This document shows positions 1 to 64,000 of a stretch of DNA of 64,000 bases, in pieces. Source of the DNA: an uncultured Nitrososphaeraceae archaeon (lineage in GTDB: Archaea > Thermoproteota > Nitrososphaeria > Nitrososphaerales > Nitrososphaeraceae); contig CAVZZA010000003.1 in assembly GCA_963779615.1 (NCBI GenBank), positions 288,001-352,000 on the forward strand. The letters are read 5' to 3'. The number at the start of each line of letters is the position of its first letter. The stretch's first letter is position 1. The notes below the pieces were generated by a model. The model ran no database searches. It saw only the letters and a program-made list of their open reading frames with translations, and was not told the DNA's origin. The translations under genes were made by a program, and so were the position numbers.

Positions 1-498
1 GTCAATATCCTGAATTTGTGAGATTTTTTCAGCATCATAGTGGGACAGTGTTACAAAGTCATTCATTCCGGATTTTTCCAGGTTTTTTTTTGCTATGGAC
101 ATGAATTCATCGTTAACATCAAATGTGTACACATGACCTTCAGGCATCACGATGCTTGCCATAAAGGTGGCCAAGGCAGCACTCCCAGTTCCAATTTCCA
201 GCACCCTAAAGCCATTTTTCAGCCCGGTTCTCGCAGCAATGTATCCATAATCTTTTGGATATACAATTTGGGTTGTTCTTTGGGACTTCATCACAAAGTC
301 ATGAATGCTCGGGGGAAGAAGGTAAACTTTTTTGTCTTTGTTGGTAATGACAAAAGATCCGTAATCAAGATCAATGGTGGAGCCAACATCGATTATGCCT
401 ATGTGAGTGTGCAGTATTTTCTCTTTCTCAACCCTGATTAGCCATTTCTTGTCACCATTGTAAAAAAACAGGACAAGCGAACCTTCGGATATTTTCAC
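1..498 (-). CDS. trmI: tRNA (adenine-N1)-methyltransferase TrmI, 5' part (runs off window start)
   Basis: Manual translation from GTG at 498: MKISEGSLVLFFYNGDKKWLIRVE...HTHIG...RTTQIVYPKDYGYIAARTGLKNGFRVLEIGTGSAALT. Shows the TrmI/GCD14 QIVYPKD and SAM-binding ExGxGS motifs. Absent from the ORF track. Confidence 0.9.
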   Translation of the reverse strand, partial: MKISEGSLVLFFYNGDKKWLIRVEKEKILHTHIGIIDVGSTIDLDYGSFVITNKDKKVYLLPPSIHDFVMKSQRTTQIVYPKDYGYIAARTGLKNGFRVLEIGTGSAALATFMASIVMPEGHVYTFDVNDEFMSIAKKNLEKSGMNDFVTLSHYDAEKISQIQDID

Positions 499-584
499 AA
501 ATGAAGGTTAATTCAATCAATTTAAAAATATTTCAATTGTAATGTCATGCGTGTTTTAAATACGATAAAAGGTACTTTGGGTAC

Positions 585-1355
585 ATGTATAGTATTATGT
601 CAAAGTCAATAACCCTGTTGCTATCCAGTAAAGCAGATTTAGCGTTATTCCTGACTATCATGCTAACTTCATTCTTTTTTTCATTTTCTTTGGCAAATAA
701 TTTTGAGTCAGCAGCGGCATCACCATCATCAGCACCAATGCCACAACACTCTTCTCCCAATGATGATTTGAAAACGATTCAGGTCAAGTTGACTTTAGAC
801 CAGAACAAATACAAGCATCTAATAGGAATACTTCAGAACACCGGGAACAAAACCATAGACCAGGTAGTCGTTTCTGCCGATTTTTTGGACAAGGACAAAA
901 AATCCCTCGGCAATTTTAGCAAGCAGACAGAACTAACAACACTAAACCCATATGAAATAACGCCATTTGATATTTTGGTTTATGATAAAAAAATAAACGA
1001 CAGAATAAAGGATTACAAAGTGGACTTTAAATTCAGATTTACAGAATACAAGGATAAAAAGCTTGTGACAGTTTCCAATGACTCACGCTTGGATATGACT
1101 GGATTTTATTTCATAAATGGAAAAATTCAAAACACCGACAAAGCATCAGCTTCTGGCAATACAAATGTAATAGCCATTACATACAATAAAAACAAAGAAT
1201 TGGCGGGGGTTTGGAAGGCCCAAACTGAACCCTTTAGCATACCACCCTTAACTACAGCGACGTTTACAATACCAGTAACAGATAAAGTCCAGGCATTTCA
1301 AATATCAAACTACACACTATTGACTGAATCAGATAATTTTTCCAAACTAAAGTAA
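585..1355 (+). CDS. Secreted/membrane-anchored protein with two FxLYD-like beta domains
   Basis: N-terminal hydrophobic segment, then two repeats of G-x-[LI]-x-N-T...(F/Y)-x-D/N-K-x-K-x-L. Confidence 0.6.
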   Translation: MYSIMSKSITLLLSSKADLALFLTIMLTSFFFSFSLANNFESAAASPSSAPMPQHSSPNDDLKTIQVKLTLDQNKYKHLIGILQNTGNKTIDQVVVSADFLDKDKKSLGNFSKQTELTTLNPYEITPFDILVYDKKINDRIKDYKVDFKFRFTEYKDKKLVTVSNDSRLDMTGFYFINGKIQNTDKASASGNTNVIAITYNKNKELAGVWKAQTEPFSIPPLTTATFTIPVTDKVQAFQISNYTLLTESDNFSKLK

Positions 1356-1716
1356 TCCAAAGTAACAGCACAGTGCTAGTCCTTTAAATTTATTTTTTGC
1401 ACTCACATAAACTCCACAAATATCGGTAATCAACACAGTTGGTTTGCGCCCTATAGTGCAGCATCAACAAATTCCATATCCATGGCAAAAACAATAAAGT
1501 TAAAAAAAATAAAGTATTTCTCGCCACAAATTCATAAAAAAAAGAAACAACGACAGCTCAAGTTTTTGGGTAAATATATTATATTAGTAACGTGTAGCAC
1601 GGTGGAGAACATTCGATAACGATTCCCAAAGATTTTACCTACATTGCCACACAACTATAGTGCGCAGCATTAAACATTCCAGGCTTAGATGGGGCACAAC
1701 TGCCATGACGGGCGGG

Positions 1717-2040
1717 TCAACCCATCTCCACATTTCTTAAAGAAACCACATATCTTTCAATTTCATTGAATCTGCGAGTGGAACCTTCATGCTGCAAAAC
1801 AGGTGCAAATACCGTGTCATCTTTAATTTTTTGCAGTACACCAAGTACTTCTTCCACAGTCACACCGTGTACTAAGTCATAATCTATCTGTTTGCAGCAA
1901 TTTGCAATTGTGCCGTATTTTTTATGCTGTCTTTTTTCCCATATAGTGGCAGTTTCAGGAAGTCCAGTTATGAATTTTTTAATGGTTTTTTCAACATGTT
2001 CTAAATGCCACTGTTTCATGGGAAAACTGTTTTGTGCCAA
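1717..2040 (-). CDS. Hypothetical protein
   Basis: 107-aa ORF with protein-like composition and an AT-rich promoter-like sequence upstream. Confidence 0.65.
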   Translation of the reverse strand: MAQNSFPMKQWHLEHVEKTIKKFITGLPETATIWEKRQHKKYGTIANCCKQIDYDLVHGVTVEEVLGVLQKIKDDTVFAPVLQHEGSTRRFNEIERYVVSLRNVEMG

Positions 2041-2671
2041 AAAAATATCACTATAATTGCATCAAACGCATATATAAGCGAAACTTTTGGGTAAACTATA
2101 AAATATTTTATTAATTCCTGCGCTTTCTTGCATAATTCATAGTTGCATCCGTAGCCCCACATCAATAGCAGTAGCAGACCATAGGTGTTTTTGGCTCCAG
2201 CCACACCATCCTTAAACCCTGCCACCTGTACGGCGTTATTCCATACCCATCCCCCTTCCACGTTAAATCCAGTTTGCGAGATGAATATCTGCATGTTCAC
2301 CTCAGGAAAGAAAACCAGTTTTCTAAATCTAGTTCATGCATCCCCTTTCTCGGTCAATACCATTTTCTTTCCGTCCTCCTCCCCCTTTTTCTCCTATTTT
2401 CATTTTGCGCAAAACAATTGCATAAAAAAAGTAGGAAAACAGCATCACATGATGGGTTTTCTGACCGATTCCTCGTTTGGTTTTTGTTTGTTTGTTCTCT
2501 GCATTGTTGTCTGCTTGCCTGCGTGGTTGGCTTGGTTTGGTTTGGTTGGTTAATTTTGCTGCTTTAAGCCAAGATAAAAAACTGGTTTATGCACATAATG
2601 ACAACAACAGCAAAGCAGGAATGTCCTAATAACAATTTAAACAACCTCGACCTACCGGATATTAAAATTAG

Positions 2672-3451
2672 ATGAGTTGTTTTATTCCGCTGTACCCTTA
2701 TCCCATCCTGATAATGGAGGTTTCAGATTCCGATAAATACCTAGTGATAACAGACATCCACATTGGTTTTGAGGACAAAATAAATAAAAAGGGGGTTTAC
2801 ATTGACCCGAAGAAAAGCGTTGATGAGCAGCTGGATGTCCTATCACAGACAATATGTAAAACACGGATAAAAAACCTCATCATACTGGGGGATTTAAAAT
2901 CATCCACTAATGTCATAACCCGTTCTGAATGGAATAACGTTCCCTATTTTTTGGAGTCACTGTCCAAGATATGCAACATTTACTTGGTTCCCGGGAACCA
3001 TGATGGCAACATAGTTCACCTGATATCAAACGATGTTAACCTAATGTCGATGAGGGGCATGGAAGTGGATAACACTTTGTTGACACATGGTCACACAACA
3101 CCCACAATCGGAAACAACATAAATAAAATAGTGGCAGGACACCTTCACCCAATTTTGGTAAAGGAGGGAAACATACTAAACGGCCAAAAGGTATGGGTTA
3201 GAATCATCTTGAAAAAAAACGAAAGCAAAAACAAGGAAAGAAAAATGGAGTTTATAGTTATCCCCCATTTTAACAAATACCTAAATTACTACCACAGATT
3301 TGCCAATGAAAAAAGACCCAAAAAAAAATCCAATCTTCCGTTGTTGAATAACTTGATCAATAAAAAAAAATGGGCAATTGATCAAGTTTTTGTTATTTCA
3401 CTGGAGGGCGCAATTATCGGATCGGAAAATGAGCTGAGTAAAATCCTATAG
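2672..3451 (+). CDS. Calcineurin-like metallophosphoesterase
   Basis: DIHIG, GD, GNHD, HGH and GHLHP motifs. Confidence 0.9.
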   Translation: MSCFIPLYPYPILIMEVSDSDKYLVITDIHIGFEDKINKKGVYIDPKKSVDEQLDVLSQTICKTRIKNLIILGDLKSSTNVITRSEWNNVPYFLESLSKICNIYLVPGNHDGNIVHLISNDVNLMSMRGMEVDNTLLTHGHTTPTIGNNINKIVAGHLHPILVKEGNILNGQKVWVRIILKKNESKNKERKMEFIVIPHFNKYLNYYHRFANEKRPKKKSNLPLLNNLINKKKWAIDQVFVISLEGAIIGSENELSKIL

Positions 3452-3467
3452 TCAAAACAAACTAACA

Positions 3468-6400
3468 CTATATCGGGTTTGTTGTTGGGGAATTACTTTG
3501 CATCCATTCCAAGGTTTTAATAAACGAAATGGCGCTTTCAACGGTTGTAAGTACCGGTATGCCCATCTCAACGGCCTTCCTGCGAATCAGGTACTCGTCA
3601 TACAGCATCCCAACATACTTTTCCACGGTGGATGTCGATGGTATGTTGATTATAAAATCAATTTTTCTGTTGGTTAACAGATTCAGGATATTGGGGTGCC
3701 TTTCAGGTTCGCTGATTTTATAGACCAAATCTACGTTTTTAAAGCCAGACTTTTCAAAATATTCAGCAGTGTGTTCGGTTGCTAGGATTCTAAAGTTCAT
3801 CAACGAGATCATGGAAATCAATGGGAGAAGCTTTTCCTTATTTTTGATGCCTCCAACGGTAATTAAAGCTGAACCCGATAACGGCAACGAGTAACCCGCT
3901 GCAGTGTAGGACTTGGACAGTGCATCGTAAAACGTGTTTCCAAAGCAGGCAACCTCCCCGGTCGATTGCATCTCTACCCCCAACACAATATCTGCCCCCT
4001 CAAGTTGCATAAACGAAAATTGTGGCACCTTTATTCCAAATCCCGACTTTTTAAGCCAATGATCATTTTCTAAAGCGGGTAACTTAACTCCCAAAATTGA
4101 TTTTGCAGACAACTCTATGAGGTTTATCCCAAAAAACTTTGAAACAAAAGGCATAGAGCGAGATGCGCGGATGTTCGCTTCGATTACATAAACTTCATCA
4201 TCCTTAACAAGGTACTGGATATTAAAGGGGCCTTTAACATGAAGGGATTTTCCAATTTTAATGGTGTTGTCCATGATTGTGTCAATAGTTTTTCTGCTCA
4301 ACCTCCATGGGGGAATGCACATCATGGCATCACCTGAGTGAATGCCGGCGTTGTCAATGTGTTCAATAATTGAGCCAATCACAATCCTGTCGGAGCTCCC
4401 AACTGCATCTACCTCCACCTCAGACGCATCTTCCAAAAACTTGCTTATCACAATGGGGTAATCAGGGCTGACATTTGACGCTTCCCTAATAAATTGCTCC
4501 AACTGATCCTCACTCCAAACAACCTTCATTGCAGAGCCGCTAAGCACGTATGAGGGTCGGACAAGCATCGGATATTCTGCCTCCAAGGCAAAGTTTTTGG
4601 CCTTTTCCAGACTGGTAAAAATTTTCCACGGTGGTTGTTTTATCAGCAGCGAATCTAGCAGATTGCTGAACTTTGAACGATCTTCAGCTTTATCCACATC
4701 ATGGCTTGACGTTCCCAGTATCCGTATATCATAGTTATTTAATTTAGAAACAAGGTTATTTGCACTCTGGCCACCAACACATGTAACCAAACCAAATGGT
4801 TTTTCTTTCTCGCATATGTCCAATACCCGCTCAAGGGTTAATTCCTCAAAATACAGCCGATCAGGAACATCATAGTCTGTGGAAACGGTTTCAGGATTGC
4901 AATTGATAATAGAAATACTCTTTATCCCGTTCTCCCTTAAACCGTAAACCATGTTTACAGTTCCCCAATCAAATTCAACACTGCTGCCTATACGGTATGG
5001 ACCGGCACCCAAAACAATAGCGCTTTTGCCATCACCTGAACTAGGGACGTCTGAAACGTCATCATACTCACCGCCGTATGTAAGGTACAGATAATTTGTT
5101 TTTGCAGGCCATTCTGCAGCCAGTGTATCAATTTGTTTTATTACAGGGACGATTCCAAATCTTTTTCTAAGCTCCCTTACCTGATGCTCCTCAAGGTTAA
5201 AGCACCTGCCTATTTGTTTGTCAGAAAAACCTAGTTTTTTGGCTTCAGAGATCAAAGATATATCAAACTTTGATTTTCTTAATTTAATTTCCTCATCCAC
5301 AATGTTTTTGATTTTTACAAGAAACCAGGGATCGACAAACGATAGTCTGTTTATCCTGTCGATGCTCAACCCAATCTTCATGGCTTTTACAATATTGAAT
5401 ATGATTTCATCGTCTGGATTCATTAATGAGTATTCAACCTTTTCTATTTCAGATGTATCGGGGGAAGGCTCATCGTCGGTTTTTTTATTTGGCAGTCCAA
5501 CGTCTGAATCAGCACTGTTTGCAACCAGTCCGTCTTTGCCTATCTCGCACATCCTGACTGCCTTTTGGATGACCTCCTCAAAGTTTTTTCCCAATGCCAT
5601 AACTTCTCCCACAGACTTCATTGTGCTTCCGAGTTTTCGTTTTACCAACTCGAATTTTTTAAAGTCCCATCTTGGCATTTTAACAACCATATAATCCAAG
5701 GATGGCTCAAAACAAGCGGTGGTAACTTTGGTAATTTTGTTGACAAGTTCTGGAAGCGAGTATCCAAGGCCAATTTTGGCAGCCATATATGCTAGCGGGT
5801 AACCTGTTGCTTTACTCGCTAATGCAGACGATCTCGATAACCTGGCATTTATCTCAATTGCGCAGTATTCATCCGACTGCGGATTTAGGCCAAATTGAAT
5901 GTTGCATTCTCCCACTATTTTACAATAGGAGGTTGCCCTTAATGCAGCATCCCTCAAAAAATGATATTCATAATTATTTAGTGTTTGTGAGGGGGCTACA
6001 ACAATATTGTCTCCGGTATGGACCCTCATCCCAAGAACATTCTCCATATTGCAAACAATAACGCTATTTCCTTCGTGATCTCTCATTACTTCATATTCGA
6101 TTTGCTTCCATTCTCCAACGTATCTTTCGATAAGGACCTGGTTAACCATACTTAACGCAAGTCCCCTCTGGACAATCTCAAACAAATCATACTCATTATA
6201 GGCCACTCCTCCCCCTCTTCCTCCCAGGGTATAGGCAACACGAATGATTACGGGAAATCCTATTTCTTTTGATATTTTAAGGGCCTCCTCAAATGAATAA
6301 GCGGGAGCACTGCTTAAAACAGGAATGTTACTGCTTATCATTGCTTCCTTGAATTTCTGCCTGTCCTCGGTTATTTTTATCCCTTCAATTGAGGTGTTTA

Positions 6401-6771
6401 ACACACTTATGCCATATTTTTTCAATATGCCATTATCAAACAAATCAACCCCGCAATTGAGCGCAGTTTGACCTCCAAAACCGAGCATTATGGAGTCAGG
6501 GCGCTCCAATTCTATTATTTTTTCAACATAATTTCTATTGATTGGTAACAGGTAAACCTTGTCTGCAAATTTTTTGTCAGTTTGAATAGTGGCTATGTTG
6601 GGATTAACAAGTACACTCGAAATACTCTCTTCTTTGAGGGCTTTTAAGCATTGAGAACCGGAGTAGTCAAATTAGCGGCTAGATTTAAGTCTAGCTTTCG
6701 CCTGCTTCTCCGATTTTTATAGCTCCACTGCCCAGCACTATGACTTTTTTTATGTTTTTATTTTTTGGCAT
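3468..6771 (-). CDS. carB: Carbamoyl-phosphate synthase large subunit, split into exon 1 (6771-6697, 25 codons) and exon 2 (6671-3468); joined product 1092 aa
   Basis: Exon 1 MPKNKNIKKVIVLGSGAIKIGEAGE joins exon 2 FDYSGSQCLKALKEESISSVLVNPNIATIQTD..., in frame with the 3468..6509 ORF. Two ATP-grasp halves and a C-terminal MGS domain. Confidence 0.95.
6672..6696 (-). other. Putative 25-nt bulge-helix-bulge (tRNA-type) intron in carB mRNA
   Basis: Insert AGCTAGACTTAAATCTAGCCGCTAA between GAA(E) and TTT(F). Inner stem GCUAGA/UCUAGC, AAA bulge, 4-bp central helix GGCG/CGCU, second bulge/loop starting AAU. Cutting after the 2nd nt of each bulge removes exactly the insert. Confidence 0.85.
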
Positions 6772-6839
6772 TCCACATCATCAAATAATAATTATTTTAT
6801 CGAAACAGTGCAACATATTGATTTAAACTCATCCCTTTC

Positions 6840-7997
6840 TCAATTATTTTTGTTGCCGTTATTTATAATAAGATCTTTAAATTTGCTGAAAACAAACAAA
6901 CAATCAAATGGCCCAGGCGATGCTTCAGGGTGGAATTGGACGGCGATTATTGGCTTAGACTTATGCTTAATGCCCTCTACGGTTTTGTCATCAATGTTTT
7001 GAAACCATAGTTCAAATCCAGTGTCACTCAAGCTCTCAAGCTCAACACCGTATCCATGGTTTTGGCTGGTGATAAATGAATGGTTTGAATCAAAATCAAC
7101 ACATGTTTTATTTTGACCCCTGTGGCCAAACTTTAGCTTTTGCGTCCTTGCTCCTGCAGCTAATGCAAGTATTTGGTGCCCCAAGCATATTCCCAATGTA
7201 GGTATAGAACTGTCAATTATTTTAGAGGCAGTTTGTATGGTTTCACTACATATCACAGGATCACCAGGACCATTGCTTATGACAATTCCCCTCGGCCTGT
7301 ACGCGGTGACTTCCTCGATTGATGAGTCCCAAGGTAGCCTGATAACACTAAAGCCCGATTTTATCAAGTTTCGTATGATACTAAATTTTGTCCCGGTATC
7401 AATCAAAGCAATCAAAGGATCAGAGTCCTTTCCATAAAATTGGGGATTTTGGATTGAAACATCATTCATAAAGTTGTGACTGCCATAGTCAAATTGACCA
7501 CCTTTATCAACAGCGGTTGCTGTTGATTTGCTCTCACCATTGATTATTATTTTTCCATTCATCACCCCTTCAATCCTAATTTTTTTTGTTAATTCTCGGG
7601 TATCAACTCCATAAATCCCTGGAACTTTTTGTTGGTATAACCATTCATCCAATGTTTTAACACAAGACCAATGGCTTGAGACATTGGAAAGATCATTGAT
7701 GATAACTCCCGAGGTTTGAATGCCATACGATTCAAAATATTTTGGAAGGCCGTACTCATCCAAATCAAACTCGGACGGGACGCCATAATTTCCAATTGAC
7801 GGATACGTAAAACAAAGAATTTGACCCCTGTATGAAGGATCAGTCAAGGTCTCTGTATATCCAACCATTCCCGTGTTGAAAACAATTTCACCAGTAACCG
7901 TTTTTGGAAATCCAAAACCAACCCCGTTGAATATGGTTCCATCATCAAGTAATAGCTTTGCCTCATATCCGATATATTTGTTAAAAAGTGTCGGAAT
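6840..7997 (-). CDS. carA: Carbamoyl-phosphate synthase small subunit; N-terminus extends past the ORF-track start, probable ATT start (7997 or 8003)
   Basis: GATase motifs SNGPGDP, GICLGHQ and QFHPEASPGP. The upstream in-frame sequence EAKLLLDDGTIFNGVGFG...GEIVFNTGMVGY has no ATG/GTG/TTG before the TAA at 8007-8009. Confidence 0.9.
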   Translation of the reverse strand: MPTLFNKYIGYEAKLLLDDGTIFNGVGFGFPKTVTGEIVFNTGMVGYTETLTDPSYRGQILCFTYPSIGNYGVPSEFDLDEYGLPKYFESYGIQTSGVIINDLSNVSSHWSCVKTLDEWLYQQKVPGIYGVDTRELTKKIRIEGVMNGKIIINGESKSTATAVDKGGQFDYGSHNFMNDVSIQNPQFYGKDSDPLIALIDTGTKFSIIRNLIKSGFSVIRLPWDSSIEEVTAYRPRGIVISNGPGDPVICSETIQTASKIIDSSIPTLGICLGHQILALAAGARTQKLKFGHRGQNKTCVDFDSNHSFITSQNHGYGVELESLSDTGFELWFQNIDDKTVEGIKHKSKPIIAVQFHPEASPGPFDCLFVFSKFKDLIINNGNKNN

Positions 7998-8029
7998 ATT
8001 AATCCCTTAAATCCAAAAAAAAACCATCA

Positions 8030-8037
8030 TTTATAAA
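8030..8037 (-). promoter_or_regulatory. TATA box of the carAB operon
   Basis: TTTATAAA about 27-33 bp upstream of the candidate ATT starts. Confidence 0.55.
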
Positions 8038-8083
8038 TTTTTGTAAAATAATTTAGCAATGTTTATCGAAGAAGAAAAAATAT

Positions 8084-9283
8084 TCACCTGCCATAGTGGT
8101 AAACTCGATCCCTCCATTTTACAACACCTTTTTTCTCAGAAGAAATAACAGACCAGATAAAAGACAGTGACACGGTAAAGCATCCAACAGGTGTGCCTAA
8201 AAAATAGATTGCATTGTGTGTTTTTGCCTTTTTCAACTGATAGTAATTGGTAAAGTATATAACCGCTACATCAAAGGTAACCAAAACAAGCAAAAAAACA
8301 AGGTATGGGTTGTGGGCATTGTTTTCCTGTGCAACATTGATAAGAGAATGGATCAAAATCACAAACGGAAAAACCATCAACAAAAAAACACCTATTGTAA
8401 GCAAAATTGAATTTTTTTTGTCTGTAAAGTATATCGGGATTATTAGTCTTTTTAAGGAATTCCAAAGTGTATGAAAATCCCTTGCCCAGTACGCACTCAA
8501 GAGATCCTCCCCCCGGAACATCTTTAACCGATATCCACATTCCTTGATTTTTTTACCCAATGCGCCGTCTTCCACTATTTCGGACTTGACAGATTCATGG
8601 GTCCCCACTTTTTTGTAGACATCTTTTGATATGATGAAGAAACTTCCAAAGAGATAACCCAGTTTTACTTTGGGGTCATTAACGCGCAATGGCGAATACC
8701 TTGAAAACATAAATATTGAAAGGATAGGAAGGACCATTTTCACAATAAAAGTCGGATAAAGCAAATTTGGGACAGCTGTCAATACGTCTAGTTTTTCTTC
8801 TAAAAGAGTATGCAAAGAATCCTGAATGCTATGTCTAGAATGCACCGTGTCAGCATCCGTAAAAAGCAGATAGTCACCTCTTGATTTTTGGTAACCTATA
8901 TAGCATGGCCAATTTTTTCCAATCCAGCCTTCAGGTTTTTCACCTGCCTCAAATACTTTTATTTTACCAGTATTTCTGAAGGATTGAACTATCTCCAAGG
9001 TGCCGTCAGAGGAGTTATCGTTTACGACAATAATTTCATAATTTGAATGGTACTGGTTTAAAAGGCTAGAGAGACAGTTTTTGATGTATTTTTCCTCGTT
9101 TCTGGCAGGTACTATCACACTAACTAGACTGTTTTTTTTTGCCTCCAACGTATTTGGCTTCAGCAGACGGGGAGAAAGTTCAAATGATTTTTTCAAAACA
9201 AAAAACAGGTAAATCCAAATCCCTAATGAACCAGCAACAATAATTGTCAAAATATTATATAAAATCATCCCAAATTCAATCAT
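8084..9283 (-). CDS. Membrane-bound GT2 glycosyltransferase
   Basis: VSVIVPARNEE, VVNDNSSD, GWIGKNW, FTDADT and EIVED motifs with flanking TM helices; start placed at the ATG about 25 bp below a TTTATATA box. Confidence 0.85.
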   Translation of the reverse strand: MIEFGMILYNILTIIVAGSLGIWIYLFFVLKKSFELSPRLLKPNTLEAKKNSLVSVIVPARNEEKYIKNCLSSLLNQYHSNYEIIVVNDNSSDGTLEIVQSFRNTGKIKVFEAGEKPEGWIGKNWPCYIGYQKSRGDYLLFTDADTVHSRHSIQDSLHTLLEEKLDVLTAVPNLLYPTFIVKMVLPILSIFMFSRYSPLRVNDPKVKLGYLFGSFFIISKDVYKKVGTHESVKSEIVEDGALGKKIKECGYRLKMFRGEDLLSAYWARDFHTLWNSLKRLIIPIYFTDKKNSILLTIGVFLLMVFPFVILIHSLINVAQENNAHNPYLVFLLVLVTFDVAVIYFTNYYQLKKAKTHNAIYFLGTPVGCFTVSLSFIWSVISSEKKGVVKWRDRVYHYGR

Positions 9284-9375
9284 AATTTCAAAGTTTACAA
9301 AGTTATATAAATAGGGTATAGCAGTAATCACAAGTATTTTTCTAAACACTTTTAAGCAAAACTTATTATTTATTT

Positions 9376-10749
9376 TTGTTAGTGTTGAAAAAAACCAACA
9401 TAATTAATATCAAGAGTTTTCTTCTATTATCCCTAATAATAATAACACTGATTTCTTTATCTCATTTTCTCTCATTCACGTCATCACCACCATCATTCGC
9501 GCAGTCTACTGCCGGAAAAACCAGTCTGGAAAACAATCAAATCAAGGACAAACCATCCGCCAAAACACCATCGCCTGACTCAGACATTACTTCCAATATT
9601 TCACTAATACTAACACCTTCCCCAGACATAATTAATCCTACGGACAATCAAGATTTCCAGGTGCCTGAAGAGAATCTCAAAACAGGTGCTGGTAATGATA
9701 AAACGGCAGGAGCAGGAGGAGCAGCAGCAGAAAATAGCTATTTGAAAGACAATTCACTAATCACTCCCGGCAACCAGAACAAAACCAATAGCGGCTCGGG
9801 AACCTCAGAGACGACGATAAAGCCGTCTGTCATAACCCCAGCCAACTCCAAAAAAACTGCGTCAGCAGGAGAGCCAGCGACAGCAAACAGTTACTCAAAA
9901 GGTAAATCATTAATCACGGCCAGCAACCAGAACAAAACCAATAGCGGCTCGGGAACCTCAGAGACGACGATAAAGCCGTCTGTCATAACCCCAGCCAACG
10001 CCACAAACACCAGTGCAATAACCAATGGTACGGGCAAACAGGACGCCATTGGCAACAACAACAACAACAACACAGCAGCATCGCCAAACATCTATCCAAA
10101 TGGCAACCCAATAGGTACCAATGCAACGGACACCGCTGCTGCTGCCACCACGACCAACATTACCTCCAACATTACCGCCGCCAGCAACCAGAACAAAACC
10201 AATAGCGGCTCGGGAACCTCAGAGACGACGATAAAGCCGTCTGTCATAACCCCAGCCAACTCCACAAACACCAGTGCAATAACCAATGGTACGGGCAAAC
10301 AGGACGCCATTGGCAACAACAACAACAACAACAACACAACAGCATCGCCAAACATCTATCCAAATGGCAACCCAATAGGTACCAATGCAACGGACACCGC
10401 TGCTGCTGCCACCACGACCAACATTACCGCCGCCAGCAACCAGAACAAAACCAATAGCGGCTCGGGAACCTCAGAGACGACGATAAAGCCGTCTGTCATA
10501 ACCCCAGCCAACTCCACAAACACCAGTGCAATAACCAATGGTACGGGCAAACAGGACGCCATTGGCAACAACAACAACAAAACGATTAGCGATGCATCTT
10601 TAACAGGCAACAACAAAAGCTCACCTCAGGAAGCCAATACCAAAAACCCCGTCAAAGTTTCTAACTTGACATCCAATAAAACAAGTGAGCAAGGCTCATC
10701 AGCGTTTCCATGGTTGGACCAAATCTCAAAAATCCTGGGAGTCAAATAA
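9376..10749 (+). CDS. Secreted Asn/Thr/Ser-rich repeat protein (probable surface glycoprotein)
   Basis: Signal-peptide-like N-terminus, many N-x-S/T sequons, internal tandem duplications. Confidence 0.75.
   Translation: MLVLKKTNIINIKSFLLLSLIIITLISLSHFLSFTSSPPSFAQSTAGKTSLENNQIKDKPSAKTPSPDSDITSNISLILTPSPDIINPTDNQDFQVPEENLKTGAGNDKTAGAGGAAAENSYLKDNSLITPGNQNKTNSGSGTSETTIKPSVITPANSKKTASAGEPATANSYSKGKSLITASNQNKTNSGSGTSETTIKPSVITPANATNTSAITNGTGKQDAIGNNNNNNTAASPNIYPNGNPIGTNATDTAAAATTTNITSNITAASNQNKTNSGSGTSETTIKPSVITPANSTNTSAITNGTGKQDAIGNNNNNNNTTASPNIYPNGNPIGTNATDTAAAATTTNITAASNQNKTNSGSGTSETTIKPSVITPANSTNTSAITNGTGKQDAIGNNNNKTISDASLTGNNKSSPQEANTKNPVKVSNLTSNKTSEQGSSAFPWLDQISKILGVK
9770..10580 (+). repeat. 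Intragenic repeat array: four identical 77-bp cores (9770, 9923, 10184, 10436) within larger near-identical units of 261 and 252 bp
   Basis: GCAACCAGAACAAAACCAATAGCGGCTCGGGAACCTCAGAG...CCAGCCAAC occurs four times; (AAC)n tracts of 6, 7 and 4 copies. Confidence 0.95.
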
Positions 10750-10783
10750 TTTTAAGTCTTTTACACTAAAAAGGGTTTTATTA

Positions 10784-11125
10784 ATGAGTAACAAAAAAGA
10801 AAAAATCAGTTTCGTGGATTTTGAAAAGGTTGACCTTCAAGTTGGTAAAGTAATCAGTGTTGAAAGATTGAAGGGATATAGCAGGATTTTGAAGGTTACA
10901 GTAGACCTTGGTGATGAAAAGAGGGAAATAATGTCAGGCATAGCAAAACATTATTCGCCAGAGGAATTGGTTGACAAATCTGTCATAGTTTGTACAAATC
11001 TGGAGCCTAAAAAATTCGGGGAGAACACTTCCAATGGGATGATATTGGCGGCTGCCGAGAATGATAAGAAACCGGTTTTGTTAACTGTTTTAGAAGAGGT
11101 GGAACCAGGCTCCCCCATACTGTAA
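10784..11125 (+). CDS. tRNA-binding OB-fold protein (CsaA/Trbp111/MetRS C-terminal-like)
   Basis: ISFVDFEKVDLQVGKV...VDLG...IMSGIAKHY...NLEPKKFG..SNGMILAA. Confidence 0.9.
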   Translation: MSNKKEKISFVDFEKVDLQVGKVISVERLKGYSRILKVTVDLGDEKREIMSGIAKHYSPEELVDKSVIVCTNLEPKKFGENTSNGMILAAAENDKKPVLLTVLEEVEPGSPIL

Positions 11126-11154
11126 GTAGATATAAAAAACACTCTTAGACCATA

Positions 11155-11577
11155 CTATATTCTATCAAATCCATATTTTGACAGGATTTGTCTATCCATT
11201 TCCTGCTTCATTCTTGAAAATTCTTCATATTTTTTATTCCATTTCAATATAGATTTGTAGTGCTTTAACCCGGTAATCATCCAAATAAAGGAAATTATTA
11301 TGACCGCAGCCAGCATCAACAGCAAGGCAAGACCAAATTCCGTTTCAATAGCCAAAATCGCAAAAAAGGAAGGATTGAAAATAAGATATAAAGAAAGGAA
11401 GACTGCAAATGGGGCTAAAACCAATGCAGACAGGGATAAGCCAACTAAAGTTTTTTTGATCCGCATTACATTCTCAATAAAGTCATCCAATAGTTTTAAA
11501 ATGTCATGTCTTTCATAAACCTCATTTTCCTTATCAACTGGATTGTCATCCTTCATGTTAATACAAACAACGTACAT
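11155..11577 (-). CDS. Two-TM membrane protein
   Basis: Two hydrophobic helices with charged termini. Confidence 0.7.
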   Translation of the reverse strand: MYVVCINMKDDNPVDKENEVYERHDILKLLDDFIENVMRIKKTLVGLSLSALVLAPFAVFLSLYLIFNPSFFAILAIETEFGLALLLMLAAVIIISFIWMITGLKHYKSILKWNKKYEEFSRMKQEMDRQILSKYGFDRI

Positions 11578-11660
11578 GGTATGGAGTTATTTATACAATG
11601 ATTAACATAGTTATATTATCTAGTAGAATCTATCAGAAGCTAAAAATAGGTTGAAGATGA

Positions 11661-12008
11661 ATGCCTAACCCAGAAGAAACAACAGTGAATAAAGAGGTTG
11701 AAGCTGAAAAGATTAATGGTCTAATTAATGAGAAAAAGGTAAAAAAAATAGTTTTCACACCATCGAAAGTTGAGATATGGGAGGTCAAAAGCCACAAAAA
11801 TAACAACATTTACTGGGTCGACATAGAAACAAAATACTGCTCATGCAAGGGCTTTTACTATAATTTCACAAAAAAAACATGCTATCACATTAGCGCTGTG
11901 TCTACAGTGTTGTCACAAAACGCATATAAAATTGAATTGCTATCAGACAGTGAAATGAACGACTTTTTTAACAACCAAATAGACAATCTGATAAGCAACA
12001 ACTCATAA
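11661..12008 (+). CDS. SWIM zinc-finger protein
   Basis: YCSCKGF...CYHI (CxC-xn-CxH). Confidence 0.8.
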   Translation: MPNPEETTVNKEVEAEKINGLINEKKVKKIVFTPSKVEIWEVKSHKNNNIYWVDIETKYCSCKGFYYNFTKKTCYHISAVSTVLSQNAYKIELLSDSEMNDFFNNQIDNLISNNS

Positions 12009-12054
12009 ATCCACTAATTCCAATTTTATATAACAGAAATGAAATTAAAGACCT

Positions 12055-13353
12055 ATGTTTAATTATGAAAATGCACTAATTGTAGGATCTGGCGGAAGAG
12101 AACATGCTTTGGGCTGGAAGATTTCAAAAAGCAAAAAGGTAAAAAAAATTTATTATGCTGATGGAAATGGAGGCACATGTGAGAATATCCCAATTTTGCC
12201 AACCGAAATTGAAAAACTGGCAGAATTTGCGCGCCATAACAAATGCTTTACCATAGTGGGTCCAGAAATACCCCTATCTTTAGGAATAGTAGACTCATTT
12301 AGTTCTAAAGAATTACCAATCTTTGGCCCTTCAAAAAATGCATCATTATTAGAAACAAGTAAAAAACACTCAAAGAATTTCATGAAAAGCAATTCTATAC
12401 CAACTGCAGAGTTTCAAACATTTACGGACAGTACAAAAGCTATAGACTACATAAACAAAATAGGCCACGAGGTGGTTGTAAAAGCAGATGGCCTGGCATC
12501 AGGGAAAGGGGTTTTTGTAACAAACAATCAAAAAGAGGCGATCGAGGCTGTTGAATTGCTTTTAAACAAACAGATGTTTGGAAAGTCATCCGAGGAGATC
12601 ATCATAGAAAATAAAATCACCGGGGATGAGGTGTCCATTATTGCAATGTGTGATGGCAAGTCATTTACCACCCTTGAGCCATGTAAAGACCATAAAAGGG
12701 CTTTCGACAATGATACAGGTCCAAACACTGGAGGAATGGGCAGTTTCTCCCCGGTATCCGACATCAATGTCGAAGAAATTTATCAAATATCAAAAAAGAT
12801 TTTCCAACCCACATTGGACGGAATGATGAAAAATGGAAACCCATTTAATGGGTTTCTTTATGCGGGCCTAATGATAGAAAGCCAAACAAGAAAACCATAT
12901 GTTCTGGAGTTTAATGTAAGAATGGGGGACCCAGAATGCCAGCCCCTGATGATGAGAATGGAATCGGATCTTTTTGAATATATGGAGTCAATTGAGAGCA
13001 AATCAATTGATTCGATGAAACCAATTTCATGGAAAGAAAAACACTCTGTCTGTGTTGTTGTTGCCTCAAAAGGATATCCCGGAAAGTTCGAGACAGGTCA
13101 CACCATAAAAGGTCTGGACAGAGTGGATAAAGAAGGTTTGATGGTATTCCATGCAGGAACAAAATTAAGTTCTTCCAATGAATTGGTAACAAATGGTGGA
13201 CGTGTGCTTGGAGTTACCTCCTTAGGTAATACGCTTGAAGAAGCGATTGATAAATCTTATCGCAATGTTGGAAAAATAGTTTGGGGAAACAACCAACAGC
13301 AATACAGAAAGGATATCGCAATGAAAAGCCAATGTCAAATCAAGTCAGTATGA
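12055..13353 (+). CDS. purD: Phosphoribosylamine-glycine ligase
   Basis: GSGGREHAL, VVKADGLASGKGV, GPNTGGMG, EFNVRMGDPE, TNGGRVL. Confidence 0.97.
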   Translation: MFNYENALIVGSGGREHALGWKISKSKKVKKIYYADGNGGTCENIPILPTEIEKLAEFARHNKCFTIVGPEIPLSLGIVDSFSSKELPIFGPSKNASLLETSKKHSKNFMKSNSIPTAEFQTFTDSTKAIDYINKIGHEVVVKADGLASGKGVFVTNNQKEAIEAVELLLNKQMFGKSSEEIIIENKITGDEVSIIAMCDGKSFTTLEPCKDHKRAFDNDTGPNTGGMGSFSPVSDINVEEIYQISKKIFQPTLDGMMKNGNPFNGFLYAGLMIESQTRKPYVLEFNVRMGDPECQPLMMRMESDLFEYMESIESKSIDSMKPISWKEKHSVCVVVASKGYPGKFETGHTIKGLDRVDKEGLMVFHAGTKLSSSNELVTNGGRVLGVTSLGNTLEEAIDKSYRNVGKIVWGNNQQQYRKDIAMKSQCQIKSV

Positions 13354-13906
13354 CTTCTTTGTTTGTAATCAAGGCATCCAATTTGACATCATGTGACTCA
13401 TATGGTATAGGCTCTGACATTAATTGGAATTCATATCCAAGCCCCACCTTTCTGCTGTTTTGTTTTGAAAATTGCTTTAGGTACCTATCGTAGTATCCTT
13501 TGCCATAACCTATCCTATAACCACACCTATCAAAGGCTATTCCGGGAGTAATCACGGTATCGATCTCTTCACAGATGTTATCTTTATTTAATAGTGGTTC
13601 TTTTATGTTGAAACTACCAGTCTCCAGATCATTTAGGGTAGTAATTGAGAAAAAAACAATTTTTCCACCCAACAATTTTGGAAGGCAAACCGTCTTTTTC
13701 ACCAGCAAACACTCACGGATTATCCTAAATGTTTGTACTTCATTTAATATAGGATAGTACGCTCCTATAACCCTGCTTTTTGAGAAAAAAAACGAATTTA
13801 GAAAGTTTTCTTGGGCATGCCAGCTCTTGATAAATGCATCAATTGGAGAAAGGTTCTGCCTTAGTGATAGGATCTTATTTTTTAAAGGCTCCTTGCTGCT
13901 CTTCAA
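13340..13906 (-). CDS. 5-formyltetrahydrofolate cyclo-ligase
   Basis: PGIAFDRCGYRIGYGKGYYDRYL; HDVKLD. Confidence 0.93.
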   Translation of the reverse strand: MKSSKEPLKNKILSLRQNLSPIDAFIKSWHAQENFLNSFFFSKSRVIGAYYPILNEVQTFRIIRECLLVKKTVCLPKLLGGKIVFFSITTLNDLETGSFNIKEPLLNKDNICEEIDTVITPGIAFDRCGYRIGYGKGYYDRYLKQFSKQNSRKVGLGYEFQLMSEPIPYESHDVKLDALITNKEVILT

Positions 13907-13913
13907 TTTGCTA

Positions 13914-14771
13914 CTAGATGTAGTTTAAAATTTTGGCCGCCTGAACAGTGTTTTTCAATAGCATGGCAATAGTCATGGGTCCCACCCCGCCTGGAACAGG
14001 AGTTATGAATGCTGCCTTTTCCTTAACTTCATCAAAATCTACGTCCCCCATTAATTTACCATCAACTCTGCTGGTACCTACATCAATAACTACAGAGTTT
14101 TCCTTTATCATGTTTTTTGTTATCTTAAATCTGCTTCTATCACCAACGGCAGTTATGACTATGTCAGAGGATTGTAAAAAATGATCAAGGTTTTTTGTAT
14201 GGGAGTGGCAGACAATAACCGTGGAATTTTTTTCCAACAATAGAAAAGACAAAGGTTTGCCAACCAAGTTGCTTCTATTGACAATTGCAACAGTGGCGCC
14301 ATCCAAATCAATACCATAATATTCCAACAATTTCATTACACCCATGGGTGTGCATGGCATTAATTTGGATTTGTTGTGAAACAATAAACCAGAATTTAAA
14401 AATGTCAATCCATCCACATCTTTGCTTGGGTTGACAAGGTTTAGGGTATGGAATTTATCCAGGTGTTTTTGGAGTGGTAACTGAATTAGTATTCCATGAA
14501 CGCTTTGGTCCTTGTTTAATCCATCTATTAAATCATACAGTTCCTGTTGTTTTATCTTCTCGTCTACCCTATAATCAAGGGTTTTAATTCCTATCGTTTT
14601 GGCGGTTTTTTGCTTATTGTTGATATAGGAAATTGACGGGGGGTCGTTTCCAACAAGAATGGTCGCCAAGCACGGGTATACATTATTTTCAGCTAGTCTT
14701 GATATCTCCGTCTTCAAATCATGTTTCACAGAATTTGAGACCATAATTCCATCCAATAGTGTGGCTGTCAA
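13914..14771 (-). CDS. folD: Methylenetetrahydrofolate dehydrogenase/cyclohydrolase
   Basis: GILIQLPL, KDVDG, PCTP, RSNLVGKP, ITPVPGGVGPMTIAML. Confidence 0.97.
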   Translation of the reverse strand: MTATLLDGIMVSNSVKHDLKTEISRLAENNVYPCLATILVGNDPPSISYINNKQKTAKTIGIKTLDYRVDEKIKQQELYDLIDGLNKDQSVHGILIQLPLQKHLDKFHTLNLVNPSKDVDGLTFLNSGLLFHNKSKLMPCTPMGVMKLLEYYGIDLDGATVAIVNRSNLVGKPLSFLLLEKNSTVIVCHSHTKNLDHFLQSSDIVITAVGDRSRFKITKNMIKENSVVIDVGTSRVDGKLMGDVDFDEVKEKAAFITPVPGGVGPMTIAMLLKNTVQAAKILNYI

Positions 14772-14868
14772 TATTTTATCAGGGGTTAAGTTATAGGGTA
14801 TTTTAATTTATTTGAACCACCAAATTTAATTTTAATAGGTAAAATAAAAATATGCGGGTAAAAATAAA

Positions 14869-15681
14869 CTATTTTACCTTGATTTTTGGTGATTCAGGTG
14901 CTTGTTGTAGCTTATCCAGGGCAACCTCCGCAGCCTTTTTACCGGATAACAGCATTGAACCAAATGTAGGGCCCATTCTGGGCAATCCAAAAGTTTCAGT
15001 TACGGACATTCCGGCAGCAATTAGCCCAGGGTACACCTCACCCGTATAGTTAACTACTGCATCTTCGCCGCCTTCTACCCACATTGGATTCATGCCTTTC
15101 CATTCAACCAATCCTCGTTCCATTAAGCGCTTTACAGCCACCGAATCATGACCTGTTGCGTCAATGACAATTTTACTTTCAAATGCCACAGGGTCGACAC
15201 ATGTGATATTTCTGGGTAATGCAGAAACAGGCATCCAATTGATTACCACACCACAGACTTTCTTATTTTTTAGTACCAAATCATCAAATTTTGTCAATTG
15301 CAGGAATCTGACACCAGCGTCACAGGCAGACGATATAAGTTTAGAGCAGGCGTTTGGTCCCCATGTTGCATAAAGGTTTTCGTTAACCTTTCTGTATGGA
15401 ACTCCCAATTCGTCCCATATTTTTTGTGCGGGTGCCCTAACGGTTACCGGATTCATCATATACCCTCCAACCCAGTATCCACCACCTAGGTAATTATTTT
15501 GCTCCACAATCAGTGTTTTAACGCCTTGTTTGGCAAGGTCTCTTCCTGCTATCAATCCTGACGGTCCGCCACCCAATATGATAACATCAGAATCACTATA
15601 TTCCTGAATAGTTTCAAAAAACATTGAAGCAATTGAACGAGTAATCTCCTTCTCGCTTACATCAGCAAAAATTTTTTCCAT
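14869..15681 (-). CDS. thi4: Thiazole synthase Thi4 (Cys-type)
   Basis: GGGPSGL, GGGYWVGG, ITCVDP, DATGHD, PRMGPTFGSMLLSG. Confidence 0.95.
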   Translation of the reverse strand: MEKIFADVSEKEITRSIASMFFETIQEYSDSDVIILGGGPSGLIAGRDLAKQGVKTLIVEQNNYLGGGYWVGGYMMNPVTVRAPAQKIWDELGVPYRKVNENLYATWGPNACSKLISSACDAGVRFLQLTKFDDLVLKNKKVCGVVINWMPVSALPRNITCVDPVAFESKIVIDATGHDSVAVKRLMERGLVEWKGMNPMWVEGGEDAVVNYTGEVYPGLIAAGMSVTETFGLPRMGPTFGSMLLSGKKAAEVALDKLQQAPESPKIKVK

Positions 15682-15761
15682 ATGTAATTGTCGTTTACGT
15701 AATATTAATACATTTTTGGAGCCTCTAAAGAATAAATTACCTAAAATCTAAAAGCTAAAGG

Positions 15762-16322
15762 ATGAAAAACACGAAAAAAGGCCTAGTTTTTGTTTTACCG
15801 TATATCTATATTTTTCTATTTTTGGCAACAGTTTCATCAGCAATAAACTACGTTAATGCACAGCATCATGGCGCCCCCCCACCTTATGCTGCCATAGGAG
15901 ACAGAAACATTAAGATGAACTTTATAAGCGAACCATCTACCATAGTTCCAGGTCAGAATTCTCAATTAAAGATGTCACTTACGGATTTAAATTCAGGGAA
16001 AAAGATACAGCATGTCACATACAGAATAACCATAAGCAAGGACAACCAAACCAAAGTTTCTGATTTTTTTCACTCACATAGAGGAGACCTGGCAATATCA
16101 TCAGGGAACGCGAATTCTACAAACATAGGGGTGGAAGGAACATTTGACACTTTAACTAATGCCATTATACCTGATCCTTCAGGAAATGTAGAGATCACAG
16201 GGCCACTATTCTCAGCACCGGGCTCATACAGGGCTGACACAGAAATAATCACAATAGACAACGATAAAACGGATCTATCAACCCCCTTGGAATACCAATT
16301 TGACATTGATGTGAAAAAATAA
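15762..16322 (+). CDS. Secreted protein with His motifs (possible metal binding)
   Basis: Signal peptide ending AQHHG; IQHVTY and FFHSHRG. Confidence 0.65.
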   Translation: MKNTKKGLVFVLPYIYIFLFLATVSSAINYVNAQHHGAPPPYAAIGDRNIKMNFISEPSTIVPGQNSQLKMSLTDLNSGKKIQHVTYRITISKDNQTKVSDFFHSHRGDLAISSGNANSTNIGVEGTFDTLTNAIIPDPSGNVEITGPLFSAPGSYRADTEIITIDNDKTDLSTPLEYQFDIDVKK

Positions 16323-16960
16323 AAAATGCATTAGTAACCTCATTTGCCATTCTCATTTGCCATTTCATTCTTTCAGCATTACCCATTAATAAAACAGTAA
16401 CTTTTTTTTGCGACACCCCCAAAAACAAAACAATAAGAAAAATAGTTGTGTCCACCCGTAAACCCGTAAAATACCCTAGTTACTTTTATCGGTAATTCCC
16501 GATCAAAACAAATGATATTTTTATCGTTATTTTTGTCTTGATGAAATACCAAATAAAACAACTAATATGCATGCTTTTACATAAAATCAAAATTGCAAAT
16601 AACACCTAAAACAAATGGGATAACATATAAAAAGGCCAATTCCACTTCCCCCACTGTCAATGCAGAATCAGGCGCACACAAAACACACAATTAATGACCA
16701 TTAGATTATGTAAAAGCAAATTTCAAACCTGGCACTTTACTCACCCAGCAGAAATACCAATAACCTGTTAAACCATTTTTTGCATCAGATTTAAAATAAG
16801 TTTAATAAATTATCAGCAGTAAAAGAAATAGATGAAGGAGAGAAAATGCGCCCTTTGTAATAATAGTTTGCAAGGCAAGTCATTAACAAGTTTATGCAAC
16901 GATTGCCTAAAACATGCTGATTGCTGCACAGGATTAGAAAAGATAGAGGGCCTTTAATGA

Positions 16961-17521
16961 TTAGGTAAGTTCAACTATTTTTAAGGTATCAGTCAAAGTT
17001 ATTATTCCTACCACATTACCCTTTTCACCCACCAAAACGCATTTAGCAAAACGAACCAAGGAAACAAGTGCTTTTGCAGGGGTTGAGGCATCCACTAAGG
17101 GTGGGGGGGGCTCCATAACGGAAACTATCTTTACCAAATGAATATCCTTGCCACTATGCTCAACCATTATTTTTGCAAGATTATCCTCTGTCAATATACC
17201 CACAAGCCGGGAACCCTCAAACACAGGCAGCTGACTGATACTATGATCACGCATTTTATGGATTGCCGCGCTCAATGATTCCTCGCTTTGAATGGTGATC
17301 AAATCTTTATTGCAAATATCCCCTGCTTTGATTGATGCATTGCTTTCGATGGACAACAATATCTCAAAAATTCTCTTGGCAGTATCGTAACTTGGTTTAC
17401 ACCTACCAGACTCAATCTGGTTGATCATTGAAGTGCTCACGCCACATAGGAGCGCCAATTTTCTTTGGGTAACCCCTAATTTTAAACGGGATTGCTTAAT
17501 ATAGTCCAGTCGGGGCAACAT
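16961..17521 (-). CDS. XRE-HTH plus CBS-pair transcriptional regulator
   Basis: RLKLGVTQRKLA...INQIESGRCKPSY followed by SQLPV...GILTE CBS domains. Confidence 0.92.
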   Translation of the reverse strand: MLPRLDYIKQSRLKLGVTQRKLALLCGVSTSMINQIESGRCKPSYDTAKRIFEILLSIESNASIKAGDICNKDLITIQSEESLSAAIHKMRDHSISQLPVFEGSRLVGILTEDNLAKIMVEHSGKDIHLVKIVSVMEPPPPLVDASTPAKALVSLVRFAKCVLVGEKGNVVGIITLTDTLKIVELT

Positions 17522-17650
17522 TATAGCTTGTTCATCATTATCACTGTCTTTGTTGTAATTTAATATTTTATTTTTAACTAATTTACAATATTTGGCATAT
17601 TTTCATCAAAGCGATTACCCATATTTTTTTTTAAAAGGCTGTTTTTTCAA

Positions 17651-17725
17651 TGCGACGGCCGGGATTTGAACCCGGGTTACCAGATTGGCAATCTGATGTC
17701 CTAGACCAAACTGGACGACCGTCGC
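17651..17725 (-). tRNA. tRNA-Gly(GCC), intronless
   Basis: GCGACGG acceptor stem, anticodon arm TCAGA-TTGCCAA-TCTGG, GGTTCAAATCC T-loop. Confidence 0.96.
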
Positions 17726-17790
17726 TTTGACAATTTTATTGATAATAAGGCTATTTTAACTATGTGTTTAATGACCTAATTGATTTATAT

Positions 17791-18051
17791 TTACAAGTCC
17801 ACTTCATGGGTCGGTTCCAAAATTTTTTCGGTACCTGTAGGCTTCTTCATAACATTGTACTCTTCAAACAAAGTGTCCAGAGTGTCCTTTTTTACAAAAA
17901 ACTCTTTCTCAATAAAATCTGTATCTTGATTATCACTATACTCCCTGATTAAAACCTTAAAAACACCCTTTTTTATTTCTCTAACTAAAAAATCTGCATT
18001 CTCACCTTCATAATTAAAATAGGTCACATATTCAGATATAGGTACTTCCAA
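17791..18051 (-). CDS. Hypothetical protein
   Basis: 86-aa acidic ORF, protein-like. Confidence 0.6.
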   Translation of the reverse strand: MEVPISEYVTYFNYEGENADFLVREIKKGVFKVLIREYSDNQDTDFIEKEFFVKKDTLDTLFEEYNVMKKPTGTEKILEPTHEVDL

Positions 18052-18202
18052 TTTCTCCCAAATAAGGTCAAAAATTAACTAATATTAGTGTATCAAATTT
18101 TCAATGAAAAGACATGTATCAACATTTTACAACTGTCGTCATAATGCCCAATCAACTCTGTGTATCTTGAAATTTTAAATAGTCAGCAAAAGAAATAGCC
18201 TT

Positions 18203-18619
18203 ATGCATAAGAAATATGCTGACAAGACCCCAATGGTATTAGTAGCCGGTTCTTGCTTAGACTTTCACAAAGAAAGGGATGCAATCATGGATCTTATTGG
18301 GGAACTCGAATGGGGCGCTCACTATCACTCAAAATGCGAGTGTTCGTCTGATGGCAAAAAAGTCATGGGTTGGGATTTTTTTCATATTTACATAGAAACA
18401 GACTTTATTATGGAACTAACTCAAATTCATCCAAAAATACGAAAGGAAGAGGGCAATATGGTTGAACAGCAATTTGTATTATGGTTAGAAAAACAATTCA
18501 AAAAAAGGAAAAAGAATTATTATCTAAAACTTGTGGAAATTCCTTTTGACCAATCTAAAGGATTCAGGCTAAATCCTGAACATTATAGAAACGAAGAGAC
18601 TTTATGGGATTTAAGGTGA
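18203..18619 (+). CDS. Hypothetical protein
   Basis: 138-aa ORF with a TTTTAAATA box upstream. Confidence 0.7.
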   Translation: MHKKYADKTPMVLVAGSCLDFHKERDAIMDLIGELEWGAHYHSKCECSSDGKKVMGWDFFHIYIETDFIMELTQIHPKIRKEEGNMVEQQFVLWLEKQFKKRKKNYYLKLVEIPFDQSKGFRLNPEHYRNEETLWDLR

Positions 18620-19040
18620 CCAAATTTATTCCAATTTTTTGTATAGCGATGTAATTTGCCCATCCGTTGTTGTTCTAGTTTCCTTATCAGAAACATAAAA
18701 TGATCTAATGGCTCTAAAAAGTCAAGGATTTTACAGAATGTTTTTAATCAGATGAATAGTTTTGTATCTTACCATACAAACAATTTGGGAAAGTGAACTT
18801 AATTTTAGTATCCAAATCAAATTTTTGTTCGACCATTACGATTAACACGTTACACACAAATAATTTTTTTCTTCACTGCCTCTTTCATCTTCTTCTTTTC
18901 TGGTTTTTGCTTTTGTGATTTTACATCAAGCTCCAGGTCTGCGCATACATGGTTTCGCTCATAAAAAAAGAAACATCCTTTTCGACACACTTTTGGTCGA
19001 GGTAAAAACTTCAAGCATAGCCCATAACCAGCAGATTCGT

Positions 19041-19105
19041 AGGGTGGAGGGAAAAAGGAGGGTGGAGGGAAAAAGGAGGGTGGAGGGAAAAAGGAGGGTG
19101 GAGGG
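19041..19105 (+). repeat. G-rich 18-bp tandem repeat (AGGGTGGAGGGAAAAAGG) x3.6
   Basis: Read directly from the sequence. Confidence 0.95.
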
Positions 19106-19230
19106 AGAGGGAGATCATGCGGATTGGATCATGAGGAAAACATGGCATATTTAAGATATGAGCTGCAGCAGGTAAAGGGTTTGTGAATCCATGTTTTAAA
19201 TATAAACGCCTTTAGATAAATTGTAATAAA

Positions 19231-20190
19231 TTGAAAACAATCATAATTTCTCATGAATCTGACGTTGACGGAATTTTTTCTGCATCAATCGCTTTAATGA
19301 GATTTCCGCAAGCTAAAACGTTTTTTACAAGTTATGGAAAGGAGAATTTTACAAGAATCTCTGAGACTTTGTATAAAGAAATAATTTCAACACAAGAAAT
19401 AGGGCAGGTGATAATATCGGATCTAGGATTAAATGATGACATGATTGATCTTTTTAAAGAAATCATCATATTTTTAAAGGCGAATTTATGGTCAATGGTA
19501 TGGGTTGATCATCACCCATGGTCGGAGAGGGCAATAGAATCAGTTTCTGGAGGGGTACCAGTCCAACTTGTTCTTGACAAAACAGAAAAATTGTGCGCAA
19601 CCGAAATTATGTGCAATAAATTCTTAAAGGGAAACACTGTTGCAGAAGGGTTATCCCATATAGCTCATACCACGGATTTTTTTACAAAAGATCAGGAAAT
19701 TCCACCGTTGCCCGAGTTAATTGTATTCTATAAAACCTTTCCGGATTTTTATTCTCGAATTTCTGGACTGACAAAGAAAATTTCAAAAGGAACGTTATGG
19801 GATACAGAAATGCAAGAAGAATATAACCAATATTCAAAGTTAAGGGACCATGCAAAAGTTTCCACTTTTGATAAAATAAAAACCGTCAAGACAGATGAAG
19901 GGGTAAAAATTAGCATAGTGCCCACTTCACCCTACTTGCAAATTAGCCTTTTTTCAGAAGAGGTTTTCAAAGGAACAGGATCCGACATAGTATTTTTTTT
20001 TAACAAGGAAGGAAAAATAAGCATCAGAAGAAACAATGAAAACATACACTGTGACAAGATAGCTAAACAATTACTGGAGGGTGGAGGTCACAGGTTTGCT
20101 GCAGGGGGCAGGTTAAAGTCAAACCCGGAAGACATAGATAGAGTAATAAATGAAATAAAAAGTGCGGTAACAAACGCTATGATGGATTGA
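19231..20190 (+). CDS. DHH/DHHA1 family phosphoesterase
   Basis: SHESDVDG, ISDLG, WVDHH, GGGHRFAAG. Confidence 0.92.
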   Translation: MKTIIISHESDVDGIFSASIALMRFPQAKTFFTSYGKENFTRISETLYKEIISTQEIGQVIISDLGLNDDMIDLFKEIIIFLKANLWSMVWVDHHPWSERAIESVSGGVPVQLVLDKTEKLCATEIMCNKFLKGNTVAEGLSHIAHTTDFFTKDQEIPPLPELIVFYKTFPDFYSRISGLTKKISKGTLWDTEMQEEYNQYSKLRDHAKVSTFDKIKTVKTDEGVKISIVPTSPYLQISLFSEEVFKGTGSDIVFFFNKEGKISIRRNNENIHCDKIAKQLLEGGGHRFAAGGRLKSNPEDIDRVINEIKSAVTNAMMD

Positions 20191-20266
20191 TAGGCTAATA
20201 GATAAATTTACAAGAAATAATTGCCTTTGCATTATCAGGGTTTTTTAGAGTTTTTTTGCCACATAT

Positions 20267-20578
20267 TTATTGGGTCAGCGACACCTCGATATAAACATCT
20301 TCAGGTATTTTTAAACGCATTAATTGTCGTATTGATCTGTCATCTGCACCCAAGTCTATGACACGCCTGTGAACTCGAAGTTCATACTTGTCCCATGTGT
20401 TTGTCCCTTGCCCACAAGGGGATTTTCGGGTTACAACACGCATTTTTTTTGTAGGCAGTGGATGAGGGCCTTTCAATTTGATGCCATTTTTTTCTCCAAT
20501 ATCCTTTATCTCAGAGCAGACATTCTCCAAAGTTAAAAGATTTGTGCTTGTAAGTTTTATTCTAGCTTCTTGGGCCAT
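20267..20578 (-). CDS. rpsJ: 30S ribosomal protein uS10
   Basis: ARIKLTS, GPHPLPTK, TRKSPCGQG, RVHRRVID. Confidence 0.97.
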   Translation of the reverse strand: MAQEARIKLTSTNLLTLENVCSEIKDIGEKNGIKLKGPHPLPTKKMRVVTRKSPCGQGTNTWDKYELRVHRRVIDLGADDRSIRQLMRLKIPEDVYIEVSLTQ

Positions 20579-20589
20579 TCAACTTCTAC

Positions 20590-21904
20590 TCACTTTTTGT
20601 TTGGGTCATATTTATCAGTTATAGTTTTAACTATACCCGCAGCAATAGTTGTACCCATATCTCGTAATGCAAACCTACCGATTTCAGGAAATTCTTTAAA
20701 TGTTTCAATAGCCAAAGGTCTAACAGGCTTTATCTTTACTATAGCGGCATCACCTGTTTTCAGAAATTTTGGCTTTTCTTCAACTATTCCACCGGTTTTC
20801 GGATCGATTTTTGCCACAAATTCTGACAAAGTAGCAGCAACCTGTGCCGTGTGGGCATGTAAAACAGGCGTATATCCGGGAGCCAATGCTGTAGGGTGAT
20901 GAATTACGATAATTTGGGCTTCGAACTCTTTTGCGACACTAGGTGGACTATCAGAGTTTCCAATAATATCGCCTCTATGGATTAGTTTTTTATCTACACC
21001 TCTAAGGTTAAATCCGATGTTGTCACCTGCTTCAGCAGAGTCCATTTGAGTGTGATGAGTTTCTATAGACTTTACCTCACCCGTTACACCTGCTGGCATT
21101 ACAATAACTTTTTGATTTGCTTTTATAATTCCAGTTTCTACCCGGCCCACAGGTACAGGTACCTACTCCAGTAATAGAATAAACGTCTTGAATGGGTATA
21201 CGCAATGGTTTGTTGATAGGTTTTTCTGGCGGTATAAAGGAATCCAATGCTTCAGCTAATGTTGGCCCTTTGTACCAAGACATATTTTCGGATTTTTTAA
21301 CAAGGTTATCACCTTTCCACGCAGATACGGGAATAAAATTAACTTTAGATGTGTTGTATCCAACCATTTTCAGCATTTTTTCTACAATATCTTTGACTTC
21401 TTTAAATCGTGCTTCAGTATAACCAGCATCATCCATCTTGTTTAATGCAACAACGATTTGACCCACACCAAGGGTTCTGGAAAGAAATGCGTGTTCTCTC
21501 GCCTGGCCACCAGGTTCAGTAGCCGCCTCGGTCTCTCCGGGTTTAACTGAAACCACTAATATTGCTGCATCTGCCTCAGACGCACCAGTAATCATATTTT
21601 TAATGAAATCTCTATGGCCGGGGGCATCAATTAATGTGTAAAAGAATTTAGAGGTTTCAAATTTTTGAAAAGCTAAATCAATAGTGATACCTCGATCTCT
21701 TTCATCCTTGATGCTGTCCAATACCCATGCGTACTTGAAGGTATCACCTTTGCCAGTAGCTTCAGACTCCTTGGCAAATGTATCTATAGTTCTTTGATCA
21801 ATAACACCTAAATCGACCAATAAATGACCAACAGTGGTCGATTTACCATTATCAACATGTCCAGTTACCACCAAATTCAAATGTGGCTTTTTACTTGCAC
21901 TCAT
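20590..21904 (-). CDS. tuf: Elongation factor 1-alpha, with a single extra base near 21158 splitting it into two ORFs
   Basis: [21 protein letters not shown]. The expected [13 protein letters not shown] is restored by deleting one base from GGT-ACC-TGT-ACC-TGT-GGG. Confidence 0.95.
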
Positions 21905-22491
21905 AACTGTTAAAAATCATTGAGGGGTTTATTTATATTTCGTTATCTCATGTGACTCTGTTTACTTAAATTTTGCGCATATCTAAAGACGCGTATTTCC
22001 ATTATTGGGCATAATAGAAACAGCAAAGCATCTAAATGTAGACATCTACATTGGGATTATACTGTTCATTTGATCCTTCCCTAGGAAAGACATTCCAAAA
22101 ATTATCCTGCTTTGTAAACCACAATAACACTTTAATGTGAAAATAAAGTCAAATTTATTATCCAAGTCAAATATTGTAGAAAAGAAGGACAATGAATAGC
22201 ACCTGGATCTGCAATTGACGAAACTCTAACTAAAATTTGAGGTCGCCATACTGCTGCTGTCTATGGCGGTTTCCTTAAATTCCATAAACAAATTAATAGC
22301 GGGTGTCTTGTATACACTTAGGGAACGCTTTAATTGTTCAAGTCCACAAACACAAGAAAAAGACAATAAATAATTCATTGTTTAGTAAGGGTGTTGGGAA
22401 AGTACAGAGTATTTTCAAGCATTAACATTCTTGAAGATAGAAAACCTTCTTCATCTTTCTCATCATCACAATGCAATAACCCATCCTTTAA

Positions 22492-23248
22492 AAAATCATC
22501 ATGGAACATAAAATGTATGCGTAAAACATTGCATTGGTGCTATTTCGCTGCAGAAAGAGGAAGTGTGGATTAACGCATATTCAAAATGGCCCAACCTATT
22601 TGGATATACAGATAATGAAGTGATTGCTTGGGTATACACCAGTTCGACTTAAACTCGGTTATAGTCATCTTCTAGTCGTACTATATCATTCTCATCAAAT
22701 TCTCCTGTGGATATTTCTAAGATAACAGAAGTACCTTCCAAGTTTACTATCCTATGTTTTGACCCTCTGCCGATATAAAAAGAGTCATTTTCGGCCAACC
22801 GATATTCATCATCATTAAGGTATATTATAATTGAGCCTTTGATTACTTTCCACCGTTCATCACGTTTATGATGATATTGTAAACTCGTTTGCTGGTTTGG
22901 ATTTAAATAAAGAATTTTTACAGTGCATTTTTCATTTTCTATATATTTTTCAAACTTTCCCCAAGGCCTTTCTTCAACATAAACATCCATTTTATTTAAT
23001 CATCTACTTTTAATTAGCATTCTATATGCAACAATAGAAAACATTATTTTTATAATGTATGTTATATATTATATATTAATTGTGGCTTTAGCTACATACT
23101 GTTTCCTTGCTTTAACGATGATTCTAAACAGATTGGGCCATTTTGAATATGCGTTAATCCACACTTCCTCTTTCTGCAGCGAAATAGCACCAAAGCAGTC
23201 ACCAATGCAATGTTTTACGCATACATTTTATGCTTCCATGATGATTTT
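22492..23248. repeat. Long inverted repeat (arms about 22492-22604 and 23123-23248) flanking the cupin gene
   Basis: 61-bp perfect core (22534-22594 vs 23133-23193) plus a further block of about 33 bp; the right arm carries a 12-bp insertion. Confidence 0.92.
22649..22990 (-). CDS. Cupin, type II mannose-6-phosphate isomerase C-terminal-like
   Basis: ERPWGKF, SLQYHHKRDERW, HRIVN, ILEISTGEFDENDIVRLEDDY. Confidence 0.9.
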   Translation of the reverse strand: MDVYVEERPWGKFEKYIENEKCTVKILYLNPNQQTSLQYHHKRDERWKVIKGSIIIYLNDDEYRLAENDSFYIGRGSKHRIVNLEGTSVILEISTGEFDENDIVRLEDDYNRV

Positions 23249-24016
23249 CTCATAGGGAGAACATGAAGACAATGATCCATTTTGAAAATTTGCAAATCTG
23301 TGTTGGGTGGAACTTTCCACTTCCACCACCACCATTCTCTGTTGATACAAGGAACGGCAAGAAGAGAGATGAAAAGAGAGATATTTCCCATGAATTTCAA
23401 TAAAGCGGGGAACAATCACCCGGCAATTTACACAAGTCTTTCTTGAGATATCCCACATACACGTTTTGATTCAGTTTTTGGCAATAGCAATCACCGCGCC
23501 ACCATATCTAATTGCGCATAACAAACCGGGTTTTTGATCGTCTAATCAACCATGAATCTTTACTCTTTGTAAAGTACTTGATTACCTTTAAAAAAATTTG
23601 AACCCGATTTCTTCTCAATTTCGCACTCTGACTCCTTTTATTGGTTTTTCTACAGAAAGTAATGCTGCTTTTGAATATTCCCCAATTACGGTCAAAAAAA
23701 GTGAAAGGTAGCAAATATGCCTAGTTCCCGATCTTATTTCCATATCCCGTAAAAAGTACAAGCGACAAATAAGAAAGAAAACTATATCATGATGCTTTGC
23801 TTCAATGCCTTAATTTTAGCCAATATTTGGATATTATAATATGCTGTATGCAATAGGCCTAAAACATTGTTTGTAATTATTCCCGAATTTCCCCAAAATA
23901 ACAAAAACATACATAAAATCTTAACGCAGGTGTCACAGGATTTGTAATCACAGATAAGTCATTTACCAACATCAAGAATAGAAAAGATGTGTATGGAGAT
24001 TTCACAGGTAAAAAAA

Positions 24017-24388
24017 TCATACGTTGATAGACAAAAGTGCCTCATCTAATGTTGACAGACATTGGACAAACAGGCTAGAACTTCTCCTAAAAAGCCACAA
24101 GGAAAATTCTTCGAATGTGAAAACTCGCTGATGAGGAACTGCTATTGGAACAAAGCCCCCAAAGCTAATGACTTGAATAACCACAAAATTTTCATTAATG
24201 ATGGCTAACTCTTGTTCACCAAACTCATTTTCTTCGTCCAATAGAGTGGTATAGAGAATAACGGGTTTTCCATTACCAGCTTTTGACATGTTAAGAGATA
24301 GATCCTCTAGTTTCTTTCTGAAAATATTGACTAAAAAATCGTCAAACGACATTTGTTTTTCATTACAGAGGCCTTTCTCTTTTTTCAA
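24017..24388 (-). CDS. Hypothetical protein
   Basis: 123-aa ORF, protein-like. Confidence 0.6.
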   Translation of the reverse strand: MKKEKGLCNEKQMSFDDFLVNIFRKKLEDLSLNMSKAGNGKPVILYTTLLDEENEFGEQELAIINENFVVIQVISFGGFVPIAVPHQRVFTFEEFSLWLFRRSSSLFVQCLSTLDEALLSINV

Positions 24389-24534
24389 CTGATTGATGTT
24401 TAAAAAACAATTTATCTATATCAATGATCACAACTATTGACTTTTTAACCAATGTTTATTATATATCCATTAACGGTATGTGATATACTGAAAGGTATTT
24501 CTTGAACCTCAATAAATTTAAACGACTAACAAAA

Positions 24535-27500
24535 TTAATTTATGGATATCTTAATCTCTTTTCCATCTATATCAATTGATTTGTGGTTAAACTTGTTATC
24601 CGGTACTTCAGAAAACACAACATCCCTTACACGAACCAGGTTTTTAATCTCCTCATAATAATTTTTTAATTGCATAATTTCATCTTTTGATATGTTCGAT
24701 ATGTATGCACAGGCAAGTATTTCTGTTGGATTAAAACCTAGTTCTTTCCTTAGTTGTTGTATGTTTCTTGATAGATCCCTCACTAAACCTTTTATTATTA
24801 ACTCATCATTTCTAGATATATTGATTAGCAATAGAATGTTCTCTTTTTCCCCAGAAGCATAATTTTCATTGGGCAGGTATGCTATACCCAAATCAGCTTC
24901 AGTTAAATCAATAGATGCGTTGTTGGAATACTGGCAAGAAAAGAACCCTTTTTCCTTGATATCAAATAGAATTTGGTTCGCATCCATTAATGAAAATTTT
25001 TGGATTAAAAGTTCAATGTCAGATTTCACTTTTTTTGCTACAACTTTTCTATTGATATCAATCTTGGGTATAATCGGTGCTTTGTTTTCCAGTAGATTTA
25101 TGATTTTTTCAACATTATTGTTATACTGCAACTCACGGATAAACAGGCTGTTGATATTCAACTGGTCATTCAGAATTTCCTTTATTCCCTTGGTTTTCAT
25201 AAAATCAACGTTTTTACGATAGATGTATGCAGATTCTAACGGCCATCTTCTTTTTAGTTTTGATTTATTCCGGATAGAATAGGATAATGACGCAACCTCT
25301 TTGACTACATCAAAGGCAGATTCGGTTTCATGGTTTGAAACTTTTTGAAGGATTTCTTTATCAGACCAGCAATCCATTAAAATAGTTTCATGGCGTTTAA
25401 AACAGGACAAGTAAAGAAAATCTGTTGTAAATGGACTGAACGGATGCAATAAAAGGTCAATATTCTTAAGGCAGGTGCATAAAACCGAATAGATAGTAAA
25501 TCTACGAAACTGGTTTTCCATCTCATCGTTCCACAAATCATATCTAATCAAAGGAACATAAGTTTGACTTAACGAGGTAATAACAAACTCCTCTATGGAT
25601 CGGGACGCTTCATGGAATTTACAGCCGTCAACAAAAGAGGTAACATTGGTGATTAGTTTTTCTAATTTGGTCAATATCCACACATCAGGAGTTTGTAGGT
25701 GTCCGTCAGAAAAAAGTGATTTTAACGTATACCTACTGTCGTCAAACTTGTCATATTCGCTATTTTGTTTATAATACACATGCAAATAATATAATGTGCT
25801 AATAATCTGGTGTGGTCTGCCCAGCATCTCTTTTGTGCTGAAACTTATGGGCTCTATTGGAGAAGATTTCCACATAAAATAAAACCTAACCAAGTCTATA
25901 GGGTTCTTATCCAAGAGTAATGATGCGTCTATAACATTGCCAGCGCTTTTACTCATTTTATTTCCCTTTTCGTCCAACACGTGCCCAGTAAATAGAAAGG
26001 ATCTAAATGGGGATTGGGGACGGTTGGTTAAAAGTATATTTAGCATCAATAAAGTATATGCCCAGCCTCTTGTTTGGTCAATCCCTTCGGTCAGAAATTC
26101 AACCGGTATTAGTTTATCATATTCCTCGTCGGTTAAAGATGAGAATGGTGCACTGCCACTATTATGCCAAGTATCCAGTACAAAGGTTTCCCTGTCCATA
26201 ATGTTATGGCAATTTGGGCAAATAATCTGTATTTTATCTATCCACGGCCTATGTAATTCAAAGTCCTTACCATCGGGTAGGCTTATAGCTGATTCAACTA
26301 TTTCCTTTCTAGAAAACAGCCCTTTTTTCTCATGACAAGTAGCACAAGTCCATATTGGTAAAGGGGTTCCCCAAAACCTTTCACGGGAAATGCACCATGG
26401 AACTTTTTCTTTTATTATTTCGACAAATCTGTTTTTTGGTTGATCATAATAATAATTGATTTCATTGGCAGCATCGATGGGTTTGTTTTCGAGTTTATCA
26501 ATCATGTAAAAATACTCCCTTCTGGCCAGCCATACGATTTTGTGATGGGATCTCCAGCAGGTAGGATATTTATGTTTGATTTTACCTGTTTTCACTGCAG
26601 AATTGGCCTCGAACATTGCATTGACTATCACTGCATCGGCGTCCCTAACAAAAAGATCTTTAAACTTGCCTGCTTTCTCATTAAAAGTAACTTTATCGTC
26701 TATCGGAACAAAAATTGGTATATTTCTTCTTAGTGCAACCTCAAAGTCTTGCTCACCATTAGCAGGGGACAAATGTACAATGCCACTTCCTGTATTCACG
26801 TCAACAAAACCTTCTGCAACTACAAAATGGATTAACTTCTTGCGATAAAGTTCACACAACCCAGGAATATCCTTAATCAGCGGATGAATATAGTGCCTTC
26901 CCTCTAGATCTTTACCCAATAAAGTCTTTGTGACTTTGTAGTCCTGTATCTTTAATTCCAGCATCAGATCTTTTAATCTGCTCTCGGAGACTATCCAATT
27001 TTCAGCTTTGTCTTTATTGTCAACGGTGGTCAATACATAGCGTGCATCAGGATTCACACCAACCAGCTCATCTGTAACTATTGTGAACGGCATAGTGGTC
27101 CAAACAATTAGGAAAATATCACCACCATCACCACCATCATTTTCTAATCTCACTTTATAATAAAAAGAGGGATCTTCAACGTCCTCATAACTTTGATTAA
27201 TTTCTGAATTACTAAGAGAGGTCTGGCATGAGGGACAGTATGCAACTACCCTAAATCGCTCCTTTAAAATATTGTTGTTATAGGCCTTTTTAACATATTT
27301 CCATTCTCTCTCTATATAGGAATCAGTAAAGGTCCAATAGGCGTTATCATAATCAAAAGACATTCCAAGTAAATTGTCAACATCAAGCCACTTTTTATTA
27401 TATTCTGCAATAATTTTTTTACACGTATTAACTATTTTTTCAATCCCTACTTTTTTTAAGTTTTCAGCCTTGTTACCAGTAAGCCCTAAAACTTTTTCTG

Positions 27501-27819
27501 CATTCAGTTCAACAGGCAAACCCTGTGCGTCCCAGCCGGCTCTAAACACGACTCTTTTCTTTTCAATAGAATTTTTACGATACCATAAATCCTTTATTAT
27601 GCGCCCTCTTAAATGGCCTATGTGAGGCTCACCATTCATGGTTGGTGGTCCATCTATAAAGCCAATCGTTTTAGAAAAATTATTACCGTCATTAATAAAA
27701 GTTCTAATAATATTTTTTATTTCCGGCTTTTGATAGTAAGCCCTGACTTGATTTTCAATTAGTTTGGCATCAAATTTATCGCCTAAATTCATCCTATTAG
27801 TTGTCCCGGCCATTTCCAT
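24535..27819 (-). CDS. ileS: Isoleucine-tRNA ligase
   Basis: DGPP...PHIGH, GWDAQGLPVE, WTTMP, WCISRERFWGTP, EGIDQTRGW, KMSKS. Confidence 0.97.
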   Translation of the reverse strand: MEMAGTTNRMNLGDKFDAKLIENQVRAYYQKPEIKNIIRTFINDGNNFSKTIGFIDGPPTMNGEPHIGHLRGRIIKDLWYRKNSIEKKRVVFRAGWDAQGLPVELNAEKVLGLTGNKAENLKKVGIEKIVNTCKKIIAEYNKKWLDVDNLLGMSFDYDNAYWTFTDSYIEREWKYVKKAYNNNILKERFRVVAYCPSCQTSLSNSEINQSYEDVEDPSFYYKVRLENDGGDGGDIFLIVWTTMPFTIVTDELVGVNPDARYVLTTVDNKDKAENWIVSESRLKDLMLELKIQDYKVTKTLLGKDLEGRHYIHPLIKDIPGLCELYRKKLIHFVVAEGFVDVNTGSGIVHLSPANGEQDFEVALRRNIPIFVPIDDKVTFNEKAGKFKDLFVRDADAVIVNAMFEANSAVKTGKIKHKYPTCWRSHHKIVWLARREYFYMIDKLENKPIDAANEINYYYDQPKNRFVEIIKEKVPWCISRERFWGTPLPIWTCATCHEKKGLFSRKEIVESAISLPDGKDFELHRPWIDKIQIICPNCHNIMDRETFVLDTWHNSGSAPFSSLTDEEYDKLIPVEFLTEGIDQTRGWAYTLLMLNILLTNRPQSPFRSFLFTGHVLDEKGNKMSKSAGNVIDASLLLDKNPIDLVRFYFMWKSSPIEPISFSTKEMLGRPHQIISTLYYLHVYYKQNSEYDKFDDSRYTLKSLFSDGHLQTPDVWILTKLEKLITNVTSFVDGCKFHEASRSIEEFVITSLSQTYVPLIRYDLWNDEMENQFRRFTIYSVLCTCLKNIDLLLHPFSPFTTDFLYLSCFKRHETILMDCWSDKEILQKVSNHETESAFDVVKEVASLSYSIRNKSKLKRRWPLESAYIYRKNVDFMKTKGIKEILNDQLNINSLFIRELQYNNNVEKIINLLENKAPIIPKIDINRKVVAKKVKSDIELLIQKFSLMDANQILFDIKEKGFFSCQYSNNASIDLTEADLGIAYLPNENYASGEKENILLLINISRNDELIIKGLVRDLSRNIQQLRKELGFNPTEILACAYISNISKDEIMQLKNYYEEIKNLVRVRDVVFSEVPDNKFNHKSIDIDGKEIKISIN

Positions 27820-28083
27820 CCTTTATGTTTTTGGAAAACCAGATCTAAAGTACTTGATGTGTCTTAAAAATATTCAACCACACTAACAACACACATAATT
27901 TACGATCCATGATTTAAACATAGTTTAACAAATAAATCATCATCTACTGTACGCCAAAACATTGTATTTTTATAAATCAACAGATAATATCAAAGTAACA
28001 AAGCGAAGACACAATCATGCGATACTCATGTCACTACCTAAAAAGAACAATAGAATTATATTCAAACTGCTTAAACAATTTAC

Positions 28084-28626
28084 ATGAATAATATTAATAA
28101 AATCGGTTCAGGAAAAAACCCTCCAAGTGACATTTACACGGTAATTGAAATACCAAAAGATAGTAATATCAAATACGAAGTAGACGAAAAAACAGGAACT
28201 CTATTTGTTGATAGAAAACTCCATACATCTATGATATACCCGTTTAACTATGGGTTTATTCCACAGACAAAAGAAGAAGATGGGGATCCGATTGATGTCC
28301 TACTCCTTGGTAATGATCAATATTCACCTTTATCAGTAGTCAGGTCTAAACCAATAGGTGTTTTGCTAACTGAAGATGAAGAGGGAGGGGACTCAAAAAT
28401 AATAGCAGTCCCTCACGAAAAAATCGACGCAAGTTATTCCAATTATAGTGAAATTGAACAGATAGGCAAAGAGACATCAAACAAGATAAAACATTTTTTC
28501 GAGCATTATAAGGAACTTGAAGAAGGGAAATTTGTCAAGGTTATCGACTGGAAAAATAAAACTATAGCAGAAAAAATAGTCACGGAAGGCATTCAAAGAT
28601 TTAAAACCGCCAATATCGCAGATTAA
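28084..28626 (+). CDS. ppa: Inorganic pyrophosphatase
   Basis: YPFNYGFIP, DGDPIDV, HFFEHYKELE. Confidence 0.97.
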   Translation: MNNINKIGSGKNPPSDIYTVIEIPKDSNIKYEVDEKTGTLFVDRKLHTSMIYPFNYGFIPQTKEEDGDPIDVLLLGNDQYSPLSVVRSKPIGVLLTEDEEGGDSKIIAVPHEKIDASYSNYSEIEQIGKETSNKIKHFFEHYKELEEGKFVKVIDWKNKTIAEKIVTEGIQRFKTANIAD

Positions 28627-29927
28627 AGTGCCTTAAATTGTTCGCTCCAGCGCATGTAGGCCCTTACCATGTCAGAGCTGACACTTGGTTTTCTAACCTT
28701 AATCATATCTTTAAAATCATTTAAATTCAATGCTCGAGGCAACTCCGATCCGTTCATAGGGTCCCCATTCTCAAATAGTTCGTTTACAACTTTTAATTGC
28801 GCAGATTGGCAAATGTCTTTAATATCGCTTGCACTGTATGATTCAGACAACTTGGCCAACTCATCTATTTTTAGCGATGAGTCATTGTTTAGTTTTGAAA
28901 CATACTGTTTAAAAAGACTTTTTCTGGACATCATGTCAGGCAAAGTTACATATATCCTTTTTTGGAACCGCCTTAAAAATCCAGACTCCAAACTCCATGG
29001 TTTGTTGGTAGCACCAATTACATAAACGAATGAATTTTTGGATTTGTCATTTATTCCATCCATTTCTGTCAAAAATTGGTTTTTTACCCTTACCTCCCCT
29101 CCCACTTCACCGTTTCTTGTTCCAAGTAATGAATCTATTTCGTCAATAAAAAGCAATATAGGAATTTGTTCTTTTTCATGCAATTTTCTTGCAAAAGTAA
29201 ACAATTTGGAAATATTTTTCTCTGCCTCCCCTAGCCATTTGCTCATCATTGAGGGAGCATCCATTACGATAAAATATCCGTGTATTTCTGCGGCTGCGGC
29301 TGCCGCAAGCAAAGTTTTTCCGCATCCTGGAGGGCCGAACAGCAGTATCCCTCGTGGCCAGCCTAAAGGAAATAGATCGGATCGTTTAGTTGGATAAACA
29401 ATAGATTCCCGGATAGCTCTCTTTGCATCTTCCAATCCAACAACCTCATTCCAAGAAACTAAGGGTTTTTCCTTAAGGATTAGGTTATCAAATTCGGAGT
29501 TTGTCTCAGAGTTTTTTTTTGTATCAAACTGATTGAGGGTGCTGTTGTTGTTTGCAGAATGTGATGATTTATTTTGATTCCCAAAAACGGATCCGGTTTT
29601 AACTTGAGGTTTTGAGTTTTTGCTATCTGACAAACCGCTATCATGGATCATATTGGCAACCTCTTTGCTGCTGGTCTGTGCCTCATCACCCAATAGTCCA
29701 TTTGCCATTTGTAAAGCCTTAATGCGATTTTGATAGGCGCTGGCCCGTTCCAAATAAACCCTATTTAATTTGTATTCGGGGTAAATTTCCACTAATCTTA
29801 TCAATGCCTCACTAGCACGCTGGTATGACTGAATTGCAACAGAATGAGAACCTTGAGAATCGAGTTTTATTGCTTCAGCAGCAAATTTACTCGCGGTATT
29901 TTCTAATTCCTGTGGTGCCAGTGTCAT
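28623..29927 (-). CDS. cdvC: Vps4/CdvC AAA ATPase (MIT + AAA)
   Basis: N-terminal MIT-like helices, GPPGCGKT, SKWLGEAEK, FIDEID, RRFQKRIYV, Vps4-like C-terminal helix. Confidence 0.9.
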   Translation of the reverse strand: MTLAPQELENTASKFAAEAIKLDSQGSHSVAIQSYQRASEALIRLVEIYPEYKLNRVYLERASAYQNRIKALQMANGLLGDEAQTSSKEVANMIHDSGLSDSKNSKPQVKTGSVFGNQNKSSHSANNNSTLNQFDTKKNSETNSEFDNLILKEKPLVSWNEVVGLEDAKRAIRESIVYPTKRSDLFPLGWPRGILLFGPPGCGKTLLAAAAAAEIHGYFIVMDAPSMMSKWLGEAEKNISKLFTFARKLHEKEQIPILLFIDEIDSLLGTRNGEVGGEVRVKNQFLTEMDGINDKSKNSFVYVIGATNKPWSLESGFLRRFQKRIYVTLPDMMSRKSLFKQYVSKLNNDSSLKIDELAKLSESYSASDIKDICQSAQLKVVNELFENGDPMNGSELPRALNLNDFKDMIKVRKPSVSSDMVRAYMRWSEQFKAL

Positions 29928-30117
29928 TTTTTTACTTTCTTTCTATATATTTTCAGGTTCTTAGAAAGAATACAAGGTAAAGAGTTATTACCTAAAGAAG
30001 AAAAAAAAATAGACCAAAACAGACTAACTACGTCAAAGAACTTGTTTCTTTTTTTTTAATTATTAATATAAAATTATTGACAATAGACCTTACTATCATA
30101 CAATCAAAATTAACCTG

Positions 30118-30918
30118 ATGATGTCTGAAGAAAAAATAGAAAACCATGAAATAATAGGTGGTCTGGAAGAGGCAGGATTATCAAAATATGAGTCTTCAGC
30201 ATATTATAATTTGCTTGGAAAAGGCATGGTTTCTGCTACTGAAATAGCATATTGTTCTAATTTGCCTAGGACTAAAATTTACTCGGTATTAAAAAAACTT
30301 GAGAAAAAAAAATTGGTTCTGATAAACTATCAGAAACCTCTTCTGTGCAGAGCTGTTTCACCTAAAGAGGCATTTAACGAGATGATAAACAAATACGAAA
30401 ATAAATTCAAGGGGCTAAAAAAAACCATCTATAGTCTACAACAAATTAATGACGAAGGGTTAAGAAACAAAGGCATTGAAGAAAAAAAATATTTTGTATT
30501 AAATCAATTTTCTACTGCTAACAAAATAATAGATCTGATCAAGAAAACCAAAAATTCCATCGACGCTATGGTAAACTTATGGGGAAACAAACTATTGACA
30601 CACTCCAAGGATGAAATAGTCAAAACCATCATTGATGGAGTAAGAGTAAGAGTAATTTTTGACACTAAATGCAAATCTGAAGAAAAAACCATTCCAAATT
30701 CAATAGAAAAAAAATTTGCGAAAGTTACAACAAATATTTTTGTTTTTGATGATTACAACATACTAATATTGGATAACAGTGGAACAAAGTCTGCATTGAT
30801 TCAGTCAAATGAGATTTTTTTATCTACAATAATGAACCAATTCGATGGCCTGTGGAATGACCATGAGAACAGAATAGTTGAACCAGATAACAAAATCAGG
30901 TTCCTTAATAACAATTAA
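30118..30918 (+). CDS. TrmB family transcriptional regulator
   Basis: GLSKYESSAY...ATEIA...LPRTKIYSVLKKLEKK. Confidence 0.9.
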   Translation: MMSEEKIENHEIIGGLEEAGLSKYESSAYYNLLGKGMVSATEIAYCSNLPRTKIYSVLKKLEKKKLVLINYQKPLLCRAVSPKEAFNEMINKYENKFKGLKKTIYSLQQINDEGLRNKGIEEKKYFVLNQFSTANKIIDLIKKTKNSIDAMVNLWGNKLLTHSKDEIVKTIIDGVRVRVIFDTKCKSEEKTIPNSIEKKFAKVTTNIFVFDDYNILILDNSGTKSALIQSNEIFLSTIMNQFDGLWNDHENRIVEPDNKIRFLNNN

Positions 30919-31778
30919 TCTATTGAATCAAATTCTCTCATAACTAATGGAAGTTCCTTCAACAAGTCTGACGCCATTAAATGCAAACCGAACTTACTAT
31001 ACAAATTAAATCCGGCCTTACCATTGAAGAATAACCCCAATACAGAGGATTCAAAGGGGTTGTTCTTAGTTAAAAAACCCGATATCAAGCCAGATAACAC
31101 GTCACCAGTTCCACCAACAGTCATTGAGGGAGTTGTCCTCTCCATAACTGAAATTTGGTCGCCATCTGAAACAATATTCCAATATCCTTTTAAGACAATT
31201 ACAATTCCATGCTCTTTGGCGTTTTTTTCAACAATGGATATTTGTTCAGATTTGGTCTGTCCGGGATCTTGTCCAAACATTCTCTTAAATTCACCAGCAT
31301 GAGGTGTAACAACCGTTTTGGTATTAATTATCTCGTTAAGGACATCCGGGATTAAGGATGAAGCATCCAGGATTAGACAGGTTTTGTCTTCCAATAATTT
31401 CCTTATTAAAAAGCATAAAGAACTTGTTTTAGAAATACCCAACCCCATACCAATAGATGCGCTATGAACTTTTTTGGGCATTGAAGACAATAACTTTCTT
31501 GACGATCCCATTGTTAATTTATCGTCAGGTAACGGTATGAAAATCAAATTTGGAGAAAACATTTTTGAGGAAACTAAGTTAATTTTTGGAATGGCAGTAT
31601 AAACCAGATCAGTACCGCTTATCAGCGCAGCAATGGATGACAAGAGAGGTGCACCATGGTAGATCCTACTTCCGCCAACAATCAAAACAATACCATTATC
31701 ACCTTTTCGGGATTGAATGCTTCGTGGTTTAACGATTTTTTTTATAAAGGCATTGTCTACGGTAATAAAATTTGGCAT
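30915..31778 (-). CDS. nnrD: ADP-dependent NAD(P)HX dehydratase
   Basis: RKGDNGIVLIVGGS.IYHGAP, TPHAGEF, GGTGDVLSG. Confidence 0.92.
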   Translation of the reverse strand: MPNFITVDNAFIKKIVKPRSIQSRKGDNGIVLIVGGSRIYHGAPLLSSIAALISGTDLVYTAIPKINLVSSKMFSPNLIFIPLPDDKLTMGSSRKLLSSMPKKVHSASIGMGLGISKTSSLCFLIRKLLEDKTCLILDASSLIPDVLNEIINTKTVVTPHAGEFKRMFGQDPGQTKSEQISIVEKNAKEHGIVIVLKGYWNIVSDGDQISVMERTTPSMTVGGTGDVLSGLISGFLTKNNPFESSVLGLFFNGKAGFNLYSKFGLHLMASDLLKELPLVMREFDSID

Positions 31779-31889
31779 ATATAGTATAATAACTAGCCCA
31801 AAGTAACTTTTATTCTTATTTTATTTTCAACTATCAAAACAGAGCGTATAAGAATATTTTTAATTTACTATTGATAGATATAAAGGTGA

Positions 31890-32087
31890 TTGGAACCCAG
31901 CAGAAAAAAAGTAAAATCAGATGATAGTCAAAAGGAATTTGCCTCCCCTGTGCCATTAGAAATAGACACCCACTTTAAACTATTTGGGAAACATATGTGG
32001 GAGGTGACATACGGCGAGAAATGCTCCATATGCGGGAAAAAAATTGATGAATTTGGTTTTTGTGCTTGTAATGGATGCTCGGGATGA
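31890..32087 (+). CDS. Small zinc-finger protein
   Basis: CSICG...FGFCAC. Confidence 0.7.
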   Translation: MEPSRKKVKSDDSQKEFASPVPLEIDTHFKLFGKHMWEVTYGEKCSICGKKIDEFGFCACNGCSG

Positions 32088-32260
32088 CAGAGCATTGACA
32101 AAAGTTCTGCGGGATACAAAAAAGGATACATAAAAAATGTAATAGCATACAATGCATTGACCATAACAAGGCGAGAGCAAACAAAAAAATAACCTTGGTT
32201 TTTATGAATACTCCCTTGTTTTCAAATAAAAATTAAATACAAGATGAACAAAATCAGTAT

Positions 32261-32425
32261 ATGAGTGATGAAGTGATGGGAATTGTTACATATGAGTGCA
32301 TGTCATGTGGAACATTGGTAACTGCAGAGGAACTTTCTTACCTGCCTGAAATAAAATGTATATGCGGTTTTAGGGTATTTAGAAAAATAAGGCAACCAAT
32401 AGTCAAACAATTAAAAGCGATTTGA
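32261..32425 (+). CDS. rpoP: RNA polymerase subunit Rpo12 (P)
   Basis: Manual translation MSDEVMGIVTYECMSCGTLVTAEELSYLPEIKCICGFRVFRKIRQPIVKQLKAI; below the ORF-track cutoff. Confidence 0.92.
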   Translation: MSDEVMGIVTYECMSCGTLVTAEELSYLPEIKCICGFRVFRKIRQPIVKQLKAI

Positions 32426-32598
32426 AAATAAAATGCCCAGACTGTAAAGGGAAGGCCTTTTTATCTGATGACTTTACATTTGTTAAATGTGACGATTGCG
32501 GTTATGAAATGACCTATGGCGAGTATGTAAAATATATAGCATATAAGGATCCGCGATATTCAGATATATTAAGCGATTACAAGGAAAAAAAACATTAA
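32422..32598 (+). CDS. Small zinc-ribbon protein, overlapping the rpoP stop (TTGA)
   Basis: MKIKCPDCKGKAFLSDDFTFVKCDDCGYEMTYGEYVKYIAYKDPRYSDILSDYKEKKH. Confidence 0.8.
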   Translation: MKIKCPDCKGKAFLSDDFTFVKCDDCGYEMTYGEYVKYIAYKDPRYSDILSDYKEKKH

Positions 32599-32608
32599 GG
32601 TAAATTTT

Positions 32609-33823
32609 TTGAGGGATGATAAAAATTTACTGCATCGTGGAAAAAAAGAGTTCTTTTGGGCTAAGGAGAATATGCCCATAATCGACAAGATAATTAAAAA
32701 ATATAAAAATAACAAAGTACTGTCGCACCTCAGTTTGGGGATATGTTTGCACATTACAAAAGAAACCTCGGTGTTAGTGATGGGGTTAAAGCACCTGGGT
32801 GCCAATATTTTCTTGTGTCCCGCAAATCCAATGTCATCACAAGAACACATAGTAACTTTACTGAGATCAAATGAGATTGTTGTGTTTGGAAAAAGGGGAG
32901 AAACAACCCAAACCTTTTATGAAAACATGGACAAGGTACTGGATAAAAAACCAAATATAATAATTGATGATGGCGCAGAATTTCATAACAGAGCGTTAAA
33001 AAAAAAATATGAAATTTTTGGCGGGACAGAGGAGACAACCTCTGGCATAAATCGTTTAAAAGTATGGTATAAAAAAAAATTAATTGACTATCCCATCATA
33101 GCTGTAAATCAATCAAAAACAAAACATCTTTTTGATAACAGATATGGAACAGGTCAAAGTACTATTGAAGGGATTTTAAGAACAACCGGAGTTTTGCTGG
33201 CCGGAAAGCGTGTGGTAGTTTGTGGTTATGGCTGGGTAGGTAAAGGCGTCGCAGCTTATTCCAAAGGTTTAGGAGCAAAAGTCATTGTAACCGAAATTGA
33301 TGCCATTCGTGCACTAGAAGCTTTTATGGACGGTTTTGAAGTAAAACCAATTAAGGAAACAACCAGTTTTGCTGATATATACATAACATGTACAGGTCAA
33401 CTAAGAGTAATCAGGCAAGAGCATATAGAAAAAATGAAAAATGGTGTGATATTATGCAATGCGGGACATTTTAATGTTGAAATAGATACGGATTATCTAA
33501 GCGATGCAGATTATCACCCAACAATGATCAGAAAAAATTTAAACTGTTATAAAATAAACAAAAAAAAGATTTACCTGCTTTCAGAAGGCCGAGTAATAAA
33601 TTTGGTGGGCGGTGAAGGAAACCCCCCAGAAATAATGGCCCTTTCGTTTGCAAACCAGTTATTGTCTATCATATATTTATCAAAAAATTACAAAAAACTA
33701 GAAAATAAACTATACAGGGCTTCGAAAAGAACCGAATATAATTTGAGTTCTCTAGCAATGCAATCATTTAACATCCAAATAGATAGCCTTACGCAGGAAC
33801 AAAAAGATTATTTTTATTCATAG
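32609..33823 (+). CDS. ahcY: Adenosylhomocysteinase
   Basis: CLHITKET, EETTSG, KHLFDNRYGTGQS, GYGWVGKG, NAGHF, EGRVINL. Confidence 0.93.
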   Translation: MRDDKNLLHRGKKEFFWAKENMPIIDKIIKKYKNNKVLSHLSLGICLHITKETSVLVMGLKHLGANIFLCPANPMSSQEHIVTLLRSNEIVVFGKRGETTQTFYENMDKVLDKKPNIIIDDGAEFHNRALKKKYEIFGGTEETTSGINRLKVWYKKKLIDYPIIAVNQSKTKHLFDNRYGTGQSTIEGILRTTGVLLAGKRVVVCGYGWVGKGVAAYSKGLGAKVIVTEIDAIRALEAFMDGFEVKPIKETTSFADIYITCTGQLRVIRQEHIEKMKNGVILCNAGHFNVEIDTDYLSDADYHPTMIRKNLNCYKINKKKIYLLSEGRVINLVGGEGNPPEIMALSFANQLLSIIYLSKNYKKLENKLYRASKRTEYNLSSLAMQSFNIQIDSLTQEQKDYFYS

Positions 33824-33887
33824 ATATCACACATAGCGTTTAATAAAAGCAAGATCTCAATAAAATAAGTTAGTCCACATCAAAAGA

Positions 33888-34121
33888 CTAGTTTAGACGT
33901 AGTTTCTGCTTGGAGAAAGAATTATGCGGTTTTGTCCTTAAAACGGTGTTACAGCATGGACATCGAGATCCAAGCCAATCCAAAAACAGTTCACATTCCT
34001 TACAAAGTTTGTATCCCTGGCTATAATAGCTAAGGGTTTCAGCCGTTTTATATGCTTTATATTTATTACAAAGAGATCTACAATACATCTTGAAAGAACG
34101 ATATAATGCCATCATGATCAA
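33888..34121 (-). CDS. Small Cys-rich zinc-binding protein
   Basis: CRSLC...CKECE...RCPCCNTVLRTKP. Confidence 0.7.
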   Translation of the reverse strand: MIMMALYRSFKMYCRSLCNKYKAYKTAETLSYYSQGYKLCKECELFLDWLGSRCPCCNTVLRTKPHNSFSKQKLRLN

Positions 34122-34279
34122 ACTTTAGGCAACATGTAAAAATACACTCTGTTATTTTCATGCTATTGATTTAAGATATTCTAATAATAACTTACCTATA
34201 GCACATTGCCTAAAATGCAAAAGATGCTTTTTATTATCAACAACGCATAATCATTGAGGACGTCATTGCGATAAAATAT

Positions 34280-34768
34280 TCATCCTTTTAGATGTTTATA
34301 TATCAATTTATTACCACAGGAATTGCAGTACATAAACTTAAGAGCATAATACTTTTTACAGATACTGCAGAATTTTGTAGTTTTAACTATTTCAAAGTTG
34401 CTCTTACCTGGGACTAGGGTGTCTAACGATAAAAACTTTGCGGTATTGATAACTGTATAATCAGTAGACATAATAGGCAGTTTTAATTGAAAACTTAATG
34501 CAATAATAGAACAATCAGGTTTTGATAACCCAAATTGACCCATTAGTTTTACCTTGTTTACTATGTGTTTGATATTTTCTGATGAAGGCTCTACAACCAT
34601 TACCTTTCCCAGAGACAACAATAGGTCAAGGCCGTTTATTTTTTTTTTAATATGCCTAACTTCACTTAAGATATCAGAGGTTATAAAATACCTTAGGCTA
34701 GAATCCGATTGGAATGGAATTCCCATATAAAATATATTTGAATCTGTAACATATTCTTTAATAACCAA
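34280..34768 (-). CDS. Nob1-like PIN-domain nuclease with zinc ribbon
   Basis: VTDSN, LSKPDCSIIAL, STDYTVIN, CSIC...CNSCG. Confidence 0.8.
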   Translation of the reverse strand: MVIKEYVTDSNIFYMGIPFQSDSSLRYFITSDILSEVRHIKKKINGLDLLLSLGKVMVVEPSSENIKHIVNKVKLMGQFGLSKPDCSIIALSFQLKLPIMSTDYTVINTAKFLSLDTLVPGKSNFEIVKTTKFCSICKKYYALKFMYCNSCGNKLIYKHLKG

Positions 34769-35561
34769 GCTTTTTCAACTGCCTAACTCTATTTTTATTA
34801 AACCTTAAAAAAATTGCATCATGTTTATGCCTAGAAATTGAAATTTTCTCATTTTTTGGTATTTCCTGTATTTGTTGTCCATCTACAATTAACTTGATAT
34901 CATAATTAGCACACAAGCTCAACTTCATTATAGGGATAACAAATGACGGCATTCTATTAACAGAAGCAACTGGGGTTACTAAAATGCATTCAAGATTTTC
35001 ATGTATAATTGGACCTCCGTTTGATAAAGAATGACCGGTGGAACCTGTGGGTGTAGAAAAGACCATCCCATCCATTTTTTGGGAAATGTTATCACCATTT
35101 ATAGATAGGTGAAAGGTTGGTGTTTTGGTAAGATCAGAACGAATAAAAACAAAATCGTTCAATGCATGGTAGAAAAGTTTATCGCCTATGTTAGCAAATA
35201 ACCTAATTCGGTTATCAAAGAAATAATCCCCATCTAACAAAAAAGGAATAATGGAAAATGCAGAATCTTTTGAAACCTCAGAAAGTATTCCCCGGGTTCC
35301 TCCAGCATTAATACTCAAAACAGGAATGCCAGGACTCAGTGTTCTAAAAGTTCTTAAAGTTGTTCCATCACCACCCACTGCTATAGCCAAATCAATTTCT
35401 GTTTTACTATTGTTTTTGTTAGATAATTCCCTATCAGAAAAATAATCAATTACTTCGATTCCATTATTCATTATTTTTTCTTTCAATTTTAGAGAAACTT
35501 CTCTGGATTCATCGTTATTATGTTTGGTGAAAAATGCTATGCAGTTTATATCTTTTCTCAA
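34758..35561 (-). CDS. nadK: NAD(+) kinase
   Basis: GGDGTTL, ALND, DGMVFSTPTGSTGHSLSNGGP. Confidence 0.93.
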   Translation of the reverse strand: MRKDINCIAFFTKHNNDESREVSLKLKEKIMNNGIEVIDYFSDRELSNKNNSKTEIDLAIAVGGDGTTLRTFRTLSPGIPVLSINAGGTRGILSEVSKDSAFSIIPFLLDGDYFFDNRIRLFANIGDKLFYHALNDFVFIRSDLTKTPTFHLSINGDNISQKMDGMVFSTPTGSTGHSLSNGGPIIHENLECILVTPVASVNRMPSFVIPIMKLSLCANYDIKLIVDGQQIQEIPKNEKISISRHKHDAIFLRFNKNRVRQLKKLGY

Positions 35562-36371
35562 CTGTTATTTGATATCATGGAGTGGTATATTTTTTTAATC
35601 TTTATGCAATCTTTAGAAACTTGTTTTGATCAATTAATTTGTCCTAATCAATTAATTACAGGATATTAGAGACACATCATTAGATAAAAAAGTCATAGAG
35701 CCAAACCTTTACTAAACAATCACATCAGAAAGAGAACAACAAACCTCATCCTTACAAAAGCCATATGAAACAGACCGGAGTTGTCACTAACATCCCTCAA
35801 ATAAAGATGCCACAAGATTAATATCAATATTTTAAATGCATAACAAAATAGTAGTTATGTAAAAACCCTCTGAATACACTCACTTATTTTTTCAATAAAT
35901 CTAATAAAACAAGTAATAATATATTGTATATATAGTTGTATGAAAATCAGATTTTCTAGACAATAAGGATAATAACAACATTAACCTATGAAAGACAATA
36001 TTCTCACTTTTTTATTGTGGTAATAATGACTATCGTTGTGACCGAAATAGCTTTTGTGATATAGGTTTATGCAAGGAACAACAAGAAAGACAGGCATGAC
36101 CGTTCATCAGGTGCAAATGGATGTGAATGATTAATATATTCCAACATAAATAATAGCGGTGAATACTGTGGTCGATCTGACCAAACAACCAGTTATAAAC
36201 TATAACTGTCTGTATAACCATCTTTTCTTTTCTTTTCTTTTCATTCTTTGATTATCATCGTAGGTATTAGTAAAATATCAAAGGATTGATCACATTGATT
36301 TCTAATACACCTGTTTAACCTCTAGTCCCATATTCAAGAGCCGGGGCCCAAATAAATAGACAACTTTGTGA

Positions 36372-36445
36372 TGGGCCGAAAGGGATTTGAACCCTCGACC
36401 TTTCGATTATCAGTCGAACGCTCCACCAAGCTGAGCTATCGGCCC
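36372..36445 (-). tRNA. tRNA-Ile(GAT), intronless
   Basis: GGGCCGA acceptor stem, TTCGA-CTGATAA-TCGAA anticodon arm, GGTTCAAATCC. Confidence 0.96.
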
Positions 36446-36844
36446 TGTTTTAATAATTTTTTAGGTTTTTGTTTTTCTAATATAAATGTAATTTATCAAT
36501 TATTAGTTACTCTTTTTACTTAGCCTTTCTTAAATTATCATTGTGTAATTAAAAAAATGATTTAACCATAACTATATGCGTTAGTTTGCATTCTTTAATT
36601 TAAGTCAATTATAAGGTATACAGATTTGGCAATACATGACAGTTTTCAAAAGGGGTTATATATATTGCTTTGTTTTGTCGTTGAACAACAATATCATCAT
36701 CTTTAATACTAATATCGCATTAAATCAACCAATTGAATTTGATGGTAGATGCGCCAAAAAAAAACGGATGGTAGAATACATATGAAAGCCCATAGATATG
36801 AAGTGCAGCAAATTCATGATAAATATTGGGAGGTGAGGTCATAA

Positions 36845-38008
36845 TTGAAAAAAACAGATAGTGATGATGACTCATCAGTCAGCTCCTACCAAGACTCTAA
36901 AGTGGTTAAAACGGGTATTTCCGAATTAAATAATTCCAATCCATATGACGAACAAGTAACTTTCATCAATTATACACATAGATACTGTGTATGTATTATT
37001 GATATAGTCGATTCTACAATGAATACCAAGGAGATAATAGGATCAGAGAAGATTAGAGGGTACTATTCCATATTCCTTAACACAATGGCCACAATAATCA
37101 AAGACCATAATGGAAAAGTAATTAAAAATTCGGGTGATAATCTCTTATACTATTTTCCCAAAACTGTTGATGCATCTAATGAATTAGCTTTTCAGGATGT
37201 TCTTGACTGCGGTTTAGCGCTGATTGCATCAAATTCAACCTTAACTGCAAACTTATCCAACTATGGCCTACCATCCATCGATTATAGAATCAGTGGAAAT
37301 TATGGAAAAGTAGAACTGGCAACGTCAACAAATTCTAATAACGTAGATTTATTTGGCCCTACTGTTAATATTTGTTCAAAAATAAATCATTTGGCATTAC
37401 CAAATGAAATGGTTATTTATAAGGATCTATATGATATTATATCAAAATCCTCTTATTTTAAAGACTACAGATTCAAAGAAATAAGAGAGGTTAATGATGA
37501 TGATGAATATAGACAATATTCATTGTCGGTCTATTCTGTACACACCGTTAGTGATCCAATAGAACAACTAGAAATAAGTGATAAAAAAAGGCGAAAACAT
37601 ACAGAACAACAGAAAAATAGGCAAAATCAGGAGAACTCTTCTTTTAATATCTTATTGATAGACGATGATTTAGATATTCTTTTTACCTTCACAACTATTA
37701 TTGAGGTCGAGGGTTATAACATTGCCACATATTCTGAACCATATAAAGCACTGAATCATTTTTCACAAATGTCTCCATATTATTACGATTTGGTGGTAAT
37801 GGACATACGTATGCCCGGTTTAAACGGCATTCAGCTGTATTCAAAAATCAAAGTCATGAACCCAGAAATTAAGGTGCTTTTCTTATCCGCTCTGGATGCA
37901 GTGGACGAATTATTAAGCATATTTCCAGACATAAAACCCAGCGAAATAATTAGAAAACCAGTCGAACCCAAGGCACTGCTTTCAAAGATAAAAACAATAC
38001 TAAGGTGA
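36845..38008 (+). CDS. Class III nucleotide cyclase-like domain fused to a C-terminal receiver domain
   Basis: IIDIVDST, VIKNSGDNL, DLFGPTVN; receiver ILLIDDD...MDIRMPGLNG...KP. Confidence 0.85.
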   Translation: MKKTDSDDDSSVSSYQDSKVVKTGISELNNSNPYDEQVTFINYTHRYCVCIIDIVDSTMNTKEIIGSEKIRGYYSIFLNTMATIIKDHNGKVIKNSGDNLLYYFPKTVDASNELAFQDVLDCGLALIASNSTLTANLSNYGLPSIDYRISGNYGKVELATSTNSNNVDLFGPTVNICSKINHLALPNEMVIYKDLYDIISKSSYFKDYRFKEIREVNDDDEYRQYSLSVYSVHTVSDPIEQLEISDKKRRKHTEQQKNRQNQENSSFNILLIDDDLDILFTFTTIIEVEGYNIATYSEPYKALNHFSQMSPYYYDLVVMDIRMPGLNGIQLYSKIKVMNPEIKVLFLSALDAVDELLSIFPDIKPSEIIRKPVEPKALLSKIKTILR

Positions 38009-38133
38009 TAATAAACACCAGGGTATCACATTGAAAACTTCATTTTTAAAACAATATAATCTGTCTATACTCGGAAAATATTGTTAACTTAATATACAAC
38101 GTTTACATCAATTAACGGCATTTTTGTTTCGTT

Positions 38134-39906
38134 TTGAATATTAAAAATCCGCAAAGTTTTTGTAGTAACCAAACAATTTCAGTAATATTAGATGTGGGAT
38201 TCTCTAGTGCGGTTTCAAATGATTTAACTAACAGGTTTGTTCATTTTAAGCAATGGTACTCACATTATTTTGGGTTTCTGGCAAATAAAACATTTCTAAA
38301 GTACACACTGCTGCCAACAATACCTCTGTCAATAATTGCAATTTTTTCGTTGGACCCGAGTATTTGGTTGGGCTCTGAGATTCACCATTTTTACATAGAG
38401 CTTTTTGGAACAATATTGGCTGGGGTACTATCTTTTTACTATATCTTGCATGCCCGCAAATTAAACGATAAATTCAGCCTGTTTGTGGGCATAGGATTTC
38501 TTGTTAGTGCTCTGATTGACTTACTCCATGTTGCTGTATCGTTTAGTTTGATTGAGAATGTTTCTTTTCTCAAACATTTCATTCCCCAAACGTGGTTTGC
38601 CGGAAGGATCTTTCTTAGTTCTATGCTTCTTATTGCCATTTCAAAATACTCCATTCTCTCTCCTTTCGAGGAGATAAAAGGCAATGATAAAGAATTGTTT
38701 AACAAAGAAATTGGAAATGATAAAGTACGCTCGCTAATACAACAAAAAGGAAAAGAAGAGAGAATTCAGAAAAATATTATTATCTATATAATCGCCCTTG
38801 GAGTATTTGCGGGCAGTATTGCAATATTTTCATTATTCATAATATTTCCAATAAGCGTTCTAGACGATTATTCCCTGCATAGACCTTATGAAATTCCGCC
38901 ACTGATATTATTTTCCCTTACATTGTTTTTTTTCTATAAAAAACACCTGTATTTGAAAAAGGATATAATATACAAGGGAATACTTGCATATTTAATAGTT
39001 GACATTTTTTCTCAAATCATAATGTCATACTCATCAACATCATTTGATACAGCGCATAATATAGCGCATGTACTCAAGGATGTGGGATACTTTATCAATA
39101 TTATTGCACTGGCATTATCAAGCGTACAGCATATTGTTAATTTAAGGGAAAGTAATGAACTGACTAAAAAGCAATATGAAAAGATAAAGGAATCAGAAAA
39201 AATGAAAAATGATTTTATCAACATAGCAGCTCATGAATTAAGAACACCAATACAGCCAATTTTAGGCCTCTCTAAAATCCTTTCTGACAGGACAGGACAA
39301 ATTGAGAATTACAAAGAGCATATCGATATAATTTTCAAAAATGCAAAAAGACTGCATAAACTAGCAGATGACATTTTGGATGCATCTAAAATTGAAAGCC
39401 ATTCCCTAAAGATAAACAAAGAACAGTTTGATTTGGTTGAAGTAGTTTCAACAGCAATAAAGGATCAAGTGAATCAATTAGGAAAAGATAATGAGAATAT
39501 AGTATTTTCTTTCAATGTTAATGCGGGTAATTTAAAGGAAGAAAATCGCAATACAAAAGACGATTCAATTATGGTCAAAGCAGATAAAAATAGAATAAAC
39601 CAGGTTTTGTCCAATTTGTTAGGAAATGCAATTAAATTTACTCAAGATGGCAGCATCTCTGTCATGATAAAGAAAAACAATAAGGAGATTATTGTTGGCG
39701 TAAGGGATGATGGACAAGGAATTAATAGAGAAATACTGCCAAAGTTATTTGATAAATTTATCACAGACTCTACCTCCGGAACAGGTTTAGGTTTGTATAT
39801 TTGCAAAAATATTATTGAAGCGCATGATGGCAAAATATGGGCAGAAAACAATAGGACTGGAAAGGGAGCAACCATTACTTTTAGTCTACCACTAAATATG
39901 AAATAA
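38134..39906 (+). CDS. Multi-TM sensor histidine kinase
   Basis: About 7-8 TM segments, AAHELRTP, NLLGNAIKF, DDGQGI, GTGLGL. Confidence 0.92.
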   Translation: MNIKNPQSFCSNQTISVILDVGFSSAVSNDLTNRFVHFKQWYSHYFGFLANKTFLKYTLLPTIPLSIIAIFSLDPSIWLGSEIHHFYIELFGTILAGVLSFYYILHARKLNDKFSLFVGIGFLVSALIDLLHVAVSFSLIENVSFLKHFIPQTWFAGRIFLSSMLLIAISKYSILSPFEEIKGNDKELFNKEIGNDKVRSLIQQKGKEERIQKNIIIYIIALGVFAGSIAIFSLFIIFPISVLDDYSLHRPYEIPPLILFSLTLFFFYKKHLYLKKDIIYKGILAYLIVDIFSQIIMSYSSTSFDTAHNIAHVLKDVGYFINIIALALSSVQHIVNLRESNELTKKQYEKIKESEKMKNDFINIAAHELRTPIQPILGLSKILSDRTGQIENYKEHIDIIFKNAKRLHKLADDILDASKIESHSLKINKEQFDLVEVVSTAIKDQVNQLGKDNENIVFSFNVNAGNLKEENRNTKDDSIMVKADKNRINQVLSNLLGNAIKFTQDGSISVMIKKNNKEIIVGVRDDGQGINREILPKLFDKFITDSTSGTGLGLYICKNIIEAHDGKIWAENNRTGKGATITFSLPLNMK

Positions 39907-40083
39907 TTAAGGATATAAACAATAAATTCAAATATTGCGAAGGATTGTGAATTAAAAAAAAGATAAATAATGGTCTCTATAGATAATTTAAATGAATAAT
40001 CTAAAAGGGGAATGTCCAACATTTACTTTTGAGATATTATTTAATATTAATGATGAAAAAAATAAACCTCAAAGCTAAGGAAT

Positions 40084-40470
40084 ATGAAAAATGAGATGGA
40101 AAAGAAAAAGATTTTCATGGTAGATGACGAACCTGATATTATTTTACTCTGTAGAATGGTTTTAGAAGAAGCGGGATTTGAAGTCCATGCATTTACTGAT
40201 TCACTTTCAGCACTAAAAAGTTTTAAAGCCGCCTTTTATGATTTAATTATTCTCGATATCAAGATGCCAAACATGGATGGCTTTGAGTTGTGTAAAAAAA
40301 TAAAGGAGTTAGATAGCAAAGTCAAAGTGTGCTTTTTAACAGCTAGCGAAATGTATTATGAAACATTCAGAAAGAAAGAATATTGTTTGGTGGATAAAAC
40401 CCTCTTTCTCAGAAAACCAATTGAAAATGATGATTTAATAAAAAAAATAACAGAATTAATCAAGGCTTAA
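40084..40470 (+). CDS. Stand-alone response regulator receiver
   Basis: VDDEPD, LDIKMPNMDG, FLTAS, KP. Confidence 0.93.
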   Translation: MKNEMEKKKIFMVDDEPDIILLCRMVLEEAGFEVHAFTDSLSALKSFKAAFYDLIILDIKMPNMDGFELCKKIKELDSKVKVCFLTASEMYYETFRKKEYCLVDKTLFLRKPIENDDLIKKITELIKA

Positions 40471-41251
40471 AAAGGTTTTTTTATGCCATTCAAATCCCTA
40501 TGCACTTTTCCATCACCACCTTTGAAATTCAAAATGTCATACCATCAAGCATTTAAACCATGGAATAAATGGCCGAGTCCGATATTATAAGACTGTTGAT
40601 AAGAATTAACTAACATGAAAAAACATTTTTGCAAATATCGTTACAAAAAAGTCTCCCATGCTTCCGGATATAGAAACTTAACTTCTATTGAAAAGGAAGA
40701 TGGTTTGTATCCATAAAAGATAACACATAAAACAAAAAATAATTCTTTCATAATGCGTAAAGATATTTATTTGTAAAACAGTCATCTCCATCCAAATTGT
40801 TTTTCACAGGAAATAAAATCACCACCTAAACCGACACTTATTCCTTCTCCAAACAATAAAAAAAGCATTACTTTTTTTGTGTTTATCTTTATTGGCATTT
40901 TATATTTTAGATAATAATTCATCCATTTAATTACAAAGAATTTTTAAATGGAAATTATATCTTTTTTGAGGCATATTCACCCTAGTCATAAAATGATGGA
41001 CCAGAACAAAAGAATGTTTTGCTCCGTCTTTATTGTTTAGATTTCCATTGCTTCTTGATTATATTTTGTCAAATACACAATAATTGTTTCATTATTTAAA
41101 GAAGACATTAATCCTGGTTAATATGTATAAACGGCCATTATCCTTTTTACCTCATTTGAATCTATGTTTAATCTGTTGTACAACATATTAAACATCACAT
41201 CACTAATAAATTATATCATCATAGAACTACAGATAAAAAACATGGCCAAAA

Positions 41252-42007
41252 CTATATTGTATTGTTAAGGAATTGATCAATTGTATTTTTGAATACAGGT
41301 AGAGGTCGAGCTCCTTCAATCGCAGCGACTTTTGTGGAATTGTGCTTTAATATTAAGAATGTAGGGGTCGAAGCTAATCCCAAGTCTTTTGCAAAAAGAT
41401 CATTCTTTACAACAACTAGATTGTATTTATGAGAATCCACACAGGAGGAAAATTGCCCAATGTTATTTACCTTAACATTCTTGGCGAATTCAATTAAGGA
41501 TTCATTCGAAAGCCATCCAGTATTTTCACCCTTTGAATTCTTAAAAACTTCATCATGAAAATCCCAGAATTTGTTTTGCTCTGCTGCGCAATAGGAAGCT
41601 TCAGCGGCAAGAGTTGACAATTTATCTTTGGGTAAATCATTAACTACAAAATCCTTGTACACAAATCTTGCGATACCTGAATTTACATAGTTAGCAATTA
41701 AATCATTTTTTGTTTCATTATTAAATTTGGCACAGAAAGGACATTGATAATCAGCAAATTCAACAATAGCGATTGAGGCATTATTATTACCTAACGCCGT
41801 AGCACCGGGTATAGACGGAGTGGTTAACTCGGATATTAATTTTTGAATTTGAGCCTTTTTGTCATCAGTGTTTTTATTATTGTTACCCATATTCGAAAAG
41901 CCACTTAAAGAACCACCTATAAGAAGAGCTCCAAATAATACTGCCATTATTATTATATTACGATATTTAGTTTTACTTTTGTGTGGCTTTCGAATTCTCT
42001 TTTTCAA
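41252..42007 (-). CDS. DsbA-family membrane-anchored thiol-disulfide oxidoreductase
   Basis: N-terminal TM, EFADYQCPFC, STPTF. Confidence 0.9.
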   Translation of the reverse strand: MKKRIRKPHKSKTKYRNIIIMAVLFGALLIGGSLSGFSNMGNNNKNTDDKKAQIQKLISELTTPSIPGATALGNNNASIAIVEFADYQCPFCAKFNNETKNDLIANYVNSGIARFVYKDFVVNDLPKDKLSTLAAEASYCAAEQNKFWDFHDEVFKNSKGENTGWLSNESLIEFAKNVKVNNIGQFSSCVDSHKYNLVVVKNDLFAKDLGLASTPTFLILKHNSTKVAAIEGARPLPVFKNTIDQFLNNTI

Positions 42008-42095
42008 GTTAACACTATAAGGAAAACATTACTGATATTTAAAATAAATTCATCAAAATTTTTGAAGGAAAATTTACAAATAGAACAATAAAAAA

Positions 42096-42539
42096 CTAAT
42101 CATCAATGCCATTTACCGAATTCTTTAACTTTTTTCTGATCATTTCAAAAGCTTTTTCTGCCCTATCTTTTTTTGGCAATTGAATGAAAAAAACATTAGA
42201 ACTAGAATTGTTAGTTGAAGACAAGCCCAACATTCCAGCATTGGCAAGGTTATAAAAGAAATCGAGATTTTCATTGGCATATAATAGGTAGTTTCCTTCC
42301 AGGTGGCTATTAATAAAATTGAAACTGATTTCAACAAAAATGTGGTGTCCATCATCATATATATTTAAGTTTGTATCGATGGACATCTTGTTACCATAAG
42401 ATTTTTTTAAAATCTGTTCAAAAAAGAGGTCTTCCACATATAAACAAGGTATTTTGGTATCGTGGTAATCTATGATGGCATATCCTAATTTGTGAAGGCT
42501 TTTTACAAAATCATCTAGAGTGTTTAGATTCCTTTTCAA
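42096..42539 (-). CDS. Hypothetical protein
   Basis: 147-aa ORF, co-oriented with neighbours. Confidence 0.65.
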   Translation of the reverse strand: MKRNLNTLDDFVKSLHKLGYAIIDYHDTKIPCLYVEDLFFEQILKKSYGNKMSIDTNLNIYDDGHHIFVEISFNFINSHLEGNYLLYANENLDFFYNLANAGMLGLSSTNNSSSNVFFIQLPKKDRAEKAFEMIRKKLKNSVNGIDD

Positions 42540-42606
42540 TTATTGATATAAATTCGCGATAATTTTATTTATTTATTGCCACAAAAAAATGAAGGTAAAT
42601 TAAAAG

Positions 42607-44245
42607 TTAGAATAGTTGAATAGACTTTGCTAACAGAATTGCTTTTTGAGGATCTTCTAGTGTTATCTCTTTGTTAGCATATTTGTTGCTAAAATATAGC
42701 AAATCAGCTAATTTCCATCTATCTACCGTTACAAATATTGTGGCATTATTTTTAATGTTAGTGATATTAGTGGTAAGTATTATTAATTTATCAACAAAAG
42801 AAATTCTTTTAGTGACTTTTCACAATTTTATCAAAATTTTTACTTGTATCAGAATCAATAGCAATGGTTATGCCTATTTTTTTCCCAAGTTGATCGTTGT
42901 ATACAGCATCTAAATAGTCTTCGGGAATATTATCATTAAACTTTTTAACTGTTCCAAATTCCTCGACATAATCTATCAAGTTTTTTACAGCATCTCTAAT
43001 ACCAACCTCTAAAATATTTTTGTCTATTGACATTTTTCTCATTTTAATAAAATCTGAAATTGGAATACTCATGATACTACCCCGTAATCTCAAACCCGGA
43101 TATACACTTTTGATCGCCTCCTCGATTGATTGTTCATCGATATTAGGGGAATTTTTCTTTGAGGATATTTCTATAGAATGGTAAAGGATGTTTAAAACTG
43201 ATCTAATATTGCGAAAATCTGGGAACTCATCATAAATTATTTTTATCTTTGCAGAGAGATCATTTTTATTTACATCGCCCAATTCGTGTGTGTTCTGTCT
43301 TATATACTCTAATGCAATATCATCTATCTCCTCAAAAGAATTTGATCCGGCCAAATCAATTTTATAATTTGCTTTTTCCAGACGGTCAAAGAGAGAGGGG
43401 CTGACACGTGATATGTCTGAATAGCAAGATGGAGTGGTTATCAACATTAATATCGAATAAGGTATATGAAAATTAATTAGACCCTTCACATAATCCAATG
43501 ATTGACTATTGGCATCAAATTCATCTATTTGAAATATGGTTACTTTATTAAAGAATTTGTAATTGATCGAGGAAACATTAGTTAAGACTAGCACCAGATT
43601 ATCAAATGTTTTTAAATCTGAATAGTTTAAAGTTCCTTTTTTTATAATTTCAAAAATAATAAGTATTTCTACCTTTGAGAAGTCATTTGACATAAGTTCA
43701 ACCAAATGGTTGAAGGAGGGTTGAATTTTTCTATTTAATACATGATTTAATTTTTCATCAATTGAATTCCCGTTCAGTGTATCAAAAAAACCATATTTAA
43801 TTGTCTTTTTTACTAGTTTAGGATATTCTGAATATTTATGTTTAAGGTACTCAACAAACTTTTTCATCATGTCGTTAAAATAATCATCTCCAAATCCTTT
43901 TATTATTGAAGAAAAAATGGTGTCTATTTCACGAGGATGAACTTGGGCTAAATCAACATAACAAATAATAGCCTTATTGACGATATCAGGAATAGTTTTC
44001 ATATGTAAAGAAAGATGGGTTTTTCCTGAACCAACATCCTGAATAACAGTAACAATTTTAAATGAATCTTTTTCAGAGTTTTTATTATCATTTAGTTTTA
44101 AAATGAGATCGTTAACGCAGTTTTTTATACTATTTAGAGCATTTTGGTGTCTTTTTCCGCCCAGAATTCTAGCGACACTTAATGTTGGCGTTGGGTTGCC
44201 GGGAAAAGGATTTTGCACCAAATTATAAGGATACACTAGATACAC
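42607..44245 (-). CDS. Uncharacterised P-loop (AAA+-like) ATPase with a +1 frameshift at 42817-42820 hiding a 69-aa C-terminus
   Basis: QDVGSGKTH (Walker A), IFQIDEFD (Walker B), LFDRL. Removing one A from GTG-AAAA-GTC gives ...VKVTKRISFVDKLIILTT...KAILLAKSIQLF* ending at 42607. Confidence 0.75.
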
Positions 44246-44895
44246 CTCACAAATCCATGAACTATTCCCCTCAAAATAACTCCTTCAAAGCCACCAGACG
44301 ATAATTCATATTTTTCAGGATGTAACTCTGTAATAGCACTAACATAATTATAGAATTCTTTATCCGATATATCACATATATCACAAATCTCGGCTTTAAC
44401 AGAAGACAATTCAACCCATCCGATAGAAGAAGATTTCTCCATCAAAACACTATCGAAATTATTTGTGAAAAACTCCAAAGAAACAGTATTTTTTACATCC
44501 CTATTCTGTGAGTGAATTTTAATATTGTCAATTTTATCTTCAATGTTATTGAATGAATTTCTTATTTGAACAAGTTCACAATCAAGATTCTCAATATATT
44601 TGAAAATACTATCAGAATAATTGTTTATTTTATTTTGGATAGTAGTAATATACGTATAAAGATATTTGAATTTGAGGTCGGAATTCAACAGGTAGTCCAG
44701 AAAAAAATCTTTACCCCAACAATAAATAAAAGAGCCCTTTTTAGACATACAAACCTTGTCTTCCTGGAGTAAGTCATCTATTATGATATCGAAATCATCT
44801 ATAGAATATTTTTTTTTTAAATCAGTTTTTTTTACTCCAACAGATCCAAAAGAATTAATAGCACCAAGAATTGTATCTTTATTGGACATATACAT
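44236..44895 (-). CDS. Hypothetical protein, probable wHTH-coiled coil-wHTH, overlapping the ATPase gene
   Basis: N-terminal short helices plus beta hairpin, central heptad-like segment, C-terminal SIGWVELSSVKAEIC...YELSSGGFEG. Confidence 0.6.
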   Translation of the reverse strand: MYMSNKDTILGAINSFGSVGVKKTDLKKKYSIDDFDIIIDDLLQEDKVCMSKKGSFIYCWGKDFFLDYLLNSDLKFKYLYTYITTIQNKINNYSDSIFKYIENLDCELVQIRNSFNNIEDKIDNIKIHSQNRDVKNTVSLEFFTNNFDSVLMEKSSSIGWVELSSVKAEICDICDISDKEFYNYVSAITELHPEKYELSSGGFEGVILRGIVHGFVRCI

Positions 44896-45000
44896 AAAAA
44901 AGAAAAAATAAATTAAAAAAAAAGATAGTTAATAAAATGTTATTATGATATTAAAAAAAATTAACAAAAAATAAAAATAGTCAGAAAATACAATATTAAT

Positions 45001-45070
45001 GGGAATGAAGATACAAAAAAACTGATAACCTAATGATGAAAGTACTAGGGTATCTGACCTGACTTTTCCC
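45001..45070 (+). ncRNA. Candidate box C/D methylation guide sRNA
   Basis: ATGAAGA (45005) - CTGA (45022) - ATGATGA (45033) - CTGA (45054), with terminal GGGAA/TTCCC complementarity, in an intergenic region. Confidence 0.55.
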
Positions 45071-45259
45071 CTTTTTAATCAAATATTAAAAATTATGGGC
45101 ATATGGTTTATTAAGCATTTTAAAAGGATTAGTTTTAAATGACAGACATAAACCCTACTAACATTTTGTAAACTTTTAGAGAAATATTTGCTGTCCCTAT
45201 AACTATATAACCATAACAAATCATAATAAAAAGAAAATCCAAGTATAGCTTGATTAGAT

Positions 45260-45574
45260 GTGTATAAAGATGATCATAAATATGAGGAAAAAATTGGGAA
45301 AGATGAAGTAACCAAAAGAACCAATGATCTTTTAGAAAATTTTAAAGAAAATTATATCAAAAATGATAATAATGACTTTATCAATGACGCAATAACTAAC
45401 ATGGTGGTATGTTGTAGGGCATACGAAAAAATATTTGAAGGATTTATAATAATGTCTCAAATCAACAAATTGCCTCAAGAATTAATAGAGGGATTTGTCA
45501 AATGGTCCACAGGTCAGATAGAGGACCTTAAAGAAAAAATCCAAGAAATAGATAAAAAAAGAGATATGAGATAG
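45260..45574 (+). CDS. Hypothetical protein
   Basis: 104-aa helical ORF. Confidence 0.55.
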   Translation: MYKDDHKYEEKIGKDEVTKRTNDLLENFKENYIKNDNNDFINDAITNMVVCCRAYEKIFEGFIIMSQINKLPQELIEGFVKWSTGQIEDLKEKIQEIDKKRDMR

Positions 45575-45651
45575 GTGGGTATTCACTTAAGCTTTTAGAT
45601 AAATATCGAATAAGTTAAATTCAGGATGAAGCTCTAAAATAATGAAAACCT

Positions 45652-46566
45652 GTGCCTGTTAGTAGTCATATCGAACTATCAAACATTAAAGACTATATAG
45701 AGGTTTCAAAACCAAGGATTGTAATAGTTCTTGTAATTACTGCCGTAACATCAATGCTTGCTGCCACCAGATTTGACAATACTAGCAGCGTAGCTTGGGA
45801 TATTTCAGGGTGGAAACTATTATTTTTAATAATTTTCGGAGCCTTATCTTCAATGGGTGCAAGCGCAATCAACCAGTTTTACGATACAAATATAGACAAA
45901 TTGATGATAAGAACCTCAAAAAGGCCAATTCCCTCCGGTAGGTTAAAAGCAAACAACGTTCTAATATTTGGATTATCTTTATCCATAATCTCGGTCATTG
46001 GTGCGTGGTTTACATTAAACCCCGTGGCAGCATTTATGATTGGATTAGGAATCTTCTTTTATGTTGTAGTGTATACAATGTTATTAAAAAGAAGAAGTGT
46101 GTGGAATATAGTCATAGGGGGTTTTGCAGGGAGTGCGGCATCTATGGCGGGGTGGGCGTCTACCACAAATAGCATTGACTTGCTCGGCTTCTTAGTAGGA
46201 TGGATAGTTTTCATGTGGACACCCCCTCATTTTTGGTGTTTAGCCATTAAAATGAAAGAAGAATACACAAAAGCAAATGTTCCGATGCTACCGGTCATTT
46301 ATGGAAATCAACTTGCTTCAAAATACATTTTTATAAACTCACTTATACTAATCCCATACTCATTATCACTATATTTTTTTGGTCTTGGGTTACTTTATGC
46401 TATAGTTGCAGCGGTATCCGGCTCATTAATGACAATATATCACTACAAACTTATGAAAAATCCAACACCACAGTTTGCTTGGAAAGCATATAAAGTTACT
46501 GCACCATATTTAGTTATAATTTTCATAGCAATAGCCTTAGATGCCTTATGGTATATCAAAATATGA
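45652..46566 (+). CDS. ctaB: Heme o synthase (protoheme IX farnesyltransferase)
   Basis: SKPRIV, NQFYDTNIDKLMIRTSKRPIPSG, WTPPHFW. Confidence 0.95.
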   Translation: MPVSSHIELSNIKDYIEVSKPRIVIVLVITAVTSMLAATRFDNTSSVAWDISGWKLLFLIIFGALSSMGASAINQFYDTNIDKLMIRTSKRPIPSGRLKANNVLIFGLSLSIISVIGAWFTLNPVAAFMIGLGIFFYVVVYTMLLKRRSVWNIVIGGFAGSAASMAGWASTTNSIDLLGFLVGWIVFMWTPPHFWCLAIKMKEEYTKANVPMLPVIYGNQLASKYIFINSLILIPYSLSLYFFGLGLLYAIVAAVSGSLMTIYHYKLMKNPTPQFAWKAYKVTAPYLVIIFIAIALDALWYIKI

Positions 46567-46644
46567 CAAATTAAAAGATAATATTTTATTCATCAAAGAA
46601 TAGAATGCTACTTGTTACAAAGAAAAACCAAGGAAAATAACAAT

Positions 46645-46872
46645 TCAAGTCGATTCTTTATTTGGATTTACAATTTCAATCCTTTTTGTATCCTTAGAAA
46701 TCCATGTTACCTGGATTAATCCATATATTTCTAAATCTAACAAAATTTTATTTAAGTCATCTTCAATTGTAGCTATATTGTCCTTGGCTAAAGAATTAAT
46801 CAAATCATGATCCGTAATATTTCCATGTTGCTTTATTTTCTCAAAAATGACAGTTCTCAAAGGGTAAGTCAT
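46645..46872 (-). CDS. Small wHTH-like protein
   Basis: IFEKIKQHGNITDHDL...LNKILLDLEIYGLIQVTW. Confidence 0.75.
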   Translation of the reverse strand: MTYPLRTVIFEKIKQHGNITDHDLINSLAKDNIATIEDDLNKILLDLEIYGLIQVTWISKDTKRIEIVNPNKEST

Positions 46873-46910
46873 AATTATCTCAATTACAAAAGTATTAATA
46901 TAGTTTTTTA

Positions 46911-47577
46911 GGCCCTGTTAACTTAAGAAAATGTTATAGCTGAAAGTCAACTATAATCCATATTGGAACATCAAAGACAAAGGACCAAACCGAAAGATAT
47001 CGCCTATTCCCTGTACCTTTACTTCCTTGGCCTCTCCTATAGAAGCACCGCAAAGGCGTTGAACAGGTTTGTGGAAAGGAGCCATGTGTCAGTCTGGAAA
47101 TGGATCCAGAAATACAGGCCAAAGAGGCTATCAACCAGGAGAAAAAGGGTTAATGGATATATTGTTGATTAAACCCAGATTGAGGTTGGCTCCCGATACG
47201 CATGGCTTTGGGTTGCAATTGAGCCAAAACACAGGGAAATTCTTCGGACTGATGTGTCATTTGAGCGGGCAATGCTTGTGGCAGAGCGGTTTATTGCGTC
47301 TCTCTCATAAACATGCATGGAAAGCATCCGGTTTCTACTGATGGGGGCACCTGGTATCCGCAGGCATGCAGGTTCCTGAAACTGAAACACCATTTGCATT
47401 CCCCATTGGAGAAAAGCTTGATAGAAAGGACCATGATGTGCATCAAGGGCAGGACAGAAGGATTTGATAACTACTTCCCGTGCAGAAAAAAGAAATGCAA
47501 ACTAAAGCATGTAAAACAATGGTTAAATCTGTTTGCCTACCACCACAATAGCGAAATAGTCCTAAGTTAACAGGGCC
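46911..47577 (+). mobile_element. IS6-family insertion sequence, 667 bp, defective
   Basis: 15-bp perfect TIR GGCCCTGTTAACTTA; 8-bp TSD GTTTTTTA (46903-46910 and 47578-47585). Confidence 0.93.
46963..47570 (+). pseudogene. IS6-family DDE transposase pseudogene
   Basis: YLYFLGLSYR...SHVSVWKWIQKY...IVD*TQ...WLWVAIEP...; frameshift to HPVSTDGGTWYPQAC...SLIERTM. Confidence 0.9.
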
Positions 47578-47607
47578 GTTTTTTAACACAACCCCCATTA
47601 AAACTAA

Positions 47608-49812
47608 TTATCCATAAAAAATTTTATCGTTAAACTTTGGAACAGCGGATGTTAATTTTTTTTCTATTGACAAGTACCAATTATGGACTTCTTGGGTTAT
47701 GGAGGGTTTCACAATTGTTAAAGCATATTCAAAATCAGAATTAAAGACCATTTTTGATTTATTTTGTATTGCGTTTATCGCAGCAAACCTACATAATGAA
47801 ACTAAATCCGCCCCGCTATAACCTTTGGTTATTGCAGATATGTTATTGAAATCAATATCAGAAGATAGAGGCATTGTCAAAGTTACTTTTGACAATATAT
47901 CGTTTCTTGATTTTTCATCCGGGGGACTGACAAAAATTACAAGGTCAAATCGCCCCGGTCTCAATAAAGATGTATCCAAAAGGTCCGGTCTACTAGTAAC
48001 TCCAATTACAATAACACCAAAATTAGAGGAATCATCCATTTCTGACAAAATTTGAGATAATACTCGCTCATTTCCAGAAATGTCTTCATGGGTCCTTGAT
48101 CTTCCAAGGGAATCCATTTCATCAAAAACTACAACACATGGAGACGACGAGCGTGCTTTTCTAAATATTTCCCTAATAGCTTTTTCTGATTCCCCCACCC
48201 ATTTAGACAAAACTTCTGGCCCTCTAACAAAGATGATGTTAATAGAGCCTTCTGTTGCTAATGCTTTTGCTATCAATGTTTTTCCACATCCAGGTGGGCC
48301 AAATAACAATGCACCTTTTGCAGGCCTAATTCCCATTTTTAAGAATTTTTCTGGAGATGCAATTGGAGATAAAAAATTATCAATAAGCATATTCTTTTCT
48401 CTGGTTAATCCCCCAACGTCATCCCATTTTATATTTGAAGGCTCTACATAAAACTCTCTCAAAGCAGTAGGAACAATTTCTTTCATCGCATTGATAAAAT
48501 CACTACTTTTGATTCTAATACTATTCAAAATTTCTGATGGAACTTTTTTATTGTTTGCCAAATCAACTTCAGTCAAATAACGCCTTATTGATTTCATGGC
48601 AGCTTCTCTGGCAAGAGCTTTAATATCAGCTCCCGTATAGCCATTTAACATTCTTGATATATCTTTTAAATCAACATCATTATCAATAGGCATTCCAAGA
48701 GTATGAATTTTTAAAATTTCAAATCTGCCAGTGAAATTATGGATTCCTATCTCAATCTCCCTATCAAATCTACCCGGTCTCCTTAGTGCAGGGTCTAAAC
48801 TATCCGGTCGGTTTGTGGCACCAAGCACTACAACATTTCCCCTCTCAGACATACCATCCATTAGTGCAAGTAATTGTGCAACAACCCTTTTTTCCACGTC
48901 ACCAAAAGTCTCTTCTCTTTTTGGTGCAATTGCATCAATTTCATCAATAAAAATAATGCTTGGAGAAGATTCCTTTGCCTTCTGGAAAATCTCCCGTAGT
49001 TTACTTTCTGTTTCTCCATAATATTTATTAACGATCTCTGGCCCATTAATGATATAAAAATTGGCATTTGATTCTGTTGCTAATGCTTTTGCTATCAATG
49101 TTTTTCCACATCCAGGTGGGCCAAACAATAAAATTCCTTTATGAGGCTCTATTCCAATCTTTGAAAACACTTCTGGATGCCTTAATGGCAATTCTACAAT
49201 TTCCCTTAAACGTGTTATTTGATTTTTCAATCCACCGATTTGTTCATAGGAAACCTGAGGATTCTCTTTTCGAAATTTCGAAAATCCAGGTTTTATTACT
49301 ATTTTTGTGTTTTTGTTTATCTTTACAACTTTTTTTGGCAAAGAATAATAAATTATAAACTCAAATGTTTTCCCTAGAAAATTTAATATAAATTGATCAC
49401 CTTTTGTAACTGGATAACCCTCAAAACGCGTATTAAGGAATGAAATAAAGTCATCAGACAGACTTTGGGCGGTGTTACATAACAGAATAACCTTTTCAGC
49501 AAATTTCGGAATTGTTTTCTTTATCAGGACATAATCATTTAAACTAACCCCAGCGTTTTTTCTGGTTTGACCGTCTATATGAATATAATTATTTTTTTGA
49601 ATTTTATCCTCTAAAGGCGATACGATCACAGCAGTAACTTTATTTCCCACAATTTCAACCACATCGCCATTTGAAACTCCAAGTTTTTTCATAATAGTGT
49701 TATCAAGTAATGCTTTTTTCTTTCCTACATCTTTAATTTTACATCCAGCTACCCTCAATTTGAGGGTTGTTGCCGCATTATGTTTAGGTTTACTGTTATT
49801 CCTTTTTTTCAA
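47608..49812 (-). CDS. cdc48: CDC48/VCP family AAA ATPase
   Basis: N-domain plus two AAA modules (GPPGCGKT; FIDEID/VFDEMD; RPGRFD). Confidence 0.95.
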   Translation of the reverse strand: MKKRNNSKPKHNAATTLKLRVAGCKIKDVGKKKALLDNTIMKKLGVSNGDVVEIVGNKVTAVIVSPLEDKIQKNNYIHIDGQTRKNAGVSLNDYVLIKKTIPKFAEKVILLCNTAQSLSDDFISFLNTRFEGYPVTKGDQFILNFLGKTFEFIIYYSLPKKVVKINKNTKIVIKPGFSKFRKENPQVSYEQIGGLKNQITRLREIVELPLRHPEVFSKIGIEPHKGILLFGPPGCGKTLIAKALATESNANFYIINGPEIVNKYYGETESKLREIFQKAKESSPSIIFIDEIDAIAPKREETFGDVEKRVVAQLLALMDGMSERGNVVVLGATNRPDSLDPALRRPGRFDREIEIGIHNFTGRFEILKIHTLGMPIDNDVDLKDISRMLNGYTGADIKALAREAAMKSIRRYLTEVDLANNKKVPSEILNSIRIKSSDFINAMKEIVPTALREFYVEPSNIKWDDVGGLTREKNMLIDNFLSPIASPEKFLKMGIRPAKGALLFGPPGCGKTLIAKALATEGSINIIFVRGPEVLSKWVGESEKAIREIFRKARSSSPCVVVFDEMDSLGRSRTHEDISGNERVLSQILSEMDDSSNFGVIVIGVTSRPDLLDTSLLRPGRFDLVIFVSPPDEKSRNDILSKVTLTMPLSSDIDFNNISAITKGYSGADLVSLCRFAAINAIQNKSKMVFNSDFEYALTIVKPSITQEVHNWYLSIEKKLTSAVPKFNDKIFYG

Positions 49813-49841
49813 CTAGATCGCAAGTGAATAAACTCAAATAT

Positions 49842-50123
49842 CTATTTCATTTTAACAGATTGTCTGCTTATGGTAATAACTTGAATTTCACCTGCCCCGT
49901 CTATTCTTTTTATGGATTCTTCTAATTTTTCCATTTCGCCTTCAGCGTCATCTAGTAAAAAATCACCAAGCAATGCGTTTAATCCAAATGCAATGGGTTC
50001 TTTTGCGTGTGCTTTTAATTCCATCCCTTTGGGTATACTTCCTTTTAAATTGTTTATTAAAACTTCAATATCAGTTTCCGAGTCGGCTGGAAGTATTTTA
50101 ATCCTAGCAACTAACCTTGCCAT
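49842..50123 (-). CDS. ef1b: Elongation factor 1-beta
   Basis: ARIKILP...EPIAFGLNAL. Confidence 0.93.
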   Translation of the reverse strand: MARLVARIKILPADSETDIEVLINNLKGSIPKGMELKAHAKEPIAFGLNALLGDFLLDDAEGEMEKLEESIKRIDGAGEIQVITISRQSVKMK

Positions 50124-50128
50124 TTTAT

Positions 50129-50308
50129 TTATGGCCCCTCAAATCCGCAACCAACACATTTGTACGGTCTAGCAAATTCTCTGCAGCTTTCACACCGCCA
50201 AATAAGCACATATCCACAATTAGGACAGTAAAATTTCACACAAGCATCATTTGGCATTATGGGTCTATTACAAGATGTACAAACAGGTAATTGTAATTGT
50301 TTAGACAT
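50129..50308 (-). CDS. Zinc-ribbon RNA-binding protein (DUF1610-like) preceding EF-1beta
   Basis: Manual translation MSKQLQLPVCTSCNRPIMPNDACVKFYCPNCGYVLIWRCESCREFARPYKCVGCGFEGP. Confidence 0.9.
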   Translation of the reverse strand: MSKQLQLPVCTSCNRPIMPNDACVKFYCPNCGYVLIWRCESCREFARPYKCVGCGFEGP

Positions 50309-50334
50309 CCAATTTAAAAAAATGTAAACCGCAT

Positions 50335-51522
50335 TTATATCTTGCTCAGGTCATTGATAATTTTTCTATATTCATTTCCCATAAGAGTAAAAAGAGTGTT
50401 TAGTGTAATTTTGGTATTTAAGAACTTCTTTAAAGCTATAGCATGGAAATCAAAATCACTGGTTGATGTAATTTTCTCTATTGCGTCAGTAGAAATACTT
50501 GCAAATATCTTATCTAATGATTTGTTATCCAATCTTTCTAAAATTTTTCTAAATAAAAGTTGTCTATCAAATTCTTTTCCAAAGGCATTAATCCAATTGT
50601 TTTGATATTCTTTTAAAAAGGAACATTCATTATTATTGCTTAAAGAGTCCGATATTGACCTTCCTGCAAATATTCCACCCATGCCACAAGAATAGATACC
50701 CCCAGCTGTTGTTGGTTTAGTTTGTCCAGCAGCATCGCCAACTACGACATTTCTTTCTAAATTGAAAGGTTTGATGTATCCGCGTGTCCATAATGGGGCA
50801 TAAATTTTTCGGATGATAGAACAAGGTTTGCCTTTTTTTTCTAAGAATTTTTCAAGGGATAAACTTGTATTTATATTTCTGCCAGCCACACCAACTTTTC
50901 CCTTTCCTTCCCCGCTGGGAATAACCCATGCAAAAAAACCAGGGTACAAGTCAGAATCAAATTCGATTTCAATTGTATCTTTTTGTATCCAAGGGGCATA
51001 TACTTCGTACTGCCCCGAAGGCAGAATATCTCTGAATCCATTTTTAATAACATGATTAACACCTCTAGCCTCCACAAAAAACTTGCTTTTGAAAATTTTT
51101 CCGGTGCTTATTTTGACATTAAAAAAATTTTCGGCAAAATTGACAGACGTTATAGAACTTTTTGTATGTATCTCAGCACCAGTCGATTGGGCCTGAAAAG
51201 CAAGTTCTTTATCGAATGAACGCCTATCAATGACTATAACACGTTGGTTTACAGAATCCACTTCAAAGGAATTGTTTTTAGATTTAATTATTGCTCTCTT
51301 TATGCTATTTTCGATAGTTTTAATTCTCGGGATTATCCCTAAAGTCTCCAATCCTGTTTGGCTTACAACACCACCACAATGCTCAGGAGTTCCTATCTCA
51401 TGGTCTTCTTCTAAAACCAATACTCTAAACCCATTAGACGATATTTCGCGGGCAGCCAATAGACCCGAAACACTGCCACCACCTACTATTACATCATAGA
51501 AATATTCAGACGCCAAAGTCAA
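50335..51522 (-). CDS. Geranylgeranyl reductase family FAD oxidoreductase
   Basis: GGGSVSG, EHCGG, RRSFDKEL, FAWVIP, VGDAAGQTKPTTAGGI. Confidence 0.9.
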   Translation of the reverse strand: MTLASEYFYDVIVGGGSVSGLLAAREISSNGFRVLVLEEDHEIGTPEHCGGVVSQTGLETLGIIPRIKTIENSIKRAIIKSKNNSFEVDSVNQRVIVIDRRSFDKELAFQAQSTGAEIHTKSSITSVNFAENFFNVKISTGKIFKSKFFVEARGVNHVIKNGFRDILPSGQYEVYAPWIQKDTIEIEFDSDLYPGFFAWVIPSGEGKGKVGVAGRNINTSLSLEKFLEKKGKPCSIIRKIYAPLWTRGYIKPFNLERNVVVGDAAGQTKPTTAGGIYSCGMGGIFAGRSISDSLSNNNECSFLKEYQNNWINAFGKEFDRQLLFRKILERLDNKSLDKIFASISTDAIEKITSTSDFDFHAIALKKFLNTKITLNTLFTLMGNEYRKIINDLSKI

Positions 51523-52089
51523 AATTTACAACAAGATATAGTACAACAATTATTTAACTTATTCATTTGAATTGAATTCGTTCGTTATTTTTAAATTGCA
51601 ATATCAATTAAAGAATCATCAATCGAATGGGCATGGCTGAAAATGAAGAGTTCTATTAAAAAGAACAGACACATGAAGACTTTTTCTATCACATGCCTAG
51701 ATCATTTGTATTTCTGTCCATTATCACCCATACGTGGTTTGAACTCATTTCTAAAATGGTCTTTTATATGCATTATAACAAACAAATGGAAATTGGCTTC
51801 ACTTCTTTTGCATTTTTATTAGAAGCCACCCCTTAATTTAATAATGATAGTACACACTGATGCTTTATCCTTTAATCTTGTTACAAATAATATTAGCTAT
51901 TATTTATGGTTTTTTAAAAACTACACATGTAATATACTATACAGGTGAAATTTATCCTATTTTTGCAATGAAATAAGGAATTACGTCCAATCACCATGGC
52001 AATAAAAATTAGATAAAATCTTTATAAAAAGGTCATACATGAAATATACTGTAATATATTCAAAATAAGGGAAAATAATTTTTAAAAAT

Positions 52090-53295
52090 TTAGTTATTTT
52101 TCAAAATATCAATACCCGGCATTTCATCTCCTGCTAAAAACCTCAAACTTGCCCCTCCACCAGTAGAAACATGCGTCACTTCTTTTTCTGAAACCCCAGC
52201 AACTTTCATTGCTTCCAACGTGTCACCTCCACCTACCAGTGTCTTTACTCCACGCCAAAATGCCAAAGCCATACTCATAGCAATGCTTTTTGTGCTATGA
52301 GAGAATAACTCTTTTTCAAAAAATCCCATAGGACCATTCCAAAAAATAGTGCCTAAACCATTATTATGTATTTCATATGTAAATTTTTGAACTGTTTCCT
52401 CACCTATATCGAATCCTTTCATATTTTTAGGAATGTGATTCTTTACAATTTGACACTCGGTAGAATCTTCAGAAAAAGCCACCTTATGATCTACAGGCAA
52501 AATAATCTTGTTGTCATAACTGTTTAATGCTTTGGAGGCCCAGGATAAATAATCATCATCCACCAAAGAATCACCTATTGACATTCCATTCGCCTTTAAA
52601 AAAGTATACGAGGCAGCCCCACCAATCAGAACCTTAGTTGCTTTTGGCAAAAGATGATTCAAAGCGCCAATCTTATCTTTGATTTTAACTCCCCCTATGA
52701 CAAGTGTGAAGGGTTCTGGCGGTTTATCTCTTAATAAGGACAGGTACTCTATTTCTTTAGCAACATTAAATCCAACAATTTTAGTATTGAAATATTTTAC
52801 TGTTCCGTAAGTGGAAGAGTGTTTACGATGAGATGTGCTAAAGGCATCATTTACATAAATATCTGCATAGGATGACAGTTTTTTGGAAAATTCATCATCG
52901 TTTTCTTCCTCTTCTGTATAAAATCTAAGATTTTCCAGAAGAATAACTTCACCATTTTTTAACTTGTTGATTTTATTGTTAGTTTCTTCACCCAAACAAT
53001 CATTTGAAAAATAAACATTGATATCAAAAGGTGACAAAATATCGGACAATTTTTTGGATACGGGTAACAATGAAAACCTTTTGTCTTTTCCCTTTGGTCG
53101 GTCCAAATGAGAAGCCAGAATTACTTTCGCGCCCCTTTTTACAAGATATTCTATAGTTGACATAGAGGATCTGATTCGGTAATCTTCGCTTACAAAACCA
53201 TCTATTACTTTCACATTAAAATCAACCCGAATGAAAACTTTTTTGTTAAAATAGAAGGAATCTTCAAAATCTGTTAATGATTTTAATAAAGTCAT
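52090..53295 (-). CDS. pgk: Phosphoglycerate kinase
   Basis: RVDFNV, LLENLRF, VNDAF, WNGPMGFFE, HVSTGGGASL. Confidence 0.95.
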   Translation of the reverse strand: MTLLKSLTDFEDSFYFNKKVFIRVDFNVKVIDGFVSEDYRIRSSMSTIEYLVKRGAKVILASHLDRPKGKDKRFSLLPVSKKLSDILSPFDINVYFSNDCLGEETNNKINKLKNGEVILLENLRFYTEEEENDDEFSKKLSSYADIYVNDAFSTSHRKHSSTYGTVKYFNTKIVGFNVAKEIEYLSLLRDKPPEPFTLVIGGVKIKDKIGALNHLLPKATKVLIGGAASYTFLKANGMSIGDSLVDDDYLSWASKALNSYDNKIILPVDHKVAFSEDSTECQIVKNHIPKNMKGFDIGEETVQKFTYEIHNNGLGTIFWNGPMGFFEKELFSHSTKSIAMSMALAFWRGVKTLVGGGDTLEAMKVAGVSEKEVTHVSTGGGASLRFLAGDEMPGIDILKNN

Positions 53296-53356
53296 GAAAT
53301 TATGAAGATGTATAAGGGTTATAAAATATTATAAAAAGTAAAATAGCGGTATTTTT

Positions 53357-53869
53357 TTACTCCATTTTCTTTAGAGGAGTTACTTTAGTTAACGTTGGAC
53401 ATCCAATCTTGCTTGATGCGACCCTGAAAGCTTTTTTTGCTAGGTCCAAATTGCCAGATGATACATAGGCTTCATAAATTGTATGACCTCTTTCTACTCT
53501 TGCTGCTAATCCAGTAGCTTTACCAAATGCACGTCTCATACCTTCTTGCAATCTGTCTGCACCAGCAGTCGCTATCATTTTATTTTCTCTCAGTATAACG
53601 TGAGGGAATACTCGCAACCGTGCAAAAAAACTCATATCACCCGCCTGAGACATTGTTTTATTTGCAGCCAATCTTGCTGCTTCAAGAGAGTTATGACGAA
53701 TCTGAATTCTTTCGGTAATAACCAATTCTACGCGATAATCATAATCATTTCTAGGCTGGCCAGATGCAAACCTAGCTATTTTATTTTGGGGTTTTCCTCT
53801 AATATATTCACGCCTTACATAGGGCATACCACGGATTTCTCTATAATTAACACCTTTCATCAATAACAC
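53357..53869 (-). CDS. rpl10e: 50S ribosomal protein uL16 (L10e)
   Basis: QIRHNSLEAAR, FPHVILRENKM, GADRLQEGMRRAFGK. Confidence 0.96.
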   Translation of the reverse strand: MLLMKGVNYREIRGMPYVRREYIRGKPQNKIARFASGQPRNDYDYRVELVITERIQIRHNSLEAARLAANKTMSQAGDMSFFARLRVFPHVILRENKMIATAGADRLQEGMRRAFGKATGLAARVERGHTIYEAYVSSGNLDLAKKAFRVASSKIGCPTLTKVTPLKKME

Positions 53870-53917
53870 TCCTATCTTTAATAAATAAATGTGGTATGAT
53901 GCTCTGATTTATTTGTT

Positions 53918-54568
53918 ATGTCATTTGATGTCATTGAAGAGGAAAATAATAATTTAATTAATACTGACAACAATGTTGAATATATTGAGCGGTTGGACAG
54001 CAGTAATAGCAATAACAATAATGAATCAATATTACTTGCAGAGGCAATTATTCAGGAAAAAGAATTAAAAACAATTGTGAATGAAAACAAGGATAAAGAT
54101 CAACTAAGGAATAAAGGATTTGGAGAAAATTTTAATCAAGAATATATCCTTAGTGGTTTAGAAACTCTTTATCTGTTAAGCAACAATAAGATAAAACTTG
54201 TAGGAAAAAGAGAATATGATTTTTCTTCATTACTTAAAATGCTATTAAAGAAGGATAAAAAGATATTAACGAAATATTTGATTTATCGAGATTTAAGGAG
54301 CAAAGGATATGTAGTGAAAGAAGGTTTTGGATTTGGAATAGATTTCAGAATCTATGAGAGAGGAGATTATGGAAAAAGACCGTCGAAATATGTTTCTATT
54401 GGAATTAATGAAGGGTTAAATATAAAATCCAAAGATTTTGTAGATATGATAGATCAGATTGAAAATATGGGCAAGGATACCGTAATCGCAGTAATAGAAA
54501 GAAGAGGCGAAGTCATTTATTACAAAACAACTAAAATGTCTTTTTTTGAAAATAAAAAAAAGGGCTAG
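53918..54568 (+). CDS. endA: tRNA splicing endonuclease subunit (probably structural/beta)
   Basis: LSGLETLYL; YLIYRDLRSKGYVVKEGFGFGIDFRIYERG; AVIERRGEVIYY. No obvious catalytic His after the Tyr motif. Confidence 0.85.
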   Translation: MSFDVIEEENNNLINTDNNVEYIERLDSSNSNNNNESILLAEAIIQEKELKTIVNENKDKDQLRNKGFGENFNQEYILSGLETLYLLSNNKIKLVGKREYDFSSLLKMLLKKDKKILTKYLIYRDLRSKGYVVKEGFGFGIDFRIYERGDYGKRPSKYVSIGINEGLNIKSKDFVDMIDQIENMGKDTVIAVIERRGEVIYYKTTKMSFFENKKKG

Positions 54569-54625
54569 ATTTGAGCCCCATAGCCAAAAAATATATTTTA
54601 TTATAAGGTCCCGTGGTAAAAACCA

Positions 54626-55015
54626 ATGCCAGAAAGAAAAGAACAAAGAAAGAAAATAAAAGAAAACTTTTGTAATCATATATTCAATATTGATGAAAAA
54701 ATAAGATTCGTCGGCATAGTAAATAAAGACAGTGAAGTAATTGATGGAGGTTTTAAAAAGGGCATTGAACCATTACTGAATGTAAACGAGGAACAAGATA
54801 TGTACCTACAATCACTTTCCAACATGTCTTTTTTTCAATCGTTTTCTAAAAAGTTTGGCCCAGTTGATTATCTACTAACAAAACAAAAAAAAATAACAAT
54901 GATGACGTTTCCATTTAAAAATAACATTTTATGTTTATCTGTTTCTTCAGTAGCTGATATAGACAAAGTCAGGGATGAAACACTAAAGTTTTTATCAAAA
55001 TATAATAAGAAATAG
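54626..55015 (+). CDS. Roadblock/longin-like small protein of a thaumarchaeal family
   Basis: IRFVGIVN...GGFKKGIEPLL...FGPVDY. Confidence 0.7.
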   Translation: MPERKEQRKKIKENFCNHIFNIDEKIRFVGIVNKDSEVIDGGFKKGIEPLLNVNEEQDMYLQSLSNMSFFQSFSKKFGPVDYLLTKQKKITMMTFPFKNNILCLSVSSVADIDKVRDETLKFLSKYNKK

Positions 55016-55228
55016 CTTTTTTCAATCGACGAAAATTCACAATTGAGCAAATTTACAATTTTGATTAACTGTCAAGAAATTTCGTTTAATGTGCCTAATT
55101 ACAAACGTCAACGTTCAAGGTTTTAAAAAAATTACTTTTTTTTATAATTTTTATTTATCCATGCCCTTCGGCATATAAAGCCAAAAATAGACATATATAC
55201 TATTAAGCGATGTTAAACAAATGTTATT

Positions 55229-55378
55229 ATGGCAAAGGCAATATGTGAAGAGTGTTTTTATACGGCAGATAAAACCGAATTTGAAGAACATAGTGACTAC
55301 TGTACAGATTGTGTTTGTGAGCATGCAATGTGTCCAAAATGCAAAACAGGGTATCATTCACCCCTAATAACCGAATAA
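55229..55378 (+). CDS. Cys-rich microprotein (49 aa)
   Basis: MAKAICEECFYTADKTEFEEHSDYCTDCVCEHAMCPKCKTGYHSPLITE; TATA-like ATATATA upstream. Confidence 0.7.
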   Translation: MAKAICEECFYTADKTEFEEHSDYCTDCVCEHAMCPKCKTGYHSPLITE

Positions 55379-56346
55379 AATCACAGAAAAGGCATCACAT
55401 AAAATATATTTCAAGTAATAAAAATAATATATGTTACAAAGCAATGAAGAGAAAGATAGTCCCCCTATTATGTTGAATCCTTTTCAACGAAAATGAAGAT
55501 AAAAACCGGACTACCGAGTTTTGTAGCAATTGTTAATGATCTTTAAGAAATTTGGGAACAATTATCCTAAATCGGTGCAAATGACAATCAGAAATTATTC
55601 GAATGGATATGGGATAAAATACCAAGTTCATCCCTATGGACCGAATAAATGAATTGTGATAAAGTAATATTTTTGCATTCAAAAATGTTTACCCCACCTA
55701 GCCAAATGTTGAAAGAAATTCACGTATTCCAATAACTAATAATTACAATTTGCTCTATAAACTAAATGGCATCAAACAGACCGTTATCAACCTAAAAGAA
55801 TAAAATTAACAATAGGGAATTAAGACGACAAATAATCGATATGAACATAATTTTATAGACAACTGACAACCCGAAAACGATGATAGAGCATAGCGATTGA
55901 GCACGTTTTAATTGCAGCATGCATATAATAAATTACAAATATAGAATTCAGCAACGGGTATTTTACAATAGGGGCTCTTCATCACAATATCACAATTAAA
56001 AAATACAAGATAGGCTGATCAAGAAATACTATTTGAAATTTATTATGACAATTATCATCATTTATAATAAAAAAATTAATGAACGTCTGACAGTAGATTA
56101 TATGGCCCTCTTATGTATTGACAATTGTTGTTAAAGTAAAAAATTTATTTAAAGTATAGGTTTTTCACAATCTGCAATTATTTTCTATAAAAAATTAGCA
56201 TAATATGATATTATATAGATTTTGTAATCCCCCTTAAGGTTTTTAATAATAAATATATTTTAATTATAGTTTTATTAAAATAATTATACATTGTATTATA
56301 AAATTTATATAGGGAAAAAAATAAAATAATAATAAGGGGGAATTAA

Positions 56347-56484
56347 ATGTTTAACAAAGAGTCTTGTAGAAGTTGTGGTTCGTCATTAGAATCAATTAAA
56401 AGCTGCGTAGACTGCAAAGAGAATATGTTATGGCAATGTGATGTCTGTAACAAAATTGAGGAGTATATCCACGTGCATAATTAA
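56347..56484 (+). CDS. Triple-CxxC/HxH zinc microprotein (45 aa)
   Basis: MFNKESCRSCGSSLESIKSCVDCKENMLWQCDVCNKIEEYIHVHN; AAGGGGG SD-like motif and TTTATATA box upstream. Confidence 0.75.
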   Translation: MFNKESCRSCGSSLESIKSCVDCKENMLWQCDVCNKIEEYIHVHN

Positions 56485-56653
56485 AAAATAAATAAATAAA
56501 TAAATTTAACCAATTTTAATACTCAAAATAAGGAAGAGAACATAACAGCTATTTTTTAGTCCCCGATAGACTCATGTTTTAAAATGTGCATCGTTATAAC
56601 GAAATTTTAAATGCCACAGTAAAACAATACTCCAGAGCAGTCAAAGCAGATTA

Positions 56654-56793
56654 TGCTTTGTTGCGTAACTCAAATTTTCGTGTTTTTTAGACGTGCTAGT
56701 TTTGTTTTTGTAAGAGGGAATAATCGATACTCGCATTATGCCGATATGTGCTCTATCATAAATTGACGAATTTAATAGCTATGCAACAAAGCA
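56654..56793. mobile_element. MITE-like element, 140 bp
   Basis: TIR TGCTTTGTTGC(G/A)TA(A/G)CT; 8-bp flanks GCAGATTA/GTAGATTA. Confidence 0.7.
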
Positions 56794-56881
56794 GTAGATT
56801 AGACTAACATGTTAAAAAACTAACAGAATATGTGAACAATAAAGTATTTATTTAATTACGAGGCAAGAGAATTGATTTAAA

Positions 56882-57190
56882 ATAGGTAAACGCAAGGTTT
56901 TAAATGAGGCCCACTTAAAGGAATTGGTTATGCCCCACGAAGGGGAGTTATTTGGAAGAGTAATAAAGCTAGTTGGCGGAGACAACATAATAGTAAAAAG
57001 CAATGACGGAAAAGTCAGAACATGCAGAATAAGAGGAAAAATAAAAAGAAGGATGTGGATAAGAGATAACGATTTGGTCCTAATTGCTCCATGGGACTTT
57101 CAATCAGACAAAGCAGACATTATTTGGAGATACATTAGTGCTCATGCTGAAAAATTAGATACAGAAGGTCACCTTGAAGGCTTAAAGTAA
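56882..57190 (+). CDS. eif1a: Translation initiation factor aIF-1A, probable ATA start
   Basis: GELFGRVIKLVGG...CRIRGKIKRRMWIRDNDLVLIAPWDFQ...IIWRY. The N-tail GKRKVLNE follows ATA, with an in-frame TGA at 56873. Confidence 0.93.
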   Translation: MGKRKVLNEAHLKELVMPHEGELFGRVIKLVGGDNIIVKSNDGKVRTCRIRGKIKRRMWIRDNDLVLIAPWDFQSDKADIIWRYISAHAEKLDTEGHLEGLK

Positions 57191-57240
57191 AAAGGTTAAA
57201 AGAAGTTTTTCCTGAGACATTCATTTTGAATGAAAAATCA

Positions 57241-57323
57241 ATGTACCCCGCCTCTGACCCACAACAAAATCATAGTTAGCCATACACTACGTGTATAACT
57301 CATTGCGCACTCTCTGACGGGGA
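57241..57323 (-). ncRNA. Candidate H/ACA pseudouridylation guide sRNA
   Basis: Lower stem CCCCGUC/GGCGGGG, internal pocket, K-turn-like UGA motifs on both strands, apical stem GUUAUACAC/GUGUAUGGC, ACA directly after the stem. Confidence 0.6.
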
Positions 57324-57715
57324 GTGTTATAGATTAATTCTACTCCTATTTATCACTATTTATTTCAAAAAATGGTTATTTTATTCTAAAAGTAACACAT
57401 AATGGAAGATGTCCTATTTATCAGGTACTAAAAACAACAGCAATAAACCCTTTAGAACATATTGACATGTTTATGCTTTTATTTTTTTATAGGCCGCCAA
57501 TCATTAAGGAGAAGAGATACCCTTTGAAAAACCTGCTAGATGGCTTGCTAGCTTTCTTTATCAAAGGACATCCATTATTCAAAAAAATCTAAATCGGTAC
57601 AGCAAAAGTACAAACCTCAAAATAAAATCAACAGAGAGAAAAAAAGTTTTAAGAGCATATCCTTGACAATAATCAGCAGTCATTTAACGGACTTTAAAGG
57701 AGAAATATTTATCCG

Positions 57716-59407
57716 CTACAAAAATTTCAATTTTTTCAAATTTAGCGTATTCATCAAAAGATCAAGGTTTATCTGAAAAACAGAAACCAAAGTCCTCAAT
57801 TTAAAATTCTCAATTACCTGTGGATAAATTTCGCCGATATCACCAATATCATTTTCATCATGTATGATTTTTGCAGAGTGCCCTTCAAGATAATGCTTTA
57901 AGTTTATTTTAGGGGTTTTGACACTTTTATTGAAACAGTATTTCATTAGAGACTCTAAAACTGATTTAATTTCAGTATAGTCAGTATCATTATGGGCCAT
58001 AACTACACCCAAAGACCAGTCCTCTTTAAGCCTGGAATCTTCGATTTGGAAGGTCTTGCCTATTTCAAAAAGCTTTTGAGGATACTTTTCATGGATATTT
58101 TTAGAGAGGGTCATCATCATAGATGGAATAATGGAATTTCTTAAAACCTCAGGGCCAAAGTTTTTTGAATTCCCTATCGAAACCAAGTCATTATTATTTT
58201 GACCTTGTATAAAGAAATCATCTAGAATCCTTCTAGAAATAATATTTGTATTAATTATTTCAGTAAATCCCAAACCTACTAAAACCTCCCTGATACTGTC
58301 AAAAATCAGTGAATTGATATTTTTGTTTCCTGACAGTGACAAAGAAGGAGAAGAGGCATTGAATCGATAGATTCCATATCCAATTGCAACCTCTTCAGCT
58401 ATATCAATCGGATGAAAAATATCAACTCTATAGCGTGGAATATAGCATTCAACATTATTCCCAATAATTTTTCCGAAGCATCGACTTTTTTCAAGATATT
58501 TAATGAATTCTTCACCGGTTAAACCAAGACCAAGGACTTTGTTAACATAATCCATGGACGCAATCAATTTTAACGGGTTTAATTCTGGAGTCTTGGTTTG
58601 TATTCCAAAAGGGGAATTTATTTTGACTGAAAAAATACCAAACCCCATATCACATAATTCAAAAGATAAAATAGAAAGAATATCCTGAGCTGATTTGTTG
58701 CTTGTAGAGGTTACCTCAATCAACATATTTTTTGTATTAAAGGTTACTTTTGTCAAATTCCCGTTTATAATTGGGGGAAAGGATAAAACATTTTTTTGTG
58801 AATCTACCAATATTGGATACTTTGGGCCCTTATTGAGAATATACCCGTAATCCTTTCCCACTTCAAAATTGTTTAGCATGTGATCAATAGTAAATTCGTT
58901 ATGTTCACCCAATGGTATAAATGAAAATTGTTTTGAGACAGCGGTATAACTCAACGGAAACAGGATAGAATCTAAATCATGCAATCCAATAGACGATTTT
59001 TTTCTTTTTCTACCTATCCCATTGTGTAAATCTTCTTGCATGGAAATTAGCTGTGAAATCTCATGCTCATTAAGTGGGTATTGCCTTTTAGCTACAAGGC
59101 CGCATATTATAGGTCGAATATCAACCACATTCTCACTAATGCCAATAACATAATCAGTATCTTCAACGCATTTGACTATTGGCAAACCAATCTCTTTTTC
59201 AAACAATCCCTTTAAAGCACGTAATATCCCGTTTTCAGAAGAATAATCAGGCCTATTAGGATTGAATTCAACTTTTATTATTCCGCTGTCTTCATCTATC
59301 CCTTCAATATCCAACCCAACATAAGGCAATTTTTCTATAATTTCCTTTAATTGAACATCTGGAAATGAGGCGGATAGAGAAGAAATCCTGATATTTACAA
59401 CAGGCAT
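57716..59407 (-). CDS. pheT: Phenylalanine-tRNA ligase beta subunit
   Basis: EFNPNRPD, QEDLHNGIGRKRKK, SFPPIING, YRVDIFHPIDIAEEVAIGYG. Confidence 0.96.
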   Translation of the reverse strand: MPVVNIRISSLSASFPDVQLKEIIEKLPYVGLDIEGIDEDSGIIKVEFNPNRPDYSSENGILRALKGLFEKEIGLPIVKCVEDTDYVIGISENVVDIRPIICGLVAKRQYPLNEHEISQLISMQEDLHNGIGRKRKKSSIGLHDLDSILFPLSYTAVSKQFSFIPLGEHNEFTIDHMLNNFEVGKDYGYILNKGPKYPILVDSQKNVLSFPPIINGNLTKVTFNTKNMLIEVTSTSNKSAQDILSILSFELCDMGFGIFSVKINSPFGIQTKTPELNPLKLIASMDYVNKVLGLGLTGEEFIKYLEKSRCFGKIIGNNVECYIPRYRVDIFHPIDIAEEVAIGYGIYRFNASSPSLSLSGNKNINSLIFDSIREVLVGLGFTEIINTNIISRRILDDFFIQGQNNNDLVSIGNSKNFGPEVLRNSIIPSMMMTLSKNIHEKYPQKLFEIGKTFQIEDSRLKEDWSLGVVMAHNDTDYTEIKSVLESLMKYCFNKSVKTPKINLKHYLEGHSAKIIHDENDIGDIGEIYPQVIENFKLRTLVSVFQINLDLLMNTLNLKKLKFL

Positions 59408-60960
59408 TTTGGGACAGCCTTTAGCCAAGTCAAATTATTAGAATACAATTCACGTATGTCATTTAAATCGAATCTTAACATCGCTAATCTTTCAAAGCCA
59501 CCCCCCCATGCCAGAACAGGGTTTTTCACACCTAATGGGATTGTAACCTCGGGCCTAAACATCCCCATGCCAAACAATTCTACCCATTTATCAAATTTAT
59601 CATTATAAACCATTGACTGTAGAGAGGGTTCGGTGTAAGGAAAAAAGGTAGGCCAAAACTTTATTTTTTTAATTCCAAGTTTGTTATAAAATTCAGTTTG
59701 AATTCCCATTAATTGCCTTAAATTTGCATCTTCACTTGTAAAGATTCCTTCAACCTGATGGAATTCAACGAGATGTTTAAAGGACGCTTTTTCATTTCGA
59801 AAAACCCGCCCAATCAAAAAAACTTTGTCAAGTTCAGGTTTTTCTTTGGCCAAATATTGTATCGTTACTGGTGTCGTATGTGTTCTTAACACATACGATT
59901 TTGATTCTGAGACGTCCCACTTATAATGCCAATTTTGCTCATGTATGCTCGAGACATTTTTTACAATATTTTCATCTGGTAATGTGGATACAATGCTTTT
60001 TGAGGATTTTAAGTAAAATGTATCTTGCATGTCCCTAGCTGAATGGTCCTGAGGAATAAACAATGCATCAAAATTCCAAAAAGACGTCTGTGCCAAATCC
60101 CCGTCAATTTCACTAAATCCCATTCCTATCAATATTTCTTTGACTTCATCAATAAAGTCCACTAATGGGTTTTTTTTTCCATAACTTAATAACGGTAACG
60201 GTGCTTCAACATCAATTTGACCAAACTCTAAATTTCTCCACTTACCACTGATGAGATGCTCAGCTGTAAGTTTTCTCTCCGCATCTACACCAGACACCAT
60301 TTTGTTAAAGATAGAAACACCCAAATCGGAAATAACATACTTTTTATTATGAATCTTTTTAGTGTCTAAAATATCCGGCCTCTTTTTTAAAAGTTCAAAT
60401 GAAGCGATTTCGGATTTATCTAAACTAGAAAGCATTAAAGATTGTGACTTTGATAATTTTTTTATTAGTTTTTCTCCCTCGGATAAGTTCTCAGAGTCTG
60501 GCAACAGAACAACAGAGTTATTTTTTATATCAATCCATCCATTATGCTTACAAAATTTTAAAGATGCAAAAACTTCCTTATCGTTGTTATTGAATTCATC
60601 ACTTTTAACAATATCCGCAATGGTTTTTTTGCCTTTTTTTACGCAATTTATTAACTTCCTTTCTGGAAGCACAAAATCATTGTTCATATTATGCGATTTT
60701 TTTAAAGAAATCTCAATGTCTGAACTATCTTTGATTACAATCAGGTTTTTAAATTTCAACCACTCAACCCCTCTTCTTATTTGATCAATAGACAATTTGC
60801 TTTCCTCAATTAACTGATTGTCAGTGGTCCACTTTTCACCAGAATGATGCAGCATCGACAGAATACTTTTTTCAATAGGATGTAAAGAAATATTTGTTGT
60901 TCCCATTATGAAATCGTTAGAAGAAGGATTGCTTTTATCACCATTAGCATCAATAGTCAA
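59395..60960 (-). CDS. pheS: Phenylalanine-tRNA ligase alpha subunit
   Basis: WNFDALFIPQDHSARDMQDTFY, LRTHTT, FFPYTEPS, GGGFERL. Confidence 0.97.
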   Translation of the reverse strand: MTIDANGDKSNPSSNDFIMGTTNISLHPIEKSILSMLHHSGEKWTTDNQLIEESKLSIDQIRRGVEWLKFKNLIVIKDSSDIEISLKKSHNMNNDFVLPERKLINCVKKGKKTIADIVKSDEFNNNDKEVFASLKFCKHNGWIDIKNNSVVLLPDSENLSEGEKLIKKLSKSQSLMLSSLDKSEIASFELLKKRPDILDTKKIHNKKYVISDLGVSIFNKMVSGVDAERKLTAEHLISGKWRNLEFGQIDVEAPLPLLSYGKKNPLVDFIDEVKEILIGMGFSEIDGDLAQTSFWNFDALFIPQDHSARDMQDTFYLKSSKSIVSTLPDENIVKNVSSIHEQNWHYKWDVSESKSYVLRTHTTPVTIQYLAKEKPELDKVFLIGRVFRNEKASFKHLVEFHQVEGIFTSEDANLRQLMGIQTEFYNKLGIKKIKFWPTFFPYTEPSLQSMVYNDKFDKWVELFGMGMFRPEVTIPLGVKNPVLAWGGGFERLAMLRFDLNDIRELYSNNLTWLKAVPKCLL

Positions 60961-61024
60961 GTCAATTAGAAAAATTAGGTGATTATTTTTAAACGTTTAA
61001 ACTTTAGATATGCCCAGTTTATGA

Positions 61025-62233
61025 ATGTCAGGTGAAAATAATAATATTTCATTTGATAGCAGGGATCATAATATTCAAATGGATATAAAAAATCAAAATA
61101 ATGTAGATAATAACTTTACTGTAACGCCTTGGGAGGTGGAGGGCAATGTTGACTATAACAAACTAATAAAAAAATTCGGCACGTTTGCAATTACGAATGA
61201 AATAATAGAGAAAATAAAGAAAATAACAGGAGAAGTCCATCCCCTATTAAAAAACAGATATTTTTTTTCGCATAGGGATCTGGACTGGATTTTAAACGAA
61301 TATCAAAAAGGAAACAAGTTTTATCTTTATACAGGCAGGGGACCATCGGGTCTCATACATTTAGGCCATGTAATGCCATGGTTATTTACAAAGTATTTAC
61401 AAGACAGATTTGACGTTAAGCTTATTTTTCAAATTACTGATGATGAAAAATTTCTTTTTAATGACAGTAAAGATTTGGAAACGATTAATAAATTCACTAT
61501 TGAAAACATACTAGACATAATAGCAATAGGATTTGATCCAAATAAAACAAAAATAATAGTAGACACAAAACACATCAATTATCTGTATCCACTTTCTATC
61601 GAAATCGCAAAAAAGATTACCTTTTCAACAGCAAAAGCAGTTTTTGGGTTCTCTAGTTCCTCCAATATAGGGATGATAGGGTTCCCGCCAATCCAAAGCG
61701 CACCATGCTTTCTCCCTTCTTTAATCGAAAAAAAATTGACACCAGTATTAATCCCAGCAGCGATTGATCAAGATCCCTATTGGAGAATCACAAGGGACAT
61801 TGCCGAAAAGATAGGCTACTACAAACCAGCTCAAATCCACAGTAAGTTCATTCCAGGTCTAACAAGTTCTGGCAAAATGTCATCTTCAAGGCCAGAAACG
61901 GCTTTATTTACCATAGACGAGCCTGAAAACCTGGAAAAAAAAGTGAAGAATACTTTTACGGGAGGGCAACCCACAGTAGCATTACAAAGAAAATTAGGAG
62001 GAAATGCGGACATATGTCCCGTATATTGGTATTTGAATTATCTTTTTGACTCCGAAGACGAATCCATCGAAAGATACAACAACTGTACAGGGGGAAACCT
62101 ACTGTGCGGTGAATGCAAAGGAGATTTGATAAAAGAAGTTAAACCCTTTATGAATAACATCCAATTGAAAAGAGAGAAAGCCAAAGACAGGATTAAGGAC
62201 TACATGATTGATGGTAAAGATATGGGCAATTAA
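61025..62233 (+). CDS. trpS: Tryptophan-tRNA ligase
   Basis: VTPWEV, YTGRGPS..IHLGH, AIDQDPY, KMSSS. Confidence 0.97.
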   Translation: MSGENNNISFDSRDHNIQMDIKNQNNVDNNFTVTPWEVEGNVDYNKLIKKFGTFAITNEIIEKIKKITGEVHPLLKNRYFFSHRDLDWILNEYQKGNKFYLYTGRGPSGLIHLGHVMPWLFTKYLQDRFDVKLIFQITDDEKFLFNDSKDLETINKFTIENILDIIAIGFDPNKTKIIVDTKHINYLYPLSIEIAKKITFSTAKAVFGFSSSSNIGMIGFPPIQSAPCFLPSLIEKKLTPVLIPAAIDQDPYWRITRDIAEKIGYYKPAQIHSKFIPGLTSSGKMSSSRPETALFTIDEPENLEKKVKNTFTGGQPTVALQRKLGGNADICPVYWYLNYLFDSEDESIERYNNCTGGNLLCGECKGDLIKEVKPFMNNIQLKREKAKDRIKDYMIDGKDMGN

Positions 62234-62302
62234 AATGAATAATTTTTTTATATCTGGTATATCCATTAATAACAAACTAAAAGACATAAGAAGTACGGGA
62301 TT

Positions 62303-62584
62303 ATGGAAATAAAGTTTATTTGTGAAGATAGTTATGAGGCGGAAAAGCTATCAAGCATATTCACATCGCAAAAAGACAACTCATTATTTGTGATTGGGAT
62401 AGTCAAAGTAATAGAAAATGAGGCAGTAGTAAAACTAAAGGACGGGTCCCATCACAGTATTTTATTCAAAGACCGAAATAATGCGTTAATGTTAAAAAAG
62501 ATGTTTACAGAAATGTCATTAACCAAAAATAAAATTATTTCGATGCACTATAGAGGTAATGAGATATTCATGAATTTGGGGTAA
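62303..62584 (+). CDS. Hypothetical protein
   Basis: 93-aa ORF. Confidence 0.65.
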   Translation: MEIKFICEDSYEAEKLSSIFTSQKDNSLFVIGIVKVIENEAVVKLKDGSHHSILFKDRNNALMLKKMFTEMSLTKNKIISMHYRGNEIFMNLG

Positions 62585-62596
62585 CATCATATATTT

Positions 62597-62950
62597 TTAG
62601 ATAAAATCTTTATTGTATTCATCCGTTATAATCTGATACACTTTTTCAAAATACAGAGAAGTAGAAAAAGGCATCAAGGGTATATAATCCCTAACGGCTT
62701 GTAAAACTAATGGGACTGCTCTTTTTGAAATTCTTATATCAAATTTCATCCACAACAATCTATTTTGAGAAAAGTTGATCTTCTCTCCCAACTCTTTATT
62801 GCACATATCCTTTGCTTTGTCTTCTATTCTTTTATACCAATAAGCTAAAACTTCCGGATCTAGACCTTCGTTTAAACCACTAATGTTGTTACAATATTCG
62901 GCTAATAAACCATCTATCTTATTTCCTCTGTTCACATAGTTTTTTACCAC
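62597..62950 (-). CDS. Hypothetical protein
   Basis: 117-aa ORF downstream of coaD. Confidence 0.7.
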   Translation of the reverse strand: MVKNYVNRGNKIDGLLAEYCNNISGLNEGLDPEVLAYWYKRIEDKAKDMCNKELGEKINFSQNRLLWMKFDIRISKRAVPLVLQAVRDYIPLMPFSTSLYFEKVYQIITDEYNKDFI

Positions 62951-62996
62951 AAAATAATTTATTAGACGGCATCAAAATTATTTGATAAAACATGCA

Positions 62997-63470
62997 TTAT
63001 TTTTTAATTATGAAACCATTTTCGTCGATATCATTTGATCTTATTCTGCTTGAGGAAATGGGAAAACCATCTTCAGCCAATACCATTTTTACTGGAATTA
63101 CATCAACCGCAGGTAAACCCAATTTTAACCTGGTGTGATTTATTGTATTTCCCCTCTCCTCTGTTTCACTGCTGACTACTAAACAGTCTGTTTGATTTGA
63201 AATCATCAGAGGTCCAAAATTATCCTCCAATTTTGTAACTTTATAGTTATCAAACCCTATTTCCTTTTCAATAAATTTTTTTAAATTTTTAACACGAACA
63301 GGATAAGAATTTTTAATTCGTTTATTTAACATATTGCAGGCAAATTCATCGCTTGTTATCCCAATTACAACAAAACAACCAATTTCAAAGGATTTCCTAA
63401 ATAGCTCCAAATGTCCTAGGTGGAGAATGTCAAAAGTACCCCCCAAGACGACTTGTTTGTATCTTTTCAA
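62997..63470 (-). CDS. coaD: Phosphopantetheine adenylyltransferase (archaeal type)
   Basis: GGTFDILHLGH, GITSDEF, LVVSSET, ISSSRIR. Confidence 0.92.
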   Translation of the reverse strand: MKRYKQVVLGGTFDILHLGHLELFRKSFEIGCFVVIGITSDEFACNMLNKRIKNSYPVRVKNLKKFIEKEIGFDNYKVTKLEDNFGPLMISNQTDCLVVSSETEERGNTINHTRLKLGLPAVDVIPVKMVLAEDGFPISSSRIRSNDIDENGFIIKK

Positions 63471-63547
63471 ATTAGTGATTTCTAAACAACCACATCAAAA
63501 TATAAAGATTCAATTTTTTTCAAGTCACTTTTAACTTATCGAATTAT

Positions 63548-63682
63548 TGCTTTGTTGCATGATTCGAACTACAGTCAATCATGCCACATTCCTGGTAATT
63601 CATGTTAAATCATGACTAGATACTCTGGACAATAACCAAAACGCCAACAAAAAACGATTTGCAATAATCATGCAACAAAGCA
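63548..63682. mobile_element. MITE-like element, 135 bp
   Basis: 17-bp perfect TIR TGCTTTGTTGCATGATT; 8-bp flanks CGAATTAT/GGAATTAT. Confidence 0.72.
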
Positions 63683-64000
63683 GGAATTATCTCTTTATTG
63701 AGATGATCAATGAACAGGCCACTACTGCATGAAAAGTAATAATCAAAACAATCTGCAGTTACACCCTTTGATGCATTACCTAGATCTCTCAATCTTGCTT
63801 TTCTCATAAAAGAAATAAAACATGAAGACCGGTTGTTAATAACGTACAGAGCTGCGGATAATAGCATTTACCGTCACCACATGTTAAAACAAAATGTTTT
63901 AAATATTCGCCTATAACATTTGATAGTGATCAGGCTTCCCAGCAAACCAATATTTTCTCTAAATCTCGACCTATGCCAATTTCAAGAATTTCTTTATCTT

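What the first reader, a model, noticed from the sequence alone, without database searches (positions are those of the whole stretch)
6660..6771. tRNA-type (bulge-helix-bulge) intron inside the carB mRNA
Seen: the conserved CarB motif GEAGE-FDYSG is interrupted after codon 25 by 25 nt (6672-6696; mRNA AGCUAGACUUAAAUCUAGCCGCUAA). The RNA folds as a 6-bp inner stem GCUAGA/UCUAGC, a 3-nt AAA bulge, a 4-bp helix GGCG/CGCU, a second bulge/loop starting AAU, and an outer exon-exon helix AUCGGAG/CUCCGGU. Established: the archaeal splicing endonuclease cuts after the 2nd nt of each bulge. That gives GGCGAA|A... and ...CGCUAA|UUU, which ligate to GAA-UUU (E-F) and a full 1092-aa CarB. Unspliced mRNA stops one codon into the insert (UAG), and the exon-2 frame has UAA immediately before the junction, so neither readthrough nor a single frameshift can rescue it. 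The well-known archaeal mRNA intron is in crenarchaeal cbf5. Inference: carbamoyl-phosphate supply (Arg/pyrimidine synthesis) in this archaeon depends on tRNA-type splicing, possibly as a regulatory switch analogous to HAC1/XBP1 splicing. Pipelines would call the gene truncated or pseudo.
Basis: partly seen in the sequence, partly recalled or inferred. Interest (0 to 1): 0.95.

Follow-up and report, generated by a model that had tools for sequence, protein, structure and literature searches.

The report
Spliced tRNA-type intron inside archaeal carB
The gene for the large subunit of carbamoyl-phosphate synthase in this soil ammonia-oxidizing archaeon, and in about half of its relatives examined, is interrupted by a tiny intron of the kind normally found in tRNAs, and soil RNA data show it cut out exactly, so the enzyme depends on RNA splicing and the gene is easily mis-annotated.

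Summary
carB lies on the minus strand: exon 1 at 6771-6697 (25 codons), a 25-nt insert at 6696-6672, and exon 2 at 6671-3468.

- **Single copy.** It is the only carB in the genome.
- **Spread.** An insert sits at the same codon boundary in all 25 genomes of the genus examined. It is also in 120 of 251 genomes of the order and in 77 of 80 named Nitrososphaeraceae records.
- **Not translated.** Lengths run from 17 to 52 nt in all three phases.
- **Conserved fold.** There is a 4-bp helix, a 3-nt 5' bulge and a covarying inner hairpin. An exon-exon helix is held by synonymous sites only where the insert is present.
- **Clean junction.** Removing the insert joins Pfam CPSase_L_D1 profile positions 20 and 21.
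- **RNA evidence.** Soil metatranscriptome contigs from two studies, about 99% identical to the window, lack exactly these 25 nt. A third keeps them.
- **Enzymes.** Two EndA paralogues and RtcB are encoded.

Ten literature searches found no report of it. It is a new member of the archaeal BHB mRNA-intron class. A regulatory role is untested.

The parts
6697..6771 (-). carB exon 1: ATG plus 24 codons, ending GGC GAA (Gly-Glu of the GEAGE motif)
   Evidence: Residues 7-25 match Pfam CPSase_L_D1 profile positions 2-20 (E 0.001, 19.4 bits, below the 27-bit cut-off because the piece is so short).
6672..6696 (-). 25-nt BHB-type intron. It comprises the third nt of the 5' bulge, the 6-bp inner stem, the 6-nt loop, the 3' strand of helix H (CGCU) and the first two nt of the 3' site.
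   Evidence: Exactly these 25 nt are left out of RNA contigs of runs X1 and X5. Homologous inserts occur in relatives.
3468..6671 (-). carB exon 2: 1067 codons plus stop, starting TTT GAC TAC (FDY)
   Evidence: P0001. Pfam finds the CPSase_L_D2, D1, D3 and MGS domains. Residue 1 corresponds to CPSase_L_D1 profile position 21.
6699..6702 (-). Central helix H, 5' strand (GGCG, in exon 1). It pairs with 6674-6677.
   Evidence: All 4 pairs form in 58 of 72 loci and 3 of 4 in the other 14. Two sequences carry a compensatory GGUG/CACY.
6696..6698 (-). 5' bulge (AAA). The predicted cut lies after its second nt, between 6697 and 6696.
   Evidence: The bulge reads A-R-A in 71 of 72 loci. It is unpaired in the minimum-energy fold of 116 of 130 sequences.
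6678..6695 (-). Inner intron hairpin h': stem GCUAGA/UCUAGC and loop CUUAAA
   Evidence: Five of its 6 pairs show compensatory double changes across 69 sequences.
6674..6677 (-). Central helix H, 3' strand (CGCU, inside the intron)
6671..6673 (-). 3' splice site (AA|U). It lies in an internal loop rather than a closed 3-nt bulge. The predicted cut is between 6672 and 6671.
   Evidence: The site reads A-[AGT]-U in 72 of 72 loci.
6708..6713 (-). Outer exon-exon helix, 5' strand (UCGGAG, codons Ile-Gly-Glu)
   Evidence: Complementarity is 6 of 6 in 128 of 130 intron-bearing sequences but in only 2 of 20 intron-less ones.
6658..6663 (-). Outer exon-exon helix, 3' strand (CUCCGG, codons Tyr-Ser-Gly)
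6840..8003 (-). carA (glutamine amidotransferase small subunit). Its stop lies 68 nt upstream of the carB ATG. The start codon is uncertain (see Noticed in passing).
   Evidence: Pfam GATase and CPSase_sm_chain. The X1 RNA contig runs on upstream from carB exon 1 beyond 6900, the end of the stretch laid, which lies inside carA.
53918..54568 (+). One of the two splicing-endonuclease (EndA) paralogues of the genome. This is the beta-like one: it aligns to the N-terminal half of fused EndA models and weakly to subunit-beta models.

Best explanation
The 25 nt at 6696-6672 are an archaeal bulge-helix-bulge (tRNA-type) intron inside the coding region of carB.

Proposed mechanism:
1. In the pre-mRNA the exon-1 sequence GGCG pairs with the intron's CGCU to make the 4-bp central helix.
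2. On its intron side sit a 3-nt bulge (A-A-A) and a 6-bp hairpin. An exon-exon helix (UCGGAG/CUCCGG) holds the two exon ends together.
3. The splicing endonuclease is inferred to be an alpha/beta heterotetramer of the two EndA paralogues encoded in the genome. It cuts after the second nucleotide of the 5' bulge and at the symmetric position after helix H on the 3' side.
4. RtcB joins GAA to UUU. The mRNA then encodes a 1092-aa CarB with an unbroken GEAGE-FDYSG motif.
5. Unspliced RNA yields only a 26-residue peptide.

The intron is old and vertically inherited within the ammonia-oxidizing archaea (GTDB order of the window; nearest named relatives are Ca. Nitrosocosmicus). It has been lost precisely many times.

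Shown here: the structure, its covariation, the exon constraint, the exact junction, absence of the 25 nt from RNA-derived contigs, and presence of the enzyme genes.

Inferred: that EndA and RtcB are the enzymes, and the exact cut positions, which are ambiguous by up to 2 nt in this window because of the AA/AA repeat.
For: 1. **Only copy.** It is the only carB in a genome 92.5% complete. The second hit is 27% identical over 300 residues.

2. **Same-site inserts.**
- All 25 of 25 genus genomes have one, as do 3 of 5 loci from other families.
- 120 of 251 genomes of the order carry a 10-60-nt insert. 209 of 251 match the exon pattern with a gap of 0-60 nt.
- 77 of 80 named Nitrososphaeraceae-type records have one.

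3. **Not coding.** Among 130 distinct inserts, lengths are 17-52 nt. Length mod 3 is 0, 1 or 2 in 37, 51 and 42 of them. 112 of 130 carry an in-frame stop.

4. **Structure.**
- RNAalifold on 69 distinct sequences independently predicts the outer helix, helix H and the inner stem.
- With my structure, 95.6% of cells pair against 86.6% in shuffles.
- There are 129 double-change cells against 46, with 0 of 500 shuffles as high.
- Sliding the partners by 1-3 columns drops pairing to 24-52%.
- 5 of 6 inner-stem pairs and 1 of 4 H pairs are compensatory.
- Single-sequence folds recover H in 114 of 130 and the inner stem in 126 of 130.

5. **Exon constraint.** In intron-bearing genes the codons are nearly fixed: GGC 70/72, TAC 72/72, GAC 68/72, GGA 68/72 and ATC 63/72. 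The same codons vary freely in 18 intron-less genes. Outer-helix complementarity is 6 of 6 in 128 of 130 against 2 of 20.

6. **Junction.** Exon 1 ends at CPSase_L_D1 profile position 20 and exon 2 begins at 21. An intron-less homologue runs 2-117 unbroken. Spliced N-termini align without gaps to intron-less CarB. In the 15 of 72 loci whose insert ends in ..AU, only the border predicted by the BHB rule keeps the invariant Glu-Phe.

7. **RNA.**
- The contig of run X1 (study P1) is 899 nt, with 6 differences over the 447 of its letters laid on the window.
- The contig of run X5 (study P3) is 390 nt, with 4 differences.
- Both have 25 letters left out at 6672.
- The X7 contig keeps them, and X6 does not cover the site.

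8. **Machinery.** Two EndA paralogues are present, one alpha-like and one beta-like, and they are 31% identical over the 74 residues that align. RtcB is present at 569 bits. Aragorn calls an intron in 16 of 38 tRNA genes.

9. **Cut rule and precedent.** In cbf5 pre-mRNAs the cut lies between the 2nd and 3rd bulge residues. Those introns are relaxed motifs of 16-44 bp, cut by the hetero-oligomeric endonuclease (PMC2738675, passages).
Against: - **Contigs, not reads.** The RNA evidence comes from assembled contigs of metatranscriptomes. Such libraries can hold DNA, and the tool warns of this.
- **One run keeps the insert.** One of the three runs that span the site does so.
- **Relaxed 3' site.** It is not in a closed 3-nt bulge. 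In 14 of 72 loci the outermost H pair is a G-A mismatch. The outer helix is separated from H by a 5 x 10-nt internal loop. The canonical hBHBh' definition is therefore not met.
- **Outer helix not universal.** Two of 130 intron-bearing sequences, both from one family, lack it.
- **Microhomology.** The 2-nt AA repeat at both borders would also permit a reverse-transcriptase template-switch deletion.
- **No enzyme assay.** None was possible with these tools.
- **Loci partly hand-picked.** I chose the loci used for the covariation counts from the listing: 44 intron-bearing and 16 intron-less. They are related by descent, so the shuffle statistics overstate independence.
Confidence: 0.9

Rival explanations
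1. The RNA is not spliced. The ribosome bypasses the insert by hopping, as in phage T4 gene 60, or uses programmed frameshifts.
For: A stop codon and a hairpin follow closely on the last sense codon, which is superficially like the gene 60 take-off site (recalled, not from a call). The insert is short.
Against: - RNA contigs of two studies lack the 25 nt, so no bypass is needed.
- There is no matched take-off and landing codon pair: GAA before the insert, and no GAA or GAG at its end.
- The conserved features are those of a BHB motif (helix H, the A-R-A bulge, an exon-exon helix), not of a bypass element.
- Insert lengths vary from 17 to 52 nt in all phases.
Confidence: 0.02
2. The 25-nt gap in the RNA contigs is not biological splicing. 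It could be a reverse-transcription or assembly skip over a stable hairpin, or the contigs could come from DNA or RNA of an intron-less strain.
For: - Metatranscriptome libraries can contain DNA, and contigs drop minor variants (warnings).
- There is 2-nt microhomology (AA) at both borders.
- Intron-less alleles exist in other genera.
- One run shows the unspliced form.
Against: - The gap is identical in two studies with different library types and is exactly the frame-restoring one.
- All 25 of 25 genus genomes carry the insert, and the contigs are about 99% identical to the window. The nearest other genome shares only 92% protein identity.
- Independently of the RNA data, conservation, covariation and exon constraint require that the insert be removed from a single-copy essential gene.
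Confidence: 0.04
3. carB is a pseudogene here, or the insert is an assembly or sequencing error or a recent mobile-element footprint.
For: Read literally, the gene is broken. The longest conventional ORF is 3468-6509, 1013 aa from a TTG.
Against: - It is the only carB in the genome. carA is intact upstream and exon 2 is open for 1067 codons with all domains.
- The insert is in 120 of 251 genomes from many assemblies.
- The 25-mer occurs once in the genome.
- Exon 1 is conserved at the protein level across relatives.
Confidence: 0.01
4. The insert is removed from RNA, but by a nuclease and ligase other than EndA and RtcB, or by self-cleavage.
For: No enzyme assay was possible. The 3' site departs from the canonical bulge.
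Against: - The geometry and the cut positions follow the BHB rule.
- 17-52 nt is far too small for a group I or II ribozyme (inference).
- Relaxed motifs of this kind are known substrates of heteromeric EndA (PMC2738675 and PMC5829648, passages).
- The genome encodes both subunit types and RtcB.
Confidence: 0.03

Closest known systems
BHB intron in the cbf5 (pseudouridine synthase) mRNA of Crenarchaeota. Sources: Watanabe 2002 and Yoshinari 2006, seen only as references; Yokobori 2009, PMC2738675, passages read.
   Same: - A short intron (16-44 bp there, 17-52 nt here) inside a protein-coding region.
- A relaxed BHB motif.
- Cuts between the 2nd and 3rd bulge residues.
- Hosts with a hetero-oligomeric endonuclease.
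- A patchy distribution with gains and losses.
- A gene that pipelines mis-call.
   Different: - A different gene: a central metabolic enzyme, not an RNA-modification enzyme.
- A different lineage: mesophilic ammonia oxidizers. That paper's table lists Cenarchaeum and Nitrosopumilus with no cbf5 intron.
- A different position: only 25-28 codons from the start.
- A conserved exon-exon outer helix enforced through synonymous sites.
- Here the splicing evidence is environmental RNA contigs, not cDNA from cultures or in vitro cleavage.
BHB intron in the 5' UTR of HVO_1309 mRNA of Haloferax volcanii (Schwarz 2020, PMC7714728, passages read)
   Same: An mRNA substrate of the archaeal splicing endonuclease outside tRNA and rRNA. 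That paper states that, apart from it, only the cbf5 case had been reported.
   Different: That intron lies in the untranslated leader and does not interrupt the reading frame. The host is a euryarchaeon.
Non-canonical (HBh'-type) archaeal tRNA introns
   Same: The same motif grammar (helix H, 3-nt bulge, intronic helix h'), the same enzymes and a similar size range. Aragorn calls an intron in 16 of 38 tRNA genes of this genome.
   Different: The context is an mRNA coding region with no tRNA body to help recognition. The exons are under protein-coding constraint as well.
HAC1/XBP1 unconventional mRNA splicing in eukaryotes (recalled; only a reference title on RtcB and HAC1 was seen)
   Same: Non-spliceosomal removal of a short intron from an mRNA at stem-loop sites. 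An RtcB-type ligase does the ligation in animals. A frame change determines the protein made.
   Different: There the nuclease is IRE1 and splicing is a stress-regulated switch. Here no regulation is shown, and the nuclease is inferred to be the tRNA endonuclease.

Membership tests
Canonical archaeal hBHBh' splicing motif | Two 3-nt bulges on opposite strands separated by a 4-bp helix. Each bulge is closed by a helix of at least 2 Watson-Crick pairs: h on the exon side and h' on the intron side (definition read in PMC7714728). | tested here: not met
   The 5' bulge, helix H and h' are present. The 3' site, however, lies in a 4-10-nt internal loop. The exon-exon helix starts 7 nt further on. 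The outermost H pair is G-A in 14 of 72 loci.
Relaxed BHB (HBh'-type) intron, as in cbf5 pre-mRNA and non-canonical tRNA introns | Central helix H plus one well-formed 3-nt bulge closed by the intronic helix h'. The other site lies in a looser loop. | tested here: met
   - H forms with 4 pairs in 58 of 72 loci and with 3 in 14 of 72.
- The bulge reads A-R-A in 71 of 72.
- The inner stem is 3-8 bp.
- Minimum-energy folds recover H in 114 of 130 sequences, the inner stem in 126 of 130 and the unpaired bulge in 116 of 130.
Relaxed BHB (HBh'-type) intron | Cuts after the 2nd residue of each bulge give exon borders that restore the gene (rule read in PMC2738675). | tested here: met
   - Removal joins GAR to UUY in 72 of 72 loci.
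- It joins CPSase_L_D1 profile positions 20 and 21.
- The product aligns without gaps to intron-less CarB.
- The borders are unambiguous at protein level in the 15 of 72 loci whose insert ends in AU.
Relaxed BHB (HBh'-type) intron | The helices are maintained by compensatory change while loop sequence and length are free. | tested here: met
   - 5 of 6 inner-stem pairs and 1 of 4 H pairs show double changes.
- 129 double-change cells against 46 in shuffles, 0 of 500 as high.
- The slid controls collapse.
- Loops are 3-37 nt.
Relaxed BHB (HBh'-type) intron | The intron is absent from mature RNA. | tested here: met
   Contigs of RNA runs X1 and X5, from two studies, lack exactly 6672-6696. X7 keeps them. 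X6 does not cover the site. These are contigs, not raw reads, and come from metatranscriptomes.
Relaxed BHB (HBh'-type) intron | The host encodes a broad-specificity (heteromeric) splicing endonuclease and an RtcB ligase. | tested here: met
   There are two PF01974 hits, at 99 and 73 bits. One aligns to the catalytic C-terminal half of fused EndA models. The other aligns to the N-terminal half and weakly to subunit-beta models. RtcB scores 569 bits. Assembly into a heterotetramer is inferred.
Relaxed BHB (HBh'-type) intron | Cleavage of the pre-mRNA by the cognate EndA and ligation by RtcB | not testable with these tools
   Needs an in vitro assay or an EndA depletion.
Translational bypass element (T4 gene 60 type) | Matched take-off and landing codons flank the gap, and the gap is retained in the mRNA (features recalled). 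| tested here: not met
   There is no GAA or GAG landing codon at the end of the insert. The gap is absent from RNA contigs.

The most novel reading that the evidence does not exclude
The intron may be more than a passenger. It could act as a gate on carbamoyl-phosphate synthase production.

It sits only 25 codons into the message, and its recognition needs an exon-exon helix that a translating ribosome would melt. Splicing would then compete with the first round of translation. An unspliced message yields a 26-residue dead-end peptide.

The yield of CarB, and hence arginine and pyrimidine supply, would be coupled to EndA/RtcB capacity, to temperature-dependent RNA folding or to the translation initiation rate.

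The tight synonymous-site conservation of the outer helix across families is compatible with such a function. So is the apparently unusual AUU/AUA start of the upstream carA.
Probability: 0.12. Interest if true: 0.92.

Novelty: new member of a known kind. Interest (0 to 1): 0.82.

Why it matters
1. **A rare class gains a member.** Passages read state that, up to 2020, archaeal splicing of protein-coding messages was known for one gene (cbf5 in hyperthermophilic Crenarchaeota) plus one 5'-UTR case. This adds a second reading-frame-interrupting intron. It lies in a central metabolic gene, in the globally abundant ammonia-oxidizing archaea, with in-situ RNA support.

2. **A natural experiment.** Roughly half of the sampled genomes of the order carry the intron and half have lost it precisely, sometimes within one genus. 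That allows study of intron loss, of exon constraint imposed by a splicing motif, and of the substrate rules of the heteromeric endonuclease.

3. **Annotation.** Ordinary gene callers will start carB at an internal codon (here a TTG at 6509, losing 79 residues of the first ATP-grasp module) or flag it as broken. Pathway reconstructions and protein databases for these organisms are probably systematically wrong at this gene.

4. **Other introns.** It invites a transcriptome-driven search for further BHB introns in archaeal mRNAs.

Tried and rejected
**Genome-wide scan for other BHB-like introns.** I scanned the 3.17-Mb genome for BHB-like hairpins whose removal joins two open frames. The loose version gave 9060 hits. 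The strict version gave 76. It recovered carB, but the other 75 are mostly AT-rich hairpins at gene boundaries with weak helices. I did not follow them up, and they say nothing either way about further mRNA introns.

**Phylum-wide pattern search.** I searched 301 genomes with a looser exon pattern. Outside the order the listed matches were either contiguous carB sequences or unrelated chance matches. No intron-like insert was seen, but the pattern would miss genes whose flanking residues differ.

**Run X6.** Its contigs did not cover the junction.

**Literature.** Ten full-text searches found no paper describing an intron in carB or any BHB mRNA intron in ammonia-oxidizing archaea. One search was badly posed (min_terms 2) and returned only ecology papers. 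The library holds open-access papers and preprints only. Supplements were closed, so a mention in a genome paper's supplement or in a subscription journal cannot be excluded.

**Not run.** The search for homologous proteins, the representative search, structure prediction and complex prediction were not needed.

**Considered and rejected.**
- An intein: the insert has stops and frameshifts.
- A group I or II intron: too small.
- A mobile-element footprint: the 25-mer is unique in the genome.
Full report
**What is there.** carB lies on the minus strand. An ATG at 6771 opens 25 codons that end GGC GAA at 6697. Read straight through, the frame gives AGC then TAG. The frame that starts TTT GAC TAC at 6671 has TAA just before it and stays open for 1067 codons to 3468. 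Exon 2 carries the full set of CarB domains. carA lies directly upstream. The longest conventional ORF starts at a TTG at 6509, so a gene caller would lose 79 residues. No other carB exists in the genome: the only other hit is 27% identical over 300 residues.

**The fold.** It has an exon-exon helix, a 4-bp helix GGCG/CGCU, a 3-nt AAA bulge, a 6-bp inner stem and a 6-nt loop. The energy is -26.9 kcal/mol against -15.3 +/- 2.9 for shuffles, and 0 of 200 shuffles fold as well. The 3' site is not in a closed 3-nt bulge. It lies in an internal loop, so the motif is a relaxed bulge-helix-bulge of the HBh' kind. It does not meet the canonical hBHBh' definition as read in PMC7714728.

**Relatives.** I searched 41 genomes with the first 300 residues of exon 2 and read the DNA upstream of FDYSG.
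- All 25 genomes of the genus, the window's included, have an insert of 25-32 nt at the same codon boundary.
- Three loci from other families have inserts of 21, 21 and 30 nt, and two have none.

A neutral exon pattern with a gap of 0-60 nt matched 209 of 251 genomes of the order. Requiring a gap of 10-60 nt left 120 of 251.
- Families with inserts: f1 48/56, f4 9/9, f10 23/57, f13 33/57, f14 2/4, and f2, f3, f8 and f11 at 1/1 each.
- Families with none: f5, f6, f7 (0/13), f9 (0/11), f12 (0/10), f15 (0/15) and f16-f20.
- Several genera hold both states: g10 8/34, g14 2/4 and g21 14/20, and g33 7/17. In one search, 3 of the 7 g33 matches listed are chance matches outside carB.
- 42 genomes did not match the exon pattern at all, which says nothing about them.

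In a phylum-wide draw of 301 genomes I saw no intron-like insert outside the order among the listed rows. A search of named records returned Ca. Nitrosocosmicus MAGs as nearest relatives, at 85-91% identity. Of 80 Nitrososphaeraceae-type records, 77 carry an insert of 20-52 nt, 2 are intron-less, and 1 did not match the exon pattern; its contig starts 33 nt before the match, too close to hold exon 1.

**Structure is conserved; sequence and length are not.** I parsed 90 loci, 72 intron-bearing and 18 intron-less. 30 came, and I picked 60 by hand from the list (44 with and 16 without the insert). In the 72:
- the helix next to the 5' site is GGCG/CGCY with all four pairs in 58, and GGCG/CGCA with three pairs in 14;
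- two sequences have the compensatory GGUG/CACY;
- the 5' bulge is A-R-A in 71;
- the 3' site is A-[AGT]-U in all;
- the inner stem is 3-8 bp.

On 69 distinct sequences RNAalifold predicted the outer helix, H and the inner stem by itself. Counting pairs for my structure gave 95.6% paired cells against 86.6% in shuffles. It gave 129 double-change cells against 46, with 0 of 500 shuffles as high. Pairing collapsed to 24-52% when partners were slid by 1-3 columns. Five of six inner-stem pairs are compensatory. These sequences are related by descent, so the shuffle figures are not probabilities.

Over 130 distinct intron-bearing sequences, insert length mod 3 is 0, 1 or 2 in 37, 51 and 42, and 112 carry a stop in the exon-1 frame. 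Single-sequence folds recover H in 114, the inner stem in 126, and the whole site geometry in 92 of 130.

**The exons feel the intron.** In intron-bearing genes the synonymous positions around the junction are almost fixed: ATC 63/72, GGA 68/72, GGC 70/72, GAC 68/72 and TAC 72/72. In the 18 intron-less genes the same codons use all synonyms. The six outer-helix pairs are all complementary in 128 of 130 intron-bearing sequences but in only 2 of 20 intron-less ones. This is what is expected if the RNA structure, exon parts included, is under selection only while the intron is there.

**The junction is exact.** Pfam's CPSase_L_D1 model matches exon 1 at profile positions 2-20. That match is weak because the piece has only 25 residues. 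The model matches exon 2 from position 21 at its first residue. An intron-less homologue matches 2-117 without a break. Spliced N-termini computed in a script align without gaps to intron-less CarB. The cut rule for cbf5 introns is between the second and third bulge residues (PMC2738675, passages). Applied here it gives exactly these borders. In this window the AA repeat leaves 2 nt of ambiguity. In the 15 of 72 loci whose insert ends in AU, only the predicted border keeps the invariant Glu-Phe.

**RNA.** A search for runs holding 5700-6900 listed 20 runs, 16 of them recorded as RNA. I laid the contigs of four runs from four studies.
- X1: an 899-nt contig, with 6 differences over the 447 of its letters laid on the window, has exactly 25 letters left out at 6672.
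- X5: a 390-nt contig, with 4 differences, has the same 25 letters left out.
- X7: a 408-nt contig keeps the insert. It has two loop differences (6685, 6686) and a 1-nt gap at 6745.
- X6: does not reach the site.

So 2 of the 3 runs that span the site show the spliced form. These are assembled contigs from soil metatranscriptomes, and DNA carry-over and reverse-transcription skips cannot be formally excluded. However, every genome of the genus has the insert. The contigs are about 99% identical to the window. The gap is exactly the frame-restoring one in two independent studies.

**Machinery.** The genome has two diverged EndA paralogues. One aligns to the catalytic C-terminal half of fused EndA models. 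The other lies inside the window at 53918-54568 and aligns to the N-terminal half and weakly to subunit-beta models. It also has RtcB. Aragorn calls an intron in 16 of 38 tRNA genes. An (alpha beta)2 endonuclease is the type reported for Thaumarchaeota and the type that cuts relaxed motifs (PMC5829648, passages).

**Mechanism.** The most likely account is this. The pre-mRNA folds into the HBh' motif, braced by the exon-exon helix. The heteromeric endonuclease cuts at both sites, RtcB joins the exons, and the 1092-aa CarB is made. Unspliced RNA ends translation after 26 residues. The steps shown are the structure, its evolution, the junction and the absence of the intron from RNA contigs. The identity of the enzymes is inferred. 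The rivals are translational bypass, an artefactual gap, a pseudogene, or another nuclease. Each conflicts with several of the results above.

**Comparison and novelty.** The closest known case is the cbf5 intron of Crenarchaeota: a 16-44-bp relaxed motif, cut by a heteromeric endonuclease, with a patchy distribution. That paper's table records no cbf5 intron in Cenarchaeum or Nitrosopumilus. Schwarz 2020 states that only cbf5 and their own 5'-UTR intron were known as mRNA substrates. Ten searches found nothing on carB. The library is open-access only and supplements were closed. I therefore file it as a new member of a known kind.

**Function.** The many precise losses show the intron is dispensable. 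The strong conservation of the outer helix, and the position 25 codons into the message, leave a splicing-versus-translation gate possible but unsupported.

Noticed in passing
window 7990-8010, minus strand (5' end of carA): carA has no ATG, GTG or TTG in frame upstream of its conserved N-terminal domain. The first in-frame ATG, at 7868, would remove about 46 conserved residues, and a stop lies at 8009-8007. Across the genus the peptide ..IPTL[FL].. is conserved with synonymous changes. It is preceded by a Shine-Dalgarno-like RAGGG and then an ATT or ATA codon. Other families have ATG or TTG there. This suggests an AUU/AUA start codon for carA in this genus.
   Followed up: partly
window 53918-54568, plus strand: One of the two splicing-endonuclease paralogues of the genome, the beta-like one, lies in the same 64-kb window as the intron-bearing carB. 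The alpha-like one is on another contig. They are about 47 kb apart, so probably unlinked functionally.
   Followed up: partly
window 6685-6686 and 6745 (RNA run X7): The one RNA contig that keeps the insert differs from the window at two loop positions of the intron. It also lacks one base of the A-run in exon 1. It may be pre-mRNA or DNA of a close strain, and the 1-nt gap may be a homopolymer error.
   Followed up: no
L154, L170, L176; G167 and G144 (rows): Some Nitrososphaeraceae carry much longer versions of the intron (40-52 nt). They have A-rich expansions in the loop, while the base of the stem and helix H stay the same.
   Followed up: no
G209, G223, G150, G194 and G064; L150, L156, L162, L163, L167 and L175: In one group of relatives the third nucleotide of the 5' bulge is U instead of A (GAA-U-GUC..), and in one sequence it is C. 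That position therefore tolerates change, while the first two bulge nucleotides are fixed by the Glu codon.
   Followed up: no
genome contig C1, about 271,960 (plus strand) and 552,970 counted on the reverse-complement strand, the script's own coordinates (outside the window): The crude BHB scan hit an identical 32-nt GC-containing hairpin context at two places in opposite orientation. This is probably a repeated gene or element.
   Followed up: no
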